DNA of 64,000 bases, taken from an uncultured Candidatus Saccharibacteria bacterium (GTDB taxonomy: Bacteria > Patescibacteriota > Doudnabacteria > UBA920). Below the pieces are notes generated by a model. The model did no database searches, was not told the origin of the DNA, and saw only the letters and a list, made by a program, of their open reading frames with translations. The DNA lies in contig CAZDEP010000006.1 of NCBI GenBank assembly GCA_964504715.1, positions 4,748 to 68,747 on the forward strand, given 5' to 3'. The position numbers were made by a program, and so were the translations under genes. Shown one piece after another: positions 1 to 64,000 of the stretch. How positions within the stretch are numbered: the stretch's first letter is position 1; every line of letters starts with the position of its first letter.

Positions 1-1
1 T

Positions 2-157
2 GAGGAAAAATGTTTGGCATTTGCACAGGAAAACGGGCTTTATAAAGTCGAAGCAGGCCTGCCTAAAGGTTGGTATCCAAAACCCGAGGAAGTAAATTGG
101 CAAAGGATAAAAAGAGCCGTTATTCTTTTTCAAAAGCGTGCTGATATCCGAGAATGA
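2..157 (+). CDS. 3' end of upstream gene, partial, product unknown
   Basis: Open frame entering from the window edge (...GLPKGWYPKPEEVNWQRIKRAVILFQKRADIRE*); no recognisable motif. Confidence 0.3.
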   Translation, partial: EEKCLAFAQENGLYKVEAGLPKGWYPKPEEVNWQRIKRAVILFQKRADIRE

Positions 158-164
158 ATATAAT

Positions 165-1028
165 ATGGACCTATCAATCGTAATTTTATCTTTTAATTCC
201 AACTCCGACTTAGAGCGGCTGCTGCCGAGCATTTTTGCGTCCGCGGGCGAATTTTCCTATGAGGTGATTGTTGTCGATAACGGCTCAACGGACGGCACGG
301 TTGACTCGCTTCAAAGATTGAAAGATTTAAAATATAAAGATTTAAAGATTATTGCCAACCAAAATAACGGCTTTTCGCATGGAAATAATTTGGGTATAAA
401 ACAGGCCCAAGGCAAATATATTTTAATTCTTAACCCGGATACGGAGCTAAAGCCCGAAACTTTGGAGGTGATGTTGGAATTTATGGAAGCCCATTCTGAT
501 GTCGGAATTAGCACTTGCAAGGTTATGCTGCCGGACGGCCGGCTGGATTTGGCATGCAGGCGCAGGTTCCCAAATCCCTGGAACAGTTTTAAGCGATTAT
601 TCCTTTTGTCGAATCGCGATTATAATTATGCCAATGCCGATGCGGATCGGGATATAGAAATTGAGAGCTGTATGGGTGCGTTTATGTTTGCCAGAAAATC
701 TGTACTTTTGCAAGTCGAGGGGTTTGATGAAGATTTTTTTATGTACGGAGAAGATTTGGATTTATGCTGGCGGGTAAAAGAGCTGGGCTTTAAGGTTTGG
801 TATTACCCTCAAACAACCATTACGCATTACAAAGGTTCTTCTTCCAAAAAAGTCCCATACAGTGCGCTTAAGTGGTTTCATGATGCAATGTGGATTTTTT
901 ATAAAAAGCATTACGGACGTCGCTATCCTTTTTGGTTTGGGTGGATGGTGTGGCTGGGAATTTATTTTCGATTGGTCGCTTTGTGGCTAATTAGTTTTCT
1001 TCGAAAGGAAAAATTTGTAAGCAAGTGA
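165..1028 (+). CDS. Family 2 glycosyltransferase
   Basis: N-terminal GT2 fold motifs (IVILSFNS..., VIVVDNGSTDGT, DxD-like EDLD); ATG at 165 inside the track ORF 138..1028. Confidence 0.8.
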   Translation: MDLSIVILSFNSNSDLERLLPSIFASAGEFSYEVIVVDNGSTDGTVDSLQRLKDLKYKDLKIIANQNNGFSHGNNLGIKQAQGKYILILNPDTELKPETLEVMLEFMEAHSDVGISTCKVMLPDGRLDLACRRRFPNPWNSFKRLFLLSNRDYNYANADADRDIEIESCMGAFMFARKSVLLQVEGFDEDFFMYGEDLDLCWRVKELGFKVWYYPQTTITHYKGSSSKKVPYSALKWFHDAMWIFYKKHYGRRYPFWFGWMVWLGIYFRLVALWLISFLRKEKFVSK

Positions 1029-1069
1029 GTAAATATGGTAAAATTATTATCTATCAATAATCTCAAAAC

Positions 1070-2335
1070 ATGAATAACAACTTGTCAGGCCCAATTCCGG
1101 AAGGCGGCGGCTCCACCAGGGGTGCATCAAAGAAAGTTTGGGCAATTTTTACATTCATCCTCATAATTGCAAGCTACAATTTGGGCCACAAAGCCGGCGA
1201 AAAAGGTTTTGTTTTAGAACCCAAAGAATTTAAGGTAATAAGCCGGAATGACGCGCCGCAGGCGGTAAACTATGGGCTTTTGTGGGACGCGATTAAAGTC
1301 GTCCAGGATAAATATATAGACAAAAAGCCCACGGATTTGGAATTCTTGTACGGAGCCGCCCGCGGCGCCGTGGCCTCCACCGGCGACCCTTACACTTCTT
1401 TTTTCCCGCCCAAGGAACTGCAAAGTTTTAAGACGGATTTGGCCGGGGAGTTTGACGGCATTGGGGCGGAAATTGGCAAAAAGGACGGGAATATTGTTGT
1501 TGTTGCCCCTTTGGAAGATTCGCCCGCGCAAAAGGCGGGGCTTAAAGCTCAGGATATTGTTTACAAGGTGGACGGGCAGGTAGTTTTAGACTGGACAGTG
1601 GAAGACGCAGTATCAAAAATCCGCGGTAAAAAAGGTACACAGGTAACTTTAACTCTGGTTCGGCAGGGCAAGAGCGAGCCGTTTGACGTAGTAATCACGC
1701 GCGACAAAATTGAAATCAAAAGCGTAAAATGGCAATTTAAGGAAGTCGACAGCAACGGCGTTAAAAAAACCGTTGCGGTTTTAAGCATCTCCAAATTCGG
1801 TGACGATACGGAAGGGCTGTTTGCAAAAGCGGTAAACGAAATCTTGAGCCGTAAAGTAGACGGCATAATTGTAGATTTGCGGAACAACCCGGGCGGATAT
1901 TTGCAGACTTCGGTTGAATTGGCCTCCGAATGGGTAAAACAGGGAGATGTGGTTGTGACCGAAGCCAGAAGCTCGGGGGAAAACCAGGTTTATAAAGCTT
2001 CAGGCAATAACCGGTTGGCTTCTATTCCCACCGTTATCCTTATAAATGGCGGCAGCGCCTCGGCATCGGAAATTTTTTCCGGCGCTTTGCACGACCACAG
2101 TTTGGCAAAGCTGGTGGGTGAAAAATCATTCGGCAAAGGCAGCGTGCAGGAACTGGTGGAATTGCCCGAAGGCGGCGCGGTAAAGGTTACCATTGCCAAA
2201 TGGATTACCCCCGGCGGCAAGAATTTAAACAAAGACGGCTTGGTCCCCGACGTGGAAGTAAAGTTTACCGACCAGGATTTAGCGGCGGGCAAGGACCCGC
2301 AAATGGAGAAAGCTTTGGAAGAAATAACCAAATAG
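1070..2335 (+). CDS. ctpA: Carboxyl-terminal processing protease (S41 peptidase with PDZ domain)
   Basis: PDZ segment (GIGAEIGKKDGNIVVVAPLEDSPAQKAGLKAQDIV), S41 catalytic motifs (DLRNNPGGYL, GSASASEIF) and an N-terminal membrane anchor. Confidence 0.85.
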   Translation: MNNNLSGPIPEGGGSTRGASKKVWAIFTFILIIASYNLGHKAGEKGFVLEPKEFKVISRNDAPQAVNYGLLWDAIKVVQDKYIDKKPTDLEFLYGAARGAVASTGDPYTSFFPPKELQSFKTDLAGEFDGIGAEIGKKDGNIVVVAPLEDSPAQKAGLKAQDIVYKVDGQVVLDWTVEDAVSKIRGKKGTQVTLTLVRQGKSEPFDVVITRDKIEIKSVKWQFKEVDSNGVKKTVAVLSISKFGDDTEGLFAKAVNEILSRKVDGIIVDLRNNPGGYLQTSVELASEWVKQGDVVVTEARSSGENQVYKASGNNRLASIPTVILINGGSASASEIFSGALHDHSLAKLVGEKSFGKGSVQELVELPEGGAVKVTIAKWITPGGKNLNKDGLVPDVEVKFTDQDLAAGKDPQMEKALEEITK

Positions 2336-2411
2336 ATCACAAATACACGAATACCACCAATATCACTAATCTGATATTTGTGCAATTTGTGCAATTTGTG
2401 CATTAGTGATC
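2336..2411. repeat. Imperfect inverted repeat built from tandem 9-bp CACNAAT units (locus A)
   Basis: Left arm atcacaaat acacgaata ccaccaata tcactaat; right arm atttgtgca atttgtgca atttgtgca ttagtgatc. Arms pair at the conserved cac/aat positions of every unit. Confidence 0.8.
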
Positions 2412-2413
2412 TT

Positions 2414-4201
2414 ATGAAAATAACAGCGCAAGAGCTTAGGGAAAAATTTCTTAATTTCTTTAAGTCAAAAAAACACGCCATCATCCCTTCGGCTTCTTTA
2501 GTGCCTTCAGGAGACGCTTCGGTTTTGTTTACTACTGCTGGCATGCATCCGCTGGTGCCGTTTTTGCTTGGCCAGGAGCATCCGGCAGGGAAACGCGTAG
2601 CCAACGTCCAAAAGTGCATAAGAACAGGCGATATAGACGAAGTGGGGGACGCAACCCATCTGACTTTTTTTGAAATGATGGGCAATTGGAGCTTTGGCGA
2701 TTATTTTAAAAAAGAAGCGATTGAGTGGAGCTTTGAATTCTTGACCTCCCCTGAGTATTTAGGTTTGCCTTTGGAGCGTCTCGCTATAACCTGTTTTGCG
2801 GGCGACGAAGATGCGCCAAGGGACGAAGAATCATCCGCAATCTGGAAAGCTTTGGGTGTGCCGGAACACCGAATTAGCTTTTTGCCGAAGGAAAAAAATT
2901 GGTGGATAGCCGGCGGCAGCGGACCATGCGGCCCTGACACCGAAATGCATTACTGGATAGACGATTCCACGCCTGCGCCCAAGGAATACGACGTTAACGA
3001 ATCGCGCTGGGTGGAAATTTGGAACGATGTCTTCATGCAGTATGAAAAAAAACCCACCGGCGAATTGGTGCCGTTAAAGCAGCAAAATGTGGATACGGGC
3101 ATGGGCTTAGACAGGGTTTTGGCCGTGTTGAACGGCCAGACTTCGGTTTACGATACTGACTTGTTTAAGCCAATGTGGGAGGTAATAGGTTTGGGCAATG
3201 AAATACTGTCAAACGACGAAATAAAAAAAGCCCGGATTATTTTGGACCATATCCGCGCCGCTGTGTTTATTGTAGGGGACGGCATTGAGCCTTCCAACAA
3301 GGACCGCGGCTATGTTTTAAGACGGCTTTTAAGGCGCGCTATGGTTATGGCCAGGCTTTTGAATTTGCAGTCAACCTGGCTTAAGGCATTGGTGGGGCAG
3401 GTGATATTTACCTATTCATCGCCATATACAGAGCTACGCGATAACAATGAAAAGATTTTCAATGTAATTGAAAATGAGTATGGTAAGTTTAATACAACAC
3501 TGGAAAAAGGTTTGAAGGAGTTTGCCAGGATAAGTAAGCAGTACGCAGAGGACAGCAAGCAGTTGAATGGTAAAGATGCGTTTGATTTGTATCAAACTTA
3601 CGGTTTCCCGTGGGAATTGACCAAAGAATTGGCTGAGGCTGCGGGGCAAAAAATTGACAAGGCCCAGTTTGAAGAAGAATTTAAAAAGCACCAGGACTTG
3701 TCCAGGACAGCCAGCGCCGGGCAGTTTAAAGGCGGTTTGGCCTCTCATAGTGAAAAGATTGTCAGACTCCATACTGCCACGCATTTAATGAACGCGGCCT
3801 TAAGGCAGGTGCTGGGGGAAAATATTTGGCAAAAGGGGAGTAACATTACCGAAGAGAGGACTCGTTTTGATTTTACCCACGACAAAAAAATGACGTCTGA
3901 GGAAGTTGCGGCCGTGGAAGCTTTGGTTAACGATTGGGTGGCAAGGGACTTAAAAGTCAAACGGGAAATGATGCCCCAGGAGGCCGCGCGAGAGCTTGGA
4001 GCCATCGGCGTGTTTGGTGAAAAATACTCAGACACCGTTTCTATTTATACCGTTTTTGACGAAAAAACCGGGGAAGTCATCTCCCGCGAGTTTTGCGGCG
4101 GCCCTCACGTAGAACATACCGGCGTAATCGGCCAGTTTAAAATCCAAAAGGAAGAGGCTTCTTCCGCAGGCATTAGAAGAATTAAAGCAACAATTATATA
4201 A
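2414..4201 (+). CDS. alaS: Alanine--tRNA ligase, short form lacking the C-terminal C-Ala domain
   Basis: Class II AlaRS catalytic core (FTTAGMHPLVPF, FFEMMGNWSFGDYFK) and editing-domain HxxxH (HTATHLMNAA ... CGGPHVEHTG). The protein is about 596 aa versus about 870 aa for typical AlaRS. ATG at 2414 inside track ORF 2378..4201. Confidence 0.85.
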   Translation: MKITAQELREKFLNFFKSKKHAIIPSASLVPSGDASVLFTTAGMHPLVPFLLGQEHPAGKRVANVQKCIRTGDIDEVGDATHLTFFEMMGNWSFGDYFKKEAIEWSFEFLTSPEYLGLPLERLAITCFAGDEDAPRDEESSAIWKALGVPEHRISFLPKEKNWWIAGGSGPCGPDTEMHYWIDDSTPAPKEYDVNESRWVEIWNDVFMQYEKKPTGELVPLKQQNVDTGMGLDRVLAVLNGQTSVYDTDLFKPMWEVIGLGNEILSNDEIKKARIILDHIRAAVFIVGDGIEPSNKDRGYVLRRLLRRAMVMARLLNLQSTWLKALVGQVIFTYSSPYTELRDNNEKIFNVIENEYGKFNTTLEKGLKEFARISKQYAEDSKQLNGKDAFDLYQTYGFPWELTKELAEAAGQKIDKAQFEEEFKKHQDLSRTASAGQFKGGLASHSEKIVRLHTATHLMNAALRQVLGENIWQKGSNITEERTRFDFTHDKKMTSEEVAAVEALVNDWVARDLKVKREMMPQEAARELGAIGVFGEKYSDTVSIYTVFDEKTGEVISREFCGGPHVEHTGVIGQFKIQKEEASSAGIRRIKATII

Positions 4202-4202
4202 T

Positions 4203-4589
4203 ATGGACGAAAGATTAGAACAATGGAAAGGGGAATATGGCGCGGGCCACAGCAAAGAATTTTTAAAGCGCGCCTATATTACTATTGACTCCCAGGCGCG
4301 GTCGCTTAGGATTCACCCCGAATATGTTTTAAAGGCCCTTGAGGGTTTGACCTTAAAACTGGACCCAACTATGCCTGAAAGCGAACCGGGGGATCTGGTG
4401 TATAAGGGAAACTATGCGGATATAATCCGCGCAAAGTCTCCGGACACTTACAGGGTACAAAGAAAAGATTTTTTTGACGCAGTGAAAAAACACTGTCCGG
4501 AAATTGAGCCGTATTTTGCCAAATTTATTATGCCCGACATAGATGTAATAGTATTTAATAAAGACGCAATACAAAGTATTGTCGATTAG
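4203..4589 (+). CDS. Hypothetical protein
   Basis: 128-aa ORF tightly packed between alaS and pgi; no recognisable motif. Confidence 0.4.
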   Translation: MDERLEQWKGEYGAGHSKEFLKRAYITIDSQARSLRIHPEYVLKALEGLTLKLDPTMPESEPGDLVYKGNYADIIRAKSPDTYRVQRKDFFDAVKKHCPEIEPYFAKFIMPDIDVIVFNKDAIQSIVD

Positions 4590-4592
4590 CTT

Positions 4593-5759
4593 ATGAAACT
4601 GGAATTTTACAACTGTCCTCCACCCAGCGATTTTAATCCTGCAATTTTACCGCCGCCACCGGAGTTTTTAAGTTATGTTCCGGATTTTAAATTCCTGGAA
4701 GATTTTGCCCGGGCTTACGAGAATTTTAAAAACGTTTTAGTCATTGGCCACGGCGGCAGCATTACCAGTTTTTACGGTTTTTACAACGCGCTAAAGCCTT
4801 TTGCCACTAAGCCCGCTTATTTTTTAAATTCCGTAGACCCGGTTTATATTTCGGAATTAAAATCCTCTTTAAAGAAAGAAGACACTCTGGTGGTGTGCAT
4901 TTCCAAATCCGGCGACAATATTACACTCATCGAAATGTTTTCCCAATTTTTAGACTACACGAGCGTGGTTATTACCGGCAAAGCCAGTCCTTTGAGGGCC
5001 ATGGCGGAAAAGTTAAAAATAAAAGTTATCACCCATCCGCCAATAGGCGGTCGCTACACGGGTTTGACGGAAATTGCCCTGCTGCCGGCTTTGCTTACAG
5101 GGCTCGACGCCGAGGCAATATACCAGGGCGCGGAAAAAATGTATCAAAATTACTCTTCCAACAACTTAGCCTGGAAAGCTGCCTCAATATTTTACGAACT
5201 TGAAAAAAAAGGTTATGCCGATGTCTTTATGCCGTTTTACAGCCACAGTTTGTTTTTTATGAGCAATTTAATAGTACAGTTGTGCCACGAAAGTTTCGGC
5301 AAAGCCGGCAAAGGCCAAACTTATTTTGCCCACGAGGCGCCGGAAAGCCAACATCACACTAACCAAAGGTTTTTTGGCGGCCCCAAAAATATTTGCGGTT
5401 TCTTTACTTCCGTAGAACATTACGACCAGGATTTATCTGCCGTCTACCCGCCCCATACCCACAGCGTACAAATAAAGGGGCATGCCTTGTTTGATATCAA
5501 TAAAATCCCTTTGGCTGAATCTATGCGAGCCGAGCTTTTGGGTACGATGGAAGACGCCCGAATAAATTCCATCCCTCTTGCCCATTTGAGCGTTTTTGCC
5601 GTTACTGCCGACGAAATTGGCCAGCTCACAGCTTTTTGGCAGCTGTATGCGGTTTATTCATCTCTTCTTAGGGGTGTGGACCCCTTTGACCAGCCACAGG
5701 TGGAAAACAGCAAAAAGATTAGCTTTAATAAGAGGCTGCAGTACAAAGGGTTGCTATAA
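4593..5759 (+). CDS. pgi: Glucose-6-phosphate isomerase, short SIS-domain type
   Basis: SIS/PGI motifs VLVIGHGGSITSFYGF and LVVCISKSGDNITLIE; about 390 aa, as in archaeal/CPR-type PGI. Confidence 0.55.
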   Translation: MKLEFYNCPPPSDFNPAILPPPPEFLSYVPDFKFLEDFARAYENFKNVLVIGHGGSITSFYGFYNALKPFATKPAYFLNSVDPVYISELKSSLKKEDTLVVCISKSGDNITLIEMFSQFLDYTSVVITGKASPLRAMAEKLKIKVITHPPIGGRYTGLTEIALLPALLTGLDAEAIYQGAEKMYQNYSSNNLAWKAASIFYELEKKGYADVFMPFYSHSLFFMSNLIVQLCHESFGKAGKGQTYFAHEAPESQHHTNQRFFGGPKNICGFFTSVEHYDQDLSAVYPPHTHSVQIKGHALFDINKIPLAESMRAELLGTMEDARINSIPLAHLSVFAVTADEIGQLTAFWQLYAVYSSLLRGVDPFDQPQVENSKKISFNKRLQYKGLL

Positions 5760-5789
5760 TCACGCAAATCGCCTAAAATAACGGCGGAA

Positions 5790-5893
5790 TGTCAAATCCC
5801 AAATATCAAATATCAAATGAAATCCAAATGCCAAAAGGTTAAAGTTTGCAGGTTTGGAGGTATTTGAAATTTGTCATTTGTAATTTGAAATTT
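5790..5893. repeat. Imperfect inverted repeat of tandem 7-bp CAAATNN units (locus C)
   Basis: Left arm gtcaaatcc caaatat caaatat caaatgaaatc caaatgc; right arm tttggaggt atttgaa atttgtc atttgta atttgaa attt. It directly abuts the start codon of the next gene. Confidence 0.75.
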
Positions 5894-5895
5894 TT

Positions 5896-7647
5896 ATGAT
5901 CCCCAGTATATACATAAACTTGGATGATGACGTCGCGCGAGTAGTTGCGAGGCTCAAGAAAACCCAGGCTGACAAGCTGGTTTTGGTTTGTCCCAAAAGG
6001 TGTCAGCTTTTTTCAGACAGCATAAATTTAAGGCTGCTTAAAAAACAGACCGACTTCCTCAAAAAAGAAGTTTATATTTTAACCATGGACGAGCGCGGCC
6101 AGCTTTATGCCAAAGAAGCGGGCTTTGGGCTTAAGTTTTTACCTAAAGGGAAAAACCCTTCGGCCTTTTCGGATATCCAGGTTCAGCATAAGCCGACTGC
6201 AGTTGAGCCCAAGGAATTTGGCGCAGCTTTGGCTGACAAAGTTAAAGAAGCAAAGAATTTTGTAAGCGAATTAGTCGCGTTGCCCAAAACTCAAACCCCT
6301 AAGCGAACGGAATTTAAAACCCAAGACCCGGCTAACTCAACAGCCAAAACGAGAAGCAATTTAAAGAAACCTTTGGCTCGTGCGCCTAAAATTTCCGAAG
6401 ATTTAATGCTTCCTAAAAACAGCGTTGCGAACGAGTTTTTTGAGCATTCCGCCAGTTATCCCGCCGAAGAGTCGGAAAATATAAAAAAGCCAGGTCGGCG
6501 TTGGCTCTTTAGTTTAAGCCTGGCTGCATCCCTGATTGTCGTTATGGCCTTAATTTTTGTGGTTTTACCGGCGGCCGCAGTAGATGTCTATCCTAAAACT
6601 GAACCTGTAACCCGGGATTTTGACGTGAGTTTGGACCTTAACGCCAAGCAAGCTGATGAGACCCGGTTGGTTTTGCCTGCGTCAAAAGTCGAGCAAACGC
6701 TGGAAACCTCGGCAAAATTCCAGAGTCAGGGCAAAAAAGACGTGGGAGCAAAGTCGGCCGGTTCGGTAATAATATATAATTTTACGGGACAAATATTAAA
6801 CTTGAAGGCTGCCACCACGGTAATTTCGGCTGGCAATAAAACTTATACCTTGGCTGAAGACGCCATGCAGATTAAGCCCACCAAGTACAAAAACGCGGTA
6901 ACCAAGGAAATTGACCCCGCCAGCTTAAACAGCCCTTTTGAAATTTTGGCGCAGGCCGCGGGGGAAGATTCGAATTTGCCCGCCGGCGTTAGGATGGAAA
7001 TAGCCAACCAAGTGTTCGGAAGCCGGCCGCAATTGGTATACGCAAAAACCGAAACACCGGTAAGCGGAGGGACTTCCAGGTTTTTATCGCTGGTTTCGGA
7101 AGGCGATTTGGCGGCGGCACAGGACCAGCTGGGCAAAAACCTGCTTTCCCAAGTTCAGCAGGCGTTGTCGGCAAGCCGTCAGCAATTAACTGAAAATTCT
7201 TACCGGCTGGAAGTTTTATCCTTTACGGCCGATAAGCAGGTTGGCACCGAAAGTCCGAGCTTCAACGCCACCCTCAAAGCCAAAGTTGTAGGCTTGGCTT
7301 TTTCTGAAGAAATGCTAAAAGAGTTGTTGGCCAAAAGAATCGGCCAAAATTTGTCGGAAAACCGCAAGCTAAGTTTGGGTAAAGATTTCAGCATGACTTA
7401 TAAAATTAAAACCGTGGATTTAAATATTCCTTCTGCTGTTTTGAGCGTGCATTTTGAGGGGAAAACCCAAATGAAGGTGGAAACTCAAAAATTGCCGGAA
7501 AGTTTGTTGGGCAAAACCAAGAATCAGGCCCGCGACGTTTTGGAATCCATGCCGGAAATTGAACGTGTAGATGTTACTTTAAGCCCGTCATGGCAAAAAA
7601 ACTTTCCCTGGTTTGTGGGAAAAATAAAAGTTAAGGTTATAGAATAA
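5896..7647 (+). CDS. Hypothetical single-pass membrane protein (583 aa)
   Basis: Long ORF with an internal hydrophobic helix (LFSLSLAASLIVVMALIFVVLPAAAV); no recognisable catalytic motif. Confidence 0.5.
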   Translation: MIPSIYINLDDDVARVVARLKKTQADKLVLVCPKRCQLFSDSINLRLLKKQTDFLKKEVYILTMDERGQLYAKEAGFGLKFLPKGKNPSAFSDIQVQHKPTAVEPKEFGAALADKVKEAKNFVSELVALPKTQTPKRTEFKTQDPANSTAKTRSNLKKPLARAPKISEDLMLPKNSVANEFFEHSASYPAEESENIKKPGRRWLFSLSLAASLIVVMALIFVVLPAAAVDVYPKTEPVTRDFDVSLDLNAKQADETRLVLPASKVEQTLETSAKFQSQGKKDVGAKSAGSVIIYNFTGQILNLKAATTVISAGNKTYTLAEDAMQIKPTKYKNAVTKEIDPASLNSPFEILAQAAGEDSNLPAGVRMEIANQVFGSRPQLVYAKTETPVSGGTSRFLSLVSEGDLAAAQDQLGKNLLSQVQQALSASRQQLTENSYRLEVLSFTADKQVGTESPSFNATLKAKVVGLAFSEEMLKELLAKRIGQNLSENRKLSLGKDFSMTYKIKTVDLNIPSAVLSVHFEGKTQMKVETQKLPESLLGKTKNQARDVLESMPEIERVDVTLSPSWQKNFPWFVGKIKVKVIE

Positions 7648-7733
7648 TTTTTTCCTTTTATTTATGAGGTTTTTTGCTTGCCTCCATTTAGTTGACAAAA
7701 AAACTTTAATGTTATAGACTTATTGAAGTTTTA

Positions 7734-7997
7734 ATGGAGAAAGATATTAATACTAGCACTCAAGACTTTAGGAAGTCTTCCCAAAAAAAGGATATAATAG
7801 AGCTTGAGGGCAAGGTCGTTGAGAACTTGCCTAATGCTGTTTTTCGTGTCCAACTACAGTCGGGGCAGGTTGTTTTGGGGCATTTGTCGGGGAAGATGAG
7901 GGTAAATATGATCAAAGTTTTACCCGGCGACAAAGTTATTATTGAAATGACCCCCTACGATTTAAGCAAGGGGAGAATTACCAGAAGATTAAGATAG
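7734..7997 (+). CDS. infA: Translation initiation factor IF-1
   Basis: S1-like IF-1 signature ([20 protein letters not shown] ... [30 protein letters not shown]). Confidence 0.85.
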
Positions 7998-8099
7998 ATC
8001 GCAAATTCACCAATACCACAAATAGCACTAATTTTTTTCAAAAATAGAGATCTGAAATTAGTATTTGTGGAATTTGTGAAATTTGTGCATTAGTGATCA
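7998..8099. repeat. Imperfect inverted repeat of 9-bp CACNAAT units (locus B)
   Basis: Left arm atcgcaaat tcaccaata ccacaaata gcactaat; right arm attagtatt tgtggaatt tgtgaaatt tgtgcatta gtgatcac. It ends 3 nt before the rpmJ ATG. Confidence 0.8.
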
Positions 8100-8102
8100 C
8101 CT

Positions 8103-8216
8103 ATGAAAGTAAGAGCATCAGTCAAGCCAATTTGTAAAAAATGCAAAGTAATAAAACGCTTTGGCAGGATTTATATTATTTGCGAAAATCCAAAGCATAA
8201 GCAGAGACAAGGCTGA
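8103..8216 (+). CDS. rpmJ: 50S ribosomal protein L36
   Basis: 37-aa [40 protein letters not shown] with the CxxC...C...H zinc ribbon; below the size cut-off of the ORF track. Confidence 0.85.
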
Positions 8217-8229
8217 TAAACTGACAAGA

Positions 8230-8275
8230 TTGACAAAATTGAACAAAAATAAACCGCAGTCAAAATTTTGTCAAT
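8230..8275 (+). promoter_or_regulatory. 11-bp inverted repeat (ttgacaaaatt / aattttgtcaa) in the rpsM leader, candidate S4 translational operator or promoter element
   Basis: Perfect 11-bp arms flanking a 22-nt loop immediately upstream of the first gene of the alpha operon. Confidence 0.35.
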
Positions 8276-8310
8276 TTAATTTAAATTTTTAAATTTTGTT
8301 CAATTAAATT

Positions 8311-8700
8311 ATGGCTAGAATTGCTGGAATAAACATCCCCAACGAAAAAAGAATTGAAGCGGCTTTGCCGTACATTTATGGCGTCGGTTTGCCGCTCGCC
8401 AAAAAAATTCTTTCCGCGACAAACGTTGATCCTAACAAAAGGACCAAAGATTTAAGCGAAACCGAAGTCAACCGTATACGCGAATATATTGAAAAGAATT
8501 TTAAAGTGGAAGGTGAGCTTAAGCAGCAAGTCCTGTTGAATATAAAAAGGCTCAAAGAAACCGGTTCTTATCGAGGTTTACGGCACATAAGAGGCCTTCC
8601 GGTTAGGGGCCAGCGGACCAAAACCAATTCCCGCACCCGCAGGGGTAACGTAAGAAAAACAGCCGGGTCGGGTAGGAAAAACGCGTCGGAGAAAACCTAA
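8311..8700 (+). CDS. rpsM: 30S ribosomal protein S13
   Basis: [26 protein letters not shown]... Confidence 0.95.
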
Positions 8701-8775
8701 TCAAAATTACAAATTAACAATATAACAAAATAACATGTTATATTGCTATCTTGTTTAATTGTTAAATTAAATTAA

Positions 8776-9234
8776 ATGGCTCAAGAAACAACCAACACAA
8801 CTAAAGAAGTTATTGAGGAGACTCCTAAAACGGATGCCACTGCAGAAGCTCCAAAAATCAAGTCTAAGAAGAAAAAGTCCAAGGCTAAAGTCACTAAGGG
8901 CAAGATTTTTGTCAATTCCACTTATAATAATACTATTGTGTCGGTTACAGATATGGCCGGCAATGTTTTGTTATGGAGCAGCGCCGGTAAAATCGGTTTT
9001 AAAGGTTCCAAAAAATCCACTCCTTATGCCGGACAAAAGACTATGGAAGACGCCCTGGCTCGTTTAAAGGAGAGAGGCCTGACCGAAGTCGATATTTTTA
9101 TAAAAGGCATAGGTTCCGGCAGAGAATCGGCAGTTCGAGCGCTTCAAGGCAGCGGTTTGGCCGTCTTAACCATTAAGGACCAGACACCCATTCCGCACGG
9201 CGGCGTAAGGCCAAAGAAGCCCAGAAGAGTTTAA
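8776..9234 (+). CDS. rpsK: 30S ribosomal protein S11, with a lysine-rich N-terminal extension
   Basis: S11 core (IVSVTDMAGNVLLWSSAGKIGFKGSKKSTPYAGQ ... IKGIGSGRESAVRAL). Confidence 0.95.
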   Translation: MAQETTNTTKEVIEETPKTDATAEAPKIKSKKKKSKAKVTKGKIFVNSTYNNTIVSVTDMAGNVLLWSSAGKIGFKGSKKSTPYAGQKTMEDALARLKERGLTEVDIFIKGIGSGRESAVRALQGSGLAVLTIKDQTPIPHGGVRPKKPRRV

Positions 9235-9306
9235 ACCTTAATTTTAGATAAGAGTAAAATTAGAATTTAATTATTTTTCGGATTTCTATATTCGAACTTA
9301 GAAATT

Positions 9307-9915
9307 ATGCGTTATACAGGACCCAAAGCAAAAAAAGCCAGGCGATTTGGAATGGCATTCACCGCCAAAGACGCTAAGATCCTTCAAAAAAGGGGTTTTG
9401 CACCTGGGCAGCACGGCCAAAATAAAGCCAGAATTTCCGAATACGGCATGCAATTGCGCGAAAAGCAGAAAATGAAAATCAATTACGGCGTCCTGGAAAA
9501 GCAGTTCAGCAATTATTTTAAAAAAGCCTTAAGCCAGACCGGTGTAACAGGCGATAACTTGCTCAGGGCGCTTGAAATGCGTTTAGACAATGTCATCTAC
9601 AGGCTTGGGTTTGCCGAAAGCCGGGCTCAGGCCAGGCAATTGGTATCGCACGGATTTTTTACTGTCAATGCAAAAAAGGTTGATATTCCTTCCTTTCAAA
9701 CCAAAGTAGGCGATGTCATAAAATTCAAAGAGAACAAAAAGAAAAGCAAGTATGTGGAAGTTTTAAAAGAAAAGCTGAAAGGTATTCAGCCCGCAGAGTG
9801 GCTGGAGGTAGACAAGTCAGTCATGGTTGGGAAAGTGCTTACTTCACCTACGCCCGAAATGGTAGGAAACCAAATAAACACGCAATTGATTGTTGAACAT
9901 TATAGCCGCACCTAA
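9307..9915 (+). CDS. rpsD: 30S ribosomal protein S4
   Basis: MRYTGPKAKKARRFG ... LDNVIYRLGFAESRAQARQLVSHG. Confidence 0.95.
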   Translation: MRYTGPKAKKARRFGMAFTAKDAKILQKRGFAPGQHGQNKARISEYGMQLREKQKMKINYGVLEKQFSNYFKKALSQTGVTGDNLLRALEMRLDNVIYRLGFAESRAQARQLVSHGFFTVNAKKVDIPSFQTKVGDVIKFKENKKKSKYVEVLKEKLKGIQPAEWLEVDKSVMVGKVLTSPTPEMVGNQINTQLIVEHYSRT

Positions 9916-9981
9916 TCTTTTAATCCTTCATCCTTAATTTTCGTTAAAGATTAAGGATTAAACATTAACTATATTAAAACT

Positions 9982-10920
9982 ATGGAAGCAATTCCTCTTC
10001 CAAACCGCGCTAAAATTGAAGATTTGGGCGGAAATAAGTACAAGCTAATTTTAGAACCGCTATATCCAGGATATGGCGTTACTGTTGGCAATGCGTTAAG
10101 AAGGGTTTTGTTGTCTTCCATGCCCGGATCTTCCGTCACTGCGGTTAAAATCAAGTACGTTGACCATGAATTTTCAACAATCCCCAATGTGAAGGAAGAT
10201 GTTATACAGCTTTTATTGAATTTAAAGCAGCTTAGGGTCAGGAGCTTTAGCACTGAGCCGGTCAGAATTCTCTTGAAGGCAAAAGGCGAAAAAGTTGTCA
10301 CTGCAGCCGATATAAAAGAAACCGATCAGGTTAAGGTCATAAGCAAAGATTTGCACATCGCAACTCTTGACAACAAAAATTCCGACTTTGAAATGGAATT
10401 GGTTGTTGAGCAGGGTAAAGGCTATTTGCCGGTAGAGCAAAGGGAAAATCATAAGCCGGAAATTGGCATGATTGCTTTAGACGCAGTATTTACCCCGGTT
10501 AAGTCGGTATTTTTCGATATTTCCAACGTACGCGTAGGCCAGCTTACAAACTTTGACAAATTGGAAGTAGTTATGGAAACCGACGGAAGCATAGACGGCA
10601 ATACCGCCATAAACATTGCAACCCATATTCTGGTTGACCATTTTTCCATGCTTTTTTCTGAACAGCCCGAAGGCGTTATCGAGAGACCCGAAGAAGCCGC
10701 TTTGCCCGGTGAAGGCGAAACAGCCGAAGTAGAAACGGTCCCAGGAGAAGACAATGAAATAACCGCTTCCACGCTTTCCACCCGCGCTAAGAACGCGCTT
10801 TCCAAAAACGGCATAAGCAGTATGAGCGCCTTAAGAGCATTAAGCAACGAGCAGATAGAGAATATTGAGGGCTTGGGCAAGAAAACCATTATGGAGATTA
10901 TTGAGTTTTTAGGCCGATAA
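9982..10920 (+). CDS. rpoA: DNA-directed RNA polymerase alpha subunit
   Basis: LEPLYPGYGVTVGNALRRVLLSSMPG plus a C-terminal alpha-CTD. Confidence 0.95.
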   Translation: MEAIPLPNRAKIEDLGGNKYKLILEPLYPGYGVTVGNALRRVLLSSMPGSSVTAVKIKYVDHEFSTIPNVKEDVIQLLLNLKQLRVRSFSTEPVRILLKAKGEKVVTAADIKETDQVKVISKDLHIATLDNKNSDFEMELVVEQGKGYLPVEQRENHKPEIGMIALDAVFTPVKSVFFDISNVRVGQLTNFDKLEVVMETDGSIDGNTAINIATHILVDHFSMLFSEQPEGVIERPEEAALPGEGETAEVETVPGEDNEITASTLSTRAKNALSKNGISSMSALRALSNEQIENIEGLGKKTIMEIIEFLGR

Positions 10921-10925
10921 AATTA

Positions 10926-10954
10926 TTGACAAAAGTTTACTCGGCAATTATGCT
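10926..10954 (+). promoter_or_regulatory. Sigma-70-type promoter upstream of rplQ
   Basis: TTGACA, a 17-nt spacer, then TATGCT. Confidence 0.4.
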
Positions 10955-10993
10955 CTATTTATTTAATTTTTTTAAATTTTGTTGAATTAAATT

Positions 10994-11338
10994 ATGCGTC
11001 ACAGAAAAAAGCCAAAAATAGGTAAAGGCAACGACCAAAAAAGGAAGCTTTTAAGAAGCCTTGCTTCTTCTTTGGTGCTGTACGAAAAAATAACTACGAC
11101 TTTAAAAAATGCCCGGGCGGCAAAATCCTACGCCGAGAAATTAATTACCCGCTCCAAAGAAAATAGCCTGCATAACCGAAGGATTTTAGCTTCAATGCTC
11201 AGCCCGATGGCCGCGAAAAAAGCCATTGAGGTCTTAGGCCCCAAGTACAAAGAGCGCAAAGGCGGGTATACCAGAATGGTAAAGTTAGTGCACCACCTGT
11301 CCGGAAATTCTAAGGTTTTACTGGAACTGGTGGAATAA
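10994..11338 (+). CDS. rplQ: 50S ribosomal protein L17
   Basis: MRHRKK ... LLRSLASSLVLYEKITTTLKNA. Confidence 0.9.
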   Translation: MRHRKKPKIGKGNDQKRKLLRSLASSLVLYEKITTTLKNARAAKSYAEKLITRSKENSLHNRRILASMLSPMAAKKAIEVLGPKYKERKGGYTRMVKLVHHLSGNSKVLLELVE

Positions 11339-11425
11339 ACTGGCGCTTCGCGCCCCCGATCAACAAGAACGCGTTGTTACAAGTTTAATTTTAAATCCGC
11401 GCTATCTGCGTATCAGCGAAAATTT

Positions 11426-11851
11426 ATGAAGTCACAAAAAATCACACTACCTAAAGTTAAAGAGGTAAAAAGGAGTTGGTACCAAATTGACGCCTCCTCG
11501 GCGACAATGGGCAGGGTTGCAAGCCAGATTGCCAACATCCTCAGAGGAAAGCATAAAAGGGATTTTACACCCCATATGGATATGGGTGATTTTGTGGTTG
11601 CCATAAACGCCGATGCGCCAAAATTTACAGGCAGGAAAGTTGACCAGAAAAAATATTTCCGCCATTCCGGTTATTTAGGTGGTATTAAATCAACCACCCT
11701 CAAAGTGCAACTGCAGAAAGAACCTACCGAAGTTTTAAAAAAAGCAGTGTTCAGCATGATTGACGATTTGAAGTTCAGGAAAAAAATCATGTCCAGATTA
11801 AAATTGGTAAAGGGGACTGAACATAATTATAAAATTGATAAGACTTTATAA
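11426..11851 (+). CDS. rplM: 50S ribosomal protein L13
   Basis: SWYQIDASSATMGRVASQIANILRGKHK. Confidence 0.9.
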   Translation: MKSQKITLPKVKEVKRSWYQIDASSATMGRVASQIANILRGKHKRDFTPHMDMGDFVVAINADAPKFTGRKVDQKKYFRHSGYLGGIKSTTLKVQLQKEPTEVLKKAVFSMIDDLKFRKKIMSRLKLVKGTEHNYKIDKTL

Positions 11852-11948
11852 CATAATCTGAATTATCCAAAGATTAATGCCCGAAAAGTAAATATTCGGG
11901 ACATTTGGATCCGCCTCTGGCGGGAATTCGGAACATTAGGATATATTA

Positions 11949-12470
11949 ATGCCGACTAAAACCACCACAACCAAGCCCGCAATCAAAACAGTAAGAAAGC
12001 CTCGCGCTGCTAAGCCAAAAGTAGAAGAAGCCGCGCCGCACGCGGAAGCAAAGACTGAAAATAAAGCCCATCACGTTGCTAAGGGTAAGTACATTTTTGC
12101 AACCGGCAGGCGCAAAACCGCCATTGCCAACGTCAGGCTTTTTGAAGGCAGCGGCAAGCACGTGGTAAACCAAAAACCTTTTGAAGGTTATTTTGGTTAC
12201 GGTTTCCACCAGGAAAAAGTCTTAAAGCCTTTTGATGTAACCGGTTTGGGAAAAAACTATTTTTTCACAGCCAGTATTTCCGGCGGCGGCAGCAACGCCC
12301 AAGCCGAAGCCTTAAGCCACGGCATTTCCCGCGCCCTTGCCGGCCTGTCCGACGATATAAAGAGCCTGCTTAAGAAAAACGGGCTGCTTACCCGCGACGA
12401 CAGAGTAAAAGAAAGAAAGAAGCCCGGCTTAAAACGCGCCCGCCGCGCTCCCCAGTGGGCCAAACGTTAA
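11949..12470 (+). CDS. rpsI: 30S ribosomal protein S9, with an N-terminal extension
   Basis: GRRKTAIANVRLFEGSG ... KKPGLKRARRAPQWAKR. Confidence 0.9.
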   Translation: MPTKTTTTKPAIKTVRKPRAAKPKVEEAAPHAEAKTENKAHHVAKGKYIFATGRRKTAIANVRLFEGSGKHVVNQKPFEGYFGYGFHQEKVLKPFDVTGLGKNYFFTASISGGGSNAQAEALSHGISRALAGLSDDIKSLLKKNGLLTRDDRVKERKKPGLKRARRAPQWAKR

Positions 12471-12475
12471 TTTTA

Positions 12476-12508
12476 AAACCGTTCCGCTGTAAGCGGGACG
12501 GTTTTTTT
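12476..12508 (+). terminator. Rho-independent terminator after rpsI
   Basis: Hairpin ccgttccgctgtaagcgggacgg followed by a T-run. Confidence 0.7.
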
Positions 12509-12652
12509 GTCGTTTATAGCAGGACAACGCATCTTTTCAGCGTTTCCGGTTATCCACTGTTACTTTGGGCAATAATTAGCGTATAATTTAATAGCAAAAA
12601 TAAATTATAGTTAACCCGAGGTTTTAAATTGACCCCGGACGAAAGGAAAGCA

Positions 12653-13426
12653 ATGAATCCATTCCCAAAATGGCTGGTAAGCGGCCTTGGCGGGCTGCTT
12701 ATTGCCTTGGTCGCCTTAATGGTAATCGGCAAAGGCAATGAACTGAGTGCCCAGCTTAGAAACAAAAATCCCAAAAATACAATTTCCGTGAGCGCCGAAG
12801 GCAAGGTCCAAGCGGTGCCGGATTTAGCTACAGTAAACTTGGGCGTGTTAACCCAGGGTTCCAGCCCGGCAAAAGTCCAGGAGGACAACACTCTTAAGGT
12901 AAATAAAATAATCGACTACATAAAGCAGCAGGGGATTGGCAAGGATGAAATTTCCACCTCGCAATTTAATATCTATCCCCAATATGATTATTCCAACGGC
13001 CGGAATAATATTATTGGCTACCAATTAAACCAAACCATAACGGTAAAAGTTAAGGGCGTGGACAAAACCACCGACGTACTGGGCAAAATACTGCAGGGAG
13101 CGGTTAACGAGGGCGCGAACGAAATAAACGGCGTGTCTTTGGGGTTTGACGATCCGGACAACTTAAGGCAAGAAGCGCGCAAACAGGCTATAGAAAAAGC
13201 CAAAGCCAAGGCCCAGGATCTGGCCCAAGCTGCAGGCTTGCGCCTTGGGAAAGTGGTAAGCGTTTCGGAATCGGGCATGGGCGGCTATCCGACGCCAATG
13301 TATGCAGAATACGGCATGGGTTACGGCGGTATGGACTCGGCTCAAGTGAAGGCGGCAGCCCCAAATGTTGAACCAGGCAGTCAAGATGTAATTGCAAATA
13401 TGACTGTTGTATTTGAAGTTAAGTAG
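12653..13426 (+). CDS. SIMPL/DUF541-family periplasmic protein (YggE-like)
   Basis: Signal anchor plus the SIMPL-domain pattern. RBS AGGAAA lies before the ATG at 12653 (track ORF begins at 12629). Confidence 0.65.
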   Translation: MNPFPKWLVSGLGGLLIALVALMVIGKGNELSAQLRNKNPKNTISVSAEGKVQAVPDLATVNLGVLTQGSSPAKVQEDNTLKVNKIIDYIKQQGIGKDEISTSQFNIYPQYDYSNGRNNIIGYQLNQTITVKVKGVDKTTDVLGKILQGAVNEGANEINGVSLGFDDPDNLRQEARKQAIEKAKAKAQDLAQAAGLRLGKVVSVSESGMGGYPTPMYAEYGMGYGGMDSAQVKAAAPNVEPGSQDVIANMTVVFEVK

Positions 13427-13442
13427 CAAAGGTTTTTTGCAA

Positions 13443-13480
13443 GATGACGGTCTTCTTGCTTTAGCAAGAAGACCGTCATC
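13443..13480. terminator. Perfect 18-bp stem hairpin (gatgacggtcttcttgct / agcaagaagaccgtcatc)
   Basis: Lies between the convergent SIMPL gene (+) and rnpB (-). Confidence 0.5.
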
Positions 13481-13502
13481 TAAATAAGTAGGATAAAATT
13501 AA

Positions 13503-13533
13503 AACAATCCCGCATTTTGCGGGATTGTTTTAA
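13503..13533. terminator. Hairpin aaaacaatcccgcattttgcgggattgtttt, likely rnpB terminator
   Basis: Perfect palindromic stem with flanking A/T runs, immediately 3' of rnpB on the minus strand. Confidence 0.55.
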
Positions 13534-13534
13534 T

Positions 13535-13950
13535 GCTCTAAGCAAGCTCATAAGCCGAATTCTGTTTCTTCCGCCAAAGGCGGATCGCCGAAATTAAATA
13601 AATAATCTTGGCGAAATAATCATCTCTCTGCCCATTCGATTGCTCGGAAGGGTCAAGCAGCCTACCAAATTTGGCCTTGCACTCAAGTAAGGATTTAGCC
13701 GTTTCACCCGCGATATTTCTATCACGGCTCACCCTATGCCGTATATCTTCCTTTTCGGGAAAATTCGGGTATAGGGTGTCTTTAGCCTTTCGGCCAAAGA
13801 CGTTTCTGTTCGCACCTCGAGGATTACTCCAGACGGGCGTTACCCGCTACTAATTTTGAAAACTCTATAGAGGTTCTCAAAGGAGTGTTCGGACTTTCCT
13901 CCCAGCCCTTTGAATAGAGCTGGGCGATTATTCGACTTGCTTAGAGCCAG
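13535..13950 (-). ncRNA. rnpB: RNase P RNA (bacterial type A)
   Basis: The minus-strand read has a P1 pairing (gctctaagcaag ... cttgcttagagc) and a P3 hairpin. The universally conserved P4 strands are present: GGAGGAAAGTCCGAAC at the 5' end and ACAGAATTCGGCTTA at the 3' end. It also carries GGGTAACGCC, GTGCGAACAGAAAC, AGGGTGAAACGGC and TGCAAGGCCAAAT. Confidence 0.8.
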
Positions 13951-13952
13951 TC

Positions 13953-13981
13953 GAATATTATCATATAATGTTGCTTTTGTC
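13953..13981 (-). promoter_or_regulatory. rnpB promoter
   Basis: Minus-strand TTGACA, a 17-nt spacer, then TAATAT, ending about 7 nt before the predicted 5' end of RNase P RNA. Confidence 0.55.
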
Positions 13982-13990
13982 AACGAAAAA

Positions 13991-13999
13991 TGGTATAAT
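13991..13999 (+). promoter_or_regulatory. Extended -10 promoter (TGGTATAAT) for the glycan cluster, divergent from rnpB
   Basis: TGnTATAAT about 95 nt upstream of the 14095 start. Confidence 0.4.
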
Positions 14000-14094
14000 T
14001 TTAAGTGTTTATAGGGAAATATGCAAGTGTTTATTGCATTTTTTTGCTATTATTATTTCCTTTGCTAATTAATCTTTTCAATAGTTTGGAATAA

Positions 14095-15531
14095 ATGAAA
14101 CGTTCTGAGTTGGCCTTTAATATGGCTTCCATCCCGGTTGATGCTTGCATGCTTTTGTTTGCAGGACTGATATCTTTTTATTTGCGCGAGCGATCTACTA
14201 AGCTCGTGGGTCCGATTTTATTCCAACTAAAACTGTCCGACTTTTTGTCGGTTTCCTATAAGCTCATACCTATCCTGCTTATAATATTTGCCATTCTCGG
14301 ACTTTATAATTTAAAAGGCACCCGCAAGTTTTTTACCGAGTTTGGGCGGGTTGCCGTGGCGGTTTCCTTGGGCCTGCTTATCGTCATGCTCCTTTTCTTT
14401 TTTGACCAGACAATCTTTCCATCGCGTTTTATTATTCTTGCCACGTGGGTATTGGGTATATTTTTTGTCACTTTTGGCCGCCTGACGCTTAAGGCCTTCC
14501 AAGAGTTTGCTTTTTCCAAACATATTGGCTTGCATAGGCTTGTTTTAATCAATGGCGCCGGCAGTGATGCCCGTATAATTGAGAATTTTTTCAAAAATAA
14601 AGCATACGGTTACGAGGTTGTAAAGGAACTGGAATTTAATTCGCAAATTTTCGGTATTTTGCAAGACTTGCATGCCCGGCAGAAAATTGACGAAATCTTG
14701 CAGGCCAATCCTACTTTAAGCGACGAACAAAATTTGAAGTTAGTGGAGTTTTGCCGGAACAACGGCTTGCGTTATTGCTTTGTGCCAAATTTGTTTAATG
14801 TCCAGCGGGGCGCTGTAGAAACCACCGATTACAATGGCATGCCCATAATTAGCTTAAAAAATACCCCGCTTGACGGCTGGGGCAAAGTCGCAAAAAGGAT
14901 TATGGATATTGTTTGTTCGATCATTTGCCTAATTCTGACCTCGCCATTTTTTTTGCTAATCGCTATTGCCATAAAAATAGACAGCCGGGGGCGGGTAATT
15001 TATTCCGCCACCCGTGGCGGCAAAAATCGCGACTTTAAGTTTTATAAATTCCGGACCATGTTCAGCCATATGTCGGTAGGGGATGCTTACGGCGGGCAGA
15101 ATGCCGAAAAATTAAGGCGCGAGCTTTGGAAAAAAAATAACCGCGGCGGCGAAGAGGGGCCATTTCTTAAAATAAAAGAGGATCCGCGCGTAACCAGGGT
15201 GGGGCGCTTTTTAAGGCGGACAAAGTTGGATGAAATTCCGCAATTTTGGAATGTTTTTTTGGGACATATGAGTATGGTCGGGCCGCGGGCCCATGTTTTG
15301 GACGAGGTCGAAAGGTACAGGAGCAGGTACATGAGAATGTTTTCCATAAAGCCCGGAGTTTTTGGGCTGTCTCAAATAGCGCAGTTTAATTGGCCCGATC
15401 TTCCTTTCGAGGAGGAGATTAGGCTCAACACACATTATATAGAAAATTGGTCGCTGTGGTTGGACTTAAAAGTATTGGCTAGAATGTTTTGGCTTTTGTT
15501 TTTTTCTAAAAAACCAAAAGGAGATTACTAA
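14095..15531 (+). CDS. Polyprenyl-phosphate sugar phosphotransferase (WbaP/bacterial sugar transferase family)
   Basis: Four N-terminal TM helices plus the C-terminal sugar-transferase domain (DIVCSIICLILTSPFFLLIAIAIKIDSRGRVIY ... RRTKLDEIPQFWNVFLGHMSMVGPR). Confidence 0.85.
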   Translation: MKRSELAFNMASIPVDACMLLFAGLISFYLRERSTKLVGPILFQLKLSDFLSVSYKLIPILLIIFAILGLYNLKGTRKFFTEFGRVAVAVSLGLLIVMLLFFFDQTIFPSRFIILATWVLGIFFVTFGRLTLKAFQEFAFSKHIGLHRLVLINGAGSDARIIENFFKNKAYGYEVVKELEFNSQIFGILQDLHARQKIDEILQANPTLSDEQNLKLVEFCRNNGLRYCFVPNLFNVQRGAVETTDYNGMPIISLKNTPLDGWGKVAKRIMDIVCSIICLILTSPFFLLIAIAIKIDSRGRVIYSATRGGKNRDFKFYKFRTMFSHMSVGDAYGGQNAEKLRRELWKKNNRGGEEGPFLKIKEDPRVTRVGRFLRRTKLDEIPQFWNVFLGHMSMVGPRAHVLDEVERYRSRYMRMFSIKPGVFGLSQIAQFNWPDLPFEEEIRLNTHYIENWSLWLDLKVLARMFWLLFFSKKPKGDY

Positions 15532-15559
15532 AAGACTCAATTATTTATCCGACGTGCAT

Positions 15560-16654
15560 ATGAAAATTGCTCTTGTTCATGACTCCATTACCCAATCCGG
15601 AGGGGCGGAGAGAGTGGTGGATTGTTTGCATGAGGTTTTTCCTGAGGCTCCGGTTTATACGTTGGTGATGGATCGCAAACTGGCCGCCCGTTACGCCACT
15701 TGGGATATTCGTACTACTTGGCTTCAGCCCCTTTATAATTTTTTGCCTAAACTTCAGTACTGGCTCTTTTTTATTCCATGGGCAGTGGGCTCTATTAGAA
15801 TTAAGGATGTAGAGGTGGTGATATCGTCTTCATCGGGTTTTGCAAAGAATATTCGGGTTGCAAAAAATGTCTGCCATGTAAATTATTGCCATACGCCTTC
15901 CAGATTTTTATGGATTGATAAAGATTACATTAATCAAGAAGTTAAGTGGTTTTTTAGGCCCGGTGTTAAATTGTTCTTATGGTGGATGAAAAAATGGGAC
16001 TCCAAGGGCTCCAAAACGGTAAATATTTTCATTGCCAATTCCAAAGAAGTTCAAAAGCGGATTGCCGAGGTTTACAGTCGGGACTCGGAAGTAATTTATC
16101 CCGCTATTGATACCGATTTTTGGAAACCGACCCAAGCCAAACAAAACTATTTCCTAGTCGCAGGCCGTCTGCAGGCGCATAAGAGAATAGATTTTATAGT
16201 CGAATGTTTTAACGAGTTAAACCTGCCGCTTCATGTGGTTGGCACCGGAAGGCAGGAAAGCTATTTGAAGTCAATTTCAGGTCCCAACATTAAATTTTTA
16301 GGATACGTATCTGATGATAAATTAAGAGACGAATATAGCGGCGCAATTGCCTTTATTTATCCTCAGGTGGAAGACTTCGGCCTGATGCCCCTGGAAGCCG
16401 CTGCCTGCGGCACTCCCACCTTAGCCTTCGCCCGGGGCGGTGCTTTGGAAACGGTAATTTCGGGTGTAACCGGGGAGTTCTTTGAAAGTTACAATAAATT
16501 AAAAGTAAAAGAAATAGTTTTAGATTGGCAACAGACGAAGTATAAACAAGAGGAGTTATGGAACCAGGCTTTAAAATTTAACAAAGACGCATTTAAAAAT
16601 AAGATTCACAATTTGATTGACAGTTTACATCTTGCGCGGCCGCGCAAGATGTAA
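15560..16654 (+). CDS. GT4 family glycosyltransferase
   Basis: EDFGLMPLEAAACGTPTLAFARGGALETV (GT-B C-terminal E-x7-E motif). Confidence 0.8.
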   Translation: MKIALVHDSITQSGGAERVVDCLHEVFPEAPVYTLVMDRKLAARYATWDIRTTWLQPLYNFLPKLQYWLFFIPWAVGSIRIKDVEVVISSSSGFAKNIRVAKNVCHVNYCHTPSRFLWIDKDYINQEVKWFFRPGVKLFLWWMKKWDSKGSKTVNIFIANSKEVQKRIAEVYSRDSEVIYPAIDTDFWKPTQAKQNYFLVAGRLQAHKRIDFIVECFNELNLPLHVVGTGRQESYLKSISGPNIKFLGYVSDDKLRDEYSGAIAFIYPQVEDFGLMPLEAAACGTPTLAFARGGALETVISGVTGEFFESYNKLKVKEIVLDWQQTKYKQEELWNQALKFNKDAFKNKIHNLIDSLHLARPRKM

Positions 16655-16690
16655 ACTAAAATTTTTGTCCTTATTTCATATTGTAAAGAA

Positions 16691-17815
16691 ATGAAAATCG
16701 CCGTTGATTTAAGAAGTTTGCAAACCGGTTCGGTTTCCGGAGTGGAGAATTATACTTTGAATCTTATCGAGCGGCTTTTGGAAATGGACAAAGCTAATAC
16801 CTATGTGCTGTTTTATAATTCTTTCAGTCCGTTGGAACTAAGAGACTTGAATTTTGTAAATGTTAAAACCATTAGAACCACATACCCCAATAAAATTTTA
16901 AATATTTTTTTTAAGTTTAAAATCCTTAGCTTGGAAGACTTAATTGGGCCATTTGATGTGCTGTTCATGCCAAATTTAAACGTTATAAATATCAGCGAAA
17001 AGGCGAGGCTAGTGGTAACCGTCCATGACCTTTCTTTTATTAAATTCCCCGAATTTTACGATCTTAAAAGGCGGTTGTGGCATCATTTTTTAGGAGTGGG
17101 TAATTTATTTAAGCGGGCCGATTTACTGCTGGCGGTTTCTAAATACACCAAGGAGGATATGGAAAAAATTTTTCATTGCCCCGAAAGTAAAATTAAAGTA
17201 GTCTACCCAGGTGTAGACCAAGCGGTTTTTAACAGTAATATGCCACTGTATAAGTTACGAGCCCTCAGGAATAAGTACGATCTGCCTGGTGAGTTTTTTT
17301 TATTCTTGAACACCCTTGAACCGCGTAAAAATTTAATCAAGCTCGTTAAAGCTTTCGAATCGTTGAATTCCGGCACCCACTTGGTAATTGCCGGAAAGAA
17401 AGGCTGGAAGACCAGATCAATACTTAAAAAAATTGCCAATAGCCCCAAAAGAAAGCTAATCCGTTATTTAGGCTACTTTGACGAGGCGGATAAACCTGCG
17501 TTATTCAAAATGGCCAAAGCGCTTTTATACCCTTCGTACTATGAAGGCTTTGGCTTCCAAGCTTTGGAGGCAATGTCTGTCGGCACTCCCGTTTTGGCAA
17601 CCCAAGTTACTTCGTTGCCTGAAGTTGCGGGTGATGCGGCTTTGCTTATAAATCCGTATAATGAACAAGATTTGGCAGCAGCCATGAAAATCTTGGAAAC
17701 AGACGAAAAGCTAAGGGTGGGCCTAATTAACGGAGGGCTGCAAAGAGCAGGGGGCTTTACCTGGCAGAACAGCGCCCGTCAAGTATTGACTCATCTTCAA
17801 TCATTAATAAATTAA
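16691..17815 (+). CDS. GT4 family glycosyltransferase
   Basis: YEGFGFQALEAMSVGTPVLATQVTSLPEVAGDAALLINP. Confidence 0.8.
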   Translation: MKIAVDLRSLQTGSVSGVENYTLNLIERLLEMDKANTYVLFYNSFSPLELRDLNFVNVKTIRTTYPNKILNIFFKFKILSLEDLIGPFDVLFMPNLNVINISEKARLVVTVHDLSFIKFPEFYDLKRRLWHHFLGVGNLFKRADLLLAVSKYTKEDMEKIFHCPESKIKVVYPGVDQAVFNSNMPLYKLRALRNKYDLPGEFFLFLNTLEPRKNLIKLVKAFESLNSGTHLVIAGKKGWKTRSILKKIANSPKRKLIRYLGYFDEADKPALFKMAKALLYPSYYEGFGFQALEAMSVGTPVLATQVTSLPEVAGDAALLINPYNEQDLAAAMKILETDEKLRVGLINGGLQRAGGFTWQNSARQVLTHLQSLIN

Positions 17816-17816
17816 T

Positions 17817-18929
17817 ATGCGTATTGGCATAGATTTCAGAATGGCGGGTATAGAAAACGGCGGCCTGGGCAGGTATGTTTTTGAGCTGACACGGGCGCTT
17901 TTAGCGGCGGATGCGGTAAACGAGTATGTTTTATTTTGCCGAAATACCGAACAGGCTAAAACTTTATCGGGTTATAAAAACGTGCAGATTGCCAAAGCGG
18001 ACTATAGGCACTATTCTGTTTCAGAGCAGCTTTTTTTCCCGCGCATCCTTAATCGTTATAGATTAGACTTGGTCCATTTTCCAAATTTTAATGTGCCACT
18101 TTTATATAAGCGCCCGTTTATAGTTACCATCCATGATTTAATCCACCATAAAATCGGCGGGGTAAAAAAAACCAACTGGGCGCACTTTTGGGCCTACAAG
18201 AAAGTCATTGAACATGCTGCTAAAAATTCCAAATCCATAATCACGGTCTCCGAGTGTTCCAAACAGGACATTATTAATGAGCTAAAGGTTCTGCCAAGCA
18301 AGGTAAAGGTTATCTACGAGGGTATCTCTTTGCGCCCGCCGGTTGATGAAAATAAAGTCGCTCAAGCTAAGGCCAAGTACTTTCTTGAAAAACCTTATTT
18401 TATGTTTGTGGGTGTACTGCAGAGGAACAAAAATTTATCGGCCTTAGTGGAAGGTTTTGCCGACTTTCAAAAAAAATTAGGGAACAGCTTCCATTTATTA
18501 ATAGTGGGCAAAGCTGACCCGCATTACCCGGACATAAAAACCCAATGCCTATTGTCGCCGGCCGCGCAAGATTTGGTTTTCGTCGGCGCAGTGGACGATG
18601 AGGATCTAAAATCTTTGTATGCCGGGGCCCAAGGCTTTGCTTCCGCATCGGTTTTGGAAGGCTTTGGCCTGCCCGGACTTGAGGCTGCAGCTTTTGGCGT
18701 ACCGTTGGCTGTTTCCAATATCCCAGTATTCAATGAAATTTACGAAAACGCAGCCATATATTTTAACCCTAAAAATCCAGCTGAAATTTCCCAGTGCTTA
18801 AAGCTTTTGTCCATGGACGAAAAATACCACGCCCAAGTTTCTGAAAATGCGCGAAAAAGAGCTTTGTTTTTTAATTGGCAAAAATGCGCAGCGGAAACTT
18901 TGCTTGTTTATAAAAGTGTCATAAATTAA
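17817..18929 (+). CDS. GT4 family glycosyltransferase
   Basis: LEGFGLPGLEAAAFGVPLAVSNIPVFNEIYENAAIYFNP. Confidence 0.8.
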   Translation: MRIGIDFRMAGIENGGLGRYVFELTRALLAADAVNEYVLFCRNTEQAKTLSGYKNVQIAKADYRHYSVSEQLFFPRILNRYRLDLVHFPNFNVPLLYKRPFIVTIHDLIHHKIGGVKKTNWAHFWAYKKVIEHAAKNSKSIITVSECSKQDIINELKVLPSKVKVIYEGISLRPPVDENKVAQAKAKYFLEKPYFMFVGVLQRNKNLSALVEGFADFQKKLGNSFHLLIVGKADPHYPDIKTQCLLSPAAQDLVFVGAVDDEDLKSLYAGAQGFASASVLEGFGLPGLEAAAFGVPLAVSNIPVFNEIYENAAIYFNPKNPAEISQCLKLLSMDEKYHAQVSENARKRALFFNWQKCAAETLLVYKSVIN

Positions 18930-18948
18930 ATTTGCCGCTGTTGAATAA

Positions 18949-20064
18949 ATGACAACATTTAAAATTATTTTGGCCGGCGGGGGAAGCGGAGGGCCGGTCG
19001 CGCCACTCTTGGCCGTACATTCAGAAATTAAAAAATCGCATTCAGATGCGCGATTTTTGCTTGTGGGCACAAGAAGCGGGCCGGAGCGGCGCATGGCTGA
19101 GGCCGCAGGAATTAGTTTTATTCCGATCATTTGCGGCAAATGGCGGCGATACTTTAGTGTGCATAATTTTCTGGCGCCCTTTTTAACCTTTGCCGGGTTA
19201 ATTTCGGCAATTTTTCTGTTAAAAAAATTTAGGCCTAATGTAGTTTTTGGCGCCGGCAGCTTTGTACAAGTGCCAATAATTTGGGCAGCTTGGATTTTAA
19301 GAATTCCCGTCGTTATCCATCAGCAGGATATTTACCCGAGCCTCGCAAATAAACTAACGGCTTGGGCATCGGACCAAGTTACAGTCAGCTTTGAAAAATC
19401 CTTGACCGATTTTTCGGCCGGAGCAGGTTTGTTTTACAAGGCGCGTGCTGGCGAAAAAGTTGTCTTAACCGGCAATCCTTTTAGAGAAGAACTTAAAGGT
19501 GTTTCCAGGCAACAGGGCCTAAAACATTTTAAGCTGAAAAACAATATGCCAGTGCTGCTGGTATTGGGAGGAGGAACCGGTTCGGATTTTATAAACAATC
19601 TCACGGACCGTGCGCTGCCCGAATTGGCCAAATTTGTGCAGATACTGCATTCTTATGGGGGCAGAAAAACCCGCAACCCGGATAAACACGAAAACTACCA
19701 TCCGTATCCCTTTATTTTAAGTATGGGCGAGGCTTATGCTGCTGCCGATTTTGTGCTCACACGCGCGGGCCTTTCCACCATTACCGAATTGTCTAATTTG
19801 GGTAAAGTCAGTATAATAATTCCCATGCCCGGCACGCACCAGGAATATAATGGGTTTATTTTAGATAAGCTTAAGGCGGCATTGGTGTTGAGGCAAAAAA
19901 TAGTCACGCCCGTAATTTTAATAAAGCTGCTTAAGGCTCTAATGTTTGATATAAAGACTCAAAAAATTATTGCGGAAGGAGTAGCCGGTATTATGCCAAG
20001 AAACTCGGCAAAAAAAATATCCCAGATTATTATTGACCTTGCACAAAGACATGCAAAAGAATAG
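18949..20064 (+). CDS. murG: Undecaprenyldiphospho-muramoylpentapeptide beta-N-acetylglucosaminyltransferase (GT28)
   Basis: N-terminal G-loop (ILAGGGSGGPVAPLLAV) and C-terminal RAGLSTITELSNLGKVSIIIPMP; followed by murC and murB. Confidence 0.7.
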   Translation: MTTFKIILAGGGSGGPVAPLLAVHSEIKKSHSDARFLLVGTRSGPERRMAEAAGISFIPIICGKWRRYFSVHNFLAPFLTFAGLISAIFLLKKFRPNVVFGAGSFVQVPIIWAAWILRIPVVIHQQDIYPSLANKLTAWASDQVTVSFEKSLTDFSAGAGLFYKARAGEKVVLTGNPFREELKGVSRQQGLKHFKLKNNMPVLLVLGGGTGSDFINNLTDRALPELAKFVQILHSYGGRKTRNPDKHENYHPYPFILSMGEAYAAADFVLTRAGLSTITELSNLGKVSIIIPMPGTHQEYNGFILDKLKAALVLRQKIVTPVILIKLLKALMFDIKTQKIIAEGVAGIMPRNSAKKISQIIIDLAQRHAKE

Positions 20065-20974
20065 GCCTAAAATCGGTCTCGCATTATCGGGTAGCGGTAA
20101 TCGCTCTGCTTTTTATATAGGATTTTTAGAAGAGTTGGAGCAAGTTGGCATTCGTCCCGATTATATTACCGCATGCAGCGGTGGGTCAATTGTAGTAGCC
20201 GCCTTTGCCGCCGGGAATTTGAAGCTGTTAAAAAAAGATTTTTTATCTATGACCAAGCAGGATTTAGTTAAGCTGATTACTTCCAAGCGCGGCAAGGGTG
20301 GCATTTTTTCTCTCGACCCCATGGAGGAAGAATTGCGGCGCTATACCAACGGATTGACTTTCGAAAATTCGCACATACTTATGAGTTTCATTGCGGCAGA
20401 CTTGGAGTCTGGCCAAATAGTGGAATTGGCCATGGGAGATGTTGCGCGCGCGGCGCGTATTTCGTGCACCATGCCCGGCGTATTTGAGCCGGTAAAATGG
20501 GGCAATCAAACACTGGTAGATGGGGGATTGCTTTGTATAGTTCCGCTCGAGGCCCTCAAAAAATTCCCCGCCGACATTACCATTGGCGTAGATATGCGGA
20601 CCACGCCCAATATTTTTACCGCAACGCATATAAACATAAAAAGATTCGCCAACTGGGTCAAGAAAATGTTTTTTATTGACGAATTAAAAGGCATTTTTTA
20701 TTCCAGCCAAAACGGCTACGGTGTAAAATTCGGCACTTTTTCCATCCTTGGGCGCAGCCTCGATTTAGTCATCGAAGCAAGAAATCAGCAGCTTAAGGAA
20801 GACAGGACCTGCGACTTAATGATTGAGCCCGATTTTCCCATATTGGGCAAAACGGATATTTCCGAAAACGCCATGCAGTACTACTATGAAATGGGCGTCA
20901 AGACCGCTCAGCAGTATTTGCCCGAAATTCGTTCGTTAATTAACTCTAAGTCCTCGGTTTCTGTAAACGCGTAA
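20051..20974 (+). CDS. Patatin-like phospholipase
   Basis: GLALSGSGNRSAFYIGFL, nucleophile elbow GxSxG (ACSGGS) and DGG (LVDGGLLCIVP). Confidence 0.75.
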   Translation: MQKNRPKIGLALSGSGNRSAFYIGFLEELEQVGIRPDYITACSGGSIVVAAFAAGNLKLLKKDFLSMTKQDLVKLITSKRGKGGIFSLDPMEEELRRYTNGLTFENSHILMSFIAADLESGQIVELAMGDVARAARISCTMPGVFEPVKWGNQTLVDGGLLCIVPLEALKKFPADITIGVDMRTTPNIFTATHINIKRFANWVKKMFFIDELKGIFYSSQNGYGVKFGTFSILGRSLDLVIEARNQQLKEDRTCDLMIEPDFPILGKTDISENAMQYYYEMGVKTAQQYLPEIRSLINSKSSVSVNA

Positions 20975-21038
20975 ATCAATTTTAATAAGCATTGGACCAC
21001 ATCAAAAAAGCACGTTAAATAGCCGCATATATAAATTT

Positions 21039-22511
21039 ATGATCGAAAATTCTCAGCTAGAAGAAATTCTTTCGCAAGATTCAGCCAAAGCTTATTTTAT
21101 TGGCATGGGCGGCATTGCCATGTCTGCTGCCGCCAGCATAGCAATGGAAATGGGCCTTCAGGTAGAAGGCAGCGATGCGACCGAAGTTTATGCGCCGGCC
21201 AGCGATGTGCTCAAGTCTTTTGGCTTAACGCCTCATTTGGGTTACAATGCGCAAAATATTTTAAATTCCCAAGCAGACTTATTTGTGCTTTCGGCGGGGG
21301 AAGGTCCGCAAAATCCGGAAGTTGATTGCATATTAAAAAATAATTTTCCTCGCGTCGGTTTTCCGCAGCTTTTGCGCCTGCTCGCCGAAGACAAATTAAG
21401 GGTAGTGATTGCCGGCACTCACGGCAAGACCACCACTACCGGGCTTTTAGGCCATATTTTAAAAAATATTGATGGTAGCTCTTTTTTAGCCGGGGGCGTG
21501 CTTGTAAATTATGGACAAAATTTCCATCTTGGCCAGGGGCACTATTTTATTTTTGAAGGGGATGAATATAAATCGGAATTCGACGACCCGACGCCCAAAT
21601 TCCACTATTACGAGCCTGATATTTTAATTCTAACAAACCTGGAATTTGACCACCCAGACCTGTTTGCGTCTTTTGAGGACCTCAAGCGAGAGTTTGAGCA
21701 GTTAATTGCCAATCTCCCCCCCGACGGTTTGATTGTTTACAATGCCGATAATGTCCATTTGTCACAGCTGGTTAGGGCTTCAGAAGTGGCCAGCGTAAGC
21801 TTTGGTATAGACAATGAGGCCGATTACAAAGTTGAGCAAATCCAGTATGACCAAAATTTTACTTCTTTTGAAGTATTAAATAAATTTTCCAAAAATGTTT
21901 CTTCCAGCCTGCTTGGCCTGACCGAACAGTATAAAATTCAGTTGCCGGGAAAACTTAACGTTTACAACGCTTTGGCAGTTGTGGCAGCCTTGCGGGCCCT
22001 GGGGTTTTCCGAGGAAGATATCCAGCTTGATTTGCTCTCTTTTAAAGGCATAAAACGCCGTTTTGAGGTTGTGGGATCGAAAAGTGGCGTTACCCTTATA
22101 GACGATTATGCGCATCACCCGACAGCGGTAAAAGAAACGCTGGATGCCGCCCGCCTGCGCTACCCTCAGGCAAAAATCTGGGCGATATTTGAACCTCATA
22201 CCTTTTCCCGCACCAAAGCGACGCTGGAGGAATTGGCTCAGGCATTCGATTCTGCGGATGAGGTTTTAATTTCCGAAATTTATCCCGCTCGCGAAAAAGT
22301 TTCCGAAGCCACTATAGATTCAGCAAAGGTCATTGAAGTTATAAAAGAGCATAATGCTAAATTCCAAATCAAAAATGGGGTTAGAAAAGTGGATAGCAAA
22401 TCAAACGCGATTAAAATTTTAAAAGATGAACTTAAGCCCGGCGATGCGGTAGTGGTTATGGCGGTTGGTGAATTCAACCGACTATCTTATGAGTTAAAAG
22501 AAATTTTATAA
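21039..22511 (+). CDS. murC: UDP-N-acetylmuramate--L-alanine ligase (Mur ligase family)
   Basis: MurC-type N-terminus (YFIGMGGIAMSAAASIAMEMGLQVEGSD) and P-loop IAGTHGKTTTTGLLGHIL. Confidence 0.7.
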   Translation: MIENSQLEEILSQDSAKAYFIGMGGIAMSAAASIAMEMGLQVEGSDATEVYAPASDVLKSFGLTPHLGYNAQNILNSQADLFVLSAGEGPQNPEVDCILKNNFPRVGFPQLLRLLAEDKLRVVIAGTHGKTTTTGLLGHILKNIDGSSFLAGGVLVNYGQNFHLGQGHYFIFEGDEYKSEFDDPTPKFHYYEPDILILTNLEFDHPDLFASFEDLKREFEQLIANLPPDGLIVYNADNVHLSQLVRASEVASVSFGIDNEADYKVEQIQYDQNFTSFEVLNKFSKNVSSSLLGLTEQYKIQLPGKLNVYNALAVVAALRALGFSEEDIQLDLLSFKGIKRRFEVVGSKSGVTLIDDYAHHPTAVKETLDAARLRYPQAKIWAIFEPHTFSRTKATLEELAQAFDSADEVLISEIYPAREKVSEATIDSAKVIEVIKEHNAKFQIKNGVRKVDSKSNAIKILKDELKPGDAVVVMAVGEFNRLSYELKEIL

Positions 22512-22533
22512 ACATTCTCACATTCTCAAGAAT

Positions 22534-23631
22534 GTGAGAATGAATTTTATGGACATTTTAAAGAATGTTGGGTTATCGCAATATACAACCTTTAAAATCG
22601 GCGGGGAAGCCGACTATTTTTGCGTAGTGAAAGACCAATTCGATGCGCTGACGGCTTACGAGTTTGCCCGCAGCAAACATCACGAAGTATTTATTTTGGG
22701 CGGTGGCAGCAATTTGCTCATAAGCGACAAGGGTTTTGGAGGGTTGGTTATAAAAGTTGAAAACAGCGGTATAGAAGTTGTATGTGAAAACGATACAGAA
22801 GTCGTTTTAAAAGTAGCGTCGGGCGAAAAATGGGACGCTGTGGTTAGTTTTGCAGTAAATAACGGGTGGTGGGGCGTGGAAAACCTTTCGCACATTCCCG
22901 GAAACTGCGGCGCCATTGCCGTACAGAATGTCGGGGCCTACGGCCAGGAAGCTTCGAAGGTTATAAAGTCGGTTACGGTTTTTGACCGCGACACTCACCA
23001 AATTTTGGAGTTGGAAAACAGCAGTTGCAATTTTGGTTATCGTTCGAGCATTTTTAACACTGCGCAAAAGGGCAAATATATAATTTTCTCCATAACGTTT
23101 GTACTTTTAAAATCCCCCCGGCCGGTTTTGTCTTATAGGGATTTAGCCAAAAAATTTGAAGGATTTAACCCTTCTTTGCAGGAAATTAGGTCCGCTGTTA
23201 CGGAAATCCGCGATGCCAAGTTTCCATATCCTACGGAAGCGCGCTTGGGCAACGCGGGGTCGTTTTTTAAAAATCCAGTAATGGACGAAAAGGAATTGCT
23301 TAAACTCAAAGAAGTTTTGGCCTCGGTTTTTGGGTCCGAAAAAGTCGCCCTTTTGGAGAGTAAAATTTTTAAGGAAGGGAGGAAAATCAAAGTCCCCGCG
23401 GCTTTTTTAATGGAAATTTGCGGCCTTAAAGATTTAAAATATGGAGGCGCAAAAATTAATCATAACCAACCCTTAGTCATAGTTAATGAAGAGGGCAGGG
23501 CCACGGCTTTGGATGTGTTGGGCTTGGCCAAAAAAGTCATTGCGACTGTCTATGAAAAGTGCGGCGTTAAGTTAAAACTTGAGCCGGAGCTGGTGGGTTT
23601 TTCCCCAAGCGAACTTGAAGGTGTGATATAA
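22534..23631 (+). CDS. murB: UDP-N-acetylenolpyruvoylglucosamine reductase
   Basis: FAD-binding domain (TTFKIGGEADYFCVVKD ... ILGGGSNLLISD). Confidence 0.8.
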   Translation: MRMNFMDILKNVGLSQYTTFKIGGEADYFCVVKDQFDALTAYEFARSKHHEVFILGGGSNLLISDKGFGGLVIKVENSGIEVVCENDTEVVLKVASGEKWDAVVSFAVNNGWWGVENLSHIPGNCGAIAVQNVGAYGQEASKVIKSVTVFDRDTHQILELENSSCNFGYRSSIFNTAQKGKYIIFSITFVLLKSPRPVLSYRDLAKKFEGFNPSLQEIRSAVTEIRDAKFPYPTEARLGNAGSFFKNPVMDEKELLKLKEVLASVFGSEKVALLESKIFKEGRKIKVPAAFLMEICGLKDLKYGGAKINHNQPLVIVNEEGRATALDVLGLAKKVIATVYEKCGVKLKLEPELVGFSPSELEGVI

Positions 23632-23708
23632 TATAAACAAGCTAAAACATTAATTTATTGAGCTGGATTAAATTTTAGGTTAATCCTATCAATTATGTAA
23701 TTTTTACA

Positions 23709-24020
23709 GTGAACATCAACATCAAAGCTACTAAAACAACTCTCACACCTTCCATAAAACAGTTTGTGGAAGATAAAATCCAGTCATTGGAGACTTTTAT
23801 AAAGTCGGAAGACAAAATTCGTGTTGAACTGGAAGTCGACAAAAAACACAGTTCGGGCAAAATCTACCGAGCGGAAGTTGATATTCAGCCGCACGGGCAC
23901 TATGCCGAGGCTTTTGCTGAAGATTTTTATGCCGCGTTTGATTTGGTAATGCCCAAAATAAAAGAACAGCTGGCAAAGCAAAAAGACAAGCGCGTTTCCC
24001 TTAGGCGCCGCGGTCGCTAG
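23709..24020 (+). CDS. hpf: Ribosome hibernation promoting factor / RaiA (S30AE family)
   Basis: HYAEAFAEDFYAAFDLVMPKIKEQL signature; GTG start. Confidence 0.85.
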   Translation: MNINIKATKTTLTPSIKQFVEDKIQSLETFIKSEDKIRVELEVDKKHSSGKIYRAEVDIQPHGHYAEAFAEDFYAAFDLVMPKIKEQLAKQKDKRVSLRRRGR

Positions 24021-24086
24021 CCCCTCAAACCTTTTGCACTACTGTACCTGCCTGCCCTGCCTACCGGCAGGCAGGCGGTAGGCAGG

Positions 24087-24195
24087 CTAGTGCCGTTTCA
24101 TTTTAATTATGTCGATTGTCAGATTTTCAAACTCCTCTAAAATAAATTAATTTAAGGGATATTGGCCGTCAGGTTTAAAATGAAACGGCACTAGT
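24087..24195. terminator. 20-bp perfect inverted repeat (ctagtgccgtttcattttaa / ttaaaatgaaacggcactag) flanking a 69-bp AT-rich loop
   Basis: Long stem-loop at the 3' end of the minus-strand trpR-like gene. Confidence 0.45.
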
Positions 24196-24209
24196 ACACT
24201 AAAACAGTC

Positions 24210-24494
24210 TTATTTGTAAAATTTTTCCAAAACCAGGCGGAAACCACCTTTTTTGTTTGCCAATTCGCGGGCGCCGCGATTAACGGTCGCCACACTCACC
24301 TTGAGCTGTGTGGCAATTTCGCGATGTGGGACCGCGGCCTGGAGCCTCTTGATGATTTGCCAGCGGACGGCCAGTTCGCGGTATTCGGCGGGTGACAGTA
24401 TATCAAATAAAAATTCCCTCATCAGAGCCTTGTCTTTGCCAATTTTGCCCACCAATCCTTCTAGTTCTGCCCCATATTCGTGTTTATATTGCAT
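24210..24494 (-). CDS. TrpR/YerC/YecD-family transcriptional regulator
   Basis: Trp-repressor-like helix-turn-helix (HREIATQLKVSVATVNRGARELANK); about 94 aa. Confidence 0.7.
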   Translation of the reverse strand: MQYKHEYGAELEGLVGKIGKDKALMREFLFDILSPAEYRELAVRWQIIKRLQAAVPHREIATQLKVSVATVNRGARELANKKGGFRLVLEKFYK

Positions 24495-24510
24495 ATTTTT
24501 TCTTTTGCTT

Positions 24511-24528
24511 TAGTGTACTAGTACACTA
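24511..24528. promoter_or_regulatory. 18-bp perfect palindrome tagtgtactagtacacta (trp-operator-like ACTAGT core) over the regulator's own promoter
   Basis: Lies 17-34 nt upstream of the regulator's start codon and overlaps a minus-strand TTGACG -35 / TAGTGT -10. Confidence 0.6.
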
Positions 24529-24594
24529 GAACATGCGGATCTTCGCGTCAACTGTGGATAATTAGATCTATTTTTTGCAATTTGGATGTTTCAG

Positions 24595-24606
24595 CGTACT
24601 AGTACG
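24595..24606. promoter_or_regulatory. 12-bp palindrome cgtactagtacg abutting a TTGACA -35 box on the + strand
   Basis: cgtactagtacg ggtg TTGACA, 17 nt, then TATGTT. Confidence 0.5.
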
Positions 24607-24941
24607 GTGTTGACAATGGGACGCAGAGAGAGTATGTTTTATTCATATGGAAAATTTGGTGGCTAAAAACAATATTGCAGTTTGGTGGGGTTTGCAGACT
24701 TTCGCAAAGCCCGGTGTTTTTAGCTGACTTTTTCAGTCTCCCGATAGTTGCTTTTAACCACCTTTTGGCTTTTTGCGAAAGGTGGTTTTGTTTTGGCTGT
24801 TTTTAACATCTCGATCAAATTTGCGTATTAGCCTGCCTGCTGGCAGGTATGCTAATGCAAATGGATGTTGTTGGCAGCCAGCACAAATCCACATGGCAGG
24901 ATAAACAAGCGTGCTGGCTTGCCTGCAAAGAAGGAGGTGCG

Positions 24942-25169
24942 ATGTACTACATCGCGCAGCAGCCGTCGCCAGTGGCGACCGCAAGACTTAAAAACGCTGG
25001 GTATGGGCGGGAAGGGGGCGAACTGGCGGCTCATCAGGTTAGCGGGAATTCTGTAACCGTGACCTTCGTTGAAACGGGTTTTTTTGGCGGCTTAACCCGT
25101 CATACAATGTCTGGCGAAGAATTTAAGCGCAACTTCGCCGTTATCCGCAACAAGAGGGCCAAACGCTAA
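24942..25169 (+). CDS. Hypothetical small protein (75 aa), higher GC than surroundings
   Basis: Strong RBS AAGGAGGTG 5 nt before the ATG at 24942; it is the internal start of track ORF 24849..25169. A near-perfect GC hairpin follows the stop. Confidence 0.35.
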   Translation: MYYIAQQPSPVATARLKNAGYGREGGELAAHQVSGNSVTVTFVETGFFGGLTRHTMSGEEFKRNFAVIRNKRAKR

Positions 25170-25212
25170 AAGCGTTTCGGCCCTCTTTCCACATCAGCAT
25201 GCACGTTTTAAC

Positions 25213-25222
25213 GTACTAGTAC
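25213..25222. promoter_or_regulatory. Third GTACTAGTAC palindrome at the right edge of the island
   Basis: acgtactagtac immediately followed by the right terminal inverted repeat. Confidence 0.45.
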
Positions 25223-25695
25223 AGTAGTGCAAAAGGCGCGGGGGTGGGGAGGGTTATGGGTATATTTACCCTTTTTAGTTTACTTGGAGCATGTAGGGAG
25301 GGTTTGTGCCCAGTTGGGTGCTTTATAGTTACTGCTTGAGAGAATGTAATTTATTGAGTTTTTAGGCTCGATAAATCGAGCGACTACAAGATCATTGGAA
25401 ATTGAAATTATAATTATAATGTTGATTGCTATTGACAGCATTGGTCGGGCTGGTATAATACAGTAAGTATGAATAAATTATCGCAAAATTTCTGGTATTT
25501 CTTTTATTTTTTTACTGGCCTGCTTGGAACCAGGAATTTTGAGTTTAATCCACAGATACACATATTGCACAGATAACACTGAACAAAGGATTCAACGTAA
25601 AACTCCCGGCTTCAAGCGAAGCCGGTTTTTTGTTTACCAATACAATATAATAGCAAACAATCCGCCGAAGCGTCTGGCGTAGGCGGGTGTTATTT

Positions 25696-25771
25696 GGGGA
25701 CGTAGTTTAGTTGGTTAGAACGCCGGCCTAAAAAACCGGAAAGGCAGGTTCGAATCCTGTTGTCCCCGCCA
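25696..25771 (+). tRNA. tRNA, isotype unresolved (anticodon loop CUAAAAA; apparent anticodon AAA)
   Basis: Cloverleaf: acceptor GGGGACG pairs with TGTCCCC (one G-U pair), D-arm with GG, T-arm GCAGG-TTCGAAT-CCTGT, encoded CCA, short variable loop. The anticodon stem has a C-A mismatch and the loop is A-rich. Confidence 0.55.
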
Positions 25772-25808
25772 AAATACCCCCGCTTAGCGGGGGGAGAAGG
25801 AGGGGCTT

Positions 25809-25937
25809 ATGGAATGCCCTAATTGTAAAAAAAAGCTCATCGAAAAAGGGGATCGGGCCCTGTGTCCGAAGTGCCCTTTTCGAAGAGAAAAAAAATTGGT
25901 TGCTAACTGGCAACCGAAACTACAGGAAAAAAAGTGA
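25809..25937 (+). CDS. Small zinc-ribbon protein (42 aa)
   Basis: MECPNCKKKLIEKGDRALCPKCPFRREKK... with two CPxC pairs; strong RBS AGAAGGAGGGG 6 nt upstream. A perfect hairpin ccccccgcttagcgggggg lies between the tRNA and this ORF. Confidence 0.4.
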   Translation: MECPNCKKKLIEKGDRALCPKCPFRREKKLVANWQPKLQEKK

Positions 25938-26077
25938 TGGGATTTGCCATTTGGCGCAAGGAATTTGGATCTCTATCTTTCGGTAGTTCTCGATAAACTC
26001 GAACACTACTCACGAACACGGAGAGCATTTTCCTAGCCCCAAAAGGCCAAGCTTTGTTATCCAGGAAAGGAGGCGGT

Positions 26078-26146
26078 ATGTACGAACCGTACCGTAACCC
26101 CGAGGTAGAACGGGGCGCAATACTATTCTACCGGCCGGAAACTTAA
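26078..26146 (+). CDS. 22-codon upstream ORF with a consensus RBS, overlapping a terminator hairpin (possible leader peptide)
   Basis: AAGGAGG 6 nt before the ATG. The stop codon sits inside the hairpin ccggaaacttaatgtttccgg, which is followed by a T-run. Confidence 0.25.
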   Translation: MYEPYRNPEVERGAILFYRPET

Positions 26147-26170
26147 TGTTTCCGGCTCTTTTCTTTTTAA
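26135..26170 (+). terminator. Rho-independent terminator/attenuator in the secA leader
   Basis: ccggaaac-ttaatg-tttccgg plus ctcttttcttttt. Confidence 0.5.
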
Positions 26171-26271
26171 CCTGAATTAGGTATAATTTATTGGCATTTA
26201 TTATTTAAGGGATCCCCTCACTCATCCTCGGATGCACTCGGATTCAAGGCCTGGGATGACAACAAAAGCTA

Positions 26272-29034
26272 ATGTCTTTTTTATCCAAACTATTCGGCGG
26301 TGAATCGCCCGCTATCGACAAATACCAAAAAGAACTTGACGCGGTCAATGTTTTTAAAAGTGAAGTTGAGAAATTGACACAGGAAAAAATTCAAGAAGAA
26401 GTAGCAAGTATCAAGGGTCAAGTATCAAGCTTAAAGACAAAAGAAGAAATAAAAAACAAGTTGAAAGAAGTTAGGCCACGCGTGTTTGCTTTAGTCAGGG
26501 AAGCGGCCAAAAGAACCATAGGCCAGACGCATTATGACGTGCAAATTGTCGGCGGCCTGGCTTTGTCGGACAACCGCATAGCGGAAATGAAGACCGGCGA
26601 AGGCAAAACACTCACTGCCACGCTGCCTTTAGTCTTGTATGCTTTGGCAGGCAAGGGCGCGCATTTGGTAACCGTCAACGACTATTTAGGCCGGTGGCAA
26701 GCCTCCCTTATGGGCCCGATTTTCCATTACTTGGGCTTAACTGTTTCTTCCATCCAGCATGAAGCTTCTTTTTTATATGATCCCACTTACCAACCCGAGG
26801 CGGAAGAACTCGAAAAGCTGGAAGGCCAGACCGAAGGTTTGGTAATGGATGTAAAGCACATGAGGCCGATTGCGAGAAAAGAGGCCTATGCTTCCGACAT
26901 AACTTACGGCACCAACAACGAATTCGGTTTTGATTATTTGCGGGACAATATGGCCCAGCGGGCCCAAAGCATGGTCCAAAGGCCTTTGTTTTTTGCCATT
27001 GTCGACGAAGTTGACTCAATTTTAATTGACGAAGCCAGGACGCCGCTTATAATTAGCGCGCCCGATACAGACCCGACTGACAAGTACGTGCAGTTTGCAA
27101 AGCTGGTTGGTCAGCTAAACGAAGGCGAGCACTATTCCGTAGACGAAAAACACAAAGCCGCGAGTTTGACCGATTCCGGCATTAACAAAATTGAAGAAAT
27201 TTTGCGCGTGCCCAATATTTACGACACGAGCAAGGGCGTGACCACCATCCACCACATAGAGCAGGCTTTGCGTGCCAAAACTTTGTTTAAAATTGACCGC
27301 GACTACGTAACGCGCAACGGGGAAATAGTGATTGTGGACGAATTCACCGGCAGGCTCATGTTTGGCCGGAGGTATTCCGAAGGCCTTCACCAGGCCATAG
27401 AAGCCAAGGAGGGAGTAAAAATCCAAGCCGAAAGCAAAACTCTTGCCACTATTACTTTTCAAAATTTGTTTCGCCTTTACGATTTTTTGTCCGGTATGAC
27501 AGGTACGGCTAAAACCGAAGAGGAAGAATTTTTCAAAATTTACCGCCTGCAGGTGGAAATTATCCCCACTAACCGGCCGATGGTAAGGAACGATGCGGCC
27601 GATGTGGTCTATAAAACCGAAAAAGCAAAATTTGAAGCCATTGCCAAAGAAGTCGCACTTAGGCATAAAAAAGGCCAGCCGATTTTGATTGGCACGGTCA
27701 GCATTGCCAAGAACGAACTTTTGGCCGATGAACTTAAAAAACAGGGCTTAAGTTTTGAGCTTTTAAATGCCAAAAACCACGAACGTGAAGCGCATATTAT
27801 TGCCCAGGCAGGACGGCTTGGAGCCATTACTTTGGCTACCAACATAGCCGGTCGCGGCGTGGACATTCTTTTGGGCGGAAATCCCATTGACCAGGAGGAA
27901 GCCAAAGCTGTGCGTGAGGCAGGCGGCCTGCACGTTTTGGGGACCGAGCGGCATGAATCTCGTAGGATCGACAACCAGCTTAGGGGCCGCGCAGGACGCC
28001 AGGGCGACCCGGGTTCTTCGCAGTTTTTCGTTTCCATGGAAGACGACCTCATGAGGCTTTTCGGCGGCGAACGGATGAAATCCCTCATGACGACTTTAGG
28101 CATACCCGACGACCAGCCCATAGAAGCCAAAATGGTTTCCCGCTCCATTGAATCGGCGCAAAAAAAGATTGAAGGCCTAAATTTTGACACCCGCAAGCAC
28201 GTCTTGGAATTCGACGATGTATTAAACCATCAACGCAATATTATTTATAAAATTCGCAGGCGCTATTTGCCCGGCTATGAACCGAAAGTGGACGAAGCCG
28301 GCCAACCGTTTGACCTTAAAAAAGAAATTTTGGAAATTGCGCGTGAGGAAGTAAGTAATTTGGTATTGAGTATACTTAATGCCGAAGTTCCGTCCGAAAA
28401 TAAGGCTTCCCAGGTTGACGAAGTAATTAAAGCGCTTGGGTCAATTTTTACAGTCCCCGAAGAGCTTAAAAGTAAAATTAAGGACGAATTTCCAAACGCC
28501 GCGGACAGGGAATTTGCCATAACGGATGCAACTCTGGTGGAACTGGAAAAATTCTGGGATGCAAAGGCGCAAGAATTCACGAAAGAAGGCTTTGAAAGCG
28601 TGGCACAGTATATAGCACTTCAAAATTTGGACGCCTTATGGATGGAGCACTTGGATACCATGGACCATCTGCGCGACAGCGTAAGGCTTCGCGGCTACGG
28701 TCAAAGGGACCCGTTGGTGGAATACAAAAAGGAAGGCTTTGGCATGTTCCAGAGGCTGGTGAAGGAAATAAACCGGCAAATAGTCTTTACAATTTTCAAA
28801 GTTAATATTCAAGTTAATCCAAATGTCCCTGCTCAGGAAGTCCAAATGGTGACAAATAGGACAGATACGACAAATACGTCGAATAGGACCAATGAGAATG
28901 TCGGCCGCAACGATCCCTGCCCATGCGGCAGCGGGAAAAAGTGGAAGAAATGCGGAATGCAAAATACCCAGGAACACCAAATAAATATGGCCAAAGGCAC
29001 CAGTCAAAAGCATGCGGCCAAGGTGGGAGGGTAG
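26272..29034 (+). CDS. secA: Preprotein translocase ATPase SecA
   Basis: DEAD-like motor motifs (MKTGEGKTLTATLP, TVNDYL), helical scaffold, and C-terminal SEC-C zinc finger CPCGSGKKWKKCG. Confidence 0.95.
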   Translation: MSFLSKLFGGESPAIDKYQKELDAVNVFKSEVEKLTQEKIQEEVASIKGQVSSLKTKEEIKNKLKEVRPRVFALVREAAKRTIGQTHYDVQIVGGLALSDNRIAEMKTGEGKTLTATLPLVLYALAGKGAHLVTVNDYLGRWQASLMGPIFHYLGLTVSSIQHEASFLYDPTYQPEAEELEKLEGQTEGLVMDVKHMRPIARKEAYASDITYGTNNEFGFDYLRDNMAQRAQSMVQRPLFFAIVDEVDSILIDEARTPLIISAPDTDPTDKYVQFAKLVGQLNEGEHYSVDEKHKAASLTDSGINKIEEILRVPNIYDTSKGVTTIHHIEQALRAKTLFKIDRDYVTRNGEIVIVDEFTGRLMFGRRYSEGLHQAIEAKEGVKIQAESKTLATITFQNLFRLYDFLSGMTGTAKTEEEEFFKIYRLQVEIIPTNRPMVRNDAADVVYKTEKAKFEAIAKEVALRHKKGQPILIGTVSIAKNELLADELKKQGLSFELLNAKNHEREAHIIAQAGRLGAITLATNIAGRGVDILLGGNPIDQEEAKAVREAGGLHVLGTERHESRRIDNQLRGRAGRQGDPGSSQFFVSMEDDLMRLFGGERMKSLMTTLGIPDDQPIEAKMVSRSIESAQKKIEGLNFDTRKHVLEFDDVLNHQRNIIYKIRRRYLPGYEPKVDEAGQPFDLKKEILEIAREEVSNLVLSILNAEVPSENKASQVDEVIKALGSIFTVPEELKSKIKDEFPNAADREFAITDATLVELEKFWDAKAQEFTKEGFESVAQYIALQNLDALWMEHLDTMDHLRDSVRLRGYGQRDPLVEYKKEGFGMFQRLVKEINRQIVFTIFKVNIQVNPNVPAQEVQMVTNRTDTTNTSNRTNENVGRNDPCPCGSGKKWKKCGMQNTQEHQINMAKGTSQKHAAKVGG
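26395..26430 (+). repeat. In-frame 7-bp periodic CAAGTAT repeat inside secA (encodes EEVASIKGQVSSLK)
   Basis: gaagtag CAAGtat CAAGggt CAAGtat CAAGc; a near-identical DNA segment occurs in pepN at 31513-31554. Confidence 0.6.
28843..28895 (+). repeat. In-frame 9-bp periodic ACAAATAGG-type repeat inside secA, just before the zinc finger (encodes QMVTNRTDTTNTSNRTNEN)
   Basis: caaatggtg acaaatagg acagatacg acaaatacg tcgaatagg accaatgag. It nearly matches the left arm of intergenic locus A (acaaatac acgaatacc accaatat). Confidence 0.65.
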
Positions 29035-29271
29035 CTATAAAAATGCCCGGACAATAATATGGAAAAATATACTATCGAAATTGAAACTTCAGCGGGCTGG
29101 ATACAATATCACAGCATTATGCGGCCGGGACAAGAGAGAGCTAAAATAATCCTTAAAGAATTACAGGATAAGTTTCCCAGTTCAAAATTTAGAATTGTGG
29201 TGTGGGAGGGGAAAGAAATTTAGAAATTTAAATTAACATAAATCTTTAATCTTAAATTTAATATCTAATTT

Positions 29272-29559
29272 ATGTCACACGATTACCTCAAAAAAGAACC
29301 GTCAAAAACCGAAAAAATGCTTTACGAGCTCGCTATGAACCAGAACCAAATGCAAAAAGGCTTATGGTCCACTTCCACGGTGGCAATGGCTGCAGCAATT
29401 GCCGCAAAAATTAAGCCGGAAGAGTTGGCGGCATTAATTGTCGATGACGCGAAAATCAAAGAATTCAGCGAAAAAGTAAACGAAGTAATAAAAAAATTGG
29501 AGTCGGAAAAGCATGCGGGCCACGAGCATGCAGCTGAAGTAGAAAAGAAGAACACTTAA
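29272..29559 (+). CDS. Hypothetical protein (95 aa)
   Basis: ORF with a plausible AT-rich leader; no recognisable motif. Confidence 0.4.
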   Translation: MSHDYLKKEPSKTEKMLYELAMNQNQMQKGLWSTSTVAMAAAIAAKIKPEELAALIVDDAKIKEFSEKVNEVIKKLESEKHAGHEHAAEVEKKNT

Positions 29560-29757
29560 AGGAAATTTAGGAGACCTGCGCTACCAAAAGTTTTCTTGGT
29601 GATTTTGTAGGGCGCAGCAAGAGCGCGGACTTACCTCATAATTCTTAGGATATATATTCGGACAAAAATTTATTGAAGAAAACAGTAGCGAGTTTTCGAT
29701 CAAGGTCTAACCGAACGGAAAATCTCCGACACTTTTAACTTATTGGATAAAAACTTA

Positions 29758-30216
29758 ATGGAAAAGGAAAGGCCAAAAATCGGAATTGGGGTTTATATTG
29801 TCAATAATAAGAATGAGCTTTTGTTAATGCTTAGAAAGGGAGTAAAGGGTGCGGGGAAATGGTCGCCCCCGGGGGGTCATTTGGAAATAGGGGAAGAATT
29901 TTTCGATACTGTAAAAAGGGAAACAAAAGAAGAGGTGGGGATTGACGTTTTTGAGGCGGAATTTTTGGCACTAGGGAACAACATAATGCCTGATAGGCAT
30001 TATGTAAATATAGATTTTCTTGTTTCAAAATATAGTGGCAGTCCCCATAACCTTGAACCTGAAAAATGCGCCGAAATACGATGGTTCAGCCTCGCTAACC
30101 TGCCACAACCGTTGTTTGAACCCACGGAGTACTTGCTTAAAAGGAACCCTAAATGTTTATGTCGAAGCGGAAAAAATTACTCTGATTGCCACGGTAAAAC
30201 TAACCATCCCAACTAA
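29758..30216 (+). CDS. Nudix hydrolase with a C-terminal SEC-C-type zinc motif
   Basis: Nudix box GGHLEIGEEFFDTVKRETKEEVGI; C-terminus KCLCRSGKNYSDCHG matches the SEC-C CxC..SG..Y..CHG pattern. ATG at 29758 (track ORF uses TTG at 29743). Confidence 0.8.
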   Translation: MEKERPKIGIGVYIVNNKNELLLMLRKGVKGAGKWSPPGGHLEIGEEFFDTVKRETKEEVGIDVFEAEFLALGNNIMPDRHYVNIDFLVSKYSGSPHNLEPEKCAEIRWFSLANLPQPLFEPTEYLLKRNPKCLCRSGKNYSDCHGKTNHPN

Positions 30217-30232
30217 CTTCTTGGAAAAAACT

Positions 30233-30823
30233 ATGCTTTATTTTATAACCGGAAACAAAAAAAAGTTTTTTGAGGCCAGTCAAATTATGCCTAAACTTAA
30301 GCAATTAGACATAAGTTTGCCGGAAATCCAAGAATTAGATATTAAGAAAATTATTGTTTTTAAGCTTAAACAAGCCTTTTTGCATCACAAGGGCCCTTTT
30401 TTAATTGAGGACAGCGGGGTTTGCCTTGGGGCTTTAGGAAATAAACTGCCCGGACCTTTGGCTAAGTGGTTCAACGATACTATCGGTCCAGATGGTTATT
30501 TTAAGCTTGCAAAAAAGTTCAAAAATTTTAAAGCTTTTGCTGTTACAATTGTTGCGTATGCCCAAAACGCTAAAAATATTAAATTTTTTGAAGGCAGGGT
30601 AAACGGCACTGTGGTCAAGCCCAGGGGCCAATACCGCTTTGGCTATGACGAAATTTTAGTTCCTAACGGGTCCAAATTCACCCTGTCGGAATTGAAAGCC
30701 GGGGGTAACTTCACTTTGAGCCCTCGTGGACTGGCTTTTAGGAAACTTAAGGATTATTTGTATGGCAAAGCAAAAATTAAACGAAAAGCAAAGAAGACTC
30801 GACAAGATAGCAAAAGAAATTGA
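30233..30823 (+). CDS. rdgB: Non-canonical purine NTP pyrophosphatase (Ham1/RdgB, dITP/XTPase)
   Basis: MLYFITGNKKKFFEA ... FGYDEILVP. The upstream part of track ORF 30020..30823 overlaps the Nudix gene and is not part of the protein. Confidence 0.75.
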   Translation: MLYFITGNKKKFFEASQIMPKLKQLDISLPEIQELDIKKIIVFKLKQAFLHHKGPFLIEDSGVCLGALGNKLPGPLAKWFNDTIGPDGYFKLAKKFKNFKAFAVTIVAYAQNAKNIKFFEGRVNGTVVKPRGQYRFGYDEILVPNGSKFTLSELKAGGNFTLSPRGLAFRKLKDYLYGKAKIKRKAKKTRQDSKRN

Positions 30824-31331
30824 GGCGTGCGAAATTTGCAAAGTGGGCAAGATCGGCCAAGCAGTGCCCGGCGAGGGCAATGCGGATGCCGATGTTGTTT
30901 TTATAGGCGAAGCGCCGGGCAAGCAGGAGGCGGTCACGGGCCGGCCTTTTATTGGCAGGGCCGGAAAGGTTTTAAGGGGTTTGATTAAGCAAGTTGGTTT
31001 GAATGAAAAAAACGTTTTTATTACAAGCCCGGTAAAATATCTGCCCGAATATGTCACCCCCAAACCCGCTGACATTGAGCATGGGAGGACGCATCTTTTT
31101 AAGCAACTAGACATAATTCGGCCCAAGGTGGTGGTATTACTCGGCAACGTGGCCGTTCAAGCGCTTTTGCACGAAAAAATGGCAATTGCCAAAGAGCATG
31201 GTAAAATAGTAAACAGGGACGGAATTACGTATTTAATTACTTACCACCCCGCCGCCCCGCTCTACAGCCCAAAAGTCAGGTTGGAGTTGGAAAAAGATTT
31301 TAAAAAATTGAAAAGTCTATCAGTCGTATAG
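30762..31331 (+). CDS. Uracil-DNA glycosylase, family 4 (Fe-S type)
   Basis: ACEICKVGK ... GEGNADADVVFIGEAPGKQEAVTGRPFIGRAGKVL; overlaps the rdgB 3' end by about 60 nt. Confidence 0.8.
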   Translation: MAKQKLNEKQRRLDKIAKEIEACEICKVGKIGQAVPGEGNADADVVFIGEAPGKQEAVTGRPFIGRAGKVLRGLIKQVGLNEKNVFITSPVKYLPEYVTPKPADIEHGRTHLFKQLDIIRPKVVVLLGNVAVQALLHEKMAIAKEHGKIVNRDGITYLITYHPAAPLYSPKVRLELEKDFKKLKSLSVV

Positions 31332-31332
31332 T

Positions 31333-33900
31333 ATGAAAAATATCAAAAAACAATCCGTACGTTTATCTGCTTTCATTAAACCCGAAAACTACAAGCTCCT
31401 TATCAAACCTGATTTGGAGGGTTTTACGTTTGAGGGGGAAGAGACAATATCAATTAAGCTGGAAAAGTCCGTAGCATCTATAACACTGCACGCAAAGGAG
31501 CTCGACATATCCGAAGTAGAGTATCAAGTAGCAAGAATCAAGTATCAAGCAAGGGAGATAAAATACGACAATAAGTCGGAAACAGCAACTTTCATTTTTG
31601 CCCGTAATTTGCCAAAGGGCAGGGGGGCCTTGAATTTAAAATTCAAGGGCATATTGAATGACCATATGCGCGGGTTTTACCGCAGCCGGTACCTTCACAA
31701 CGGCAAGGAAAAACATTTGGCCACCACCCAATTTGAGGCCACGGACGCCAGAAGGGCTTTCCCGTGTTTTGACGAGCCCGCGCAAAAGGCGATTTTTGAC
31801 ATAACGGTAATGGTGCCGCCCGGCCTGACGGCCATATCTAACACCGTGGAATCGAAAATTACCGAACACGAATCCGGCTATAAAGTGGTGGAGTTTGCCC
31901 CCACGCCTAAAATGTCCACATACTTGGTGGCTTTTATAGTAGGCGATTTCGAATTTATTGAAGGCAAGACCAAGTCGGGGACAGCAGTGAGGGTTTTTGT
32001 GACGCCGGGGAAAAAGCACCAGGCCAAATTTGCTTTGGAGTGCGCAATAAAAACTTTGGAATTTTACAATAAGTATTTTGATATTCCCTATCCCTTGCCG
32101 ATTCTTGACCTGATTGCCATTCCGGATTTTAGCCATGGCGCCATGGAAAATTGGGGCGCGGTAACTTACCGCGAATCCGCGCTTTTGGTTGATCCCGAAA
32201 ATTCTTCCGCTGCCAACAAACAATGGGTGGCGCTTGTAATTGCCCACGAACTCGCGCACCAATGGTTCGGTAATTTGGTCACCATGCAGTGGTGGACGGA
32301 TTTGTGGCTGAATGAAGGTTTTGCATCTTATATTGAATACCTGGCAGTCGACCACTTGTTTCCTTCTTGGGATATTTGGACTCAGTTTGCTTACAACGAT
32401 TTGGGCATAGCGTTAAAACTGGACGCGCTTAAATCCACCCACCCAATTGAAGTTGAGGTTAGGCACCCCGACGAAATCGGCGAAATTTTTGACGAAGTCA
32501 GCTATTCAAAAGGTGCCAGCGTAATCCGCATGCTGGCCAATTACCTGGGCGAACGTGATTTTATGGACGGCTTAAGGCATTATTTAAAAAAACATGCCTA
32601 TCAAAATACGCGGACAGTGGATTTGTGGCGGGCGTTTGAAAGAATTTCCAAAAAACCGGTGAGCAAAATTATGAAGAATTGGACGGGCAAACCCGGCTAC
32701 CCGCTTATTAAAGTTATCCAAAAACCGCGGGGGATAGGGCTTGCCCAATCCCGCTTTTTTTCTTCGCCGCTTTCTAAAAAACAGGCTAAAGACAAGACGC
32801 TTTGGGATATCCCGGTAAAAATTTCGAATGACAAATTACAAATTTCAAATGAGATCTTAAAAGCCAAATCACAAACCCTCACAAAGCCCCAGGGCCAAAT
32901 GTTTAAGCTCAACTTTGGCGAGTCTTCCCTGGTGCGCGTAGATTACCCGGCGCAACTTTTGCAAAAGCTTCATGGGCCGATTAAAAGCAAAAAGCTCCCG
33001 GCTCTGGACCGTTTAGGCTTAATCCGCGACGCCTTTGCTTTGGCCGAAAGCGGGGATTTGCCTTCTGCCCAGGCTTTGGAGCTTGCCATGCATTATATTA
33101 ATGAAAATGACTATACCGTTTGGCTGGAGCTTGTTTCAGGCCTTCATTCGGTTGATAATTTGCTGGCCGGGCAAAATTTCCAAAGCCAATTCCGGCATTT
33201 TGCAGTCGGTTTGCTTAAACAGATGCTAAAAAATGTGGGATGGAAAGCTCAGGCCAATGAACCGCACACCAAGAGCCTTTTAAGGAGCCTTATTTTAAGT
33301 GCCAGCGGCAACTTTAAAAATCCGGAAGTAATTCTGGAAGCAAAAAATAGGTTTGACGGGTGGATGCGGAAAAATAAAAAAATCACCCCTGATTTAAGAG
33401 GTGTGGTTTACTCAGTTGCTGCGGAAAACGGCGGACATAAAGAACATAGTTTTTTAATCAATGCTTACAAAACAGAAGCCCTGCACGAAGAAAAAAACCG
33501 CATTGGCCGCGCTTTGGGCCTGTTTAATTCCGAGGCTTTGGTAAAAAAAACCTTGGAATTTGCTTTGTCGGAAGGCGTTAGGCCACAGGATACGCCGGGA
33601 ATTTTCCTTTCCTGCTGGCAAAACCAAAACCAGAGGGCTCAAGTCTGGAAGTTTACTAAGCAGCACTGGCAAGAGCTTTTAAAGCGCTACCCGTCGTCTG
33701 GCCATATGCTTAACCGTTTTATAAAACCCGCCGGTCTTTTTGCGGACAAAGCCCGGGCAAAAGAAGTTGGTAATTTTTTCAAAGCCCATAAGGCGCCGGG
33801 GGCACAAAGGGCAATTGAACAAGTCGTAGAAAAAATTCTTTCCAATGCCGAATGGCTGGGAAGGGACGGGGGGAAAATACAAAATTGGCTAATGCAGTAA
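31333..33900 (+). CDS. pepN: Aminopeptidase N (M1 family zinc metallopeptidase)
   Basis: GAMENWGAVTYRE and HELAHQWFGNLVTMQWWTDLWLNEGFA (HEXXH-18-E). Confidence 0.9.
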   Translation: MKNIKKQSVRLSAFIKPENYKLLIKPDLEGFTFEGEETISIKLEKSVASITLHAKELDISEVEYQVARIKYQAREIKYDNKSETATFIFARNLPKGRGALNLKFKGILNDHMRGFYRSRYLHNGKEKHLATTQFEATDARRAFPCFDEPAQKAIFDITVMVPPGLTAISNTVESKITEHESGYKVVEFAPTPKMSTYLVAFIVGDFEFIEGKTKSGTAVRVFVTPGKKHQAKFALECAIKTLEFYNKYFDIPYPLPILDLIAIPDFSHGAMENWGAVTYRESALLVDPENSSAANKQWVALVIAHELAHQWFGNLVTMQWWTDLWLNEGFASYIEYLAVDHLFPSWDIWTQFAYNDLGIALKLDALKSTHPIEVEVRHPDEIGEIFDEVSYSKGASVIRMLANYLGERDFMDGLRHYLKKHAYQNTRTVDLWRAFERISKKPVSKIMKNWTGKPGYPLIKVIQKPRGIGLAQSRFFSSPLSKKQAKDKTLWDIPVKISNDKLQISNEILKAKSQTLTKPQGQMFKLNFGESSLVRVDYPAQLLQKLHGPIKSKKLPALDRLGLIRDAFALAESGDLPSAQALELAMHYINENDYTVWLELVSGLHSVDNLLAGQNFQSQFRHFAVGLLKQMLKNVGWKAQANEPHTKSLLRSLILSASGNFKNPEVILEAKNRFDGWMRKNKKITPDLRGVVYSVAAENGGHKEHSFLINAYKTEALHEEKNRIGRALGLFNSEALVKKTLEFALSEGVRPQDTPGIFLSCWQNQNQRAQVWKFTKQHWQELLKRYPSSGHMLNRFIKPAGLFADKARAKEVGNFFKAHKAPGAQRAIEQVVEKILSNAEWLGRDGGKIQNWLMQ
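31513..31554 (+). repeat. In-frame CAAGTAT repeat inside pepN (encodes EVEYQVARIKYQAREIKY)
   Basis: gaagtag agtat CAAGtag CAAGaat CAAGtat CAAG CAAGg; shares gaagtag and caagtatcaagc with the secA copy. Confidence 0.6.
32821..32880 (+). repeat. In-frame CAAAT-family repeat inside pepN (encodes ISNDKLQISNEILKAKSQ)
   Basis: atttcgaatgacaaattacaaatttcaaatgag ... gccaaatcacaaaccctcacaaag; same units as the intergenic arrays. Confidence 0.55.
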
Positions 33901-33910
33901 CGGCCGGAAA

Positions 33911-33960
33911 TACCAAATGACAAATGACAAATCCCAATTAAATTCCAAAATCAAAATTTT
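33911..33960 (+). repeat. CAAAT-family repeat spanning the start codon of the L,D-transpeptidase gene (encodes MTNDKSQLNSKIKILK)
   Basis: ccaaatgacaaatgacaaatcccaattaaattccaaaatcaaaatttt. Confidence 0.55.
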
Positions 33961-34597
33961 AAAGCCTCGGCCGCAAGCAGGGCGCAGTTTAAAAAATCGT
34001 TTGATTTACCGGCTGGCGTGGTGCTTGTTTGCAGCCGTGTTAATTTTGGCAAGTCCGCTGCAATTTGCTCTCGCACAGGAAAATACCGACTCGGACGCCG
34101 ACGGTTTGTCAGATTACCTGGAAATAAATATTTACCGGACCGACCCTAAGCGCGCGGACACTGACGGGGACGGTTATATTGACGGCGTGGAGATTGAAAA
34201 TTCTTACGATCCGAATAAGCCTTACGACGACAAAATTTCAAAAGTCATCGGCGTCAGTTTAAAAGACCAAACGCTCACTTATTCTTTGGGACCCTATATT
34301 TTAAAAACTATTTTTATATCTTCCGGCCTGTCCTCCACCCCGACTCCGCCGGGAGAATACGCGGTAGAAAAAAAGCTGCCTTTGGTAACCTACCGCGGCC
34401 GCAACTATTATTATCCAAATACCAAATGGAATATGCTGTTTAAAAGCGGCTCAAAAGGCGGGTATTATATTCATGGCGCTTATTGGCATAATAATTTTGG
34501 CAAACCCATGAGCCATGGCTGCATTAACGTTTCTTATACAGAAATGCAGCCCCTTTACGAATGGGCCGATGTGGGCACAAGGCTAATAATTGAATAG
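33917..34597 (+). CDS. L,D-transpeptidase (YkuD domain) with N-terminal calcium-binding-like D-x-D repeats
   Basis: Catalytic HG...SHGC (YYIHGAYWHNNFGKPMSHGCINV) and DSDADGLSDY ... DTDGDGYIDGVE. Confidence 0.8.
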   Translation: MTNDKSQLNSKIKILKPRPQAGRSLKNRLIYRLAWCLFAAVLILASPLQFALAQENTDSDADGLSDYLEINIYRTDPKRADTDGDGYIDGVEIENSYDPNKPYDDKISKVIGVSLKDQTLTYSLGPYILKTIFISSGLSSTPTPPGEYAVEKKLPLVTYRGRNYYYPNTKWNMLFKSGSKGGYYIHGAYWHNNFGKPMSHGCINVSYTEMQPLYEWADVGTRLIIE

Positions 34598-34645
34598 CTG
34601 GCACAAGCTTGCATTATCTAAAAATCCCGCTATAATATCTTAAGT

Positions 34646-36127
34646 ATGAATCCTCGAATAAAACTCATTCTTTCCTTAGTTGGAATTTTTTTGTTAGCTG
34701 CCTCGGCAGCCTGGATAGTTTATCCCAAAGGCTCGGCAATAAACTTAAAGCCGCTAAAAATCCCCTTGGAAAAGCGTTTCAAGGTAAATTTAGGTTTGGA
34801 TTTACAAGGCGGGTCGCATTTGGTGTATAAGGCCAATTTTACGGGCATAAACCAGGCCGACCGCGGCGAATCTTTAAACGGCATTAGAGATGTTATTGAA
34901 AGGCGGGTAAACAGCTTTGGCGTCAGCGAACCCGTGGTGGCTGTTTCCGGTACAGATAAAATTATAGTTGAGCTGCCCGGGGTAAAAGACGTTAATGAAG
35001 CCATCAAGCAGATAGGCGAAACCCCCCAACTTGAATTCAGGGTGCAGAACCCCCAGGTGGCCACAACCACAGCCGACGCAAACGGCAACATTGTGGTTAA
35101 CGCTCAAGAGCAATGGTTGTCTACAGGGCTTTCGGGTAAACAACTTTCCCGCGCTTCCGTGGACTTCCAGCAGGGCAAGGGTTTAAATGAAGTTGTCGTC
35201 CGATTGGAATTTAATGATGAAGGTAAAAAACTTTTTTCTGAAATTACTTCTGCCAATGTAGGCAAGCCAGTGGCAATAATTTTAGACGGCCAGGTAATAA
35301 GCGCTCCGGTTGTCCAAAACGCGATTACTGACGGCATCGCTGTCATAACCGGTAATTTTTCCTCCGAGGAAGCCAAAATTTTGGCTCGCAGGCTTAACAG
35401 CGGAGCCCTGCCGGTACCGATAAGCCTGGTGTCCCAGGAAAGCGTGGGTGCAACTTTAGGCAAAGAATCTGTCCAAAAATCTGTCATAGCGGGCGTAATT
35501 GGCCTTTTAATGATTATTTTGTTCATGCTTATTTATTACCGCTTTCCGGGTGTTTTGGCTTCGTTTGCCCTTTTAATTTACGCTCTCGTTGCTTTTGCGG
35601 TTTTTAAAATCGGTATTTCTTTTTTGGCTGTAATTTTAGTCGGGGCGTTCTTTTTTCTGGGGCTTACAGTAAATTCAAAGTTCGGATTTTTGGCGCTGCT
35701 CAGCTATTTGGGCCTAATGTTGGCCTCCGCCTTGCAGCCCGTTACCCTGACTTTGGCAGGCATTGCCGGATTTATTTTGTCCATTGGCATGGCAGTTGAC
35801 GCCAATATTTTAATTTTCGAAAGGCTCAAGGAAGAAATTAGGGCGGGCAAGGACATCCAAAAAGCGGCGGAAGACGGCTTTAACCGAGCTTGGCTGTCCA
35901 TAAGGGATTCTAACGTTTCCAGTTTAATTACCTGTGCCATTTTATACCTTTACGGCACGCCTTCCATAAAAGGTTTTGCGGTAACTTTGGCCATTGGCAT
36001 CCTTATTTCCATGTTTACGGCAATTACCGTGACGCGCAATTTGCTTAAAACCTTCATTGGTAACAGCCTTTTAAGCCACCCGTGGCTGTTCGGCGTGGGA
36101 CGCAGGTTTAATGCAGATAAAAAGTAA
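34646..36127 (+). CDS. secD: Protein translocase subunit SecD
   Basis: SecD periplasmic domain plus 6 TM (LGLDLQGGSHLVYKA ... IDANILIFERLKEE). Confidence 0.9.
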   Translation: MNPRIKLILSLVGIFLLAASAAWIVYPKGSAINLKPLKIPLEKRFKVNLGLDLQGGSHLVYKANFTGINQADRGESLNGIRDVIERRVNSFGVSEPVVAVSGTDKIIVELPGVKDVNEAIKQIGETPQLEFRVQNPQVATTTADANGNIVVNAQEQWLSTGLSGKQLSRASVDFQQGKGLNEVVVRLEFNDEGKKLFSEITSANVGKPVAIILDGQVISAPVVQNAITDGIAVITGNFSSEEAKILARRLNSGALPVPISLVSQESVGATLGKESVQKSVIAGVIGLLMIILFMLIYYRFPGVLASFALLIYALVAFAVFKIGISFLAVILVGAFFFLGLTVNSKFGFLALLSYLGLMLASALQPVTLTLAGIAGFILSIGMAVDANILIFERLKEEIRAGKDIQKAAEDGFNRAWLSIRDSNVSSLITCAILYLYGTPSIKGFAVTLAIGILISMFTAITVTRNLLKTFIGNSLLSHPWLFGVGRRFNADKK

Positions 36128-36169
36128 TACGCGGATTACACGAGCATCCGCAAGAAATCAGCGACTCAA

Positions 36170-37054
36170 ATGTTTAATGTTTTAAAATATTATAAAGTTT
36201 GGTTTATAATTTCCGGCCTAATACTGGCTTTTGGCATATTTTCTTTGGCCAGTTTCGGACTGCGCCTCGGTATTGACTTTACCGGCGGCAGTCTGACTGA
36301 AATTAAATTCAATTCCCAATACGATTTAGGCAAAGTTGAAAATGCCCTTAAAGAAAAAAATATTGAAGGCGCCCAGCTGCAGACCACAGAAAATTTCGGA
36401 CTGATTATAAAAACCAAACCGCTTGAAAAAGACCAGCACGACGAAATGATGGCAGCTATAAAAGACGAGGCAGGGGATTTCCAACAGGAACGGTTTGAAT
36501 CAATAGGCCCCATAATCGGAGCCGAACTTAAGCAAAAGGCCTTTTATCAACTGTTATTTGTTTCGCTCGGAATTTTAATTTACATCGGCTACGCTTTTAG
36601 GAAAGTAGCCAAGCCCATAACCTCATGGAAATTCGGCGTCGCTGCGGTTATTGCGCTTTTCCACGACCTGCTTTTTGTGGTTGGCGTATTTTCCATCCTT
36701 GGTAAATACAAAGGAATAGAAGTCGACAGTATGTTTGTGACGGCGGTTCTAACAGTCCTGGGCTTTTCCGTGCACGACACAATAGTGGTTTTTGACAGGA
36801 TCCGCGAAAACCTAAAAATTTATGCGGGCAGAGGAGTGGAATACGTAGTAAACCACAGTATTGCCCAAACCCTGGTCCGTTCGCTTAATACCAGCTTGAC
36901 CGTGTTATTTGTGTTATTGGCCCTGCTTTTATTCGGTGGCGAAACAATCAGGTATTTTGTGCTTGCGCTGTTTATTGGAATTATCGTGGGCACCTATTCT
37001 TCAATTTTTGTAGCCAGCCCAATGTTAATGCTAATGCAAAGGGCAAAAAAGTAG
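36170..37054 (+). CDS. secF: Protein translocase subunit SecF
   Basis: LRLGIDFTGGSLTEIKF ... VHDTIVVFDRIRENL. Confidence 0.9.
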   Translation: MFNVLKYYKVWFIISGLILAFGIFSLASFGLRLGIDFTGGSLTEIKFNSQYDLGKVENALKEKNIEGAQLQTTENFGLIIKTKPLEKDQHDEMMAAIKDEAGDFQQERFESIGPIIGAELKQKAFYQLLFVSLGILIYIGYAFRKVAKPITSWKFGVAAVIALFHDLLFVVGVFSILGKYKGIEVDSMFVTAVLTVLGFSVHDTIVVFDRIRENLKIYAGRGVEYVVNHSIAQTLVRSLNTSLTVLFVLLALLLFGGETIRYFVLALFIGIIVGTYSSIFVASPMLMLMQRAKK

Positions 37055-37169
37055 CTAATTTCAACAGATATATTTAAATCCCCCATAAATATGGGGGATT
37101 TTTGATATTCGATATATTTGACATTAAAAATAGTTTGTGCTATACTATAAAAAAGTTTTTAGGAAATAT

Positions 37170-38252
37170 ATGGGAATACTCGACACAATTATCCAGACTA
37201 AACAAGACGAAGCCTTAAGGACTTTTAATCCTGAAAGCATCATAGACGAAATCCTTTCCGCCTTAAAAGAACGCGAAAGGCAAATCCTTATGAAGCGCTA
37301 CGGCCTTAAAGGCAGCGAAATTAAAACTTTGGCTGCCATTGGTCTTGAACATGGCTTAACGCGTGAGCGCGTGAGGCAGATTGAAAAAGACCTAATCAAA
37401 AACCTGCGCAAAAATGGCCGAGCCAACACAGGGCTTTTGGCAGTGAAAGAAATGATGCTAAATACCATAAGCGAGCACGGTAAAATTATTGCGGAAGACA
37501 ATCTGCTTAAAACCTTGGGCGTTAAAAGCGAGCAGGAACGCAATTCTATTATTTTCCTTTTGCATTTGATAGAAGAAATTGACTTATACTTGCACGACAA
37601 TTACAAAAATTGCTGGTCTTCTGTGGTTTTTAACAAGCAAATTCTGCACGATTTCACCGGTGAAGCGCACCAGATTTTGGAACGCTTCGCAAAGCCAGTG
37701 GAAGAAAAGGAGTTTTTACAGCACTTTACGCAAACCGAATTTTACCAGCGCTATGCCAATGATTTTCCGCAAAAAGTCATATTGAATTTTTTGGATTTGG
37801 CCCACCGAGTGGAAAGGAACGTGTTTGGGCACTGGGGCCTGACTAATTGGAAGCAAATTGTCCCCAAAGATGTCGGTGATAAAGCTTATTTGATCTTAAA
37901 ACAGCACGGCAAGCCCGAACATTACTCCGTAATTACCGATATGATAAACAAAGCGGCTTTTGATTCGCGCACGGCCTACAAAGAAACTGTCCATAACGAA
38001 CTAATTAAAGATCAGCGGTTTATTTTAGTAGGGCGCGGTATTTACGCGCTTGCCGAATGGGGCTATAAATCGGGCGTAGTTTCCGATGTTATAAAGGAGA
38101 TATTAACTGAAAATGGGAAACCGCTTCCTAAGGATAAAATTATAGAAGAAGTCCTCAAGCGCAGGCAAGTTAAGAAAAATACCATTCTTGTAGGATTATC
38201 CAACAAAAAACTATTTAGGAAAGTAGAAAAAAACCTCTACGCCTTGGCTTAA
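37170..38252 (+). CDS. DNA-binding protein with an N-terminal sigma-70 region-4-like HTH and a C-terminal HARE-HTH domain
   Basis: N-terminus LSALKERERQILMKRYGL...KTLAAIGLEHGLTRERVRQIEKDLIKNLRK (region 4 consensus, no region 2). C-terminus YSVITDMINKAAF...RFILVGRGIYALAEWGY (HARE-HTH ending). RBS AGGAAA before the ATG at 37170. Confidence 0.6.
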   Translation: MGILDTIIQTKQDEALRTFNPESIIDEILSALKERERQILMKRYGLKGSEIKTLAAIGLEHGLTRERVRQIEKDLIKNLRKNGRANTGLLAVKEMMLNTISEHGKIIAEDNLLKTLGVKSEQERNSIIFLLHLIEEIDLYLHDNYKNCWSSVVFNKQILHDFTGEAHQILERFAKPVEEKEFLQHFTQTEFYQRYANDFPQKVILNFLDLAHRVERNVFGHWGLTNWKQIVPKDVGDKAYLILKQHGKPEHYSVITDMINKAAFDSRTAYKETVHNELIKDQRFILVGRGIYALAEWGYKSGVVSDVIKEILTENGKPLPKDKIIEEVLKRRQVKKNTILVGLSNKKLFRKVEKNLYALA

Positions 38253-38311
38253 GTTTTTTGCCTTTTAGTTTTATTGCAAAAAGAAGGTAAAACCCGCCCG
38301 AAACAAAAATC

Positions 38312-39649
38312 ATGGGTAACTTCAATTCAATATTTCCAGATTTTCAAATAATGTTAGGTTATACCTACCGTTTTATTTTTGTATATTACGGGTGGGCGGT
38401 TTTTGTTATTGGGATTATGTATATGCTTTGGCGCTCGTATCTTATGGAAATCCAGCACCAATATGTGCATACCAATAAGTTCATTTTTTTCCAGATAAAA
38501 GTGCCTAAAGACAATTTGGTGAGCACGCTTGCGGTGGAAACCATATTTGCCCAGCTGCATTCGCTGCACGTCGGTAAGACTTTCACGGAAAAATACATAG
38601 AGGGACACGTACAGCTTTGGTATTCGCTGGAAATTATTAGCATGGGCGGCAAAGTTTCTTTTATTATCCAACTGCCTGAACGCATGCGGCACGTAGTGGA
38701 ATCGGCCTTTTATGCGCATTATCCGCAGGCAGAAATCACCGAAGTCAGCGATTACATGGAAAATTTCACTTATGATCCTGAAGATAAAGACAATCCTTAT
38801 GAAATATTCGGCACCGAATGGAAACTAAACGACAGCGAAGTAATCCCAATTAAAACCTATAAAGACTTTGAGCATCCGGCTGCGGAAGAAACGATTATAG
38901 ATCCTTTGGCCAATTTTTTTGAAGGGCTTTCCAAAATGGATCCCCACGAATTTTTTGGGGTACAAATTTTAATTTCGCCGAGGGCGGACGACGAATGGAA
39001 ACCTTTGGGCGACGCTAAAATTAAGGAGCTGATAGGCGAAGATGTCCCTCACACAGCCAGCTTTAAGAGTTTTCTTATGTCCCCGGCGGATAAATTTGCC
39101 AAATTCAGTTATAAAGAAACCCTGTTCGGCGGCCACGGGCATGCCGCGGGCCCTGAGAACAAGCCTAAAAACAACTGGATGAATATGACCGAAAGTGAAA
39201 AGGAGAGGGTATCCTTAATTGAAAAGAAAATCGGCAAACCCGGATACAAAACCAAAATAAGATTTTTGTATGTGGCGCCCAAGGACAAATTTGATGCCAC
39301 AAAAAAGTCAATCCTGACGGGCGCCTACCGCCCTTTGGGCAGCGTGATGACAAACAAAATCAGGCCGGATGTGGCCAACACATGGACTTCAGTAGATTAT
39401 GTTCTCTCAAAACCCCTCGAAAAGCCTTACTTGGAATGGCTGCTTAATTACAAAAAGCGAAACGTTTTTAAAGGCTATAAAGACCGTGACACCCACATTG
39501 GTTTGCCTATGTTCATTTTAAATATTGAAGAATTGGCTACCCTTTACCATTTCCCCATCACCACCAAAACTTCTACCGTTCCGAGTAATATTGAGCGCAC
39601 GGAAAGCAAAAAATCCCAGCCGCCCGTTAATTTGCCGATCCTTGAATGA
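38312..39649 (+). CDS. Hypothetical single-pass membrane protein (445 aa), partner of the downstream ATPase
   Basis: N-terminal TM helix FIFVYYGWAVFVIGIMYMLW followed by a roughly 400-aa soluble domain; no recognisable catalytic motif. Confidence 0.5.
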   Translation: MGNFNSIFPDFQIMLGYTYRFIFVYYGWAVFVIGIMYMLWRSYLMEIQHQYVHTNKFIFFQIKVPKDNLVSTLAVETIFAQLHSLHVGKTFTEKYIEGHVQLWYSLEIISMGGKVSFIIQLPERMRHVVESAFYAHYPQAEITEVSDYMENFTYDPEDKDNPYEIFGTEWKLNDSEVIPIKTYKDFEHPAAEETIIDPLANFFEGLSKMDPHEFFGVQILISPRADDEWKPLGDAKIKELIGEDVPHTASFKSFLMSPADKFAKFSYKETLFGGHGHAAGPENKPKNNWMNMTESEKERVSLIEKKIGKPGYKTKIRFLYVAPKDKFDATKKSILTGAYRPLGSVMTNKIRPDVANTWTSVDYVLSKPLEKPYLEWLLNYKKRNVFKGYKDRDTHIGLPMFILNIEELATLYHFPITTKTSTVPSNIERTESKKSQPPVNLPILE

Positions 39650-39753
39650 GCTTTGCATATCTCTACGAAATACTAAAACTCTTATATAATCATTGTTATT
39701 TAATTTATTTCGTATTTAGTATTTCGTCCCTTTAGTATTTAGTAGAAGAACCT

Positions 39754-41559
39754 ATGGATACCAAAGACCAAATAACCATATTTGCGCGTACCAACTTCCG
39801 GAACAAGGAAGTGCCTTTTGGCATAAAAACCGACGACCGCCGCAGGCATATGTACCTAATCGGTAAAACCGGCATGGGCAAAACCTCGTTAATGGAAAAC
39901 ATGGTCATCCAGGATATAAAAAATGGCCATGGTGTGTGCTTTATTGACCCGCACGGGGATTCTGTCCAAAGGATTTTAGATTCCGTACCCTCTTCCAGGG
40001 TAAATGACGTAATTTACTTTAACCCCGCGGACCTGCAATTTCCTATTGCCTTTAACATCCTCGAGGCCGTAGAAACCGAATATAAGCACTTGGTTGCTTC
40101 GGGCCTAATGGGCGTTTTTACGAAAATTTGGGCGAATGTGTGGTCTGCCAGGATGGAATACATTTTAAACAACACTGTGTTGGCGCTTTTGGAAAGCCCG
40201 GGCAATACGCTTTTGGGCATTACCCGTATGTATGTGGACAAAAAGTACCGAAAGAAAATTGTCGACAACGTAAAAGACCCGGTTGTTAAAACCTTTTGGA
40301 CCGACGAATACGCCAACTATAACGAAAAATACCGGACTGAGGCCATAGCCCCTATCCAAAACAAAGTTGGGCAATTTTTGTCTTCGGCCATAGTTAGGAA
40401 TATCGTAGGCCAGCCAAAAAGCACCATAGATTTGAGGGAGATAATGGACAATAAAAAAATCTTAATTGTCGATATTTCCAAAGGCAAGGTGGGTGAGGAC
40501 AATGCCGCCCTTTTGGGCGCCATGTTAATTACCAAACTGCAGCTGGCAGCCCTTTCGCGAGCCGACATACCCGAACGTGACCGCAAAGACTTCTATTTGT
40601 ACGTGGACGAGTTCCAAAATTTTGCCACCGACAGTTTTGCGACCATTTTAAGCGAGGCCAGAAAATACCGCCTTAACTTAATTATCGGCCACCAATACAT
40701 TGCCCAGCTGGAAAATGACAAAAATACCAAAGTCAGGGACGCAATTTTCGGTAACGTGGGCACTATGGTCATTTTTCGTATCGGCGCGGCGGATGCGGAA
40801 TTCCTGGAAACCGAATTCGATCCAATTTTTACGCCTAACGACCTCGTAAACTTGCCTAAATACAACATAATTCTGAAGCTTATGATAAATGGCGTGGCTT
40901 CGGACCCTTTTAGCGCCGTAACCTTGCCGCCGAACCCCGAGTTTATATCCGGCAATTTGGAAAAAGTCGTAAAAGTTTCGCGCGAACGTTACGCCAACCC
41001 CGTGGCTTTTGTAGAAGAAAAAATTGCCCGCTGGATGGATTCGGATTACCACAAAGAAGCGGCAATTTTGATAGGAAAAAATCTGGAAACCGAAGAGGAA
41101 AGCGAACAGGAAGGGGAGGGCGAAAGCAAAAATAACCAACCTGAAGTTGCGCCCCAGCCACCGCCAAAACCCCCCGCCCCGGTCTCACCGCCCGTCGTCC
41201 CCGAGCAAAATCGGCCCGAACAAAACAGGGATAAAACAGAATCTCAGCCGGCAAAGGCGCCCTCCAAACCCAAAGAGCAATTCAATCCGCAGCAAAAAAA
41301 GGACCACCAGAGGCCTTTTAGGGAAAAGGACCATGACCGCAGACCTCAAAACAAGCAGAAAAAAGAGCACCCAATTTGGCAAAAGGTTGCCGGGCTGGAA
41401 GCGGAAAAGGCCAAGGAACAATTGAAAGCCCTGGATAAAACTTTAGAGGACCTGGGTAAAAATTTAAGTTCGGATTCAGGCCCAGTCCAAAGCCCCGCTC
41501 TACCCCCTCCGCCCCAAAAGATAGTCCTGCGGCCCGGGGAATCTCATAGCTTAGAATGA
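39754..41559 (+). CDS. VirD4/TraD/TrwB-like (type IV coupling-protein-type) P-loop ATPase lacking a TM anchor, with a disordered Pro/Gln-rich tail
   Basis: Walker A YLIGKTGMGKTS then CFIDPHGD. Walker B and the sensor region: LYVDEFQNFAT ... SEARKYRLNLIIGHQYIAQL ... IFGNVGTMVIFRIG, which resembles the T4CP DEF...Q..Q signature. The roughly 150-aa C-terminal tail is rich in E/P/Q/K. Confidence 0.6.
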   Translation: MDTKDQITIFARTNFRNKEVPFGIKTDDRRRHMYLIGKTGMGKTSLMENMVIQDIKNGHGVCFIDPHGDSVQRILDSVPSSRVNDVIYFNPADLQFPIAFNILEAVETEYKHLVASGLMGVFTKIWANVWSARMEYILNNTVLALLESPGNTLLGITRMYVDKKYRKKIVDNVKDPVVKTFWTDEYANYNEKYRTEAIAPIQNKVGQFLSSAIVRNIVGQPKSTIDLREIMDNKKILIVDISKGKVGEDNAALLGAMLITKLQLAALSRADIPERDRKDFYLYVDEFQNFATDSFATILSEARKYRLNLIIGHQYIAQLENDKNTKVRDAIFGNVGTMVIFRIGAADAEFLETEFDPIFTPNDLVNLPKYNIILKLMINGVASDPFSAVTLPPNPEFISGNLEKVVKVSRERYANPVAFVEEKIARWMDSDYHKEAAILIGKNLETEEESEQEGEGESKNNQPEVAPQPPPKPPAPVSPPVVPEQNRPEQNRDKTESQPAKAPSKPKEQFNPQQKKDHQRPFREKDHDRRPQNKQKKEHPIWQKVAGLEAEKAKEQLKALDKTLEDLGKNLSSDSGPVQSPALPPPPQKIVLRPGESHSLE

Positions 41560-41571
41560 CCGTAAATTAAA

Positions 41572-41601
41572 AAATCTCCCTATTAAGGGAGATTTTTTAA
41601 T
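41572..41601. terminator. Bidirectional terminator between convergent genes
   Basis: aaaaaatctccc-ttaata-gggagatttttt. Confidence 0.7.
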
Positions 41602-41611
41602 GGAAGGGAAC

Positions 41612-41932
41612 TTATAGGTATTTTTTTATTTCTGATTCTATCATAGGCTTCGGGGCGGCGCCGATTAATTCGCCCACAATTTTGCCGCTTTTAAAAAACT
41701 TCAGAGTGGGGATGCTCATTATTCCAAAGCGGCCTGCGAGGGAATTATTTTCATCCACATTGATTTTTACGACTTTAAGTTTTCCCGTGTAATCGTTTGA
41801 CAGTTCCTCGACAATTGGCCCCAATACTTTGCAGGGACCGCACCATTCAGCCCAAAAATCAGCCATAACTGGCATTTCTGATTCCAATACCTCCTTTTGG
41901 AAATTTTGTTCGTTTACTATTGTATGCGCCAT
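41612..41932 (-). CDS. trxA: Thioredoxin
   Basis: WAEWCGPCK active site; start at the internal Met (MAHTIVNEQNF). Confidence 0.9.
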   Translation of the reverse strand: MAHTIVNEQNFQKEVLESEMPVMADFWAEWCGPCKVLGPIVEELSNDYTGKLKVVKINVDENNSLAGRFGIMSIPTLKFFKSGKIVGELIGAAPKPMIESEIKKYL

Positions 41933-42072
41933 TTTTTTCCTTTCGCAATTACTTTTTGCCAAACTATTTTATCCACAATTAAAAGTCTTGTCAATCATAT
42001 ATACTGAATATAAGAATTATTGATTTAAAAGCCATTTTAATAACAAATACCAAAACCAAATCGGCTGTCTTA

Positions 42073-42990
42073 TTGCTCGCAATCGCATTTAGTGCAGCCT
42101 TTTATTTATTTAAGGATTCCGCGGCTTTGACGGAAGAAAAGCCTGTTTCCACGACGGCTCAACAAGGGCAAGTTTTGGGGGAAGTCACCGAAAAAGCCCG
42201 GGGTGCAGATATTCCACCCGCCGTCATTGAGCAAAAGGCGGCAGGGCCTTTGGCGTTTAATGGCGTTTCCGCAAAATCATTTGCGGTTTTTGAAAATTCG
42301 ACTAAGGCCGAACTGTTTGGAAGCAACCAGCACCAAAAGCTTCCTATTGCCAGCTTAACCAAGCTTATGACTGCGCTTTTGTCCTACGAAAACCTGGAGC
42401 CATATGATTATTTAGATGTATCCTCAGCCGACCGTATAAACGTTAATCCAAGGCTAGATTTACTGCCGCCAGATGAGATCCAAATCATAAATTTGCTGGA
42501 AGCCAGCCTGGTCTGTTCGGCTAACGATGCTGCTCGGGCTTTGGCGAGGGCCACGCAGGAAAAAACCGGCACTAACTTTGTTGCTTTAATGAATTCGCGT
42601 GCCAAAGAGCTGGGGATGGAAGATACCAATTTCAGCAATCCTTTGGGTTTTGACAGCTGGTACAACTATTCGACAGTCTCGGATTTAGTTAAGCTTGCAA
42701 ACTACACCCAAAACCTTGCGGTGTTTAAAAACTTGGGCAAAAAAACCGGCGTAAGTTTCGTTTCAAAGGAAAACCGAAGCTACTCCTGCACGGCGACCAA
42801 TAAGTTGGTCGGTAAAAACGGGGAAATTGAAGCCGTAAAAACCGGTTCAACCCCGGAAGCAAAAGGGGCAATAATAGCCAAAGTGAACCGCGAAGGCAAG
42901 ACTGTACTGGTTATACTTTTAGAAAGCGAAGACCGAGAAAAAGACCTTCTAAACCTTGCCGATCTTGCTTTTAAGGCTTTTGAGTGGTAA
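42073..42990 (+). CDS. dacA: D-alanyl-D-alanine carboxypeptidase (S11 family, PBP5-like)
   Basis: SxxK (ASLTKLMT), SxN (SANDAARAL), KTG (KTGSTPEAKG); TTG start with a signal/anchor sequence. Confidence 0.8.
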   Translation: MLAIAFSAAFYLFKDSAALTEEKPVSTTAQQGQVLGEVTEKARGADIPPAVIEQKAAGPLAFNGVSAKSFAVFENSTKAELFGSNQHQKLPIASLTKLMTALLSYENLEPYDYLDVSSADRINVNPRLDLLPPDEIQIINLLEASLVCSANDAARALARATQEKTGTNFVALMNSRAKELGMEDTNFSNPLGFDSWYNYSTVSDLVKLANYTQNLAVFKNLGKKTGVSFVSKENRSYSCTATNKLVGKNGEIEAVKTGSTPEAKGAIIAKVNREGKTVLVILLESEDREKDLLNLADLAFKAFEW

Positions 42991-43035
42991 AATTATTTTT
43001 TCCATCTTTTAGATAAACTGTGGTATAATTAATGC

Positions 43036-44076
43036 ATGAATGGTTATCCAGATCTTGCTAAAATATCCATACTCACTGTTTTGGCTTTTGCGTTCGCATT
43101 GCTAAATACGCCCCTTCTAACTACATTCCTTTACCGCAAAAAATTGGGGAAAAACATCCGAAACGACAAAGACACGCCGTTGTTTTCGCGAATGCACGCG
43201 AAAAAACAGGGCACTCCCACCATGGGCGGCATTCTAGTCTGGGGCACAGTGGTCTTTTTAATTTCTTTTTTTTGGTTCGCGCACCGGATTTTGGGCATTG
43301 AACAGCTGTCCTTTTTAAATTTTCTTTCGAGAAAAGAAACCCTTTTGCCCATTGGGGCATTTTTAGGCGCTTCCTTAGTCGGCCTTTTAGACGACTGGCT
43401 GGATGTGAAAAAAATGGGGCCATCCGGCCGGGGTTTAAGATTTAGGTTTAAAATTTGGCTGTACGCCCTTGTGGCGGCCATTGGCGCCTGGTGGTTCTAT
43501 TTTAAACTCGACTTTAGCACCGTAAAAATTCCTTTTTTTGGCAGTTTCGATTTTGGAATTTGGTTTATCCCTTTTTTCATACTTGCAATTACGGCAGTAA
43601 GCTTTGCAGTAGATTTAACCGACGGACTGGACGGTTTGGCGGGCGGAACTTTAATGATTGCTTTTTTCGCCTACGGCGTAATTGCGTTCACCCAGGGCAA
43701 AACCGACCTTGCCGCACTGGCGGGCGTGGTGTGCGGCAGCCTTTTGGCTTTTTTGTGGTTTAACATTTACCCGGCCAGATTTTTTATGGGAGATACAGGT
43801 GCTATGGGATTGGGAGTGCTTTTGGCAATTATTGCATTTTTAACGAACTCCGTTTTTTTACTCGCATTTTTTGGCTTTATTTTTATGATTGAAGCCGGCT
43901 CAACATTAATCCAAATGTTTTCAAAAAAAGTCTTTGGAAAAAAACTCCTGCTTTCTTCGCCCCTTCACCACCATTTTGAGGCCCTGGGGTGGCCCGAAAC
44001 CAAAGTCACCATGCGTTTTTGGATAATTTCGGCCGTTATGGCCATAGTAGGCATGATAATTTATTTTATTAGTTAA
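43036..44076 (+). CDS. mraY: Phospho-N-acetylmuramoyl-pentapeptide transferase
   Basis: KQGTPTMGGILV and FFMGDTGAMGLG; about 10 TM helices. Confidence 0.9.
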   Translation: MNGYPDLAKISILTVLAFAFALLNTPLLTTFLYRKKLGKNIRNDKDTPLFSRMHAKKQGTPTMGGILVWGTVVFLISFFWFAHRILGIEQLSFLNFLSRKETLLPIGAFLGASLVGLLDDWLDVKKMGPSGRGLRFRFKIWLYALVAAIGAWWFYFKLDFSTVKIPFFGSFDFGIWFIPFFILAITAVSFAVDLTDGLDGLAGGTLMIAFFAYGVIAFTQGKTDLAALAGVVCGSLLAFLWFNIYPARFFMGDTGAMGLGVLLAIIAFLTNSVFLLAFFGFIFMIEAGSTLIQMFSKKVFGKKLLLSSPLHHHFEALGWPETKVTMRFWIISAVMAIVGMIIYFIS

Positions 44077-45639
44077 ATGTATAGTTTAGTAATAAAAAAC
44101 GCCACTGTTTACGACGGAACCGGCAAACCGGGCGAAGTTTTGGATGTGGCGGTTGAAAACGACAAAATCGTCAATGTTGACAAAGGCATTGGACAATCGG
44201 CCCGCGAAGTTATTGACGCTCAAAGCTTGGCGCTCGCACCGGGGTTTATTGACCTTCAAAACCACAGCGACAGCTACTGGCAAATTTTTGACAACCCAAA
44301 TTTTGAAAGTCTTATTACCCAAGGTTACACCACAGTCTTGCTCGGAAACTGCGGCGCCAGCTTGGCCCCGTTGCTTTCCGACCAAAGCATGCTGGCTTTG
44401 CAAAAATGGCACAACCTGGAGGGCGCAAACATAAATTGGAACAGTTTTGGCGAATTTTTAAAAGAACTTTCCCGCAAATCATTTGGTTGCAATGTAGGCA
44501 GCTTAATCGGCTACGACACCATAAGAAGAGGGATAGTGGGCGACCAAATCCGCTCTTTGGAAAAGAACGAATTTAAAGCGATTGCAAAAATTTTGGAAGA
44601 GGGCTTAAGCGCCGGCGCTTTTGGCCTCTCTAGCGGACTTTCCTACTCACACGAAATAATTATTTCAGAGCTCGAGCTTTTTGAGCTGGCCAAAATTGTC
44701 AAAAAATACGGACGCCTTTTCTCCATCCACTTAAGGAGCGAAGGTTCGGAAGTGTTGGAAGCCACGGAAGAAGCTCTGGATATTGCCAGAAACACTGAAG
44801 TCAACCTTAAAATTTCCCACTTAAAAGTGCGGGGCCAGCAAAATTTCGCCAAATTCCCAAATTTGCTTTCCGATTTGGAAACCGCCTACCACCAGGGCGT
44901 AAATGCGCATTTTGACGTTTACCCATACGACACAATTTGGCAGGTTTTATATTCTTACTTGCCGAAATGGGCAATTGAAGGCGGCAGGCAAGCCATGCTA
45001 ATGCATTTTAAGGACCCCGTCCAAAAAAACAAAATTCTTTTGTATCTAAATTCCCTGGATGTTAAGTTCCCTGAAATTATAGTCGCATCCACGGCCAACA
45101 AACTTTCAGCTTCGGGCAAAACGCTCGGGCAAATTGCAAAAAACCTGGAAATTTCATCCGAGCAGGCGGTTTTGGATTTAATCCAAAATGGCGGAAGTGA
45201 AGTTTTGGTTTTTGAAAAAAACCTTAGCAGCGAGCAGGTAAGAGAGCTTCTTTTCCACCCTCTGTCCTTTGTGGGCACGGACGGAGCCGGCTTTAGCGGC
45301 AAACCTTTGGAAAAGCTTGTCCACCCGCGCTGTTTCGGCACTGCCCCGCGCTTTTTAAAGCTTGCCAGGGAGTCAAAAATAAGTTTGGAATCGGCCATTA
45401 AAAAACTTACAACCTTGCCCGCGCAAAAAGCAGGCATTAAAAACCGTGGGGAAATAAAAGTCGGCAATTTTGCCGATTTGGTCTTGTTTGACCCGGCCAA
45501 AATTGCTGACAAAGCCACCTACCAAAATCCCTTCCAATTTTCCGAAGGAGTGGATTCCGTTTTTGTAAACGGCAGGGCAGTGGTCAAAGGAGGCAAGGTT
45601 ACCCAGGTCTTGTCCGGGACAATATTGAAGAAAAGCTAA
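44077..45639 (+). CDS. Amidohydrolase-3 family protein (D-aminoacylase-like)
   Basis: N-terminal metal-binding module (VIKNATVYDGTG ... APGFIDLQNHSDSYW). Confidence 0.65.
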   Translation: MYSLVIKNATVYDGTGKPGEVLDVAVENDKIVNVDKGIGQSAREVIDAQSLALAPGFIDLQNHSDSYWQIFDNPNFESLITQGYTTVLLGNCGASLAPLLSDQSMLALQKWHNLEGANINWNSFGEFLKELSRKSFGCNVGSLIGYDTIRRGIVGDQIRSLEKNEFKAIAKILEEGLSAGAFGLSSGLSYSHEIIISELELFELAKIVKKYGRLFSIHLRSEGSEVLEATEEALDIARNTEVNLKISHLKVRGQQNFAKFPNLLSDLETAYHQGVNAHFDVYPYDTIWQVLYSYLPKWAIEGGRQAMLMHFKDPVQKNKILLYLNSLDVKFPEIIVASTANKLSASGKTLGQIAKNLEISSEQAVLDLIQNGGSEVLVFEKNLSSEQVRELLFHPLSFVGTDGAGFSGKPLEKLVHPRCFGTAPRFLKLARESKISLESAIKKLTTLPAQKAGIKNRGEIKVGNFADLVLFDPAKIADKATYQNPFQFSEGVDSVFVNGRAVVKGGKVTQVLSGTILKKS

Positions 45640-46964
45640 TGGTTATAAACGATTTAAAAAATAAACAAGTCGCGGTGCTTGGCTTTGGCCAAGAAGGCCA
45701 GGCGGTAACGCGGTATCTAACCAAGCACGGAATAAAACCCGTGCTGTTTGATCAGAAGCCCTGGGAAGATTGGGACAAAGCGCAGCAGGAAGAAATAAAA
45801 AAATTGGGCTTAAATTTTATTTTCGGACCCGACGCATTCATAGAACTAAAAGGTTTTGATATGGCTTTTAGGAGTCCGGGAATTGCGTTAGAAAAGATTA
45901 AAAATTTAGGGTTAAAGCTCGAAGTCACTTCCCAAGCTAAGTTTTTTTTTGAAAATTGCCACGCAAAGATAATAGGCGTAACCGGCACCAAGGGCAAAGG
46001 CACCACCGCAAGCTTAATTTATCAAATCCTAACCGCAACCCGCTACTTGCTACCCGCTAAAGTTTTTTTAACCGGCAATATCGGCAAGACCCAACCGCTG
46101 GACATTTTGGATAATTTACAGCCGGAAGATTGGGTGGTTTTTGAACTTTCGAGTTACCAGCTTCACGACCTGAACCAAAGCCCGCACATTGCCGTGGTGC
46201 TTATGGTGACTAGCGAACATTTGGACTACCATAAGGATTTGGCAGAATACCGTGTGGCCAAATCGTCCATTACGCGCTATCAGAGTCCCCAAGATTGGGC
46301 AGTCATAAATTCCGCCTATCCCGCATCCGTCCAAATCGGCTCCGGGGGGCAGGGGAAAAAAGTGTTCTTTGGCGGACAAGAGTTTAACCTGCTTCCCCAA
46401 GAAAAAATCCAGCTTAAAGGCAAACATAACCTTGAAAACATCCAGGCTGCGGTAAAGGTGGCGGAGATATTGGGTATAAATTCCGAAATAACCAAACAAG
46501 CCATAGCGGAATTCCGCGGGCTTGAGCATAGGCTGGAATTCGTTGCGGAAAAAAATGGCATAAAGTTTTACGACGATTCATTCTCAACAACCCCTGAAGC
46601 TGCCATTGCGGCCATTCGGGCTTTTTTTGAACCCTTGGTAGTCATATTGGGCGGGTCAAAAAAAAATTCAGACTTTTCGGAGCTCGGCAAGGTAATTAGG
46701 GAAGCTAAAAACATCCGCGCCCTGATTTTAATAGGGGAGGAAGCCCCAAGGATCAGGCAGATTATTACAAAAAACGCAGACGCGGACAAACGGTTAGTTT
46801 TTGAAGGCGCGCAAAATATGCCGGAAATTTTTGGTCAAATTAAGCAGGTGGCAAAACCGGGCGACTCAGTCTTGCTTTCACCGGCTTGCGCAAGCTTCGG
46901 GATGTTTAAAAATTACAAAGACCGGGGCGAAAAATTTAAAAATTCAGTTTTAAGCTGGAATTAG
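45639..46964 (+). CDS. murD: UDP-N-acetylmuramoylalanine--D-glutamate ligase
   Basis: VAVLGFGQEGQAV (N-terminal Rossmann) and IGVTGTKGKGTTASLI. Confidence 0.85.
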   Translation: MVINDLKNKQVAVLGFGQEGQAVTRYLTKHGIKPVLFDQKPWEDWDKAQQEEIKKLGLNFIFGPDAFIELKGFDMAFRSPGIALEKIKNLGLKLEVTSQAKFFFENCHAKIIGVTGTKGKGTTASLIYQILTATRYLLPAKVFLTGNIGKTQPLDILDNLQPEDWVVFELSSYQLHDLNQSPHIAVVLMVTSEHLDYHKDLAEYRVAKSSITRYQSPQDWAVINSAYPASVQIGSGGQGKKVFFGGQEFNLLPQEKIQLKGKHNLENIQAAVKVAEILGINSEITKQAIAEFRGLEHRLEFVAEKNGIKFYDDSFSTTPEAAIAAIRAFFEPLVVILGGSKKNSDFSELGKVIREAKNIRALILIGEEAPRIRQIITKNADADKRLVFEGAQNMPEIFGQIKQVAKPGDSVLLSPACASFGMFKNYKDRGEKFKNSVLSWN

Positions 46965-46968
46965 CAAT

Positions 46969-48069
46969 ATGCCAAAAAAACAAAAAATCGACTACTGGCT
47001 CCTGCTTCTTACTTTGGCGCTTTTGGTTTTCGGTTTAACTGCACTGTATTCGGCGTCCACGGTGGAGTCTATTGATAACTTCGGCAACACCACGCACTAT
47101 ATTTTCCATCAGCTTGCATACGGTGTGGGGATTGGTTTGATAAGTATGTTGATTTTTTCCAAAATTGATTACAAAATTTGGCAAAAGTTGCTTCCACTTA
47201 TTGTTTTAGCTTCGCTGGTTTTGCTGGCTTTGGTAAAAATTCCGGGCTTTAGCTTTTCCGCAGGCGGCGCATCAAGATGGATCCACATCGGGCCTATTTT
47301 TTTCCAGCCTTCGGAACTGGCAAAACTTGCAGTCGTTTTATATTTGGCGGCCTGGGCCGGCAAAAAAGCATCTTTGAGGGAAAATTTTATTTTCGGCCTG
47401 CTTCCTTCGCTCATTATAGTCGGCCTGTTTTCGCTGCTTATTCTTTTTCAGCCCGATTTCGGCACAATGAGCGTTCTTGTGGGTACGTCCGCCGTATTGC
47501 TTTTCGCCTCCGGAATCAAATTAAAACACTTTTTATTGCTTATGGCCTGTGGTCTCTTGGCTGTGGCTCTGTTAATAAAATTTGAGCCTTACAGAGCCGA
47601 AAGGCTAACCAGCTTTTTAAACCCAAAAATAGACCCCCAAGGGTCAAGCTACCAAATAAACCAGTCTCTATTGGCCATTGGCGCAGGCGGTGTAACAGGC
47701 TATGGCTACGGGCTTTCCAGGCAAAAGTATAACTACCTGCCCGAGCCAATGGGGGATTCCATTTTCGCCATTACCGCAGAAGAACTTGGGTTTTTTAGGG
47801 TGATTTTTGTCCTGCTGCTTTTCCTTATGTTTTTTTTGCGGGCCCGCAAAATTTCGCAGGGCATATCGGACCCGTTTGGCCGCATGACAGTGCTCGGAGT
47901 GGCTACTTGGATATCGCTGCAGGCTTTGGTTAACATTGGCTCTATGGTCGGTGTTATGCCCCTTACCGGGGTGCCGCTGCCTTTTTTTTCCTACGGCAGC
48001 TCGGCATTGCTGATTACTCTGTCTGCAGTCGGCATTGTTTTAAATATCAGTAAAAATTATAAACAGTAG
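46969..48069 (+). CDS. ftsW: SEDS-family peptidoglycan glycosyltransferase FtsW/RodA
   Basis: 10 TM helices and SEDS motifs (PSELAKLAVVLYLA, GVMPLTGVPLPFFSYGSS). Confidence 0.85.
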   Translation: MPKKQKIDYWLLLLTLALLVFGLTALYSASTVESIDNFGNTTHYIFHQLAYGVGIGLISMLIFSKIDYKIWQKLLPLIVLASLVLLALVKIPGFSFSAGGASRWIHIGPIFFQPSELAKLAVVLYLAAWAGKKASLRENFIFGLLPSLIIVGLFSLLILFQPDFGTMSVLVGTSAVLLFASGIKLKHFLLLMACGLLAVALLIKFEPYRAERLTSFLNPKIDPQGSSYQINQSLLAIGAGGVTGYGYGLSRQKYNYLPEPMGDSIFAITAEELGFFRVIFVLLLFLMFFLRARKISQGISDPFGRMTVLGVATWISLQALVNIGSMVGVMPLTGVPLPFFSYGSSALLITLSAVGIVLNISKNYKQ

Positions 48070-50100
48070 ATGGGAATGTTTCGAAAAAAAAAGACTTTTA
48101 AATTCAGGGCGAACCCCTACGCTGAATTCCATATCGTCTATGCTAAAGCACGAAAGGGATTCTGGACCGGTTTTAATTTTAGCCGGCAAAATTTTAAAAA
48201 AATTTGGCCCGAGCTTTCAGTTTTTCTTGCCGTGCTGGTTTTGGGCTGGGCGCTTCTGCAATCGAGCCGCTTGGCCGCAGTGACTTTGAGCATAAAAGAA
48301 AAAATTCTCATGGGCGGCAAAAGCGGGGCGGAAATGCTCAGACTGGCTAAATCCTCCCTGGAAAAGCGGGACTTGGAATCTGCGGGTGTGGAACTCGGTG
48401 ATGCTGTGGAAAATTTCAAGCAGAGCCAGCAGGAACTTTTTGCCGTGAGGCAAAATTTTATGGGCTTAAGCAGACTTCTGCCTCAAGAACGGGCGGCCGC
48501 CAAACTCTTGGAAGGTTCCTTAAACTTGGCCGAAGCGGGCCAAAGCGGGCTAGTATTAGCCAAGCTCACCTCCAACCTCTCCTTCGGCGCACAGGGTTTA
48601 AGTGCGGAGGCTGATATAAATGAAATTTACAGCCAGCTTGTGGTCTTTGAATCTAAAATTAGCCGGGCATTTCAAGCTTTAAGCGAAATCGACCCCGGCA
48701 AGCTACCCCCAAATGAACGGGACGATTTTGAAAAAAACTTCACGAAAGTTAAAGCGGTGGCCGATTCGGCCGCAACCTTAAAATCGCTGGGCAAACTCGG
48801 GCAAATATTTTTGACCGGTAAAAAAAATGTCCTGCTATTGTTTGAAAACAACAACGAGCTCAGGCCCACGGGCGGATTTATGGGCTCTTTTGGCGGCGCA
48901 GTTTTAAATAACGGCAAACTCGAGTCGCTTAAAATTAGCAGTATTTACGACTTGGACGGCCAGTTAGCTGAAAAAATTGTCCCGCCATCCCCAATAATCG
49001 CGGTTAATGACCGTTGGTTTTTGCGAGACTCCAACTGGTTCACCTCGTTTCCCGAATCCGCAGCGCTAATTAGCGCGTTTTATGAAAAAGAAGGGGGCGA
49101 AACGCCGGACCTTATAATTGCCCTTACGCCGCAAACACTGGAAAAAATTATTGAAGTAACCGGTCCGCTTAAAACACCCGGGGGACTAACCATTAACGAA
49201 GAAAATCTGCTGGAACAAATCCAAATTCTTACAACCAGCACAGCCGAAGACCCGTCCAATGAACCTAAAAAAATATTGGGACAGCTTTTAACCGAATTGC
49301 TCCAAAAAATCAGCCAGTTAGATGCCCCGCAAAAAACCCGCGTACTTAAAGCATTGAGCGAAAGCCTTTCGGAAAAAAGCCTGTTGGCCTTTTCCCGCAT
49401 CCCGGAAGCGGCGGATATTTTCAGCCAATTTAACTGGGCAGGACAAATTTTGCCCACTGACAGGGATTTTTTGCTTATGTCTTTTGCCAACCTCGGCGGG
49501 ACAAAAACCGACCTTAGTGTGCAGCGCAGCGCAGCTTTAAACAGTTATGTTAACCGCGGCGGCGAAATTCAAAACACGCTTACCATAAGCCTTAAAAACC
49601 TTATGCCGGAAATGCCATTTTCGGAAAATAAAACTTTCGTAAGGGTGTATGTGCCGGAAGGCAGCAAACTTTTATCTTCCGAAGGCTTCGACAAGCTGGA
49701 ATTGCCGGCGCCTGATAATGAGGATTATAAAAGCAGCAGCGCCATTCGTGACTGGGAAAAAACCTCGGTTAAAGACGTGGTTACGGGTACGGTTATTGGA
49801 GAAGAGTCCGGCAAAACTTTTTTTGGAAACTGGGTAATTTTAAAAGCGGGGGAAAGCCGTCAAATAAAAATTGTTTACCAACTGCCCTGGAGGTTAAAAA
49901 AACTCGACCGCTTAAGCCTAATGCTTCAAAAACAGCCCGGCGTCACTTGGGAAGAATTCGGCTATACCTTAAGCATTCCGGGGCGCCAAGCAATTTGGGC
50001 AACTGCTGCGGATTTTACGCAAAAAAACGGCATTTGGAGCCTAAAAAACCATTTGAACAAAGACGTTTTTTCTGGTATGGTATTGATGCAAGATAATTGA
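48070..50100 (+). CDS. DUF4012-like membrane-anchored protein (676 aa)
   Basis: N-terminal TM then a large extracytoplasmic domain with the ENNNELRPTGGFMGSFG motif (recalled as DUF4012-like; unverified); embedded in the dcw cluster. Confidence 0.45.
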   Translation: MGMFRKKKTFKFRANPYAEFHIVYAKARKGFWTGFNFSRQNFKKIWPELSVFLAVLVLGWALLQSSRLAAVTLSIKEKILMGGKSGAEMLRLAKSSLEKRDLESAGVELGDAVENFKQSQQELFAVRQNFMGLSRLLPQERAAAKLLEGSLNLAEAGQSGLVLAKLTSNLSFGAQGLSAEADINEIYSQLVVFESKISRAFQALSEIDPGKLPPNERDDFEKNFTKVKAVADSAATLKSLGKLGQIFLTGKKNVLLLFENNNELRPTGGFMGSFGGAVLNNGKLESLKISSIYDLDGQLAEKIVPPSPIIAVNDRWFLRDSNWFTSFPESAALISAFYEKEGGETPDLIIALTPQTLEKIIEVTGPLKTPGGLTINEENLLEQIQILTTSTAEDPSNEPKKILGQLLTELLQKISQLDAPQKTRVLKALSESLSEKSLLAFSRIPEAADIFSQFNWAGQILPTDRDFLLMSFANLGGTKTDLSVQRSAALNSYVNRGGEIQNTLTISLKNLMPEMPFSENKTFVRVYVPEGSKLLSSEGFDKLELPAPDNEDYKSSSAIRDWEKTSVKDVVTGTVIGEESGKTFFGNWVILKAGESRQIKIVYQLPWRLKKLDRLSLMLQKQPGVTWEEFGYTLSIPGRQAIWATAADFTQKNGIWSLKNHLNKDVFSGMVLMQDN

Positions 50101-50105
50101 CCTGA

Positions 50106-51722
50106 TTGGGTCAATTTTTTAAACTACCACCTGTGATCAATAAACTCAAAAGTCTGGAGTCGAATTTTACAATCAATAAGGCAGCCTTAATCGTCGGCTT
50201 TTTCACTCTACTGTCCAGGCTCACCGGCCTGTTGCGCGACCGACTTTTTGCCGGCAAATTCGGCGCCGGCGATATTTTAGACGCATATTACGCGGCTTTT
50301 CGCATTCCCGATTTTGTTTTTAATTTGCTGATTTTGGGTACCTTGTCCGTCGCCTTCATTCCTGTTTTCAGCGAACTTTTGGTTAAAGACCGCCAGCAAG
50401 CCAACCGGACGGCCAATACCATTCTCAACTCCACTTTTCTCTTGATGTTTGCAATTTGCACCATCCTCTGGCTTTTTAGCGCCAGCCTTTCCAAAATCCT
50501 GGTGCCGGGATTTACGGGAGAAAAATTGGCAAATATGATTTCTTTGACCCGCTTGTTTTTAATCTCTCCTATTATCTTTACGCTTTCCAACGTATTCTCC
50601 AGCATCTTAAACAGCCAAAAAAAATTTGTGGCCGTCGGCCTTGCGCCCGTGCTTTACAACTTCGGCATTATTTTCGGCCTCCTTGCTCTTTACCCCCGCT
50701 ATGGGATAATGGGCATTGGCTACGGCGTGCTTGTAGGCGCCTGCCTGCATTTGCTGGTCCAGGTGCCCGAAGCTGTCCGCTTAGGTTTTAGGTGGAAACC
50801 CATAATGGATTTTAAGGACAAAGCTTTCCAAAAAATGACCAAGCTTTTTGTACCCAGAATTTTCGGGCTGGATAATTCGCAAATCAGCCTGCTAATCGGC
50901 TCCGTCATCGGTTCTTTTTTGGCTTCCGGCTCCATTGCCATTTTAAATTTGGCCAACAATTTGCAGGCGGTGCCCATTGGCATCTTTGCCATTTCCATTG
51001 CCGTGGCTTCTTTTCCTGCCCTATCCCAATTGAATGCGGAAAAAAACGAGCGGGGTTTTTTGGAAACTTTGGCCAAAAGCCTCCTGCAGATTTTATTTTT
51101 CATTATCCCCATAACCATTTTTATTTTAATTTTAAGGGCGCACTTAGTGAGGCTGGCTTACGGCGCGGGCAATTTTTCCTGGGAAGACACCATCTTAACT
51201 TTTAAAACCCTGGGCGTCTTTGCTTTTTCCCTTTTTGCGCAAAGCGTAAGCCCGCTTTTGGCCAGAAGTTTCTACGCCAAACAGAACACCATAATCCCGG
51301 TGGCCATTAATTTTTTTACCATGGCCTTAAACGCCTCTTTGGCCTACTTTTTTGGAAAGAGTTATGGCGTGGTGGGAATTGCCGCCGGGTTTTCCATTGC
51401 AAGCATATTTAACGCGCTGTGCCTTTTTATTGCGCTGCATTATTTCCTCTCCGAAGACGGTAAAACAGGGTTACTAAAGGAATTCGACCTGACAATTTTC
51501 AAGCAAGTAGCTAAAATAACTATTTGCGCGCTGGCAGGAGGCCTTGCAGCTTACGGCGCCTTGTATGCGGCGGAGCCCTTCATAAATACTCGTACCGTTT
51601 TGGGTCTTTTGGCCCAGGCGGCAGCCGCCGGACTTTTGGGCTCAGCAATTTATTTTATGGCGGCTGTTGCGCTGGATTTGTCCCAGGCTAAAAAGTTTGT
51701 AGAAAAATATGGATCAAAGTAA
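50106..51722 (+). CDS. murJ: Lipid II flippase MurJ
   Basis: LLSRLTGLLRDRLFAGKFGAGDILDAYYAAFRIPDFVFNLL; 14 TM helices. Confidence 0.85.
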   Translation: MGQFFKLPPVINKLKSLESNFTINKAALIVGFFTLLSRLTGLLRDRLFAGKFGAGDILDAYYAAFRIPDFVFNLLILGTLSVAFIPVFSELLVKDRQQANRTANTILNSTFLLMFAICTILWLFSASLSKILVPGFTGEKLANMISLTRLFLISPIIFTLSNVFSSILNSQKKFVAVGLAPVLYNFGIIFGLLALYPRYGIMGIGYGVLVGACLHLLVQVPEAVRLGFRWKPIMDFKDKAFQKMTKLFVPRIFGLDNSQISLLIGSVIGSFLASGSIAILNLANNLQAVPIGIFAISIAVASFPALSQLNAEKNERGFLETLAKSLLQILFFIIPITIFILILRAHLVRLAYGAGNFSWEDTILTFKTLGVFAFSLFAQSVSPLLARSFYAKQNTIIPVAINFFTMALNASLAYFFGKSYGVVGIAAGFSIASIFNALCLFIALHYFLSEDGKTGLLKEFDLTIFKQVAKITICALAGGLAAYGALYAAEPFINTRTVLGLLAQAAAAGLLGSAIYFMAAVALDLSQAKKFVEKYGSK

Positions 51723-53502
51723 CATTAGAAATTTTTGCATAATTGCGCACATTGACCACGGCAAAAGCACGCTGGCCGACCGCCTTTTGGAAATAACCGG
51801 CACGGTCTCGAAAAGGGAAATGAAAGACCAACTCTTGGACCAGATGGATTTGGAGCGCGAACGCGGCATTACCATAAAACTCCAGCCGGTTCGTATGGAC
51901 TACCAGCTACAAGCAACTTCCTACACGCTAAATTTAATAGATACTCCAGGCCATGTGGATTTTTCTTACGAAGTTTCGCGCTCTTTGGCCTGCTGCGAGG
52001 GGGCAATTTTAGTCGTGGACTCCACGCAGGGGATAGAGGCTCAAACCCTGGCAAACGTATATTTGGCAATGGAGCACGACCTGAAAATTATCCCTGTTGT
52101 CAACAAAATTGATCTGCCCAATTCCGACCGTAAAAAAACCGCGGAGCAAATTAAAGCGGCGTTCGGCTTTACGGACGAAGAAATTCTTTATGCTTCGGGC
52201 AAAACCGGCGAAGGCGTGGAAGATATTATTAAAGCCGTAATAAAGCACGTGCCGCAGCCAAAAGGGGACTCTTCCAAATCCTTAAGGGCGCTGATTTTTG
52301 ATTCCATTTACGACATCCATAAAGGCGTGGTGGCTTATGTCAGGGTGTTTGACGGCCAGCTGCTCCCGCGCGAAAAAATCTATACCCTCGGCAGCCAAAC
52401 GGAAGCGGAGAGCTTGGAAGTCGGGTATTTTAAACCGAAAATGGAAAAACATTTTGAAATTAAAACCGGCGAAGTCGGCTACATTGTCACGGGATTAAGG
52501 GACGTTTCCAAAGCCCGGGTCGGCGACACTATAACGCTGTTTGAAGGCCGGCAGGCAGTTGAGCCTCTCGCCGGCTACAAGCACGTTACGCCCATGGTCT
52601 ATGCCACAATATTCCCGACCAGCGGCGACGACTACCCGTTGTTGCGCGACGCAATGGGCAAATTAAAGCTGTCGGATGCCGCCCTTGAATACGAACCCAT
52701 AAACATCCCTTCCATAGGGTTTGGTTTTAGGACCGGCTTTTTAGGCCTTCTCCACATGGATATTGTGCAGGAGCGGCTGCAGAGAGAATATAATTTGGAT
52801 TTGGTCCTAACTGCTCCCAGCGTGGCTTATAGAATAGCCAAAACCGACGGGTCGGAAATTACCATCCACAATCCCGCGGAATTCCCGGACCCTTCCATAA
52901 TCAAAGAAATTTTTGAACCGTGGATGCGGGTGGAAATATTAACACCGCCCGATTACATAGGCCCCATAATGGAAATCGCCACCCAAAGGCGCGCCGTTTC
53001 CCGCGACATCAAGTACATTGGCGAAAGCCGCGTGGAAATGTTTTTTGAAATGCCGCTGGCAAACATAATTTTGGATTTTTATGACAAGCTAAAGTCGGTT
53101 TCCTCCGGCTATGCCAGCCTGAACTATGATTTTTTGGAAGAGCGGGTGGGGGAGTTGGTTAAAGTTGATATTTTAGTTGCGGGGGAAAAAGTTGATGCGC
53201 TGTCTGCCATTATGCACCGGAGCGCGGCGCAGGAAGACGGGAAAAATTTGGTGGAAAAGCTAAAGCAGCTCATCCCCAAACACCAGTTTGAAATAGCCAT
53301 CCAGGCCGCCATTGGCGGCAAAGTTATTGCCCGAGAAACCATTTCGGCCCTAAGAAAAGACGTAACCGGCTACCTTTACGGCGGCGACGTTACGCGCAAA
53401 ATGAAACTTTTAAACAAGCAGAAAAAAGGCAAGAAAAGAATGAAAAAAATCGGCAAAGTCGACATACCCCAGGAAGCATTCCTTGCCGTACTAAAGAAAT
53501 AA
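51709..53502 (+). CDS. lepA: Elongation factor 4
   Basis: IRNFCIIAHIDHGKSTLADRLLE, GTPase domain, and LepA C-terminal domain. Confidence 0.95.
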   Translation: MDQSNIRNFCIIAHIDHGKSTLADRLLEITGTVSKREMKDQLLDQMDLERERGITIKLQPVRMDYQLQATSYTLNLIDTPGHVDFSYEVSRSLACCEGAILVVDSTQGIEAQTLANVYLAMEHDLKIIPVVNKIDLPNSDRKKTAEQIKAAFGFTDEEILYASGKTGEGVEDIIKAVIKHVPQPKGDSSKSLRALIFDSIYDIHKGVVAYVRVFDGQLLPREKIYTLGSQTEAESLEVGYFKPKMEKHFEIKTGEVGYIVTGLRDVSKARVGDTITLFEGRQAVEPLAGYKHVTPMVYATIFPTSGDDYPLLRDAMGKLKLSDAALEYEPINIPSIGFGFRTGFLGLLHMDIVQERLQREYNLDLVLTAPSVAYRIAKTDGSEITIHNPAEFPDPSIIKEIFEPWMRVEILTPPDYIGPIMEIATQRRAVSRDIKYIGESRVEMFFEMPLANIILDFYDKLKSVSSGYASLNYDFLEERVGELVKVDILVAGEKVDALSAIMHRSAAQEDGKNLVEKLKQLIPKHQFEIAIQAAIGGKVIARETISALRKDVTGYLYGGDVTRKMKLLNKQKKGKKRMKKIGKVDIPQEAFLAVLKK

Positions 53503-53508
53503 AATAAT

Positions 53509-53940
53509 ATGATTTTGTACCACGGCTCAAAAGGACTGCTAAAAAGTTTGACGCCTCATCAAGCCAGGTCTAAAGATCCGAATCAGGTTCCGAAGGACGA
53601 GCTGCTGAACGCAATTTATTTAACCAATGAATTTAAATTCGCTTTAGCTATGGGCGCCAGGCCGGAAGGGATTACTCAAATTGACAATAACAAAATTAGG
53701 TTTGAGCATCCTGAACTTTTTGACCCGGAATGCATTGTTTATATTTATGAATTTGACACCTCCGATATCCCTGCGGAGAATCTAAGTCCAATCGACAGCA
53801 AACAATTTGCGGTAAATGGGGTGGAGAGGCTTGTGCCAAAAAGCTACCAAAAACTGAAGGCAAAAGAACTGCTAAAGTACTATGAATTGACCAACTGGAA
53901 AAATCCGGAGACCGAGGTAAGGCGGCTTCCCAGAAGGTAA
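53509..53940 (+). CDS. Hypothetical protein (143 aa)
   Basis: ORF tightly following lepA; no recognisable motif. Confidence 0.4.
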   Translation: MILYHGSKGLLKSLTPHQARSKDPNQVPKDELLNAIYLTNEFKFALAMGARPEGITQIDNNKIRFEHPELFDPECIVYIYEFDTSDIPAENLSPIDSKQFAVNGVERLVPKSYQKLKAKELLKYYELTNWKNPETEVRRLPRR

Positions 53941-54078
53941 GCATGAGTTTTATACATGATAAGAATAAGTTTTGCAGCGGTACTTTTGCGTTGAATGAAA
54001 AAAACAGCAATATTGCCTAAAAAATAAAAAAGTATCATACTTAAACAAATTGAAAAGTTAATATGTTAGAACAAAATT

Positions 54079-54474
54079 ATGACCCTTCATAGCAATTTGC
54101 TTTACATTGTATCCATAATTGGCCTTGTAGATACAATATACCTTTCCTACCACGCCATAACCAAAACCGACGTAGCCTGCTGGTTTTTCCCGGCAGAGTG
54201 GTGCAAAAAAGTCCAGTACAGCAAATACAGCCGCACGCTCGGCATACCCAACCCATACTTAGGCCTTTTAATGTATGTGGCCATTATACTTCTAACTTAT
54301 TTTACGGGTCTCGGACAGGTTAGTTCTTGGATTGTGCCTGCCATAGTAGCATTTGGATTTGCCTTTTCCATGTATTTTACATTCATACAAGCCTTTGTGC
54401 TGAGGGCTTTTTGCACCTGGTGCGTGGTTTCGGCCATAAACTTTACTATTATGTTTATTTCGCTTTTTAAATAA
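54079..54474 (+). CDS. Vitamin K epoxide reductase (VKOR)-like membrane thiol oxidoreductase
   Basis: Four TM helices, loop cysteines (VACWFFPAEWC) and the CxxC active site (CTWC). Confidence 0.6.
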   Translation: MTLHSNLLYIVSIIGLVDTIYLSYHAITKTDVACWFFPAEWCKKVQYSKYSRTLGIPNPYLGLLMYVAIILLTYFTGLGQVSSWIVPAIVAFGFAFSMYFTFIQAFVLRAFCTWCVVSAINFTIMFISLFK

Positions 54475-54480
54475 AATTAT

Positions 54481-54915
54481 ATGGGCGAACATTTTAATTT
54501 TTTGGATGACCCCACAACCAAATCCCAGCTCACACAATTGCTCGAGACGCACTTAGACGCCCTTTCCAGCTTCTCAAAAGGCGAGCAATATATGACCCAG
54601 GCTTTTGCGGCACTGGAGGCAGATAAATGGTTCCGGCACATGCTATCCACCGCAAGCAATAAAGACCTGGAAGGCATTGCAACGCAGCTGGCTTTGGGTG
54701 AGTACGCTAAAAAACCGTCTTCAGATGCTGCCTATGAGGTGGTAGTCGCGAGTAATGATATAGCCATCGCAGCCGTAAAAGGCCATACCATCGACGAAAA
54801 GCAGGTTAAATTTGATTCGAAAATTCAGGAATTTTATTTGAGTAAACTATTAGAACTAAGGGCGCGCGCCCGGGAAATTGCTGGCACGCCTTCTGATACT
54901 AAAGATATTAATTAA
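54481..54915 (+). CDS. Hypothetical protein (144 aa)
   Basis: ORF followed by a terminator; no recognisable motif. Confidence 0.4.
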   Translation: MGEHFNFLDDPTTKSQLTQLLETHLDALSSFSKGEQYMTQAFAALEADKWFRHMLSTASNKDLEGIATQLALGEYAKKPSSDAAYEVVVASNDIAIAAVKGHTIDEKQVKFDSKIQEFYLSKLLELRARAREIAGTPSDTKDIN

Positions 54916-54916
54916 A

Positions 54917-54940
54917 GGCTCAACCGGTTGAGCCTTTCAA
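54917..54940 (+). terminator. Terminator hairpin aggctcaaccggttgagcct
   Basis: Perfect 8-bp stem followed by an A/T stretch. Confidence 0.55.
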
Positions 54941-54953
54941 AACAGCCATCTTT

Positions 54954-55265
54954 ATGCTACTTTTTGCGCTAGGCTTTATTATAGGTTTAGGATCGGGTTG
55001 GCTAATATCCAAATACTCGACCGGCCAGCCGCTAATAGGACACTTTGTACAAAATCAGGTAGAAACCCGCAAAAAACATTTGGATGCCGTTTTGGCCCTG
55101 TCCGCAAGGCAGGCAAAAATTACCAACGACGACGTGCAGCGCGAACTAAAAGTCAGTGACGCCACAGCCACCAGGTATTTGGAAACATTGGCTGAATTCG
55201 GACAGCTAACCCGCGTGGGCCAAAGAGGTCAAAGCGTCTATTATACATCACAAGTACACAGATAA
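54954..55265 (+). CDS. Membrane-anchored winged-HTH protein
   Basis: N-terminal TM (LLFALGFIIGLGSGWLI) then an HTH (ITNDDVQRELKVSDATATRYLETLAEFGQL). Confidence 0.45.
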   Translation: MLLFALGFIIGLGSGWLISKYSTGQPLIGHFVQNQVETRKKHLDAVLALSARQAKITNDDVQRELKVSDATATRYLETLAEFGQLTRVGQRGQSVYYTSQVHR

Positions 55266-55266
55266 C

Positions 55267-55402
55267 ACATCACAAATACATAAATCACAGTAGACCACGG
55301 CAATCGGTATGGCATAAATAGATTGCTTCGGATGCACTCGCAATGACATTATCGAAACTTATAGCGTTTGTGTAATTGGTGATATTGGTGCATTTGTGAT
55401 CA
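55267..55402. repeat. CAAAT-family inverted repeat (locus G) with a central conserved motif
   Basis: Left arm catcacaaat acataaat cacag...; right arm gtgtaattg gtgatattg gtgcatttg tgatc. The centre is aaatagattgcttcggatgcactcgcaatgaca. Confidence 0.7.
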
Positions 55403-55516
55403 GAATAATTTATGTTTAACAACCGAAAACTTATAAACAAAATAATGCAGGTTTTGGCCGTAATAATAATTGCCACAACCGTAATTATGCTTTTTGGTCC
55501 GGCGTTTTTAAATTAG

Positions 55517-56005
55517 ATGTTTAAATTTAACTTACATCCCGGGGAAAAAGTCGTACAAACTTACCGCCAGGCGGAAATTATTTTGGTGCGTCCGGTTTTA
55601 ATAGTTTTCATTTTAATTTACGCGCCATGGGCTTTTTTAATCAAGTATGACCTTATTCGGCAAAGCACCCGCTGGCTGTTTTTTTGGACGGCTTTGGTGG
55701 TGTTATATGCGCTTTACAAATACCTCCTGTGGCTTATAAACGCTTATATTGTAACTGACAAGCGGCTTATTTCCGTGCATTATTTAAGCCTGGTCCACAA
55801 GGTAGTTTTGGAAACACCTTTGGACAGGATACAAAATATAAGTTTTGAAACCAAAGGCCTGTGGCGCTCCCTTTTAAAAGTTGGTAATGTGGTAGTACAG
55901 GTCGCTTCTTTAAACCAGCCGATGGTCTTAAAAAACCTTAAAAATCCGGATTCCGTTAAAGATCTCCTCTGGAAAATCCACACCCGGCCGCTTAACCGCA
56001 TATAA
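55517..56005 (+). CDS. bPH_2 (YdbS/YdbT-like) membrane-flanked PH-domain protein
   Basis: HPGEKVV ... two TM helices ... TDKRLISV ... GNVVVQVA pattern. Confidence 0.5.
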   Translation: MFKFNLHPGEKVVQTYRQAEIILVRPVLIVFILIYAPWAFLIKYDLIRQSTRWLFFWTALVVLYALYKYLLWLINAYIVTDKRLISVHYLSLVHKVVLETPLDRIQNISFETKGLWRSLLKVGNVVVQVASLNQPMVLKNLKNPDSVKDLLWKIHTRPLNRI

Positions 56006-56006
56006 A

Positions 56007-56381
56007 ATGAAAATCGCTTGGACATCCAAATGGGTAATTTTTGGACTTGTGATTCTCACAATTTTTTTTGCTGAGCAAAAATACCGGCAATTCCGTTTGC
56101 AGGCAAAAATTGAAACGGAAAAAGTCAGCCTCCAAAAGGAGCTCCAGGGATTGGAGGGGAGAAATTCCGAGCTCCAGCGTACACTCGGCTATTTGGACTC
56201 CGATACCTACAAAGAACTCATTGCCAAACAGCAGCTAAACTTGCAAAAAAATGGCGAATTGGCCTACAGCTTTTCCGAAAACCAGGCTCCGCCGGATACG
56301 GGCAATGCGCAGCAAAACTTAAGCGGACTTAGCAATTTCCAAAAATGGGCAAACTATTTTTTAAATAAACCCAAACAATAA
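56007..56381 (+). CDS. Septum formation initiator (FtsB/DivIC-like) protein
   Basis: N-terminal TM plus coiled coil (LQKELQGLEGRNSELQRTLGYL). Confidence 0.5.
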   Translation: MKIAWTSKWVIFGLVILTIFFAEQKYRQFRLQAKIETEKVSLQKELQGLEGRNSELQRTLGYLDSDTYKELIAKQQLNLQKNGELAYSFSENQAPPDTGNAQQNLSGLSNFQKWANYFLNKPKQ

Positions 56382-57209
56382 ATGACAAAAAATAACCATA
56401 CATCCTTTAAACACATACTGCTGTGGGCCTGTGGCCCGGTGGTTTTTTTAATTGCGTTCGGCTACTGGCTTAAAGCAGCGCCGTTTTCCGGTATAAAAAA
56501 AGCGGTAATGTTGGCTATTCCCGTCCCCATGGCCAGGGTTAATTCCCATATTATTTACAGCACCGAATATATAAATAGATTTAACGATTACTCCGCTCTT
56601 AAAAACGCCGGCATAAATTTGTCCGCCGCGCCAAAAGACGCCGCGCTGCAGAATTTAATTTATGAGAGTCGGCTGGATGAATTGGCGAGGGCTGAAAAGG
56701 CCAAATTAAAACCCGCTTCCGATTTCATTGACTTAAACGCGGAAGAGCTTAAAAAGAGTCAGCTGATTAAACGGGCCGCCGAAGCAGATGCGAAAAAATC
56801 CGCACTTAAATTCTGGTTTTATTCGCAAAAAACGCTCAACTCCGGGGCGTGGGAAAAGGCGGAGAAAATAATAAGCCAGGCCAAAGACGGGGCGGATTTT
56901 GGCACCCTGGCCAAAACTTACAGCGATGACCGGCAATCCTTGATGTTGGAAGGGGACTTGGGTCCGCAAAATCCGGAAGACATGCTCTTTGAAATAAGGC
57001 AGCCGCTGGCAGCCTTAAAATCCGGAGAAGTGGCGATTATCCCAAGCAGGTTGGGCCTGCATGTTATTCAGGTTTACAAAAAAGAAAATTCTGAAAATGG
57101 CAAGGATATGCTATACTTAAAACAAATCTTCCTCAAGGGTTCGGACTTCGAAACTTGGGTTTTAGAGGAAACAAAAAATTATCAAGTCAGCCAATGGCTG
57201 GCCATATAA
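56382..57209 (+). CDS. PpiC-type peptidyl-prolyl cis-trans isomerase (parvulin; SurA/PrsA-like)
   Basis: Parvulin domain GADFGTLAKTYSDDRQSLMLEGDLGPQNPEDMLFEIRQPL...GLHVIQV; N-terminal membrane anchor. Confidence 0.8.
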   Translation: MTKNNHTSFKHILLWACGPVVFLIAFGYWLKAAPFSGIKKAVMLAIPVPMARVNSHIIYSTEYINRFNDYSALKNAGINLSAAPKDAALQNLIYESRLDELARAEKAKLKPASDFIDLNAEELKKSQLIKRAAEADAKKSALKFWFYSQKTLNSGAWEKAEKIISQAKDGADFGTLAKTYSDDRQSLMLEGDLGPQNPEDMLFEIRQPLAALKSGEVAIIPSRLGLHVIQVYKKENSENGKDMLYLKQIFLKGSDFETWVLEETKNYQVSQWLAI

Positions 57210-57218
57210 AAAAATAAA

Positions 57219-59003
57219 ATGAACCAAGACATAATCAATTACATAAAAGAAGGCAGGCAGCATAACCTGGCGGATATTGAAATTAAGCAAAATTTGCTGA
57301 ACGTCGGCTGGGATGCCGGGACCGTGGAGGAAAGCTTTGCGCATTTAAAGGCGCAGGAAAACCGTTCGCCCGTCAACAGGGACGAAGACATAAAACCGGA
57401 AAGCCCCGCGGGCAGCGGCCCAAACTTGAATTTCCATTTAAGCCAGCATATGCAGGAGCAAAAACCGCAAGCCAATGTGCAGCCCGCTGCAGCGTTGCCG
57501 GCCATAGGTTTGGGCGGGAGCCCGCAAAAAAGCGGCAGCCGAATGGCAAAAATTTTGGGCGGGGTCATTGCGGCCGTAATTTTGCTTGCCGGCGCGGGCG
57601 CGGCGGCCTATTTTTATGTTTACCAGAACCCTGAAAGGGTGTGGAAAAAATTCAGCTCAACGGATCAGGACAAAACCTTCAGCGGAAACCTGAAAATTTC
57701 TTACAAAGACACGGGCGCTATAACCCCCGAAGATTCTTTGGGTATGACGCTTAAAGATATCAGCTTGGATTTAACCAGCAAGGTCTATAGCGACATAAAA
57801 GCGGACAGCCCGCAAAGCAGCGCGGAAATGTCCTACTCTTTTTCCAGCGGAAACACGAGTTTTTCCACCGGTTTTGAATACCGCCTGATTGGCAAAAAAC
57901 TCTATATGAACGTCGGCAGCAACCCGTTTTTGGTAAATATGTTTGCCCAGCTCGGAAAGGGGAAGCAAATAAATTGGATAGTTTTGGACATTGCGGAGCT
58001 TGAAAAAAAGGCGGATCAGGAAAACTCGGAAAAAGCCAACCAACTGAGGCAGGCGTTTAACGACCAGCTGTTTGGCGAGATCCAAAAAACCTGGAACGAC
58101 GCCAGTTTTGTAAAAATGGACAAATACCTCGGCCGTGAAAAAGTTAACAACAAAAACACTTTGCATTTTGCCAATACGCTCGACAAACAGGCCATTAAAA
58201 ACACTTTTGGTGAAATTGTCGACCGTTTGGTAAAAGCCGCCAAAGATTCCGGGGAAAACGTGGACGACTCAACAGTTAATACGGTAAAAACCACTGTAAA
58301 TGCCCTGGTAGACAAGCTCGAAGTCAAGCAGTTTGAAACATGGATAGGGGTAACCGATTTTAAAATATATAAAGTCAGCATAAAAACCAGCGCGCCTTCG
58401 GTCGTTTCGACCATAAAAACCGCATTCCAAGGGCCGCAGGAATCTTCGCGCGACGCAAAACGTCTGTCGGACGTCAGGCAAATGGCTTCGGCTCTGGAAC
58501 TATACTTTAACGATAAAAACCGATACCCGGCGTCAAAAGACGGCAAGCCGGTGGGATTATCCCCATCTTACATTGGCGAATTTCCCAATTCGCCCACGCC
58601 CGCGGACGGAAACTGCACCGACTATTACAACACTTACTGGTATGAAACCTCGACCGATGGCTCCACATACCAACTGACTTTCTGCCTAGGCAAAAATACC
58701 GGCGGTTACACTTCGGGCATTATGAAGCTCTCCCCCCGGGGGATCGAGGAAGTTGCGGAATGCCCCAGTACGCCCGAAAATTGCTACAAGAATGGCAAGC
58801 CTGGGTCCAATGCAGAAGTTGATGTCGCGGATATAGAGAAAAGCATAAAAGAAAAAGTGGAAAGCATTAGTTTTGACGCTGCCTTCGAAATTACGGCTGA
58901 CTACAGCGACTACGGAGTCAAAAAAGAAGTTACCGCGCCTGAAGGGGCTTTTGACTTAATCGAACTTTTAGACAGCAGCGGTGAACAACTGCTTTCAAAC
59001 TAA
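57219..59003 (+). CDS. Large membrane protein with a C-terminal type-IV-pilin-like globular domain
   Basis: TM helix (ILGGVIAAVILLAGAGAAAYF). C-terminal RDAKRLSDVRQMASALELYFNDKNRYP ... C...C core matches the pilin/pseudopilin head motif. Confidence 0.55.
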   Translation: MNQDIINYIKEGRQHNLADIEIKQNLLNVGWDAGTVEESFAHLKAQENRSPVNRDEDIKPESPAGSGPNLNFHLSQHMQEQKPQANVQPAAALPAIGLGGSPQKSGSRMAKILGGVIAAVILLAGAGAAAYFYVYQNPERVWKKFSSTDQDKTFSGNLKISYKDTGAITPEDSLGMTLKDISLDLTSKVYSDIKADSPQSSAEMSYSFSSGNTSFSTGFEYRLIGKKLYMNVGSNPFLVNMFAQLGKGKQINWIVLDIAELEKKADQENSEKANQLRQAFNDQLFGEIQKTWNDASFVKMDKYLGREKVNNKNTLHFANTLDKQAIKNTFGEIVDRLVKAAKDSGENVDDSTVNTVKTTVNALVDKLEVKQFETWIGVTDFKIYKVSIKTSAPSVVSTIKTAFQGPQESSRDAKRLSDVRQMASALELYFNDKNRYPASKDGKPVGLSPSYIGEFPNSPTPADGNCTDYYNTYWYETSTDGSTYQLTFCLGKNTGGYTSGIMKLSPRGIEEVAECPSTPENCYKNGKPGSNAEVDVADIEKSIKEKVESISFDAAFEITADYSDYGVKKEVTAPEGAFDLIELLDSSGEQLLSN

Positions 59004-59008
59004 TTTTT

Positions 59009-59416
59009 ATGATAAAGGGCGTTGGGCAAAAAGGATTTATTTTACCGGGAGTGGAAGGCCTAATTATGATAGGCGGGCTTATGGTTTCAGTAACCCTTCT
59101 TAGCTTAAATTCGGCCCGAATGAAGTCGCGAGATGCCAAACGGATGGCGGACACCAGGCAAATTGCTGCGGCTTTGGAATTGTATTATAACGACCGGCAA
59201 GCCTATCCCGGAAGTTTGAACGAACTCACCCCAAATTATATTGGCATTCTGCCCACTGCACCAAAGCCCCAGGATGGGACATGCACAGCCGAACAAAATG
59301 AGTATAAATACACAAATATGGGCAAAGAAAAATACGAATTCACTTTTTGTCTGGGCAACATAACTAGCGGGTATCAGGCCGGGCCTAGGACCCTAAGCGA
59401 AGCAGGCATAAAATAA
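59009..59416 (+). CDS. Type IV pilin/pseudopilin-like protein with a degenerate prepilin leader
   Basis: KGFILPGVEGLIMIGGLMVSV (G-F but no Glu5) then SRDAKRMADTRQIAAALELYYNDRQAYP and paired Cys; paralogous to the C-terminus of the upstream gene. Confidence 0.6.
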   Translation: MIKGVGQKGFILPGVEGLIMIGGLMVSVTLLSLNSARMKSRDAKRMADTRQIAAALELYYNDRQAYPGSLNELTPNYIGILPTAPKPQDGTCTAEQNEYKYTNMGKEKYEFTFCLGNITSGYQAGPRTLSEAGIK

Positions 59417-59479
59417 CCACTACATATTTTTAAAAACGGGACTGTTTTCTTTTGGAAATGGTTCCGTTCTTTTTATTTT

Positions 59480-59740
59480 ACGCCGGAGTAGCTATTCTAA
59501 GAGCCCCAGAGCAGCCCCGTGGACCTTGCAGGCGCAAGCGCGCTTGCCGCTTTCGTAGCGGCGTGTTTGACCCTAGACGCCTTAAGGTTCGCGTTTACTT
59601 TCGCGATGTTGTCCTTAAGGGGTTTTAACTTCGCTTATTATGCGCGCGCTACGACGGAAGTTCGAGCGGTGTAGCGTGGCCTAACAGCTGAGCAGTCCAT
59701 AAATGGGCACGCTACCTTTATTGCGGTGCTAGTTTTTGGT
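59480..59740. ncRNA. GC-rich, highly self-complementary intergenic region; candidate structured RNA of unknown family
   Basis: About 58% GC in an AT-rich genome. Dyads include gcaagcgcgcttgc, gccgc-tttcgta-gcggc, ccttaagg[tcgcg-tttacttt-cgcga]ccttaagg and cgctacgacgg-aagttcgag-cggtgtagcg. No ORF. Confidence 0.3.
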
Positions 59741-59751
59741 ATAATAGCCGT

Positions 59752-60552
59752 ATGAAAATCGGTATTTTTGATTCGGGGCTTGGGGGACTTACTGTTGCCA
59801 AAGCGCTATTTAAAAAACTTCCCAGTTACGACTACTTATACTTGGGAGACACAAAAAACCTGCCATACGGGCAAAAGACACCGGCTGAAATTTATCGCCT
59901 TACCCAAAGGGGCGTTAATTTTTTATTTCAAAACGGCTGTCAACTAATTATTATTGCCTGCAACACCGCTTCGGCTTTGGCCTTGCGCAAAATCCAGCAA
60001 AAATATTTGCCCAAACATTGGCCCAAAAAACGGGTGCTTGGAGTAATAATCCCCACGCTGGAAGAAGCCGACAAAAAGCACCGCGGCAAAACTTTGGGGG
60101 TAATTGGCACCACGGCAACCGTAAAGTCCCATATATATAAAAAAGAATTGAAAAAAATAGACAGCCGCGCCCGGATTTTTGAACTTGCCACTCCCGGGCT
60201 GGTGCCGCTAATAGAAAAAAATTCTTTACAAAAAGCCACAAAATTACTACAATTATACCTGCAGCAGCTTCAAAACAAGGGGATTGAGGCGCTGGTTTTG
60301 GCTTGCACTCATTACCCCATTTTAAAAGCGTCGGCCAAAAAATATGCGGGACCTAAAACCAGCGTTATCAGCCAGGACGAAATTATTCCGGGCAAACTTA
60401 CGGATTATTTAAAAAGGCATGCGGAAATATCCTCCCAGCTTTCCAAAAACGCGCGACGGGATTTCCTGGTCACTGCCAAAAGTAAAACTTTTAGTTCCGT
60501 AGCCAAGAGGCTGTTTGGCAGGAAAATTAATTTTAGGCTCGCGAAATACTAA
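59752..60552 (+). CDS. murI: Glutamate racemase
   Basis: KIGIFDSGLGGLTV and IIACNTAS; TGGTATAAT extended -10 directly upstream. Confidence 0.9.
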   Translation: MKIGIFDSGLGGLTVAKALFKKLPSYDYLYLGDTKNLPYGQKTPAEIYRLTQRGVNFLFQNGCQLIIIACNTASALALRKIQQKYLPKHWPKKRVLGVIIPTLEEADKKHRGKTLGVIGTTATVKSHIYKKELKKIDSRARIFELATPGLVPLIEKNSLQKATKLLQLYLQQLQNKGIEALVLACTHYPILKASAKKYAGPKTSVISQDEIIPGKLTDYLKRHAEISSQLSKNARRDFLVTAKSKTFSSVAKRLFGRKINFRLAKY

Positions 60553-60664
60553 CACAGGCCTGCAAGGTTTAAAGGTTTCTTCGAGGACAGGCGTTAATAT
60601 TCAAAAACCGGTGATAATCAACGCCCGGCCGCAACGACTTACTATACAAACAGTGCTTAATGGT

Positions 60665-60740
60665 GCCGGCTTAGCTCATCTGGTAGAGCAGCGGTATCGT
60701 AAACCGCAGGTGGTCGGTTCAAGTCCGACAGCCGGCTCCA
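60665..60740 (+). tRNA. tRNA-Thr (anticodon CGT)
   Basis: Acceptor GCCGGCT/AGCCGGC, D-arm GCTC-ATCTGGTA-GAGC, anticodon stem GCGGT/ACCGC with loop ATCGTAA, T-arm GTCGG-TTCAAGT-CCGAC, encoded CCA. Confidence 0.9.
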
Positions 60741-60955
60741 CTAAGTACTGTGGTTTGCAAAAATCATCCGATGGTTGCGAAGTCGGGCGGACCCGCCCGC
60801 CATTATATTGGCAAAGTAAATCAGCCCATAAGTTAGCCGATTTGTTGGCTTTTCTTTCCTAGGCTGCAAGCATAAAACCTACCCCAAGTCAAGGCTATAT
60901 AGTCTTGACATGAGAAGCTATTTTAGATACATTTAATGCGTTATTTAAGCGGGAT

Positions 60956-61300
60956 ATGGACGAAGAACATAACAAAACCGAATATAAGGTTCCGGGCCGG
61001 GTGGATTTGGATAAACTGCACAGGGAGGAACAGGAAATAAGGGAATTCAACGATGTAACACGGCGAAAACAAGGCCCGAAACTTTTAAATGCTATGTCGC
61101 TGGTATCTGTAGGACTGGATTTTGCCGTAATTTTAGCAGCCCCACTGCTGGTCGGCATTTTCCTAGGCCGCTATATAGACGGCAAAATGGGAACCAAATA
61201 CTGGGTGATTGTGGGCATACTTGTCGCCATGGTCGTGTCCGCCGTCGGAATTTACAAGCACACTAAGCGAGTGGAAAGATTAATGAAAACGAAAAAATAA
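60956..61300 (+). CDS. AtpZ/AtpI-like small membrane protein preceding the ATP synthase operon
   Basis: Two C-terminal TM helices (LVSVGLDFAVILAAPLLVGIFLGRYIDGKMGTKYWVIVGILVAMVVSAVGIY); the true start may be the internal Met near 61094. Confidence 0.45.
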   Translation: MDEEHNKTEYKVPGRVDLDKLHREEQEIREFNDVTRRKQGPKLLNAMSLVSVGLDFAVILAAPLLVGIFLGRYIDGKMGTKYWVIVGILVAMVVSAVGIYKHTKRVERLMKTKK

Positions 61301-62178
61301 TGGAACTGCACTTGCCGCCGCTTGCGGCAGAAACCATCTTTAATATAGGACCACTGCCCATAACCAATTCATATTTAAACACGACACTGGCTTTGGCAGT
61401 TTTTATTGTCCTGGCGATATTCATTCAAATCGGCATTAAAAAATATTACACCGCCAATCTGGCGCCAAAAGGTTTTTTAAACTTTTTTGAATGGCTCGTG
61501 GAAACCATGTTTGGCTACTTGGACCAGGTTACGGGCGACAGGAAAAAATCCTTAAAATTCCTGCCTATAATCGGCGGATTTTTCCTCTTTATTCTTGTGG
61601 CAAACTGGATGGGACTTTTGCCAGGAACGGGCTCTGTAACCATTACGGCATTGCACAACGGCGAAGTTGAAGCCCTGCCGCTATTTAGGCCCAGTAACAC
61701 CGATTTAAATATGACCCTGGCCATGGCAATTTTGGCCGTGGTTTCTTCCCACATTTTGGGCGCGGCCACAATTGGCTTCTTTAAATACGCCAACCGTTTT
61801 ATAAAGCTTGGCGATTTGTACAAAGCGTTGGTTTCCCTAAGTCCCGTAAAAATCCTCACCGCGGTAATCGAATTTTTCGTCGGCTTTATAGAAATCTTTT
61901 CCGAAGTGGCCAAAATGGTTTCTTTGTCGCTCCGGCTTTACGGCAACGTTTTTGCGGGCGAAGTTTTGCTTACAGTTTTGGCAAGTTTAATGGCCTACGT
62001 AGTGCCATTGCCTTTTATGGGCCTTGAATTGCTCGTGGGCCTTATCCAGGCCGTGGTCTTTTCCATGTTAACTCTGGTATATTTAAATTTGGCGACTACT
62101 GACACACATGGCCATGCAGAGAGCGGCCACGGTGCAGAACACGTGGAAGTTGAAGAAAACCAAGTGCCGACAGTTTGA
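61300..62178 (+). CDS. atpB: ATP synthase F0 subunit a
   Basis: LSLRLYGNVFAGEVLL with the essential Arg. Confidence 0.9.
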   Translation: MELHLPPLAAETIFNIGPLPITNSYLNTTLALAVFIVLAIFIQIGIKKYYTANLAPKGFLNFFEWLVETMFGYLDQVTGDRKKSLKFLPIIGGFFLFILVANWMGLLPGTGSVTITALHNGEVEALPLFRPSNTDLNMTLAMAILAVVSSHILGAATIGFFKYANRFIKLGDLYKALVSLSPVKILTAVIEFFVGFIEIFSEVAKMVSLSLRLYGNVFAGEVLLTVLASLMAYVVPLPFMGLELLVGLIQAVVFSMLTLVYLNLATTDTHGHAESGHGAEHVEVEENQVPTV

Positions 62179-62223
62179 AGCTTGAATTAAGAATTATGAA
62201 TTAAGAATCAAAATTTTTATTCT

Positions 62224-62301
62224 TTCACTAATGCACAAATGGCACAAACAGATAAAATACTGCAATTAGGTGATATCAGTGGAATTTGTGTATCAGTGGA
62301 C
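62224..62301. repeat. CAAAT-family inverted repeat (locus H) in the atpB-atpE spacer
   Basis: Left arm cactaat gcacaaat ggcacaaac; right arm attaggtga tatcagtgg aatttgtgt atcagtgg. Confidence 0.7.
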
Positions 62302-62384
62302 GAGTAAATTAATTTAGCACGCAAGACGACGTTAAATAACAACAACAAATACCGTCGATCGACCGTGAAAGAAAGGTTAGCACT

Positions 62385-62603
62385 ATGGATGCAGAATCCG
62401 TAACAGCAGTCGCAAAGGCTGCAACCATCGCAATTGGCGGCGCTATGCCGGCTTACGCGATTGGCAAAACCGCTTCCAAGGCCATGGAAAGCATTGGCCG
62501 CAACCCGGAAGCCGCTGACAAAATTTTCGTACCTATGCTTTTGTCGCTGGCTTTTGCCGAAGCTATCGCCATTTACGCTTTGGTCATTACCTTCACCCTC
62601 TAA
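62385..62603 (+). CDS. atpE: ATP synthase F0 subunit c
   Basis: GRNPEAADKIFVPMLLSLAFAEAIAIYALVI (hairpin with the essential Glu). Confidence 0.9.
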   Translation: MDAESVTAVAKAATIAIGGAMPAYAIGKTASKAMESIGRNPEAADKIFVPMLLSLAFAEAIAIYALVITFTL

Positions 62604-62697
62604 TTGAGTGATTTTAGGTTTACCGATACACGTGCTTGTGCGAGTGTCATCGCGAGGAGACAAAGGGCCTTATCTTTGTCGACGTGGCGATCTTTTA

Positions 62698-62757
62698 GCA
62701 AAATAGATTGCTTCGCTTTTCAGATGAAGCCCTGAAAAACTCGCAATGACACAAATA
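62698..62757. repeat. Second copy of the aaatagattgcttcg ... ctcgcaatgaca motif with a CAAAT-family tail, in the atpE-atpF spacer
   Basis: gcaaaatagattgcttcg[cttttcagatgaagccctgaaaaa]ctcgcaatgacacaaatagataaatac; compare 55311-55353. Confidence 0.6.
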
Positions 62758-62828
62758 GATAAATACTTACCCGTGTCTATCTAGCTAGTATAGTATTCGG
62801 TAAACCAATGAATCATTAAATATACACT

Positions 62829-63410
62829 ATGGATTTTACAAATATACTGGAAATTTTTGTCCACACTGCCCATGCGGCAACCGAAGTTGCAGGCGAGACG
62901 GAAAAAGCCAGCGGCATAGCAACTTTGGGCCTTAACTGGAAACTTTTTGCAGCGCAGCTTTTTAACTTTGCGATAATAGTCGCGGTTTTATACAAATGGG
63001 TTTTTACCCCTGTCGGAAAAAAATTGCAGGAAAGGCACGAGAAAGTTAACCGCGCCTTAAAAGACGCCGAAGACATTGAAAAGCAAAAAACCGAATTTGA
63101 AACGTGGAAACAGCAGGCGATCCAGGAGGCGCGCAAAGAGGCGGCCGAAATAGTTGCGGGCGCCCAAAAAGACGCAACGTCCGCCAAGGACGCAATTTTG
63201 TCGCAAACCAAGCAGGAGCAGGCCAAGCTGGTGTCTGAAGCGCGCAGCCGCATAGAAAATGAACAAAAACAGGCAATGCAGCAGGCGAAAAGCGAAGTGG
63301 CGGATTTGGTGACACTGGCGGCCGAAAAAGTAATCCGCGCAAAACTGGACGACAAAAAAGACAAGGAGCTAATTACCCAGGCTATTAAAGAGGCAGGGGA
63401 GAACGTTTAG
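62829..63410 (+). CDS. atpF: ATP synthase F0 subunit b
   Basis: N-terminal TM (LFAAQLFNFAIIVAVLYKWVF) then a long coiled coil. Confidence 0.8.
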   Translation: MDFTNILEIFVHTAHAATEVAGETEKASGIATLGLNWKLFAAQLFNFAIIVAVLYKWVFTPVGKKLQERHEKVNRALKDAEDIEKQKTEFETWKQQAIQEARKEAAEIVAGAQKDATSAKDAILSQTKQEQAKLVSEARSRIENEQKQAMQQAKSEVADLVTLAAEKVIRAKLDDKKDKELITQAIKEAGENV

Positions 63411-63412
63411 TT

Positions 63413-63805
63413 ATGAAATTTACAAGCAAGGACTACGCCAAGGCCCTTTTTGAATCCGTTTCGGAAGTTTCCGATGCGGATTCGGAAAAAGTCCTGGAAA
63501 ATTTTGCCAAAGTATTGGCTGATATGGGCGATACGGAAAAGCTGGAAGAAATTGAAAAAGAATTTAAAATTCTCGCGGATAAAAAACAGGGCAAAATGGA
63601 AGCCGAAATAACTACGGCCCGGAATGTAAACATTGGCAAAGAAAGCATGGAAACCCTGAACAAAATCGCCAACGCGCAGGTTAAGGCCAATCCCAAAACC
63701 GAAGAAAAAATTGTGGGCGGGGTCATAGTTAAAATGGAAGACCAACTGGTAGATGGCAGCTTAAAAAGCGAATTGGAAAAATTAAACAGCTTATTAAAAT
63801 CTTAA
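63413..63805 (+). CDS. atpH: ATP synthase delta (OSCP) subunit, short form
   Basis: N-terminal YAKALFES and C-terminal IVGGVIVKMEDQLVDGSLKSELEKL. Confidence 0.7.
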   Translation: MKFTSKDYAKALFESVSEVSDADSEKVLENFAKVLADMGDTEKLEEIEKEFKILADKKQGKMEAEITTARNVNIGKESMETLNKIANAQVKANPKTEEKIVGGVIVKMEDQLVDGSLKSELEKLNSLLKS

Positions 63806-63823
63806 TTTTGCATAATTAAACAT

Positions 63824-64000
63824 ATGGCAACTTCAGAAGCAATTATCAGCCAATTAAAAGATAAAATAACCGCATACCGGCCAAAAGCCGGCGTGGAAAG
63901 CATAGGCACAGTGCTGGAAGTCGCGGACGGCGTTGCCCGTATTTCCGGCCTTAAGCAAGTTGCCAGCATGGAAATGCTTGAGTTTTCAGCTAGTGGCGGC
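63824..64000 (+). CDS. atpA: ATP synthase alpha subunit, 5' partial (continues beyond the window)
   Basis: MATSEAIISQLKDKITAYRPKAGVESIGTVLEVADGVARISGL (alpha N-terminal beta-barrel); open to the window end. Confidence 0.85.
   Translation, partial: MATSEAIISQLKDKITAYRPKAGVESIGTVLEVADGVARISGLKQVASMEMLEFSASGG

What the first reader, a model, noticed from the sequence alone, without database searches (positions are those of the whole stretch)
2336..2411. CAAAT/CACNAAT oligomer arrays arranged as imperfect inverted repeats in many intergenic spacers
Several spacers carry the same construction. A left arm holds 3-6 tandem units with a 7- or 9-bp period and a conserved CAC-AAT / CAAAT core (cacaaat, cactaat, caccaat, tcaaat). 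A right arm holds the reverse-complement units (atttgtg, attagtg, attggtg). The arms pair at the conserved positions of each unit (about 7 of 9) and mismatch at the variable ones.

Loci:
- 2336-2411, after ctpA; it contains the upstream TTG that begins the alaS track ORF.
- 5790-5893, after pgi; it abuts the next start codon.
- 7998-8099, after infA; it ends 3 nt before the rpmJ ATG.
- 55267-55402.
- 62224-62301 and 62740-62775, in the atpB-atpE and atpE-atpF spacers.

This is not CRISPR: the units are too short and contiguous, with no spacers. It is also not a simple Rho-independent terminator: the stems are 30-40 bp, periodically mismatched and lack a T-run. The arrangement resembles REP/MITE/RPE-type small palindromic elements, or arrays of protein-binding iterons. 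Their position immediately 5' of start codons would let them affect translation initiation or mRNA stability.
Basis: seen in the sequence. Interest (0 to 1): 0.7.

Follow-up and report, generated by a model that had tools for sequence, protein, structure and literature searches.

The report
Repeat-built hairpins filling gene spacers
Many gaps between genes in this tiny uncultured bacterium (Candidatus Doudnabacteria) hold long imperfect hairpins whose two arms are runs of 7-10-base repeats, much like the known cyanobacterial heptamer (STRR) repeat hairpins but not reported for this group in the papers I could search.

Summary
Four spacers (2335-2411, 7997-8098, 55268-55401, 62211-62315) carry one family: a 5' arm of CACNAAT units and a 3' arm of ATTNGTG units, with a 9-nt period. 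There are 12 two-unit matches against 0.41 expected. 5788-5892 has the same build from a different 7-nt unit. 62740-62775 is not a member.

The construction is not tied to one unit. At least four more spacers here, and most spacers of 60-155 nt in seven related Doudnabacteria contigs, hold hairpins built from other units.

Families are multi-copy and lineage-specific. Copies are present, absent or replaced at orthologous spacers. Retained copies have arms more conserved than loops or flanking genes, and unit number changed symmetrically in both arms.

They lie inside co-directional gene strings. They start 0-3 nt after a stop codon and end 2-11 nt before the next start. The genome shows no Shine-Dalgarno signal. 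They are not terminators, CRISPR or any Rfam family.

Best reading: STRR/REP-like dispersed palindromic repeats acting as stem-loops between cistrons (translational coupling or mRNA stability). Function is inferred only. CACNAAT hairpins also occur in Bacteroidota. Moderately interesting; a new variant of a known kind.

The parts
2335..2411 (+). CACNAAT-family hairpin, copy 1, in the spacer between the ctpA-like gene (S41 peptidase) and alaS. Left arm 2335-2370 has 4 units (CACAAAT, CACGAAT, CACCAAT, CACTAAT). Loop 2371-2375. Right arm 2376-2411 is ATTTGTG x3 plus ATTAGTG. It starts at the G of the TAG stop and ends 3 nt before the ATG at 2415.
   Evidence: z -4.6; in-register E -19.5 kcal/mol. 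The ortholog in L130 has one unit fewer in each arm.
7997..8098 (+). CACNAAT-family hairpin, copy 2, in the infA to rpmJ spacer. Left arm 7997-8032, 30-nt loop 8033-8062, right arm 8063-8098. It starts at the G of the TAG stop and ends 4 nt before the ATG at 8103.
   Evidence: (z -5.0). Arms are identical in L009 while the loop differs. Replaced by a CGCTGAT/CACAGAT hairpin in L003 and L005-L008. Absent in L130 and L133.
55268..55401 (+). CACNAAT-family hairpin, copy 3. Left arm is about 55268-55305 and right arm about 55364-55401. The arms are separated by a 58-nt insert that contains a second palindromic module (AATAGATTGCTTCG ... CTCGCAATGACA, 55317-55350). It lies 2 nt after the stop at 55265 and 10 nt before the ATG at 55412 of a 34-aa ORF.
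62211..62315 (+). CACNAAT-family hairpin, copy 4, more diverged (CACTAAT, CACAAAT, CACAAAC / ATCAGTG, ATTTGTG, ATCAGTG). The core is 62224-62301.
   Evidence: (z -3.8).
5788..5892 (+). Hairpin of a separate family with 7-nt (T/C)CAAAT units. Left arm 5788-5828, right arm 5853-5892 (ATTTGA/ATTTGT units). It ends 3 nt before the ATG at 5896.
   Evidence: TRF period 7 on both arms; z -3.4; IR z 9.7. The orthologous spacer also holds unit-array hairpins built from other units in L130 and L135 (IR z 5.7-5.8) and visibly in L257 and L259, where the inverted-repeat z is only 1.4 and 2.4.
8229..8304 (+). Hairpin of the TTGACAA(G/A)A unit family (about 9-nt period), in the rpmJ to rpsM spacer.
   Evidence: The same family occurs in L257, L260 and L003-L010. 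Eight of the 10 differences between the window and the 99.7%-identical contig L004 fall in this spacer, and the other two lie in the first 26 nt of rpsM.
8704..8768 (+). Hairpin with 8-nt units (ACAAATTA / ACAATATA / ACAAAATA against their complements), in the rpsM to rpsK spacer.
   Evidence: z -4.0; IR z 5.2.
9919..9962 (+). Hairpin with 7-nt units (TAATCCT, TCATCCT / AAAGATT, AAGGATT), in the rpsD to rpoA spacer.
   Evidence: (z -4.9). Arms are conserved in L003 and L130 while the loop differs.
39662..39746 (+). Hairpin-forming array with 7-nt TATTTAG/TATTTCG units: 5 copies on the right at 39706-39744, paired with CGAAATACTAAA on the left.
   Evidence: IR z 3.7.
62740..62775 (+).
   Evidence: (no match here).

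Best explanation
These are small dispersed palindromic repeats of the short-tandem-repeat kind. Each is an imperfect inverted repeat whose two arms are arrays of 2-6 units of 7-10 nt.

Where they sit: the genome is a Candidatus Doudnabacteria (Patescibacteria/CPR) genome. The hairpins occupy the spacers between co-directional genes, including almost every junction of the infA-rpmJ-rpsM-rpsK-rpsD-rpoA string. Several unit families coexist. CACNAAT with a 9-nt period is the one expanded in this lineage.

Proposed working (inferred): each hairpin is transcribed within a polycistronic mRNA and folds into a 25-40-column stem interrupted every 3-7 bp. The stem starts 0-3 nt after the upstream stop codon and ends 2-11 nt before the downstream start codon. 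The genome does not use Shine-Dalgarno sites. The stem would therefore occlude the landing region of the downstream start and hold stop and start codons next to each other. A ribosome terminating upstream melts the base of the stem, so downstream initiation is coupled to upstream translation. The stem could also protect the upstream cistron from 3' exonucleases.

The periodic, conserved mismatches keep every perfect helix at 7 bp or less. This would make the stem easy for a ribosome to unzip and a poor substrate for RNase III. It would also make the DNA a poor target for palindrome-destabilising nucleases.

Units are gained and lost by slippage, and selection keeps the two arms matched. How families spread between spacers (transposition, or recombination of spacer cassettes) is not resolved.
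For: SHOWN.
1. Architecture and significance. Both arms of a hairpin share one period. Period 7 is commonest, then 9, 8 and 10. 30 of 52 arms exceed the 95th percentile of shuffled arms.
2. The construction does not depend on the unit. Unrelated units (TCAAAT, TTGACAAGA, TAATCCT, GAATTAT, CAAGAAT, AGGTTC, TATTTC, TTAACAA, CGCGGAT, CTTTATAAA) build the same structure in the window and in L130, L133, L135, L257, L259 and L260.
3. Geometry: the stem fills the spacer. The gap after the stop is 0-3 nt and the gap before the start is 2-11 nt for five of the seven strongest window hairpins (2336, 7998, 8701 and 55266, with 7998 taken in register; plus 5760 on the 3' side only).
4. No Shine-Dalgarno use: 5 of 63 genes have an SD-like 4-mer at -18..-4 against a 13% background. 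Upstream regions are 73% A+T.
5. Distinct from terminators, which exist in canonical form at 12475-12505.
6. Constraint. Window against L009: 0 of 79 arm positions differ, against 6 of 23 loop positions (p 7e-5) and 15 of 211 flanking coding positions (p 0.014). Window against L130: about 2 substitutions in about 58 arm nt, while flanks are 75-80% identical. The rpsD-rpoA arms are identical in L003 with a changed loop.
7. Arms stay matched. L130 lacks exactly one unit in each arm of the ctpA-alaS hairpin. In the pgi-downstream spacer the unit differs between window (ATCAAAT/ATTTGA) and L130 (CCAATAT/ATTGG), and it changes in both arms together.
8. Persistence of the architecture. Across the 10 syntenic junctions in 8 lineages, spacers under 30 nt hold no scorable hairpin, and most spacers of 60-155 nt score z > 3. 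The rpsD-rpoA junction has a hairpin in 7 of 8 lineages and rpmJ-rpsM in 7 of 8 (one borderline at z 2.4-2.7 in each row), built from different units.

FROM THE LITERATURE. Cyanobacterial STRR heptamer hairpins between hupS and hupL have been proposed to raise transcript stability or confer translational coupling (PMC2670836). Heptamer arrays abutting start codons occur in RBS-poor regions of Beggiatoaceae, Cyanobacteria and Bacteroidetes (PMC4679880).
Against: - There are no expression data. Transcription through the hairpins, RNA folding and any effect on translation are all inferred.
- There is no RNA-strand signature. The + and - strands fold equally well. ssDNA parameters also give significant hairpins. 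G.U exceeds A.C only weakly among non-Watson-Crick oppositions (33 against 19), and most mismatches are transversion-type (111).
- Bases that do not pair (N and inter-unit positions) are also conserved between orthologs. A purely structural role does not require that.
- The hairpins are dispensable. L133 and L260 run the same operon with 1-19-nt spacers.
- Copy 4 (62211-62315) lies 70 nt from the next start, and the Bacteroidota copies also occur between convergent genes, so stop-start bridging cannot be the whole story.
Confidence: 0.45

Rival explanations
1. These are selfish, non-autonomous mobile palindromic elements (MITE- or REPIN-like) with no host function. They accumulate in the few permissive sites of a compact genome, namely the nucleotides between a stop and the next start. 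Their arm sequences are kept because a trans-acting transposase or recombinase must recognise them.
For: - Families are multi-copy and lineage-specific. CACNAAT is found only in the window lineage, L009/L010 and L130. TTGACAAGA and CGCGGAT dominate L257. TTAACAA dominates L135.
- Copies are present, absent or replaced at orthologous spacers.
- There are nested insertions: a palindromic module lies inside the loop of copy 3 and recurs at 62702, and a 20-nt palindrome indel lies inside an arm in L003 relative to L005.
- Paralogs share termini (GATCAC.AAT.CAC ... GTG.ATT.GTGATC) and differ only at non-core positions.
- The elements are dispensable in L133 and L260.
- A Y1 (HUH) transposase gene exists in relative L260.
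Against: - No target-site duplication and no alignable empty/filled pair was found.
- No transposase was found among the 10 window ORFs scanned.
- The L260 Y1 gene is flanked by an unrelated inverted repeat.
- No match to the two-arm CACNAAT pattern was found in 2.9 million viral contigs.
- Orthologous copies are held in place and nearly unchanged across 12-25% flank divergence. That needs continued selection at fixed sites.
- Mosaic contigs (L009/L010) show that spacers move by homologous recombination of flanks, which needs no transposase.
Confidence: 0.25
2. For the CACNAAT family, the arrays are binding sites for a sequence-specific oligomeric protein on DNA (iteron-like) or on RNA (TRAP- or CsrA-like periodic recognition). 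The hairpin potential would then be a by-product of head-to-head site arrays.
For: - Constraint is concentrated on the CAC and AAT cores. Paralogs differ at about 1 of 48 core positions against 6 of 24 non-core positions, p 0.005.
- Orthologs conserve even unpaired bases.
- The mismatch positions are the same in copies 1 and 2.
- There is a strong polarity rule. The CAC-type array precedes the GTG-type array in 4 of 4 window copies and in 17 of 18 Bacteroidota/Chloroflexota copies. Hairpin formation alone does not require this.
Against: - The identical architecture is built from at least ten unrelated units in the same and related genomes. This would need a different protein for each.
- A 9-bp spacing does not place sites on one face of B-DNA (my inference).
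- No candidate binding protein is linked to the copies.
- Unit number changes symmetrically in both arms, which points to pairing between the arms.
Confidence: 0.12
3. This is a neutral mutational by-product. Replication slippage expands short units, and fold-back or template switching copies one arm onto the other. AT-rich spacers therefore drift into repeat-built palindromes with no function.
For: - Heptamers are the commonest long simple-sequence-repeat unit in prokaryotes, attributed to polymerase slippage (Mrazek 2007 as summarised in PMC4679880). Period 7 is also commonest here.
- Right-arm units are often identical neighbours (ATTTGTGCA x3).
- Turnover is fast and there is strain-level variation.
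Against: - Arms are more conserved than loops and than flanking coding DNA.
- Mismatch positions are conserved rather than corrected.
- Left-arm units are all different yet are retained unit for unit in orthologs.
- Both arms keep equal unit numbers.
Confidence: 0.1
4. They are transcription terminators or attenuators of an unusual, T-run-less type.
For: They are stable stem-loops directly after stop codons. Some Bacteroidota copies lie between convergent genes.
Against: - None is picked up by the terminator scan, and there is no T-run. The stems are AT-rich and mismatched.
- Canonical GC-rich terminators with T-runs exist at the ends of gene strings in the same window, for example 12475-12505.
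- The hairpins sit between nearly all genes of a conserved ribosomal-protein operon. The only strong promoter-like site there is upstream of infA at 7692-7720.
Confidence: 0.03

Closest known systems
Cyanobacterial STRR (short tandemly repeated repetitive) heptamer sequences that form hairpins in intergenic spacers, e.g. hupS-hupL
   Same: Tandem units of about 7 nt lie in intergenic spacers of operons and can form a hairpin. They occur at many loci and differ between strains. The same functions have been proposed: transcript stability and translational coupling (PMC2670836). The host lineages use Shine-Dalgarno sites rarely (own knowledge for cyanobacteria; for this genome).
   Different: The phylum is different (Patescibacteria/CPR). 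The units are different; the STRR1-3 units CCCCAGT, TTGGTCA and CAACAGT (recalled from memory) do not occur here. Periods of 8-10 nt occur as well as 7. The inverted-pair arrangement is the rule here rather than the exception. Mismatches are periodic and conserved.
TAACTGA heptamer direct-repeat arrays of Beggiatoaceae, Cyanobacteria and Bacteroidetes (MacGregor 2015, PMC4679880)
   Same: These are intergenic arrays of 2-6 or more short units ending within a few nt of a start codon. They lie in regions without canonical ribosome-binding sites, including ribosomal-protein operons. They are absent from the orthologous spacer of close relatives. The same unit is shared across phyla.
   Different: Those arrays are direct only (169 direct sets and one indirect), so they are not hairpins. 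One heptamer dominates there, whereas many unit families occur here. Single-strand protein binding was proposed there; a stem-loop is proposed here.
REP/BIME elements and REPINs (REP doublets forming hairpins, mobilised by RAYT Y1 transposases; PMC3116915 listed but not read here, own knowledge otherwise)
   Same: These are extragenic, imperfect palindromes of about 60-110 nt, multi-copy and lineage-specific. They lie between co-directional genes. Their arms are more conserved than their loops. mRNA-stabilising roles are known for REP.
   Different: The arms are not single REP motifs but arrays of 7-10-nt units. There is no GTAG-type conserved 5' tetranucleotide. No linked RAYT was found. There are tens of unit families rather than one to three.
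Bacterial MITEs (Correia/NEMIS, RUP, Nezha, ERIC)
   Same: These are small non-coding elements with inverted-repeat ends. They are dispersed, polymorphic between strains, sometimes nested, and can modulate neighbouring gene expression.
   Different: No target-site duplication and no parent insertion sequence was found. Complementarity runs the whole length and is built of tandem sub-repeats rather than terminal inverted repeats only.
Long simple sequence repeats (LSSR, units 5-11 nt; Mrazek 2007 as summarised in PMC4679880; PMC4692102)
   Same: The unit sizes match (7 commonest). The distribution across taxa is sporadic. Slippage-driven copy-number change is common to both.
   Different: LSSR are defined as single direct arrays. 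Here two arrays of complementary units face each other and co-vary.

Membership tests
STRR / LSSR-type intergenic short tandem repeats | Head-to-tail arrays of three or more copies of a 5-11-nt unit (7 typical) | tested here: met
   TRF finds period 7-9 arrays at 2376-2402, 5788-5835, 5862-5893, 8063-8087, 8218-8248, 8702-8768, 9944-9968 and 39706-39744. Arm autocorrelation exceeds the shuffle 95th percentile in 30 of 52 arms.
STRR / LSSR-type intergenic short tandem repeats | Intergenic location at many loci, variable between close relatives | tested here: met
   All copies lie in spacers. Presence, absence or replacement is seen in orthologous spacers.
STRR / LSSR-type intergenic short tandem repeats | Ability of facing arrays to form a hairpin, as in the hupS-hupL STRR | tested here: met
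   RNA z is -3.4 to -5.0. DNA z is -4.0 to -4.6 for the 2333-2414, 7995-8102 and 5786-5895 hairpins, but only -1.2 for 62208-62318. Inverted-repeat z is 3.5-9.7.
STRR / LSSR-type intergenic short tandem repeats | Cyanobacterial host and the canonical STRR1-3 unit sequences | tested here: not met
   The host is Candidatus Doudnabacteria by the source names of S13 homologues. The units are CACNAAT, TCAAAT and others. I therefore file it as the same kind, not as the named STRR families.
REP / REPIN | Extragenic imperfect palindrome, multi-copy, often as an inverted doublet forming a long hairpin | tested here: met
REP / REPIN | Conserved family-specific motif (GTAG-type 5' end) recognised by a RAYT | tested here: not met
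   The termini are GATCAC.AAT, with no GTAG. Each spacer family has different ends.
REP / REPIN | A RAYT (Y1 transposase) gene in the genome, flanked by the same REPs | tested here: inconclusive
   None was found among the 10 window ORFs scanned, but the rest of the window's ORFs and the rest of the genome were not scanned. A Y1_Tnp gene in relative L260 is flanked by an unrelated inverted repeat, GGTGTCAGGTAC/GTACCTGACACC.
MITE | Terminal inverted repeats | tested here: met
   The arms are inverted repeats over their whole length.
MITE | Target-site duplication flanking the element | tested here: inconclusive
   No direct repeat is evident at the ends of copies 1-3. No closely related empty site was available for alignment. 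Relatives lacking a copy are only about 75% identical in the flanks.
MITE | A related autonomous insertion sequence with the same ends | not tested
   Only 64 kb of the genome was available. No transposase was found in the ORFs scanned.
RPE (Rickettsia palindromic elements) | Insertion in frame inside protein-coding genes | tested here: not met
   All copies are between genes.
Intrinsic (Rho-independent) terminator | Short GC-rich stem followed by a T-run | tested here: not met
   None of the hairpins appears in the terminator-like list. A canonical example is found at 12475-12505.
CRISPR array | Repeats of 23-55 nt separated by unique spacers of similar length | tested here: not met
   The units are 7-10 nt and contiguous.
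Iterons / protein-binding site arrays | One repeated recognition sequence bound by a cognate protein | not testable with these tools
   Binding cannot be tested. The many unrelated units sharing one architecture argue against a single binder. The core-specific conservation of CACNAAT keeps it open for that family.
Any Rfam RNA family | Match to a curated covariance model | tested here: not met
   There is no hit at any hairpin at gathering threshold. At E <= 1 there are only chance-level miRNA-precursor hits. Flavo-1 hits in the Flavobacterium loci lie elsewhere.

The most novel reading that the evidence does not exclude
Repeat-built hairpins may be a cross-phylum class of modular elements between cistrons in bacteria that lack Shine-Dalgarno-led initiation (Patescibacteria, Bacteroidota, and perhaps Cyanobacteria and large sulfur bacteria). 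In this reading they serve as stop-to-start bridges. The stem holds the next start codon closed until a terminating ribosome opens it, and it lets the ribosome re-initiate across a 60-150-nt spacer. The conserved periodic mismatches tune how easily the stem unzips. The near-universal 'CAC arm first' polarity and the sharing of CACNAAT/CACNGAT units between Doudnabacteria and Flavobacterium would then reflect either a shared recognition factor or horizontal spread of the elements.
Probability: 0.15. Interest if true: 0.7.

Novelty: new variant of a known kind. Interest (0 to 1): 0.45.

Why it matters
CPR bacteria have genomes of about 1 Mb with very short spacers, yet this lineage spends 60-150 nt at many gene junctions on these structures.

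If they couple translation or set mRNA half-lives, they would be a main layer of operon regulation in organisms that have few regulators and no Shine-Dalgarno sites.

They would also give a testable function for the long-unexplained heptamer and STRR repeats of cyanobacteria, Bacteroidota and sulfur bacteria.

Practical points:
- They mislead gene callers. The alaS ORF is extended into the right arm from TTG 2378.
- They are recombination or variation hot spots between near-identical strains.
- They are lineage-specific markers.

Tried and rejected
1. RNA-strand test. Folding the + and - strands of 23 spacers gave similar energies and z-scores. G.U against A.C oppositions were 33 against 19, with 111 transversion-type mismatches. 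This does not separate RNA from DNA.

2. Start-codon hiding idea (5' arms free of ATG/GTG/TTG). The total is 30 against 53, but per hairpin it is 12 fewer, 9 more and 5 equal. The effect comes from the CACNAAT family alone, so it is rejected as a general rule.

3. Metagenome scan with ATTNGTGCATTNGTGATC. The pattern was too degenerate for 241 million records and the 120 returned rows were almost all chance coding matches. Only L153, L214, L222, L224 and L253 were useful; they show CACGAAT-unit hairpins in GC-richer unknown bacteria. The capped scan was largely wasted.

101 of 119 hits are plain tandem repeats, many of them coding.

5. The viral-contig scan for the two-arm pattern gave 0 hits.

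6. Rfam gave no family.

7. Pfam on 10 neighbouring or unknown ORFs found no transposase and no obvious repeat-binding protein.

8. I compared the units by eye with the DnaA box, CRP/FNR half-sites, the Bacteroidetes -7 promoter box and rut sites. The resemblances are partial only and were not pursued. The TTGACAA family does contain the -35 hexamer, and the promoter scan flags some arms. I treat this as incidental.

9. Literature. I found no description of such hairpins in Patescibacteria or CPR in the held library. The Elhai 2008 paper on small dispersed repeats was not available.
Full report
SOURCE AND SETTING. The window is 44% G+C with nearly all genes on the + strand. Homologues of its ribosomal protein S13 at 88-91% identity are named Candidatus Doudnabacteria or Patescibacteria group bacterium by their sources. 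Contigs essentially identical to the window recur in independent assemblies (L001, L002 and L004), so the features are not assembly artefacts. Pfam labels on syntenic contigs confirm the gene order: S41 peptidase (ctpA-like), alaS, a PGI-like gene, a 583-aa protein, infA, (rpmJ), rpsM, rpsK, rpsD, rpoA, rplQ, rplM, rpsI.

The sequences at the listed coordinates are as described. The two-unit pattern ATTNGTGNNATTNGTG, allowing 1 mismatch, occurs 12 times against 0.41 expected. The 8-nt-spaced outer pair occurs 8 times against 0.28 expected. All of these lie in four spacers. As RNA, copies 1, 2 and 4 fold with z of -4.6, -5.0 and -3.8, and the TCAAAT hairpin folds with z -3.4.

CAC pairs with GTG and AAT pairs with ATT. 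The central N and the one or two inter-unit bases stay unpaired. This gives 27 Watson-Crick pairs plus 1 G.U in 36 columns, with in-register energies of -19.5 and -19.8 kcal/mol.

Corrections to the finding:
- 5788-5892 is a separate 7-nt family.
- Copy 3 (55268-55401) is split by a 58-nt insert.
- Copy 4 extends to 62211-62315.
- 62740-62775 is not an array. It belongs to a nested palindrome at 62604-62828.
- The alaS start is the ATG at 2415, not the TTG at 2378.

IT IS A GENERAL PROPERTY OF THE SPACERS, NOT ONE REPEAT. A unit-agnostic scan shows that 7 of 24 window spacers of 40-160 nt carry a long imperfect inverted repeat at z >= 3, against 2 of 48 coding controls. Further examples are 8229-8304, 8704-8768, 9919-9962 and 39662-39746.

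In the window plus three syntenic relatives I found 26 such inverted repeats. The two arms of a hairpin share the same period. Period 7 is found in 23 arms, 9 in 8, 8 in 7 and 10 in 6. Thirty of 52 arms exceed the 95th percentile of shuffled arms for periodicity.

The units are unrelated from spacer to spacer. They include TCAAAT, TTGACAAGA, TAATCCT, GAATTAT, CAAGAAT, AGGTTC, TATTTC, TTAACAA, CGCGGAT, CTTTATAAA and CCAATAT.

COMPARATIVE BEHAVIOUR. Families are lineage-specific and multi-copy:
- CACNAAT occurs at four loci in the window, at the same infA-rpmJ spacer in L009 and L010, and at ctpA-alaS in L130. It does not occur in L133, L135, L257, L259 or L260.
- L257 instead has 5-6 TTGACAAGA arrays and 8 CGCGGAT arrays in 17.6 kb.
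- L135 has TTAACAA arrays.

At a given junction, lineages carry the same hairpin, a hairpin from another family, or none. For infA-rpmJ:
- window, L009 and L010 have CACNAAT;
- L003 and L005-L008 have CGCTGAT/CACAGAT;
- L135, L257 and L259 have three further families;
- L130 and L133 have spacers of 14 and 5 nt with no hairpin.

Across 10 junctions in 8 lineages, spacers under 30 nt hold no scorable hairpin, and most spacers of 60-155 nt score z > 3.

L009 and L010 combine the window-type infA-rpmJ spacer with the L003-type rpmJ-rpsM spacer. Spacers are therefore shuffled by recombination in the conserved flanking genes.

EVIDENCE OF CONSTRAINT.
- Window against L009: 0 of 79 arm positions differ, against 6 substitutions plus an indel in 23 loop positions and 15 of 211 positions in flanking coding DNA. 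The Fisher p values are 7e-5 and 0.014.
- Window against L130: flanks are 75-80% identical, yet the ctpA-alaS hairpin has about 2 substitutions. It has lost or gained exactly one 9-nt unit in each arm.
- The rpsD-rpoA arms are identical in L003 while the loop changed.
- Paralogous copies 1 and 2 differ at 7 positions. Six are N or inter-unit positions, and one makes a G.U pair. None breaks a CAC or AAT core (p 0.005).
- In the pgi-downstream spacer the unit differs between the window and L130, and it differs in both arms together.

The arms are thus kept complementary and, for CACNAAT, kept in sequence. The mismatch positions are conserved rather than corrected.

WHERE THEY SIT AND WHAT THEY ARE NOT. 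The stems begin 0-3 nt after the upstream stop codon and end 2-11 nt before the next start in five of the seven strongest window hairpins. The genome shows no Shine-Dalgarno signal: 5 of 63 genes against a 13% background, with upstream regions 73% A+T.

Canonical terminators exist elsewhere. One lies at 12475-12505 after rpsI, and others are visible at about 37075 and 41570. None of the hairpins scores as one. A good sigma-70-like promoter lies upstream of infA at 7692-7720. This fits an operon that reads through the hairpins.

No Rfam family matches. No transposase was found among the ORFs scanned.

MECHANISM: WHAT IS INFERRED. I commit to stem-loops between cistrons, acting in translational coupling and/or mRNA stabilisation, as set out under Best explanation. 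My confidence is about 0.45. It rests on geometry, lack of Shine-Dalgarno sites, conservation of complementarity, and the proposals already made for STRR hairpins.

I rate 'selfish palindromic element' at 0.25 and 'protein-site arrays' at 0.12. These are not mutually exclusive with the best reading: REP elements are both mobile and co-opted (own knowledge).

The weak points are:
- There are no expression data.
- There is no RNA-strand signature.
- Unpaired bases are conserved.
- The hairpins are dispensable in L133 and L260.

BEYOND THIS LINEAGE. Most are plain tandem repeats. Eighteen have an inverted CACNAAT array within 160 nt. Sixteen of those are in Bacteroidota (Flavobacterium, Prolixibacteraceae, Saprospiraceae, Prevotella, Paludibacteraceae) and one is in Anaerolineae.

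Seventeen of the 18 have the CAC-type arm first, as do all four window copies. Because a palindrome reads the same on both strands, this is a real arrangement bias and not a strand effect. The copies are intergenic. Several fill 11-19-nt margins between co-directional genes, and three lie between convergent genes. Flavobacterium spacers also carry GCAGATT, CACGAAT, CACTAAT and CACAGAT units like those in Doudnabacteria.

COMPARISON WITH WHAT IS KNOWN. The closest known kinds are these:
- Cyanobacterial STRR heptamer hairpins (PMC2670836).
- TAACTGA direct-repeat arrays abutting start codons in RBS-poor regions of Beggiatoaceae, Cyanobacteria and Bacteroidetes. These are absent from orthologous spacers of relatives (PMC4679880).
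- Heptamer repeats near Nostoc start codons (bioRxiv 10.1101/2022.06.06.494920).
- LSSR in general.
- REP/REPIN and MITEs, by behaviour.

It differs in four ways. The inverted-pair arrangement is systematic. Many unit families occur, with periods of 7-10 nt. The periodic mismatches are conserved. The host phylum is different. I found no description for Patescibacteria in the held library, but that library is incomplete.

Verdict: real, and a new variant of a known kind. Function is unproven. Interest is moderate.

Noticed in passing
window 8232-8336 (against L004): Contig L004 is 99.7% identical to the window over 3067 nt. All 10 differences fall within 105 nt: 8 in the rpmJ-rpsM spacer hairpin and 2 in the first 26 nt of rpsM. 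This looks like a very short imported recombination tract or a hypervariable spacer. The changes are not compensatory for the main helix.
   Followed up: partly
L009 and L010 against the window and L003 (infA-rpmJ and rpmJ-rpsM spacers): These contigs are mosaic. They carry the window-type CACNAAT hairpin after infA but the L003-type TTGACAAGA hairpin after rpmJ. This implies recombination breakpoints inside the 114-nt rpmJ gene.
   Followed up: partly
The RNA MFE is -79 kcal/mol with z -8.3, the most structured spacer in the window. It looks like several palindromic modules inserted into one another.
   Followed up: partly
window 55317-55350 and 62702-62751: A second palindromic module, AATAGATTGCTTCG ... 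CTCGCAATGACA, occurs twice. One copy sits inside the loop of CACNAAT copy 3. The 14-mer is identical in both places.
   Followed up: partly
window 24056-24075 and 24832-24847; L003 against L005 in the infA-rpmJ spacer: There are GC-rich mini-palindromes of the form CCTGCC...GGCAGG (3 matches against 0.08 expected). A 20-nt CCTGCTTGCCGTCAGGCAGG insertion/deletion sits exactly between two units of a hairpin arm in L003 relative to L005. L003 also has a CCGCC...GGCGG mini-palindrome inserted in the rpsK-rpsD spacer. These may be very small mobile repeats.
   Followed up: no
window 24210-24494 (- strand), with 24515-24524, 24596-24605 and 25213-25222: One of the few - strand genes encodes a Trp-repressor-family protein (PF01371, E 2e-15). 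Three exact GTACTAGTAC palindromes (0 expected) lie around it, and they resemble the E. coli trp operator half-site. This is probably an autoregulated TrpR-like repressor with its operators.
   Followed up: partly
whole window, gene starts: There is no Shine-Dalgarno signal. Five of 63 genes have an SD-like 4-mer at -18..-4 against 13% at random positions. The 20 nt upstream of starts are 73% A+T against 56% for the window.
   Followed up: yes
L260 13661-14332: A 223-aa Y1 (HUH) transposase gene (PF01797) in a related Doudnabacteria contig is flanked by the inverted repeat GGTGTCAGGTAC / GTACCTGACACC. It looks like an IS200/IS605- or RAYT-like unit, and its repeat is unrelated to the unit-array hairpins.
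   Followed up: no
L011-L129 (e.g. L104 7449-7506, L114 7734-7856, L079 731-848, L068 4243-4295): The same CACNAAT/ATTNGTG 9-nt-period hairpins occur in Flavobacterium and other Bacteroidota and in one Anaerolineae MAG. Seventeen of 18 have the CAC arm first. Neighbouring spacers carry GCAGATT, CACGAAT and CACTAAT arrays.
   Followed up: partly
window 25545-25585: There is a solo direct array of CACAGAT/CACATAT/CACTGAA units with a 9-nt period and no inverted partner. It lies in the long spacer upstream of a tRNA gene.
   Followed up: no
window 8270-8343: There is a sub-threshold Rfam match to the Alpha operon ribosome-binding site (RF00140): 26.3 bits against a gathering score of 38, E 0.009. 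It overlaps the rpsM start and the right arm of the rpmJ-rpsM hairpin.
   Followed up: no
window 11339-11425 against L130 13001-13087: The rplQ-rplM spacer is about 88% identical between the window and L130, although the flanking genes are about 75% identical. It holds no repeat-built hairpin. It may be a conserved leader for rplM-rpsI.
   Followed up: no

What the first reader, a model, noticed from the sequence alone, without database searches (positions are those of the whole stretch)
24021..25240. Small higher-GC island with a TrpR-family regulator, GTACTAGTAC operators and 18-bp terminal inverted repeats
The island lies between hpf and a tRNA.

(a) It is bounded by an 18-bp perfect inverted repeat, ccttttgcactactgtac at 24030-24047 and its reverse complement at 25219-25236.

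(b) A minus-strand 94-aa TrpR/YerC-type HTH protein sits at 24210-24494.

(c) Three palindromes with the trp-operator-like ACTAGT core are present. tagtgtactagtacacta (24511-24528) lies over the regulator's own promoter. cgtactagtacg (24595-24606) abuts a plus-strand TTGACA -35 that points at a 75-aa ORF with a consensus RBS (24942-25169). gtactagtac (25213-25222) is at the right end. A half-site lies at 24191-24201.

(d) A 20-bp perfect stem (24087-24195) follows the regulator's 3' end.

(e) GC content is visibly higher than the flanks, and a GC-rich cctgcc/ggcagg hairpin sits at the left end.

This looks like a self-contained autoregulated cassette (regulator plus one cargo gene) acquired next to a tRNA. 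It could be a minimal mobile or addiction-like module, or a tryptophan-independent YerC-type switch.
Basis: partly seen in the sequence, partly recalled or inferred. Interest (0 to 1): 0.65.

Follow-up and report, generated by a model that had tools for sequence, protein, structure and literature searches.

The report
Tryptophan-sensing switch driving orphan small genes
The flagged "island" is not a mobile element but an ancestral tryptophan-sensing control module of candidate-phyla-radiation bacteria, in which a TrpR-type repressor with its operators and a Trp-codon leader-peptide attenuator are followed by a previously undescribed RNA pseudoknot in front of an orphan 75-aa gene.

Summary
The higher-GC claim fails: GC is 0.466 against a window mean of 0.442, and 19% of equal-sized windows are as high.

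The interpretation changes. The 18-bp "terminal inverted repeats" are the flanks of two of five copies (S1-S5) of an extended TrpR-type operator (core GTACTAGTAC). The 20-bp stem and the GC hairpin are small insertions that split operator S1 and are absent in a relative.

The locus murB-hpf-[regulator...cargo]-secA is syntenic in more than 30 related Doudnabacteria-like contigs, so it is ancestral, not acquired.

- A leaderless 26-codon ORF with tandem Trp codons, a 1:2 hairpin, an antiterminator and an intrinsic terminator. This is a classic Trp attenuator, conserved in 29 distinct leaders from several CPR lineages.
- A conserved pseudoknot RNA motif that is not in Rfam. It precedes at least 32 different orphan small ORFs.

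In relatives the same regulator/leader controls trpB2 plus a SerK-like gene, or sits in trpS-trpR-trpBA. The signal is therefore very probably tryptophan. The function of the cargo remains unknown.

The parts
24030..24047 (.). Outer half of operator copy S1.
   Evidence: In relative L002 it is contiguous with 24190-24206, giving cctttagcactactGTACTAGTACactaaaac. The flank carries the second 8-bp operator unit (PWM).
24047..24086 (.). 40-nt GC-rich hairpin inserted at GTACTAG^TAC of S1.
   Evidence: Absent in L002. The CCTGCCTGC...GGCAGG hairpin occurs only at S1 and S4 in the 64 kb. The same 20-nt core CCTGCCTGCCGGTAGGCAGG sits at the same operator position in L056 (S1) and L016 (S2).
24087..24194 (.). 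About 100-nt MITE-like insertion: 16-nt terminal inverted repeats TGCCGTTTCATTTTAA flanked by duplicated CTAG.
   Evidence: Perfect 20-nt arms (I4). Absent in L002. Single copy in the window and in the fetched loci, so mobility is unproven.
24190..24206 (.).
24210..24494 (-). TrpR-family repressor, 94 aa.
   Evidence: PF01371 E=2e-15. hhalign to E. coli TrpR gives probability 96%. 90 homologues, named Doudnabacteria or Patescibacteria where a name is given. dN/dS 0.05 against L002.
24502..24536 (.). Operator S2 (core 24515-24524, 18-bp palindrome 24511-24528). It overlaps the inferred -10 (24523-24528) of the regulator's promoter, whose inferred -35 is TTGACG at 24546-24551 on the minus strand.
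   Evidence: An exact core lies 25-45 nt upstream of the regulator start in most relatives. A -35-like TTGAnn hexamer sits 21 nt from the core in many relatives (read). The promoter is inferred and was not scored by the scan.
24586..24609 (.). Operator S3 (core 24596-24605), 4 nt upstream of the -35 of the leader promoter.
   Evidence: The operator+TTGACA arrangement is conserved in 41 instances.
24610..24638 (+). Sigma-70-type promoter TTGACA-17-TATGTT.
   Evidence: 10 of 12 matches. The ATG always starts 35-39 nt after the start of the -35, which implies a leaderless mRNA.
24647..24727 (+). Leader peptide ORF MENLVAKNNIAVWWGLQTFAKPGVFS. The tandem Trp codons are at 24683-24688.
   Evidence: 29 distinct homologous leaders, all with Trp at codon 11-18: WW 15, WR 8, WQ 3, WS 1 among the 27 tallied. 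Trp makes up 8% of codons.
24686..24716 (+). Segment 1 (GGGGTTTGC) and segment 2 (CTTTCGCAAAGCCCGGTG). They form the 1:2 hairpin. Segment 2 is also the antiterminator partner of the terminator.
   Evidence: Folds. The segment 2:terminator duplex averages -22.7 kcal/mol for each leader's own terminator against -19.05 for permuted partners, with 0 of 10000 permutations as low.
24756..24797 (+). Intrinsic terminator: 12-bp stem 24756-24787 followed by TTGTTTTGG.
   Evidence: A terminator is present in nearly all leaders.
24823..24864 (.). Degenerate operator S4 (GTATTAG...TAT) split by a 16-nt hairpin CCTGCCTGCTGGCAGG (24832-24847).
   Evidence: Intact GTACTAGTAC at the homologous place in L001 and L002.
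24877..24926 (+). Conserved 5'-UTR RNA motif. P1 is GCCAGCAC (24877-24884) / GTGCTGGC (24911-24918). Pseudoknot P2 is GCAGG (24896-24900) / CCTGC (24922-24926).
   Evidence: No Rfam match. P2 own-partner pairing beats permuted partners in 10000 of 10000 permutations. 83.7% of cells are paired against 28-44% for slid controls, and the covariation score is 0.236 against 0.153, with 0 of 500 shuffles reaching it. The motif precedes 32 distinct small ORFs.
24942..25169 (+). 75-aa orphan protein. The Shine-Dalgarno sequence AAGGAGG is at 24931-24937.
   Evidence: dN/dS 0.18-0.40. Only about 10 related clusters among 1.84 billion representatives. No Pfam, NCBIfam, PHROG or PADLOC hit. AlphaFold2 pLDDT 76, small beta-rich fold with no significant structural neighbour.
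25157..25182 (+). Hairpin spanning the stop codon of the 75-aa gene, probably a 3' end or stabiliser.
   Evidence: Read from the sequence. Conserved in L001 and L002. The T-run is weak, so it is not flagged.
25203..25236 (.). Operator S5 (core 25213-25222).
   Evidence: It is also the right boundary of the block that differs from L001.

Best explanation
The region is a tryptophan-responsive regulatory module that is ancestral in Doudnabacteria-like CPR bacteria. It has four parts.

1. A TrpR-family repressor (24210-24494). With Trp as corepressor (inferred), it binds tandem 8-bp units centred on GTACTAGTAC. S2 overlaps the -10 of its own promoter, which gives autorepression. S3 abuts the -35 of the divergent promoter, which gives repression of the cargo transcript. 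S1, S4 and S5 are auxiliary copies that flank the genes. In this strain S1 and S4 are broken by small hairpin insertions.

2. A leaderless leader ORF on the divergent transcript, starting at or next to the ATG, with tandem Trp codons.
- When charged tRNA-Trp is scarce, the ribosome stalls on WW and covers segment 1. Segment 2 then pairs with the terminator region (the antiterminator) and RNA polymerase reads through.
- When Trp is plentiful, the ribosome runs on over segment 2, the terminator 24756-24797 forms, and transcription stops.

3. A conserved pseudoknot immediately upstream of the Shine-Dalgarno sequence on read-through RNA. It is probably a translational or stability control element for an unknown ligand or protein.

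4. A real but orphan 75-aa protein as output.

Shown here: the sequence anatomy, conservation, covariation and genomic association with trp genes. Inferred: Trp as the ligand, repression rather than activation at S3, ribosome-mediated switching, and the role of the pseudoknot and of the cargo.
For: **Operator**
- The core is enriched 70-fold next to the regulator gene across 121 loci.
- It occupies fixed positions: 25-45 and 110-140 nt upstream of the regulator start.
- The PWM shows 8-bp tandem units. This matches the published TrpR half-site GNACT with 8-bp spacing and the published motif TGTAcTnGTnnACnAgTACA (PMC9413887).

**Regulator**
- Pfam TrpR domain.
- The alignment to E. coli TrpR keeps the equivalents of Arg54, Arg69, Ala80, Thr81, Arg84, Gly85, Pro45 and Thr44->Ser.

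**Attenuator**
- Promoter and terminator are found by the scan.
- There are 29 distinct leaders. The ATG lies 35-39 nt from the -35 and Trp sits at codon 11-18.
- WW or WWW leaders also occur in other CPR lineages.
- Masking the stalled-ribosome footprint switches the predicted fold to the 2:3 pairing in 7 of 16 leaders.
- Each leader's own antiterminator pairing beats all 10000 permutations.

**Link to tryptophan**
- The same leader precedes a SerK-like gene plus trpB2 in L008 and L014; trpB2 is also adjacent to the regulator in L009 and L099. TrpB2 scores 708 bits.
- In L043 the order is regulator, WW leader, trpB2, SerK-like gene, aroA. In L048 it is trpS-regulator-trpB-trpA.

**Ancestral locus:**

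**RNA motif:**

**Coding cargo:**
Against: - The regulator scores below NCBIfam's TrpR equivalog cut-off (38.6 against 67.25 bits). It matches HisR/YerC-type structures slightly better than E. coli TrpR (1.6e-8 against 3e-7).
- S3 lies upstream of the -35 rather than over it, a position that can also serve activators.
- With the ribosome footprint masked, the thermodynamic optimum still keeps the terminator in the window's own leader. Antitermination there rests on co-transcriptional kinetics.
- Several leaders have only one Trp codon (WR, WQ).
- The cargo in this genome has no recognisable link to tryptophan, and no trp gene lies within the 64 kb.
- There is no expression or binding data of any kind.
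Confidence: 0.75

Rival explanations
1. The region is a small acquired or mobile cassette, or an addiction module, bounded by 18-bp terminal inverted repeats and inserted next to a tRNA.
For: - A perfect 18-nt inverted repeat.
- Divergence from the near-identical strain L001 is confined to the block between S4 and S5: 55 mismatches in 24812-25209, against 4 upstream and 0 downstream. The cargo unit is therefore exchanged by recombination.
- Small insertions are present.
Against: - The whole module sits at murB-hpf...secA in more than 30 loci, and no empty site was seen.
- The repeats are flanks of operator copies that also occur internally (S2-S4).
- There is no target-site duplication, no transposase or integrase in the locus, and normal GC.
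- The tRNA is found only in the closest relatives and is separated from the right repeat by another transcription unit.
- There are no toxin or defence hits.
Confidence: 0.05
2. The regulator senses something other than tryptophan, as the TrpR-family histidine repressor HisR/YerC does. The conserved RNA after the promoter is a protein- or ligand-controlled attenuator or a small RNA, and its small ORF is incidental.
For: - The regulator is below the NCBIfam cut-offs for both TrpR and YerC.
- Its best PDB hits are HisR-type proteins (their identity as HisR comes from PMC9413887).
- The leader RNA is more conserved than the coding sequences, and its hairpins covary.
Against: - Trp codons are the only constant feature of otherwise unconserved leader peptides. 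They stay in frame with a start codon fixed relative to the promoter.
- trpB2, trpBA, trpS and aroA are the only recognisable enzyme genes linked to the regulator.
- The equivalents of Arg69 and the Trp pocket are kept. According to PMC9413887 they are replaced in HisR.
Confidence: 0.1
3. The promoter at 24610 makes only the short terminated RNA or peptide. The 75-aa gene is expressed from its own operator-associated promoter at S4 and is controlled mainly through the pseudoknot motif.
For: - An operator copy followed by a -35-like TGCAAA lies 40-85 nt upstream of each pseudoknot-plus-ORF unit.
- The pseudoknot-plus-ORF units recur as independent repeats within a locus.
Against: - No -10 element at a suitable distance in the window, L001 or L002, and no promoter-like site in 24800-24940.
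- S4 is destroyed in this strain while the gene stays under purifying selection.
Confidence: 0.12

Closest known systems
E. coli trp regulon control: TrpR repressor/operator plus the trpL leader-peptide attenuator
   Same: - A small all-helical TrpR-fold repressor and a CTAG-centred palindromic operator with 8-bp tandem units.
- Autoregulation.
- A leader ORF with tandem Trp codons, 1:2, 2:3 and 3:4 alternative hairpins, and an intrinsic terminator.
- Two layers: free Trp sensed through the repressor, and charged tRNA-Trp sensed through attenuation.
   Different: - The regulator is a distinct CPR subfamily, below the TrpR equivalog cut-off.
- The leader mRNA is leaderless.
- The Rfam Trp_leader family does not match.
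- The operator lies upstream of the -35.
- The output in this genome is an orphan 75-aa protein behind an extra pseudoknot motif, not trpEDCBA.
- Extra operator copies flank the genes.
Chlamydia trachomatis trpRBA (TrpR plus attenuation controlling indole-salvage tryptophan synthase; PMC7755916)
   Same: A reduced-genome, host-dependent bacterium that keeps only the last step or steps of Trp synthesis under a TrpR-family repressor with additional attenuation. The CPR relatives L048 (trpS-trpR-trpBA) and L008, L014 and L043 (leader-trpB2) have this layout.
   Different: - The regulator and its targets are divergent here, not one operon.
- There is no evidence for an iron/YtgR layer.
- TrpB2 with a SerK-like partner replaces TrpBA in the Doudnabacteria clade.
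- This window has no trp enzyme gene at all.
HisR/YerC, the TrpR-family histidine repressor of Firmicutes (PMC9413887)
   Same: Same Pfam family, similar size, a 20-bp palindromic operator, frequent autoregulation, and co-occurrence with amino-acid leader attenuators in some lineages.
   Different: - The HisR motif is cacTTTA-N6-TAAAgtg, not GTACTAGTAC.
- HisR replaces Arg69 and the Trp-pocket residues, whereas the CPR family keeps them.
- The context here is Trp codons and trp genes, not his genes.
Integron-like gene cassette arrays (a resemblance in behaviour only)
   Same: Short promoterless units, each made of one small variable ORF with a common upstream element and bounded by copies of an imperfect palindrome. 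They vary in number and content between relatives, and divergence is confined to one unit between near-identical strains.
   Different: No integrase was found, the palindromes are a transcription factor's operators, and the arrays hold only 1-2 units. Exchange could be ordinary homologous recombination in the conserved flanks.

Membership tests
TrpR (tryptophan repressor) family | Trp_repressor domain (Pfam PF01371) above the gathering score | tested here: met
   56.9 bits against a cut-off of 27.
TrpR (tryptophan repressor) family | Orthology to gamma-proteobacterial TrpR (NCBIfam TIGR01321 equivalog cut-off) | tested here: not met
   38.6 bits against a cut-off of 67.25. It is a separate CPR subfamily.
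TrpR (tryptophan repressor) family | DNA-contact residues Arg69, Ile79, Ala80, Thr81, Thr83 and Arg84, and Trp-pocket residues Arg54, Arg84, Thr44, Pro45 and Gly85 | tested here: met
   The hhalign alignment pairs R58, V68, A69, T70, N72 (T in the family consensus) and R73 with the DNA-contact residues, and R44, R73, S34, P35 and G74 with the pocket residues. The list of DNA-contact residues is from PMC9413887. The pocket list is from my own knowledge of the TrpR structures.
TrpR (tryptophan repressor) family | Palindromic operator with CTAG core / GNACT half-sites at 8-bp spacing next to regulated promoters | tested here: met
   compared with the published motif.
TrpR (tryptophan repressor) family | L-tryptophan-dependent operator binding | not testable with these tools
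   Needs EMSA or ITC.
YerC/YecD (HisR) subfamily | NCBIfam TIGR02531 cut-off, and the HisR-type motif and residue replacements | tested here: not met
   25.2 bits against a cut-off of 42.2. The operator and the Arg69 equivalent are TrpR-like.
Ribosome-mediated (leader-peptide) transcription attenuator | A short ORF with regulatory codons for the sensed amino acid, conserved in position | tested here: met
   29 distinct leaders with Trp at codon 11-18. 47 of 58 TGG triplets are in frame. This count is biased by selection, as stated in the report.
Ribosome-mediated (leader-peptide) transcription attenuator | An intrinsic terminator downstream of the leader ORF | tested here: met
Ribosome-mediated (leader-peptide) transcription attenuator | Mutually exclusive antiterminator pairing, placed so that a ribosome stalled at the regulatory codons favours it | tested here: met
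   This is computational only. For the window's own leader the masked minimum-free-energy fold keeps the terminator, so the case is partly inconclusive at this locus.
Ribosome-mediated (leader-peptide) transcription attenuator | Control of genes for the cognate amino acid | tested here: inconclusive
   Met in relatives: trpB2 in L008, L014 and L043; trpB2 is also adjacent to the regulator in L009 and L099. Not met in this window, where the cargo is orphan.
Rfam Trp_leader or any Rfam family | A covariance-model match | tested here: not met
   No relevant hit even at E<=10.
MITE / IS-type mobile element (whole 24030-25236 segment) | Terminal inverted repeats with a target-site duplication, copies elsewhere or empty sites, and a transposase for autonomous forms | tested here: not met
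   The inverted repeat is present, but there is no duplication at 24029 / 25237. The position is syntenic in more than 30 loci. No transposase ORF was found.
Toxin-antitoxin / addiction module | A co-transcribed toxin and antitoxin pair from known families | tested here: not met
   The genes are divergent. There is no Pfam, NCBIfam, PHROG or PADLOC match for the 75-aa protein. Toxicity itself is not testable here.

The most novel reading that the evidence does not exclude
CPR bacteria carry a phylum-spanning tryptophan-starvation regulon whose main outputs are not enzymes. The outputs are arrays of exchangeable cassettes. Each cassette is one hypervariable orphan small protein behind a new class of pseudoknot riboregulator, possibly a riboswitch or the binding site of the small proteins themselves.

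In this reading the TrpR operator copies double as cassette boundaries and recombination points. They are also the specific insertion target (GTACTAG^TAC) of a 20-nt GC-rich hairpin element that disables individual operators.
Probability: 0.2. Interest if true: 0.8.

Novelty: new variant of a known kind. Interest (0 to 1): 0.62.

Why it matters
Almost nothing is known about gene regulation in CPR/Patescibacteria, which cannot be cultured alone and lack most amino-acid biosynthesis.

- **Old logic, new place.** The textbook two-layer Trp control, repressor plus leader-peptide attenuation, exists there with an operator essentially identical to the enterobacterial one. That widens the known range of TrpR proper and gives a ready-made, testable sensor system.
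- **Unexpected outputs.** In many genomes the system drives orphan small proteins through an undescribed conserved RNA pseudoknot. This points to an unknown starvation or host-dependence response and yields a new candidate cis-regulatory RNA family.
- **Annotation.** The result corrects a tempting misreading of operator repeats as mobile-element ends.

Tried and rejected
- **Rfam** at gathering and at E<=10: only the tRNA, RNase P and chance hairpin hits. Nothing matches the leader or the pseudoknot.
- **Pfam, NCBIfam, PHROGs and PADLOC** on the 75-aa protein, plus Pfam on ten other cargo proteins and PADLOC on two: no hits.
- **TRAP-like protein.** The cargo is also 75 aa and has a GLTRH motif. 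Rejected: no Pfam TrpBP hit and no structural match.
- **Diversity-generating retroelement** as the cause of cargo divergence from L001. Rejected: the mismatches are not adenine-specific and extend into non-coding flanks.
- **Extra copies of the inserted elements.** None were found for the 108-nt IR element or the 146-nt insert in the window or in 135 loci, so their mobility is unproven.
- **Internal promoter upstream of the cargo.** None was found.
- **S2-S3 spacing as a helical-phase signal for looping.** Distances of 72-108 bp show no periodicity (derived).
- **Literature searches** for a CPR TrpR, attenuator or trpB2 regulon: nothing found. The only relevant note is that trpA and trpB occur in a minority of Patescibacteria MAGs (PMC8672522).
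Full report
**1. What is in the sequence**

Genes around the region run murC (21039-22511), murB (22534-23631) and hpf (23709-24020, Pfam S30AE). Next come a minus-strand 94-aa Trp_repressor-family ORF (24210-24494), a plus-strand 75-aa ORF (24942-25169), a tRNA (25696-25771) and secA (26272-).

- The 18-nt perfect inverted repeat and the 20-nt perfect arms.
- Three exact GTACTAGTAC cores plus one split copy. These are the only four matches in 64 kb, against 0.3 expected.

GC is not unusual. The region is at 0.466 against 0.442 +/- 0.025 for equal-sized windows, and 19% of those windows are as high.

**2. The locus is ancestral, and the 'terminal repeats' are operator copies**

The 75-aa protein has only three members in the 5.8-billion-protein index. 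Their contigs show the same gene order at the same place.

Aligning the window with L001 (near-identical strain) and L002 (regulator 86% identical) gives three results:
- The left 'terminal repeat' (24030-24047) and the 'half-site' (24190-24206) are two halves of one site. In L002 it reads cctttagcactactGTACTAGTACactaaaac.
- In the window this site (S1) is split by 142 nt. These are a 40-nt GC hairpin plus a roughly 100-nt unit with 16-nt inverted ends and a duplicated CTAG.
- A further site (S4) is intact in L001 and L002. In the window it is degenerate and split by a 16-nt CCTGCCTGCTGGCAGG hairpin.

There are therefore five copies (S1-S5) of a motif of about 35 nt. S1 and S5 happen to be inverted relative to each other.

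A search of species-representative genomes and of metagenomes with the regulator family returned 132 loci. hpf, murB and secA flank the regulator in more than 30 of them.

**3. GTACTAGTAC is the operator of this regulator family**

- Exact cores lie 25-45 and 110-140 nt upstream of the regulator start in most Doudnabacteria-like loci, and next to the regulator in other CPR phyla.
- 73 of 121 distinct loci have at least one exact core within 450 nt of the gene. The density is 0.90/kb there against 0.013/kb elsewhere in the same loci.
- The position matrix of 126 distinct sites extends to about 28 bp: tGTnnTAnT-GTACTAGTAC-AnTAnnACa. This amounts to tandem 8-bp units. It agrees with the published gamma-proteobacterial TrpR motif and with GNACT half-sites at 8-bp spacing (PMC9413887).

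The protein aligns to E. coli TrpR with 96% probability. It keeps the equivalents of Arg54, Arg69, Ala80, Thr81, Arg84, Gly85 and Pro45. By that paper's account, the YerC/HisR branch replaces Arg69 and most of the Trp pocket. The protein is below the NCBIfam cut-offs for both TrpR and YerC, so it is a separate subfamily that is TrpR-like in its functional residues.

**4. A Trp leader-peptide attenuator lies behind the promoter**

The promoter is TTGACA-17-TATGTT at 24610-24638. It is followed 8 nt later by an ATG that opens MENLVAKNNIAVWWGLQTFAKPGVFS (24647-24727). Then come a hairpin (GGGGTTTGC / GCAAAGCCC) and a 12-bp terminator with a U-run (24756-24797).

Conservation across loci:
- 29 distinct leaders were recovered. 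Each has an ATG 35-39 nt after the start of the -35, which implies a leaderless mRNA.
- The peptide sequence is otherwise unconserved, but Trp is always at codon 11-18: WW in 15, WR in 8, WQ in 3, WS in 1 of the 27 tallied. Trp makes up 8% of codons.
- A terminator follows in nearly all.
- The in-frame excess of TGG (47, 9 and 2 by frame) is partly a product of how the leaders were selected.
- Independent CPR lineages have the same design with WW or WWW leaders, in a co-directional layout.

Segment 2, which lies just 3' of the Trp codons, is complementary to 15-22 nt of the terminator region. Each leader's own pairing averages -22.7 kcal/mol against -19.05 for permuted partners, and none of 10000 permutations did as well.

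Masking a ribosome stalled at the Trp codons switches the predicted fold to this antiterminator in 7 of 16 leaders. In the window's own leader the terminator remains the optimum, so the switch there would have to be kinetic.

**5. Why tryptophan**

- In L008 and L014 the leader is followed by a SerK/SbnI-like gene (weak match, E about 1e-9) and then TrpB2 (708 bits). trpB2 is also adjacent to the regulator in L009 and L099.
- In L043 the order is regulator, WW leader, trpB2, SerK-like gene, aroA.
- In L048 it is trpS-regulator-trpB-trpA.
- These are the only recognisable enzyme genes tied to the regulator.
- No trp gene lies in this 64-kb window.

**6. A new RNA motif and variable cargo**

Just upstream of the cargo Shine-Dalgarno sequence lies GCCAGCAC-N26-GTGCTGGC. 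A loop segment, GCAGG, pairs with CCTGC downstream (24877-24926).

Support for the structure:
- P1 shows an A-U to G-C swap (14 against 7 sequences).
- P2 covaries widely. Own-partner pairing beats all 10000 permutations.
- On a plain MAFFT alignment, 83.7% of cells pair against 28-44% for slid controls. The covariation score is 0.236 against 0.153, with 0 of 500 shuffles reaching it.
- Rfam has no match.

The motif precedes 32 distinct small ORFs of 41-131 aa, often two per locus. None of the ten tested has a Pfam family. Each unit is preceded by an operator copy.

The 75-aa ORF is a real gene, with dN/dS of 0.18-0.40. It belongs to a tiny family of about 10 clusters among 1.84 billion representatives. 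Its predicted fold is small and beta-rich, without a significant structural neighbour.

Window and L001 differ at 4 positions in 24166-24800 and at 0 positions in 25377-25700. Between S4 and S5 (24812-25209) they differ at 55 positions. The cargo unit has therefore been replaced by recombination between otherwise identical strains.

**7. Verdict**

The best-supported explanation is a Trp-responsive repressor-plus-attenuator module with an additional uncharacterised RNA element and an orphan output gene (confidence 0.75).

The regulatory logic is of a known kind. The following appear to be undescribed in the searched literature:
- its presence and conservation in CPR bacteria;
- the leaderless leader;
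- the pseudoknot motif;
- the exchangeable orphan cargo;
- the operator-targeted hairpin insertions.

Noticed in passing
window 25432-25632 (also L004, L008, L012, L015, L016, L017, L019, L021): A second leaderless leader-peptide attenuator lies next door. It has a perfect TTGACA-16-TATAAT promoter, an ORF MNKLSQNFWYFFYFFTG... with a run of Phe, Tyr and Trp codons, a conserved CAAAATTTC / GAAATTTTG hairpin, and a terminator at 25606-25625. In L016 it precedes a DAHP synthase (490 bits). Elsewhere it precedes small Zn-ribbon-like ORFs.
   Followed up: partly
window 25696-25771: A tRNA called Phe with anticodon AAA (ARAGORN; Rfam tRNA 62 bits). It has a C-A mismatch closing the anticodon stem and a G discriminator base. 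It is present only in the window and L001, inserted between the aromatic leader/terminator and a 42-aa Zn-ribbon ORF (25809-25937). It is absent from 10 relatives that were checked.
   Followed up: partly
window 24047-24086 and 24832-24847; L056 3306-3325; L016 about 3961-3979: A 16-40-nt GC-rich hairpin (core CCTGCCTGCCGGTAGGCAGG) is inserted at exactly the same point of the operator core (GTACTAG^TAC), in the same orientation. This is seen at different operator copies in three different genomes. In the 64-kb window the hairpin occurs nowhere else. It may be a targeted insertion or gene conversion between operator copies. L004 has an unrelated 38-nt hairpin at the same point of its S4.
   Followed up: partly
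window 25231-25376: A 146-nt segment directly after S5 is present in the window and L003 but absent from the otherwise identical L001. It contains two terminator-like hairpins and a 12-nt direct repeat.
   Followed up: no
L001 and L003, position 1 (= window 24166): Two independent Logan assemblies both break at the same base inside the 108-nt inverted-repeat insertion. This suggests a repeat or a polymorphism at that element in the populations.
   Followed up: no
L002 about 1492-1620: In L002 the regulator's own operator S2 is replaced or split by an insertion of about 115 nt that ends in ...GGCTGGCAGG|CTAG. Autoregulation may therefore be lost in that strain.
   Followed up: no
L048 2822-6750; L043 4001-8018: A Nomurabacteria genome carries trpS-trpR-trpB-trpA, a Chlamydia-like layout, with variant operators CATGCTAGTATG. 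A Magasanikbacteria genome carries trpR, a WW leader, trpB2, a SerK-like gene and aroA.
   Followed up: partly
window 13535-13943 (minus strand): Bacterial RNase P RNA class A, scoring 108 bits, just above its gathering score of 100.
   Followed up: no

What the first reader, a model, noticed from the sequence alone, without database searches (positions are those of the whole stretch)
25696..25771. tRNA with an A-rich anticodon loop (CUAAAAA) and apparent AAA anticodon, at the edge of the island
The cloverleaf is otherwise canonical, as listed under the tRNA feature. The anticodon arm is the exception. It reads CCGGC-CUAAAAA-ACCGG, with a C-A mismatch at 31:39 and an apparent anticodon of AAA. 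That would correspond to Phe, which bacteria decode with GAA, and the discriminator base is G rather than the A73 typical of tRNA-Phe. A one-base register shift would give UAA, but the variable arm is too short for a tRNA-Leu.

This could be a degenerate or pseudo tRNA used as an integration target (it abuts the island above). It could be a tRNA-like regulatory element, or a real non-standard decoder.
Basis: seen in the sequence. Interest (0 to 1): 0.5.

Follow-up and report, generated by a model that had tools for sequence, protein, structure and literature searches.

The report
Attenuator-linked tRNA with AAA anticodon
This is a real, structurally conserved transfer RNA gene with the almost-never-used anticodon AAA, in an uncultured Doudnabacteria (CPR) genome; it sits directly behind a switch that appears to sense slow reading of phenylalanine codons, so it may be a starvation-induced extra reader of UUU rather than a dead gene or an integration site.

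Summary
Positions 25696-25771(+) encode a 76-nt cloverleaf tRNA: Rfam 62 bits, encoded CCA, U33, A37, G73, 4-nt variable loop, C31·A39 mismatch and anticodon AAA.

- **Not a sequencing error.** Two other assemblies carry it base for base, and one of them is a diverged strain.
- **Not at an island edge.** The upstream glycosyltransferase/mur block is syntenic in relatives, and there is no integrase or att duplicate.
- **Not a mutated tRNA-Phe.** The body resembles Trp/Asp-type tRNAs.

New context: the gene lies about 65 nt downstream of a conserved leader-peptide attenuator. That unit comprises a TrpR-type operator, a perfect promoter, a leaderless ORF (MNKLSQNFWYFFYFF...), a covarying antiterminator and a terminator.

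A sister species has a homologous gene at the same spot. All its stem substitutions preserve pairing, but its anticodon arm is 28 nt longer and ends in an A-rich loop. Three related lineages keep the attenuator but lack the tRNA.

Best reading (about 0.4): an accessory, attenuator-controlled UUU reader whose charging identity is unknown. Rivals are a non-decoding tRNA-like RNA (about 0.3) and a decaying relic (about 0.2). I could not test expression, charging or the rest of the genome's tRNA set.

The parts
25213..25222 (.). TrpR-type operator-like palindrome GTACTAGTAC upstream of the leader promoter. It is one of four such sites, all within 24188-25222.
   Evidence: 4 matches at up to 1 mismatch against 0.30 expected. 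The same motif lies directly upstream of the homologous promoter in L082 (9140), L104 (1177) and L109 (5). A Trp_repressor-family gene lies at 24210-24494(-).
25432..25459 (+). Sigma-70 promoter TTGACA-16-TATAAT with a TG extension. It is the only promoter-like site in 25000-26400.
   Evidence: 12 of 12 consensus matches. The -35/-10 elements are conserved in L082, L085, L104 and L109.
25469..25576 (+). Leader ORF MNKLSQNFWYFFYFFTGLLGTRNFEFNPQIHILHR. The eight codons 25490-25513 (FWYFFYFF) are all aromatic. The ATG lies 10 nt after the -10 hexamer with no Shine-Dalgarno sequence, so the mRNA is probably leaderless.
   Evidence: ORF list. Five homologous variants all keep the aromatic run.
25485..25540 (+). 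Hairpin 1:2, AAAAUUUCUGG (25485-25495) pairing with CCAGGAAUUUU (25530-25540). The aromatic codons lie in and next to its 5' arm and loop.
   Evidence: 93% of cells are paired across 4 species, and the register controls collapse when slid.
25514..25626 (+). Antiterminator: 25514-25550 pairs with 25586-25626, consuming both arms of the terminator.
   Evidence: It is the MFE of the window sequence. The RNAalifold consensus of 4 species has 30 pairs, 11 of them with changes on both sides.
25606..25631 (+). Intrinsic terminator CCGGCUUC-AAGC-GAAGCCGG followed by U6.
   Evidence: Terminator scan. Each homologous locus has its own hairpin plus U-run at this place.
25696..25771 (+). The tRNA gene: anticodon AAA at 25730-25732, C31·A39 at 25727/25735, G73 at 25768, CCA at 25769-25771.
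   Evidence: It is identical in L081 and L094. A homologous tRNA-like gene lies at L104:1421-1524.
25777..25793 (+). GC hairpin CCCCCGC-UUA-GCGGGGG between the tRNA 3' end and the ribosome-binding site of the next ORF. No U-run follows it on the + strand.
   Evidence: A similar hairpin precedes the Zn-ribbon ORF in L109, which has no tRNA.
25809..25937 (+). 42-aa CxxC...CxxC zinc-ribbon mini-protein with a strong GGAGG ribosome-binding site. It is the downstream cistron of the same unit.
   Evidence: There is no Pfam family. It is homologous to the L109 ORF, 60% over 20 aa, pairwise E=6e-8.
26133..26170 (+). Terminator (10-bp stem followed by CTTTTCTTTT) that closes the unit ahead of the secA promoter.
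   Evidence: CTCTTTTCTTTTT is conserved in L082, L104 and L109.

Best explanation
The feature is a genuine accessory tRNA gene with anticodon AAA, maintained by selection, in a Candidatus Doudnabacteria (Patescibacteria) chromosome.

It is the first product downstream of a ribosome-mediated transcription attenuator. The elements, in order:
- a TrpR-type operator
- a strong promoter
- a probably leaderless leader ORF with a run of eight aromatic codons, mostly UUU/UUC
- mutually exclusive 1:2, antiterminator and terminator hairpins

Proposed mechanism:
1. When ribosomes stall on the Phe (and Tyr/Trp) codons of the leader, the antiterminator forms.
2. Transcription then reads through into the tRNA and the zinc-ribbon mini-ORF.
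3. RNase P and 3' trimming release the 76-nt tRNA; CCA is already encoded.
4. With A34 it pairs by Watson-Crick with UUU, the genome's main Phe codon.

The result would be an inducible, UUU-specific supplementary decoder that feeds back on the very codons that control it.

Shown:
- the gene, its canonical geometry and its reproducibility
- its non-Phe body
- the attenuator architecture and its covariation
- the conserved position of a homologous gene in a second species

Inferred:
- co-transcription with the leader
- translation of the leader
- participation in decoding

Unknown: which amino acid it carries, if any, and whether A34 is deaminated.
For: **Canonical tRNA**
- Rfam scores it 62.1 bits, equal to the neighbouring tRNA-Thr.
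- It has a 7-nt loop with U33 and A37, and an encoded CCA.

**Reproducibility**
- It is identical in three assemblies, including a strain whose flanks differ by 6% or more.

**Selection on the fold**
- The homologue at the same position in the P0003 lineage (SecA 76% identical) differs at 5 stem positions. All of them keep pairing, including G29-C41 to A29-U41.
- The probability of this under neutral substitution is 0.001-0.013 for kappa 1-4.
- The tRNA halves align at 78-89%, whereas the adjacent trpR-like gene region aligns at 66%.

**Attenuator**
- It has a perfect promoter and a terminator.
- Five leader variants all carry an aromatic-rich run: 8 consecutive aromatic residues in the window, 6-7 per 8-9 residues in the other four.
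- The antiterminator has 30 pairs, 11 of them compensatory, and the 1:2 helix is 93% paired.

**Co-transcription**
- No other promoter-like site occurs in 25000-26400.
- In L104 only 30 nt separate the terminator from the tRNA-like gene.

**Codon usage and decoding**
- UUU is 77% of Phe codons and 41 per 1000 codons.
- UUU still means Phe: TTT and TTC codons of secA align to Phe equally often, 0.78 and 0.74.
- Published work shows that unmodified AAA anticodons read UUU and not UUC (PMC11066159).
- A natural A34 tRNA for a two-codon box, Streptomyces tRNA-Asp-AUC, is functional (PMC9262613).
Against: - The body is not Phe-like: G73, and identity to tRNA-Phe(GAA) of 0.58-0.61 against 0.70-0.74 for Trp/Asp. 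Charging by PheRS is therefore doubtful.
- The only homologue (L104-L106) has 28 extra nt in the anticodon arm. No possible excision restores U33, so it cannot decode as it stands.
- The gene is absent from three related lineages that keep the attenuator and the Zn-ribbon ORF: L082, L085 and L109. It is therefore dispensable.
- The TTT bias is the same (0.68-0.78) in relatives without the gene at this locus.
- tRNA-Phe(AAA) reduced fitness when overexpressed in E. coli, and two-codon-box ANN tRNAs occur only sporadically (bioRxiv 10.64898/2026.05.15.725136).
- There are no expression or charging data, and the rest of the genome (tRNA-Phe(GAA), TadA) could not be inspected.
Confidence: 0.4

Rival explanations
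1. It is a non-decoding tRNA-like RNA. The acceptor, T and D domains are kept as a processing or stability module, or as a ligand. RNase P/RNase Z cuts could separate the attenuator leader from the downstream mini-ORF mRNA. Alternatively it could act as an uncharged, A-site or protein-binding tRNA mimic in the aromatic-amino-acid circuit. The anticodon arm is free to vary, and AAA has no coding role.
For: - The homologue in L104-L106 keeps the acceptor, D and T arms (Rfam tRNA 51.1 bits) but has a 37-nt segment where the model expects 9 nt.
- Its MFE is an elongated arm with the loop AAAAAUA.
- The body does not match the isotype that the anticodon implies.
- The gene is embedded in an mRNA-type operon with a Zn-ribbon ORF directly downstream.
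- It is sporadically present or absent.
Against: - In the window lineage the anticodon arm has exactly canonical decoding geometry: a 5-bp stem, a 7-nt loop, U33 and A37. A mere processing signal would not need this.
- AAA matching the leader's dominant regulatory codon would be a coincidence.
- No known tRNA-like family was hit.
Confidence: 0.3
2. It is a decaying or neutral relic: a duplicated or horizontally acquired Trp/Asp-type tRNA whose anticodon loop was scrambled to an A-run. It is tolerated because it is poorly expressed behind a terminator, and it is being lost.
For: - It is absent from most related lineages at the syntenic site.
- The only homologue is disrupted.
- It has a C31·A39 mismatch and a G15/G48 combination.
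- Neither the exact 44-nt core (species representatives) nor the CCGGN-CUAAAAA-NCCGG arm with a T loop (metagenomes) turned up a related copy.
- The HPF-secA slot is hypervariable, holding toxin-antitoxin or aro genes in other genomes.
Against: - All five stem differences between the two lineages preserve pairing, P about 0.001-0.013.
- The tRNA is better conserved than the flanking sequence.
- The Rfam score is as high as that of a bona fide tRNA, with all invariant positions and CCA intact.
- It is identical in strains whose neighbouring DNA has diverged.
Confidence: 0.2
3. It is a pseudo-tRNA or tRNA serving as the attachment site at the border of an integrated genomic island.
For: tRNA genes are common integration sites (general knowledge), and the HPF-secA interval differs between genomes.
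Against: - The upstream GT/mur cluster is syntenic in L082, L085 and L086.
- Composition is flat.
- No integrase or recombinase appears among the annotated neighbours.
- No second copy of the tRNA 3' half exists at up to 3 mismatches.
Confidence: 0.03
4. It is a sequencing or assembly artefact in the A6 homopolymer of an otherwise standard tRNA.
For: None beyond the presence of a homopolymer.
Against: - The sequence is the same in three assemblies from different runs, one of them a diverged strain.
- Adding or removing one A does not yield a standard anticodon loop (read from the sequence).
- The sister-species homologue also has a UAAAAA loop segment.
Confidence: 0.01

Closest known systems
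Sporadic bacterial tRNAs with A34 in two-codon boxes, such as the tRNA-Phe(AAA) and tRNA-His(AUG) predictions in GtRNAdb (bioRxiv 10.64898/2026.05.15.725136)
   Same: It has an A-starting anticodon for a split codon box. Its occurrence is rare and lineage-specific. It is intact enough to be called by standard tools.
   Different: Those cases are treated as G34A derivatives of the cognate tRNA and always co-occur with the GNN tRNA. Here the body is not tRNA-Phe-like (G73, Trp/Asp-like), co-occurrence could not be checked, and the gene is wired behind an attenuator.
Streptomyces tRNA-Asp-AUC (Chen et al., NAR 2022, PMC9262613)
   Same: It is a natural accessory tRNA whose A34 gives Watson-Crick reading of the U-ending codon of a two-codon box, bypassing G·U wobble. 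Its distribution is accessory and strain-limited.
   Different: That tRNA has experimental proof of function, is reported as constitutively expressed, and is described by its authors as a tRNA-Asp. This one has no experimental data, has a body and anticodon that disagree, and is apparently conditionally transcribed.
Leader-peptide transcription attenuators: E. coli pheL-pheA, pheM-pheST and trpL. Leaderless short-ORF attenuators of mycobacteria are recalled from memory.
   Same: It has a short ORF with a run of regulatory codons. It has alternative 1:2, antiterminator and terminator hairpins, followed by a U-run. As in the E. coli trp operon, it is combined with a TrpR-type operator.
   Different: The controlled products are a tRNA and mini-ORFs rather than biosynthetic enzymes or a synthetase. 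The regulatory run mixes Phe, Tyr and Trp codons. The organism is a CPR bacterium. I know of no described attenuator that controls a tRNA gene, and one literature query found none.
Intron-containing tRNA genes of Patescibacteria (group I introns at 35/36 in tRNA-Asn/Asp; PMC13011429)
   Same: The phylum is the same. The body is Asp/Asn-like (G73, D loop AGUUGGUUA). In the L104 homologue an insertion in the anticodon loop hides the gene from ARAGORN.
   Different: The L104 insertion is only 28 nt, has no group I intron signal, and cannot be excised to give a loop with U33. The window gene has no insertion at all.

Membership tests
Canonical elongator tRNA (Rfam RF00005) | Covariance-model score above the gathering threshold, with a full-length cloverleaf | tested here: met
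   62.1 bits against 29, model positions 1-71 of 71. ARAGORN also calls it.
Canonical elongator tRNA (Rfam RF00005) | Invariant and semi-invariant nucleotides (U8, A14, G18G19, U33, R37, G53, U54U55C56, A58, C61) and a 3' CCA | tested here: met
   All are present in the sequence. Exceptions are the C31·A39 mismatch and G at both 15 and 48.
Bacterial tRNA-Phe (PheRS substrate) | Anticodon G34-A35-A36 | tested here: not met
   The anticodon is A34-A35-A36, so only A35 and A36 are retained.
Bacterial tRNA-Phe (PheRS substrate) | Discriminator A73 and a tRNA-Phe-type body (GCUC/GAGC D stem, 5-nt variable loop) | tested here: not met
   It has G73, a GUUU/GAAC D stem and a 4-nt variable loop. Identity to E. 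coli and L057 tRNA-Phe(GAA) is 0.58-0.61, among the lowest of the type I tRNAs compared. The reference set was small (E. coli plus a few others); tRNAscan-SE isotype models were not available.
Two-codon-box ANN tRNAs derived from the cognate GNN tRNA | A34 in a split codon box | tested here: met
   The AAA anticodon pairs with UUU in the Phe/Leu box.
Two-codon-box ANN tRNAs derived from the cognate GNN tRNA | Co-occurrence with the GNN isoacceptor in the same genome, and sequence derivation from it | not testable with these tools
   Only this 64-kb window and short contigs of the organism were reachable. The window holds only this tRNA and tRNA-Thr(CGU).
Leader-peptide transcription attenuator | A short ORF with clustered regulatory codons directly after a promoter | tested here: met
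   The 35-aa ORF contains FWYFFYFF, and five homologous variants exist. The promoter matches 12 of 12 consensus positions.
Leader-peptide transcription attenuator | An intrinsic terminator and a mutually exclusive antiterminator overlapping it, conserved by covariation | tested here: met
   Terminator. The antiterminator has 30 pairs, 11 compensatory, across 4 species. The 1:2 helix is 93% paired.
Leader-peptide transcription attenuator | Translation of the leader and a response of read-through to charged-tRNA supply | not testable with these tools
   There is no Shine-Dalgarno sequence, and the ATG lies 10 nt after the -10 hexamer, so leaderless initiation is inferred. Reporter or Term-seq experiments are needed.
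tRNA gene as integrase attachment site at an island border | An adjacent integrase, a direct repeat of the tRNA 3' end, and strain-variable cargo | tested here: not met
   There is no repeat, no integrase domain among the neighbours, and the upstream block is syntenic in relatives.
T-box riboswitch | Stem I specifier loop and T-box antiterminator bulge (Rfam model) | tested here: not met
   There is no T-box hit at E<=1 in 24000-26400. The UGGC that could pair with GCCA lies inside a helix and is not conserved in L082, L085 or L109.
Group I intron-containing Patescibacteria tRNA | A group I intron of 200 nt or more in the anticodon loop that splices to a canonical loop | tested here: not met
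   The window gene has no insertion. The L104 insertion is 28 nt and gives no intron model hit.

The most novel reading that the evidence does not exclude
A tRNA gene is placed under a leader-peptide attenuator whose regulatory codons are the tRNA's own cognate codons. The result is a codon-decoding feedback loop in a genome-reduced CPR bacterium.

Because the body is not tRNA-Phe-like, the induced tRNA may carry a non-Phe amino acid or stay uncharged. In that case it would act as a starvation-induced UUU reader that rescues or signals stalled ribosomes: regulated mistranslation, or a built-in 'uncharged tRNA' alarm.

The sister species' version, with its elongated A-rich arm, would then be a non-decoding derivative of the same regulatory RNA.
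Probability: 0.3. Interest if true: 0.8.

Novelty: new variant of a known kind. Interest (0 to 1): 0.58.

Why it matters
tRNAs with unmodified A34 in split codon boxes are almost absent from life, and why that is so is an open question. A naturally retained AAA tRNA would therefore be a useful test case. This one is structurally conserved, has a body that disagrees with its anticodon, and appears to be switched on only when Phe codons are read slowly.

It bears on three topics:
- codon-specific tRNA supply control
- tolerated or regulated mistranslation
- how reduced CPR genomes sense amino-acid supply

It also reveals a pair of classic-looking TrpR-plus-attenuator units (Trp and Phe/aromatic) in Patescibacteria. 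These units control only tiny genes, which points to an undescribed aromatic-amino-acid signalling module.

Tried and rejected
- **Exact 44-nt search in GTDB genomes:** no match.
- **SecA-anchored loci from GTDB species representatives:** at most 53% identity and no synteny or tRNA. The organism has no close representative there.
- **Metagenome scan for the CCGGN-CUAAAAA-NCCGG arm plus T loop:** three unrelated oddities only.
- **Viral-contig scan for the T arm and acceptor:** nothing.
- **blastn against E. coli genomes:** no hit.
- **blastn against phages:** mixed Asp/Trp/Pro hits that are not decisive. A Vibrio phage 'tRNA-Phe' hit proved to be an odd 114-nt annotation.
- **Codon-usage link:** rejected as specific evidence, because TTT bias is the same in relatives lacking the gene.
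- **UUU recoding:** rejected.
- **T-box-like sensing of this tRNA by the leader:** rejected.
- **Group I or archaeal bulge-helix-bulge intron in the L104 homologue:** rejected on size and geometry, and because no excision gives U33.
- **att-site duplication:** rejected.
- **An own promoter for the tRNA:** only a lone TATAAT at 25646-25651 without a -35 element, and it was not picked up by the scan.
- **Homologues of the 75-aa and 68-aa small proteins:** the searches returned only the same species.
- **Parent isotype:** could not be identified, because no other Doudnabacteria tRNAs were reachable.

Full report
**1. The observation**

The sequence at 25696-25771(+) reads GGGGACGUAGUUUAGUUGGUUAGAACGCCGGCCUAAAAAACCGGAAAGGCAGGUUCGAAUCCUGUUGUCCCCGCCA. 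ARAGORN reports tRNA-Phe(aaa) at exactly these coordinates. The Rfam tRNA model gives 62.1 bits against a gathering score of 29, and the 31:39 pair is the only non-standard pair. The window's ordinary tRNA-Thr(CGU) scores 61.3 bits.

All the listed details are right:
- C31·A39
- loop CUAAAAA with U33 and A37
- G73
- a 4-nt variable loop
- an encoded CCA

A relaxed Rfam scan of 24000-26400 finds no other family.

**2. Organism and reproducibility**

SecA, immediately downstream, is at most 53% identical to GTDB species representatives. It is 70-76% identical to many metagenomic proteins, those that carry a name being labelled Candidatus Doudnabacteria or Patescibacteria.

Two independent Logan assemblies carry the locus:
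- L094 (SRR12487046) is identical over 24166-26937.
- L081 (SRR14271345) is a mosaic strain. It is about 93.5% identical over 24166-25239, lacks 25239-25383, and is strongly divergent in 26075-26271.

Both contain the tRNA base for base. A homopolymer error is therefore excluded.

**3. Not an island edge**

The upstream genes are a sugar transferase, three GT4 glycosyltransferases, MurG, patatin, MurC and MurB, followed by HPF. They occur in the same order in other Doudnabacteria (L082, L085, L086). Composition is flat. No copy of the tRNA 3' half exists elsewhere in the window, and no integrase domain was found.

What does vary between genomes is the short HPF-secA interval itself. It holds aromatic-amino-acid biosynthesis genes in L083/L084, a toxin-antitoxin pair in L087, and nothing in L086.

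**4. What kind of tRNA**

The name 'Phe' comes only from the anticodon. I compared the tRNA with annotated E. coli tRNAs fetched here and with other tRNAs in session loci:

| Reference tRNA | Identity |
|---|---|
| Phage tRNA-Asp | 0.74 |
| Streptomyces-phage tRNA-Trp | 0.71 |
| E. coli tRNA-Trp | 0.70 |
| E. coli tRNA-Asp and tRNA-Arg | 0.67 |
| tRNA-Phe(GAA) | 0.58-0.61 |

A phage-database blastn gave the same picture. G73, the GUUU/GAAC D stem and the AGUUGGUUA D loop fit Asp/Trp types, not Phe. The reference set is small and distant, so the parent isotype is a lead rather than a result.

UUU is not recoded. TTT and TTC codons of secA align to Phe in 59 homologues equally often, 0.78 and 0.74. 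TTT makes up 77% of Phe codons, but the same bias (0.68-0.78) holds in relatives lacking the gene at this locus.

**5.

Upstream of the tRNA lies a conserved regulatory unit:
- **Promoter.** A 12-of-12 sigma-70 promoter sits at 25432-25459, the only one found in 25000-26400.
- **Leader ORF.** Ten nucleotides after the -10 hexamer, without a Shine-Dalgarno sequence, starts a 35-codon ORF, MNKLSQNFWYFFYFFTGLLGTRNFEFNPQIHILHR.
- **Terminator.** It is followed by an intrinsic terminator at 25606-25631.

Homologous ORFs occur at the same place in four other lineages:

| Locus | Leader peptide |
|---|---|
| L082 | MNQLAQNFWFFFYFSF... |
| L085 | MAKLAQNFWFFFYFYF... |
| L104-L106 | MHKLTQNIGFFWFYF... 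|
| L109 | MNKIAQNFWTFFYFF... |

The aromatic run is kept while its order is permuted, as expected for regulatory codons.

The window RNA's minimum-energy fold pairs 25514-25550 with 25586-25626, swallowing the terminator. RNAalifold on four species recovers the same antiterminator with 30 pairs, 11 of them showing compensatory double changes. A competing 1:2 helix (AAAAUUUCUGG with CCAGRAAUUUU) is 93% paired, and register-shift controls collapse. Every species has its own terminator hairpin plus U-run.

This is the anatomy of a classic ribosome-mediated attenuator. The promoter-proximal ATG suggests a leaderless leader ORF, which is an inference.

A GTACTAGTAC palindrome resembling the E. coli trp operator (recalled from memory) occurs four times in 24188-25222, against 0.3 expected. 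It lies directly upstream of the homologous promoter in L082, L104 and L109. A Trp_repressor-family gene is adjacent.

**6. A homologue in a sister species**

In L104, L105 and L106 (three samples; SecA P0003, 76% identical) the leader terminator is followed after only 30 nt by GGGGGCGUAGUUCAGUCGGUAGAACGCCAGC-[35 nt]-ACUGGAAGUCGCAGGUUCGAGCCCUGUCGUCCCCGCCA. ARAGORN misses it. Rfam scores it as tRNA at 51.1 bits, with a 37-nt insert where 9 nt are expected.

Outside the insert it is the same gene. Five stem positions differ, and every change preserves pairing:
- A5-U68 to G·U
- U13·G22 to C-G
- G29-C41 to A29-U41
- G7·U66 to G-C

The C31·A39 mismatch is kept. In simulation, five random stem substitutions all preserve pairing with probability 0.001-0.013 for kappa 1-4, and 0.09 if only transitions occur. 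The tRNA halves align at 78-89%, while the neighbouring trpR region aligns at 66%. The fold has therefore been under selection since the lineages split, which argues against a plain pseudogene.

The L104 anticodon arm, however, cannot decode as it stands:
- The MFE is an elongated arm ending in the loop AAAAAUA.
- ARAGORN's intron mode proposes an unconvincing 'tRNA-Ser(tga)' with A33.
- No 28-nt excision restores U33.
- The insert is far too short for the group I introns known in Patescibacteria tRNA-Asn/Asp genes (PMC13011429).

The shared UAAAAA segment suggests the A-run predates the split.

**7. Distribution**

SecA identities place P0003, P0004, P0013 and P0002 in one clade, 82-84% identical to each other, which is sister to the window lineage at 76%. 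The tRNA or tRNA-like gene is present in the window lineage and in P0003. It is absent in P0004 (L082), P0013 (L109) and P0005 (L085), even though the operator, promoter, leader and terminator are present in all three. A Zn-ribbon ORF follows them in L082 and L109, and the L109 ORF is homologous to the window's. A covariance-model scan confirms that no tRNA is hidden in those loci.

The pattern implies several losses, or transfer by recombination between relatives. Either way the gene is accessory.

**8. How it most likely works**

Stalling of ribosomes on the Phe/Tyr/Trp codons of the leader favours the antiterminator. Transcription then reads through into the tRNA and the mini-ORF. RNase P (its RNA is in the window) and 3' trimming release the tRNA. 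A34-A35-A36 pairs with UUU.

Published work provides the background:
- Unmodified AAA anticodons read UUU but not UUC in E. coli (PMC11066159).
- A genomic pheV G34A allele is functional, while overexpression reduces fitness (bioRxiv 10.64898/2026.05.15.725136).
- Two-codon-box ANN tRNAs occur sporadically, always together with the GNN tRNA.
- A natural tRNA-Asp-AUC works as a wobble-bypassing decoder in Streptomyces (PMC9262613).

I put 0.4 on an attenuator-controlled UUU reader, 0.3 on a non-decoding tRNA-like RNA, 0.2 on a relic, and very little on an integration site or an artefact. Which amino acid it carries, if any, is unknown. The non-Phe body leaves room for mischarging or no charging.

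**9. Novelty**

An AAA tRNA prediction as such belongs to a known, rare class. Three things are new here:
- the mismatch between body and anticodon
- evidence of structural selection across species
- placement behind a leader-peptide attenuator whose regulatory codons match the anticodon

One literature query found no described attenuator that controls a tRNA gene, but the search was not exhaustive.

**10. Limits**

- Only two variants of the gene are known.
- There are no expression or charging data.
- The remainder of the genome's tRNA set and TadA could not be examined.
- Isotype assignment rests on a small reference panel.

Noticed in passing
window 24596-25190 (promoter/operator 24596-24640, leader ORF 24647-24727, terminator ~24753-24795, ORF 24942-25169): This is a second, Trp-type attenuator unit. 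A TTGACA promoter is overlapped by the GTACTAGTAC operator. It is followed by a promoter-proximal ORF, MENLVAKNNIAVWWGLQTFAKPGVFS, with tandem Trp codons; the WW pair is conserved in L081, L082, L085, L095 and L104. Next comes a terminator hairpin, CCACC...GGTGG plus a U-run, and then a 75-aa protein with no Pfam family. The logic is that of the E. coli trp operon (TrpR plus trpL), but here it controls a tiny unknown protein.
   Followed up: partly
window 24210-24494 (-), and operators at 24188, 24515, 24596, 25213: A Trp_repressor-family gene (PF01371, E=2e-15) is surrounded by four GTACTAGTAC palindromes, against 0.3 expected. A perfect 18-bp inverted repeat (24030-24047 and 25219-25236) brackets the trpR, WW-leader and 75-aa unit.
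   Followed up: partly
window 25945-26075; also L082 ~9684, L104 ~1790, L109 ~512: A conserved non-coding block lies after the Zn-ribbon ORF: CCATTYGGSGCRAGGAAT, then a variable hairpin, then GAGAGCAYTTTCCTRGCC. It is followed by a variable mini-ORF and the terminator CTCTTTTCTTTTT. There is no Rfam hit, so it may be an undescribed structured RNA.
   Followed up: no
L104:1421-1524 (also L105, L106): This tRNA-like gene has 28 extra nt in the anticodon arm. Default ARAGORN does not see it, Rfam scores it at 51 bits, and ARAGORN -i calls it tRNA-Ser(tga) with a 14-nt intron and a long variable arm. CCAG/CUGG segments are duplicated inside the insert.
   Followed up: partly
window 13535-13943 (-): The RNase P RNA (bacterial class A) scores only 108 bits against a gathering score of 100, with a 34-nt insertion where the model expects 4 nt and a 34-nt model segment missing. 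It is a divergent CPR-type RNase P.
   Followed up: no
L083/L084 upstream of secA: In a sister Doudnabacteria lineage the same HPF-secA slot holds aromatic-amino-acid biosynthesis genes: DHQ synthase, chorismate synthase, prephenate dehydratase, prephenate dehydrogenase, chorismate mutase and an aminotransferase. The slot is thus tied to aromatic-amino-acid metabolism across the clade.
   Followed up: no
L090:782-860 (metagenome contig Ga0068858_100001188): An unrelated predicted tRNA with anticodon AAA and an odd D arm lies next to a tRNA-Asn in a soil or rhizosphere contig. It is another sporadic AAA tRNA prediction.
   Followed up: no
window-wide codon usage; L081-L087: TTT is strongly preferred over TTC (0.68-0.78) and ATT over ATC (about 0.7-0.78). 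In the window TAY, AAY, GAY and CAY are near 0.5 (0.35-0.65 across the related loci), and TGC is preferred over TGT. This pattern holds across all Doudnabacteria loci examined.
   Followed up: partly
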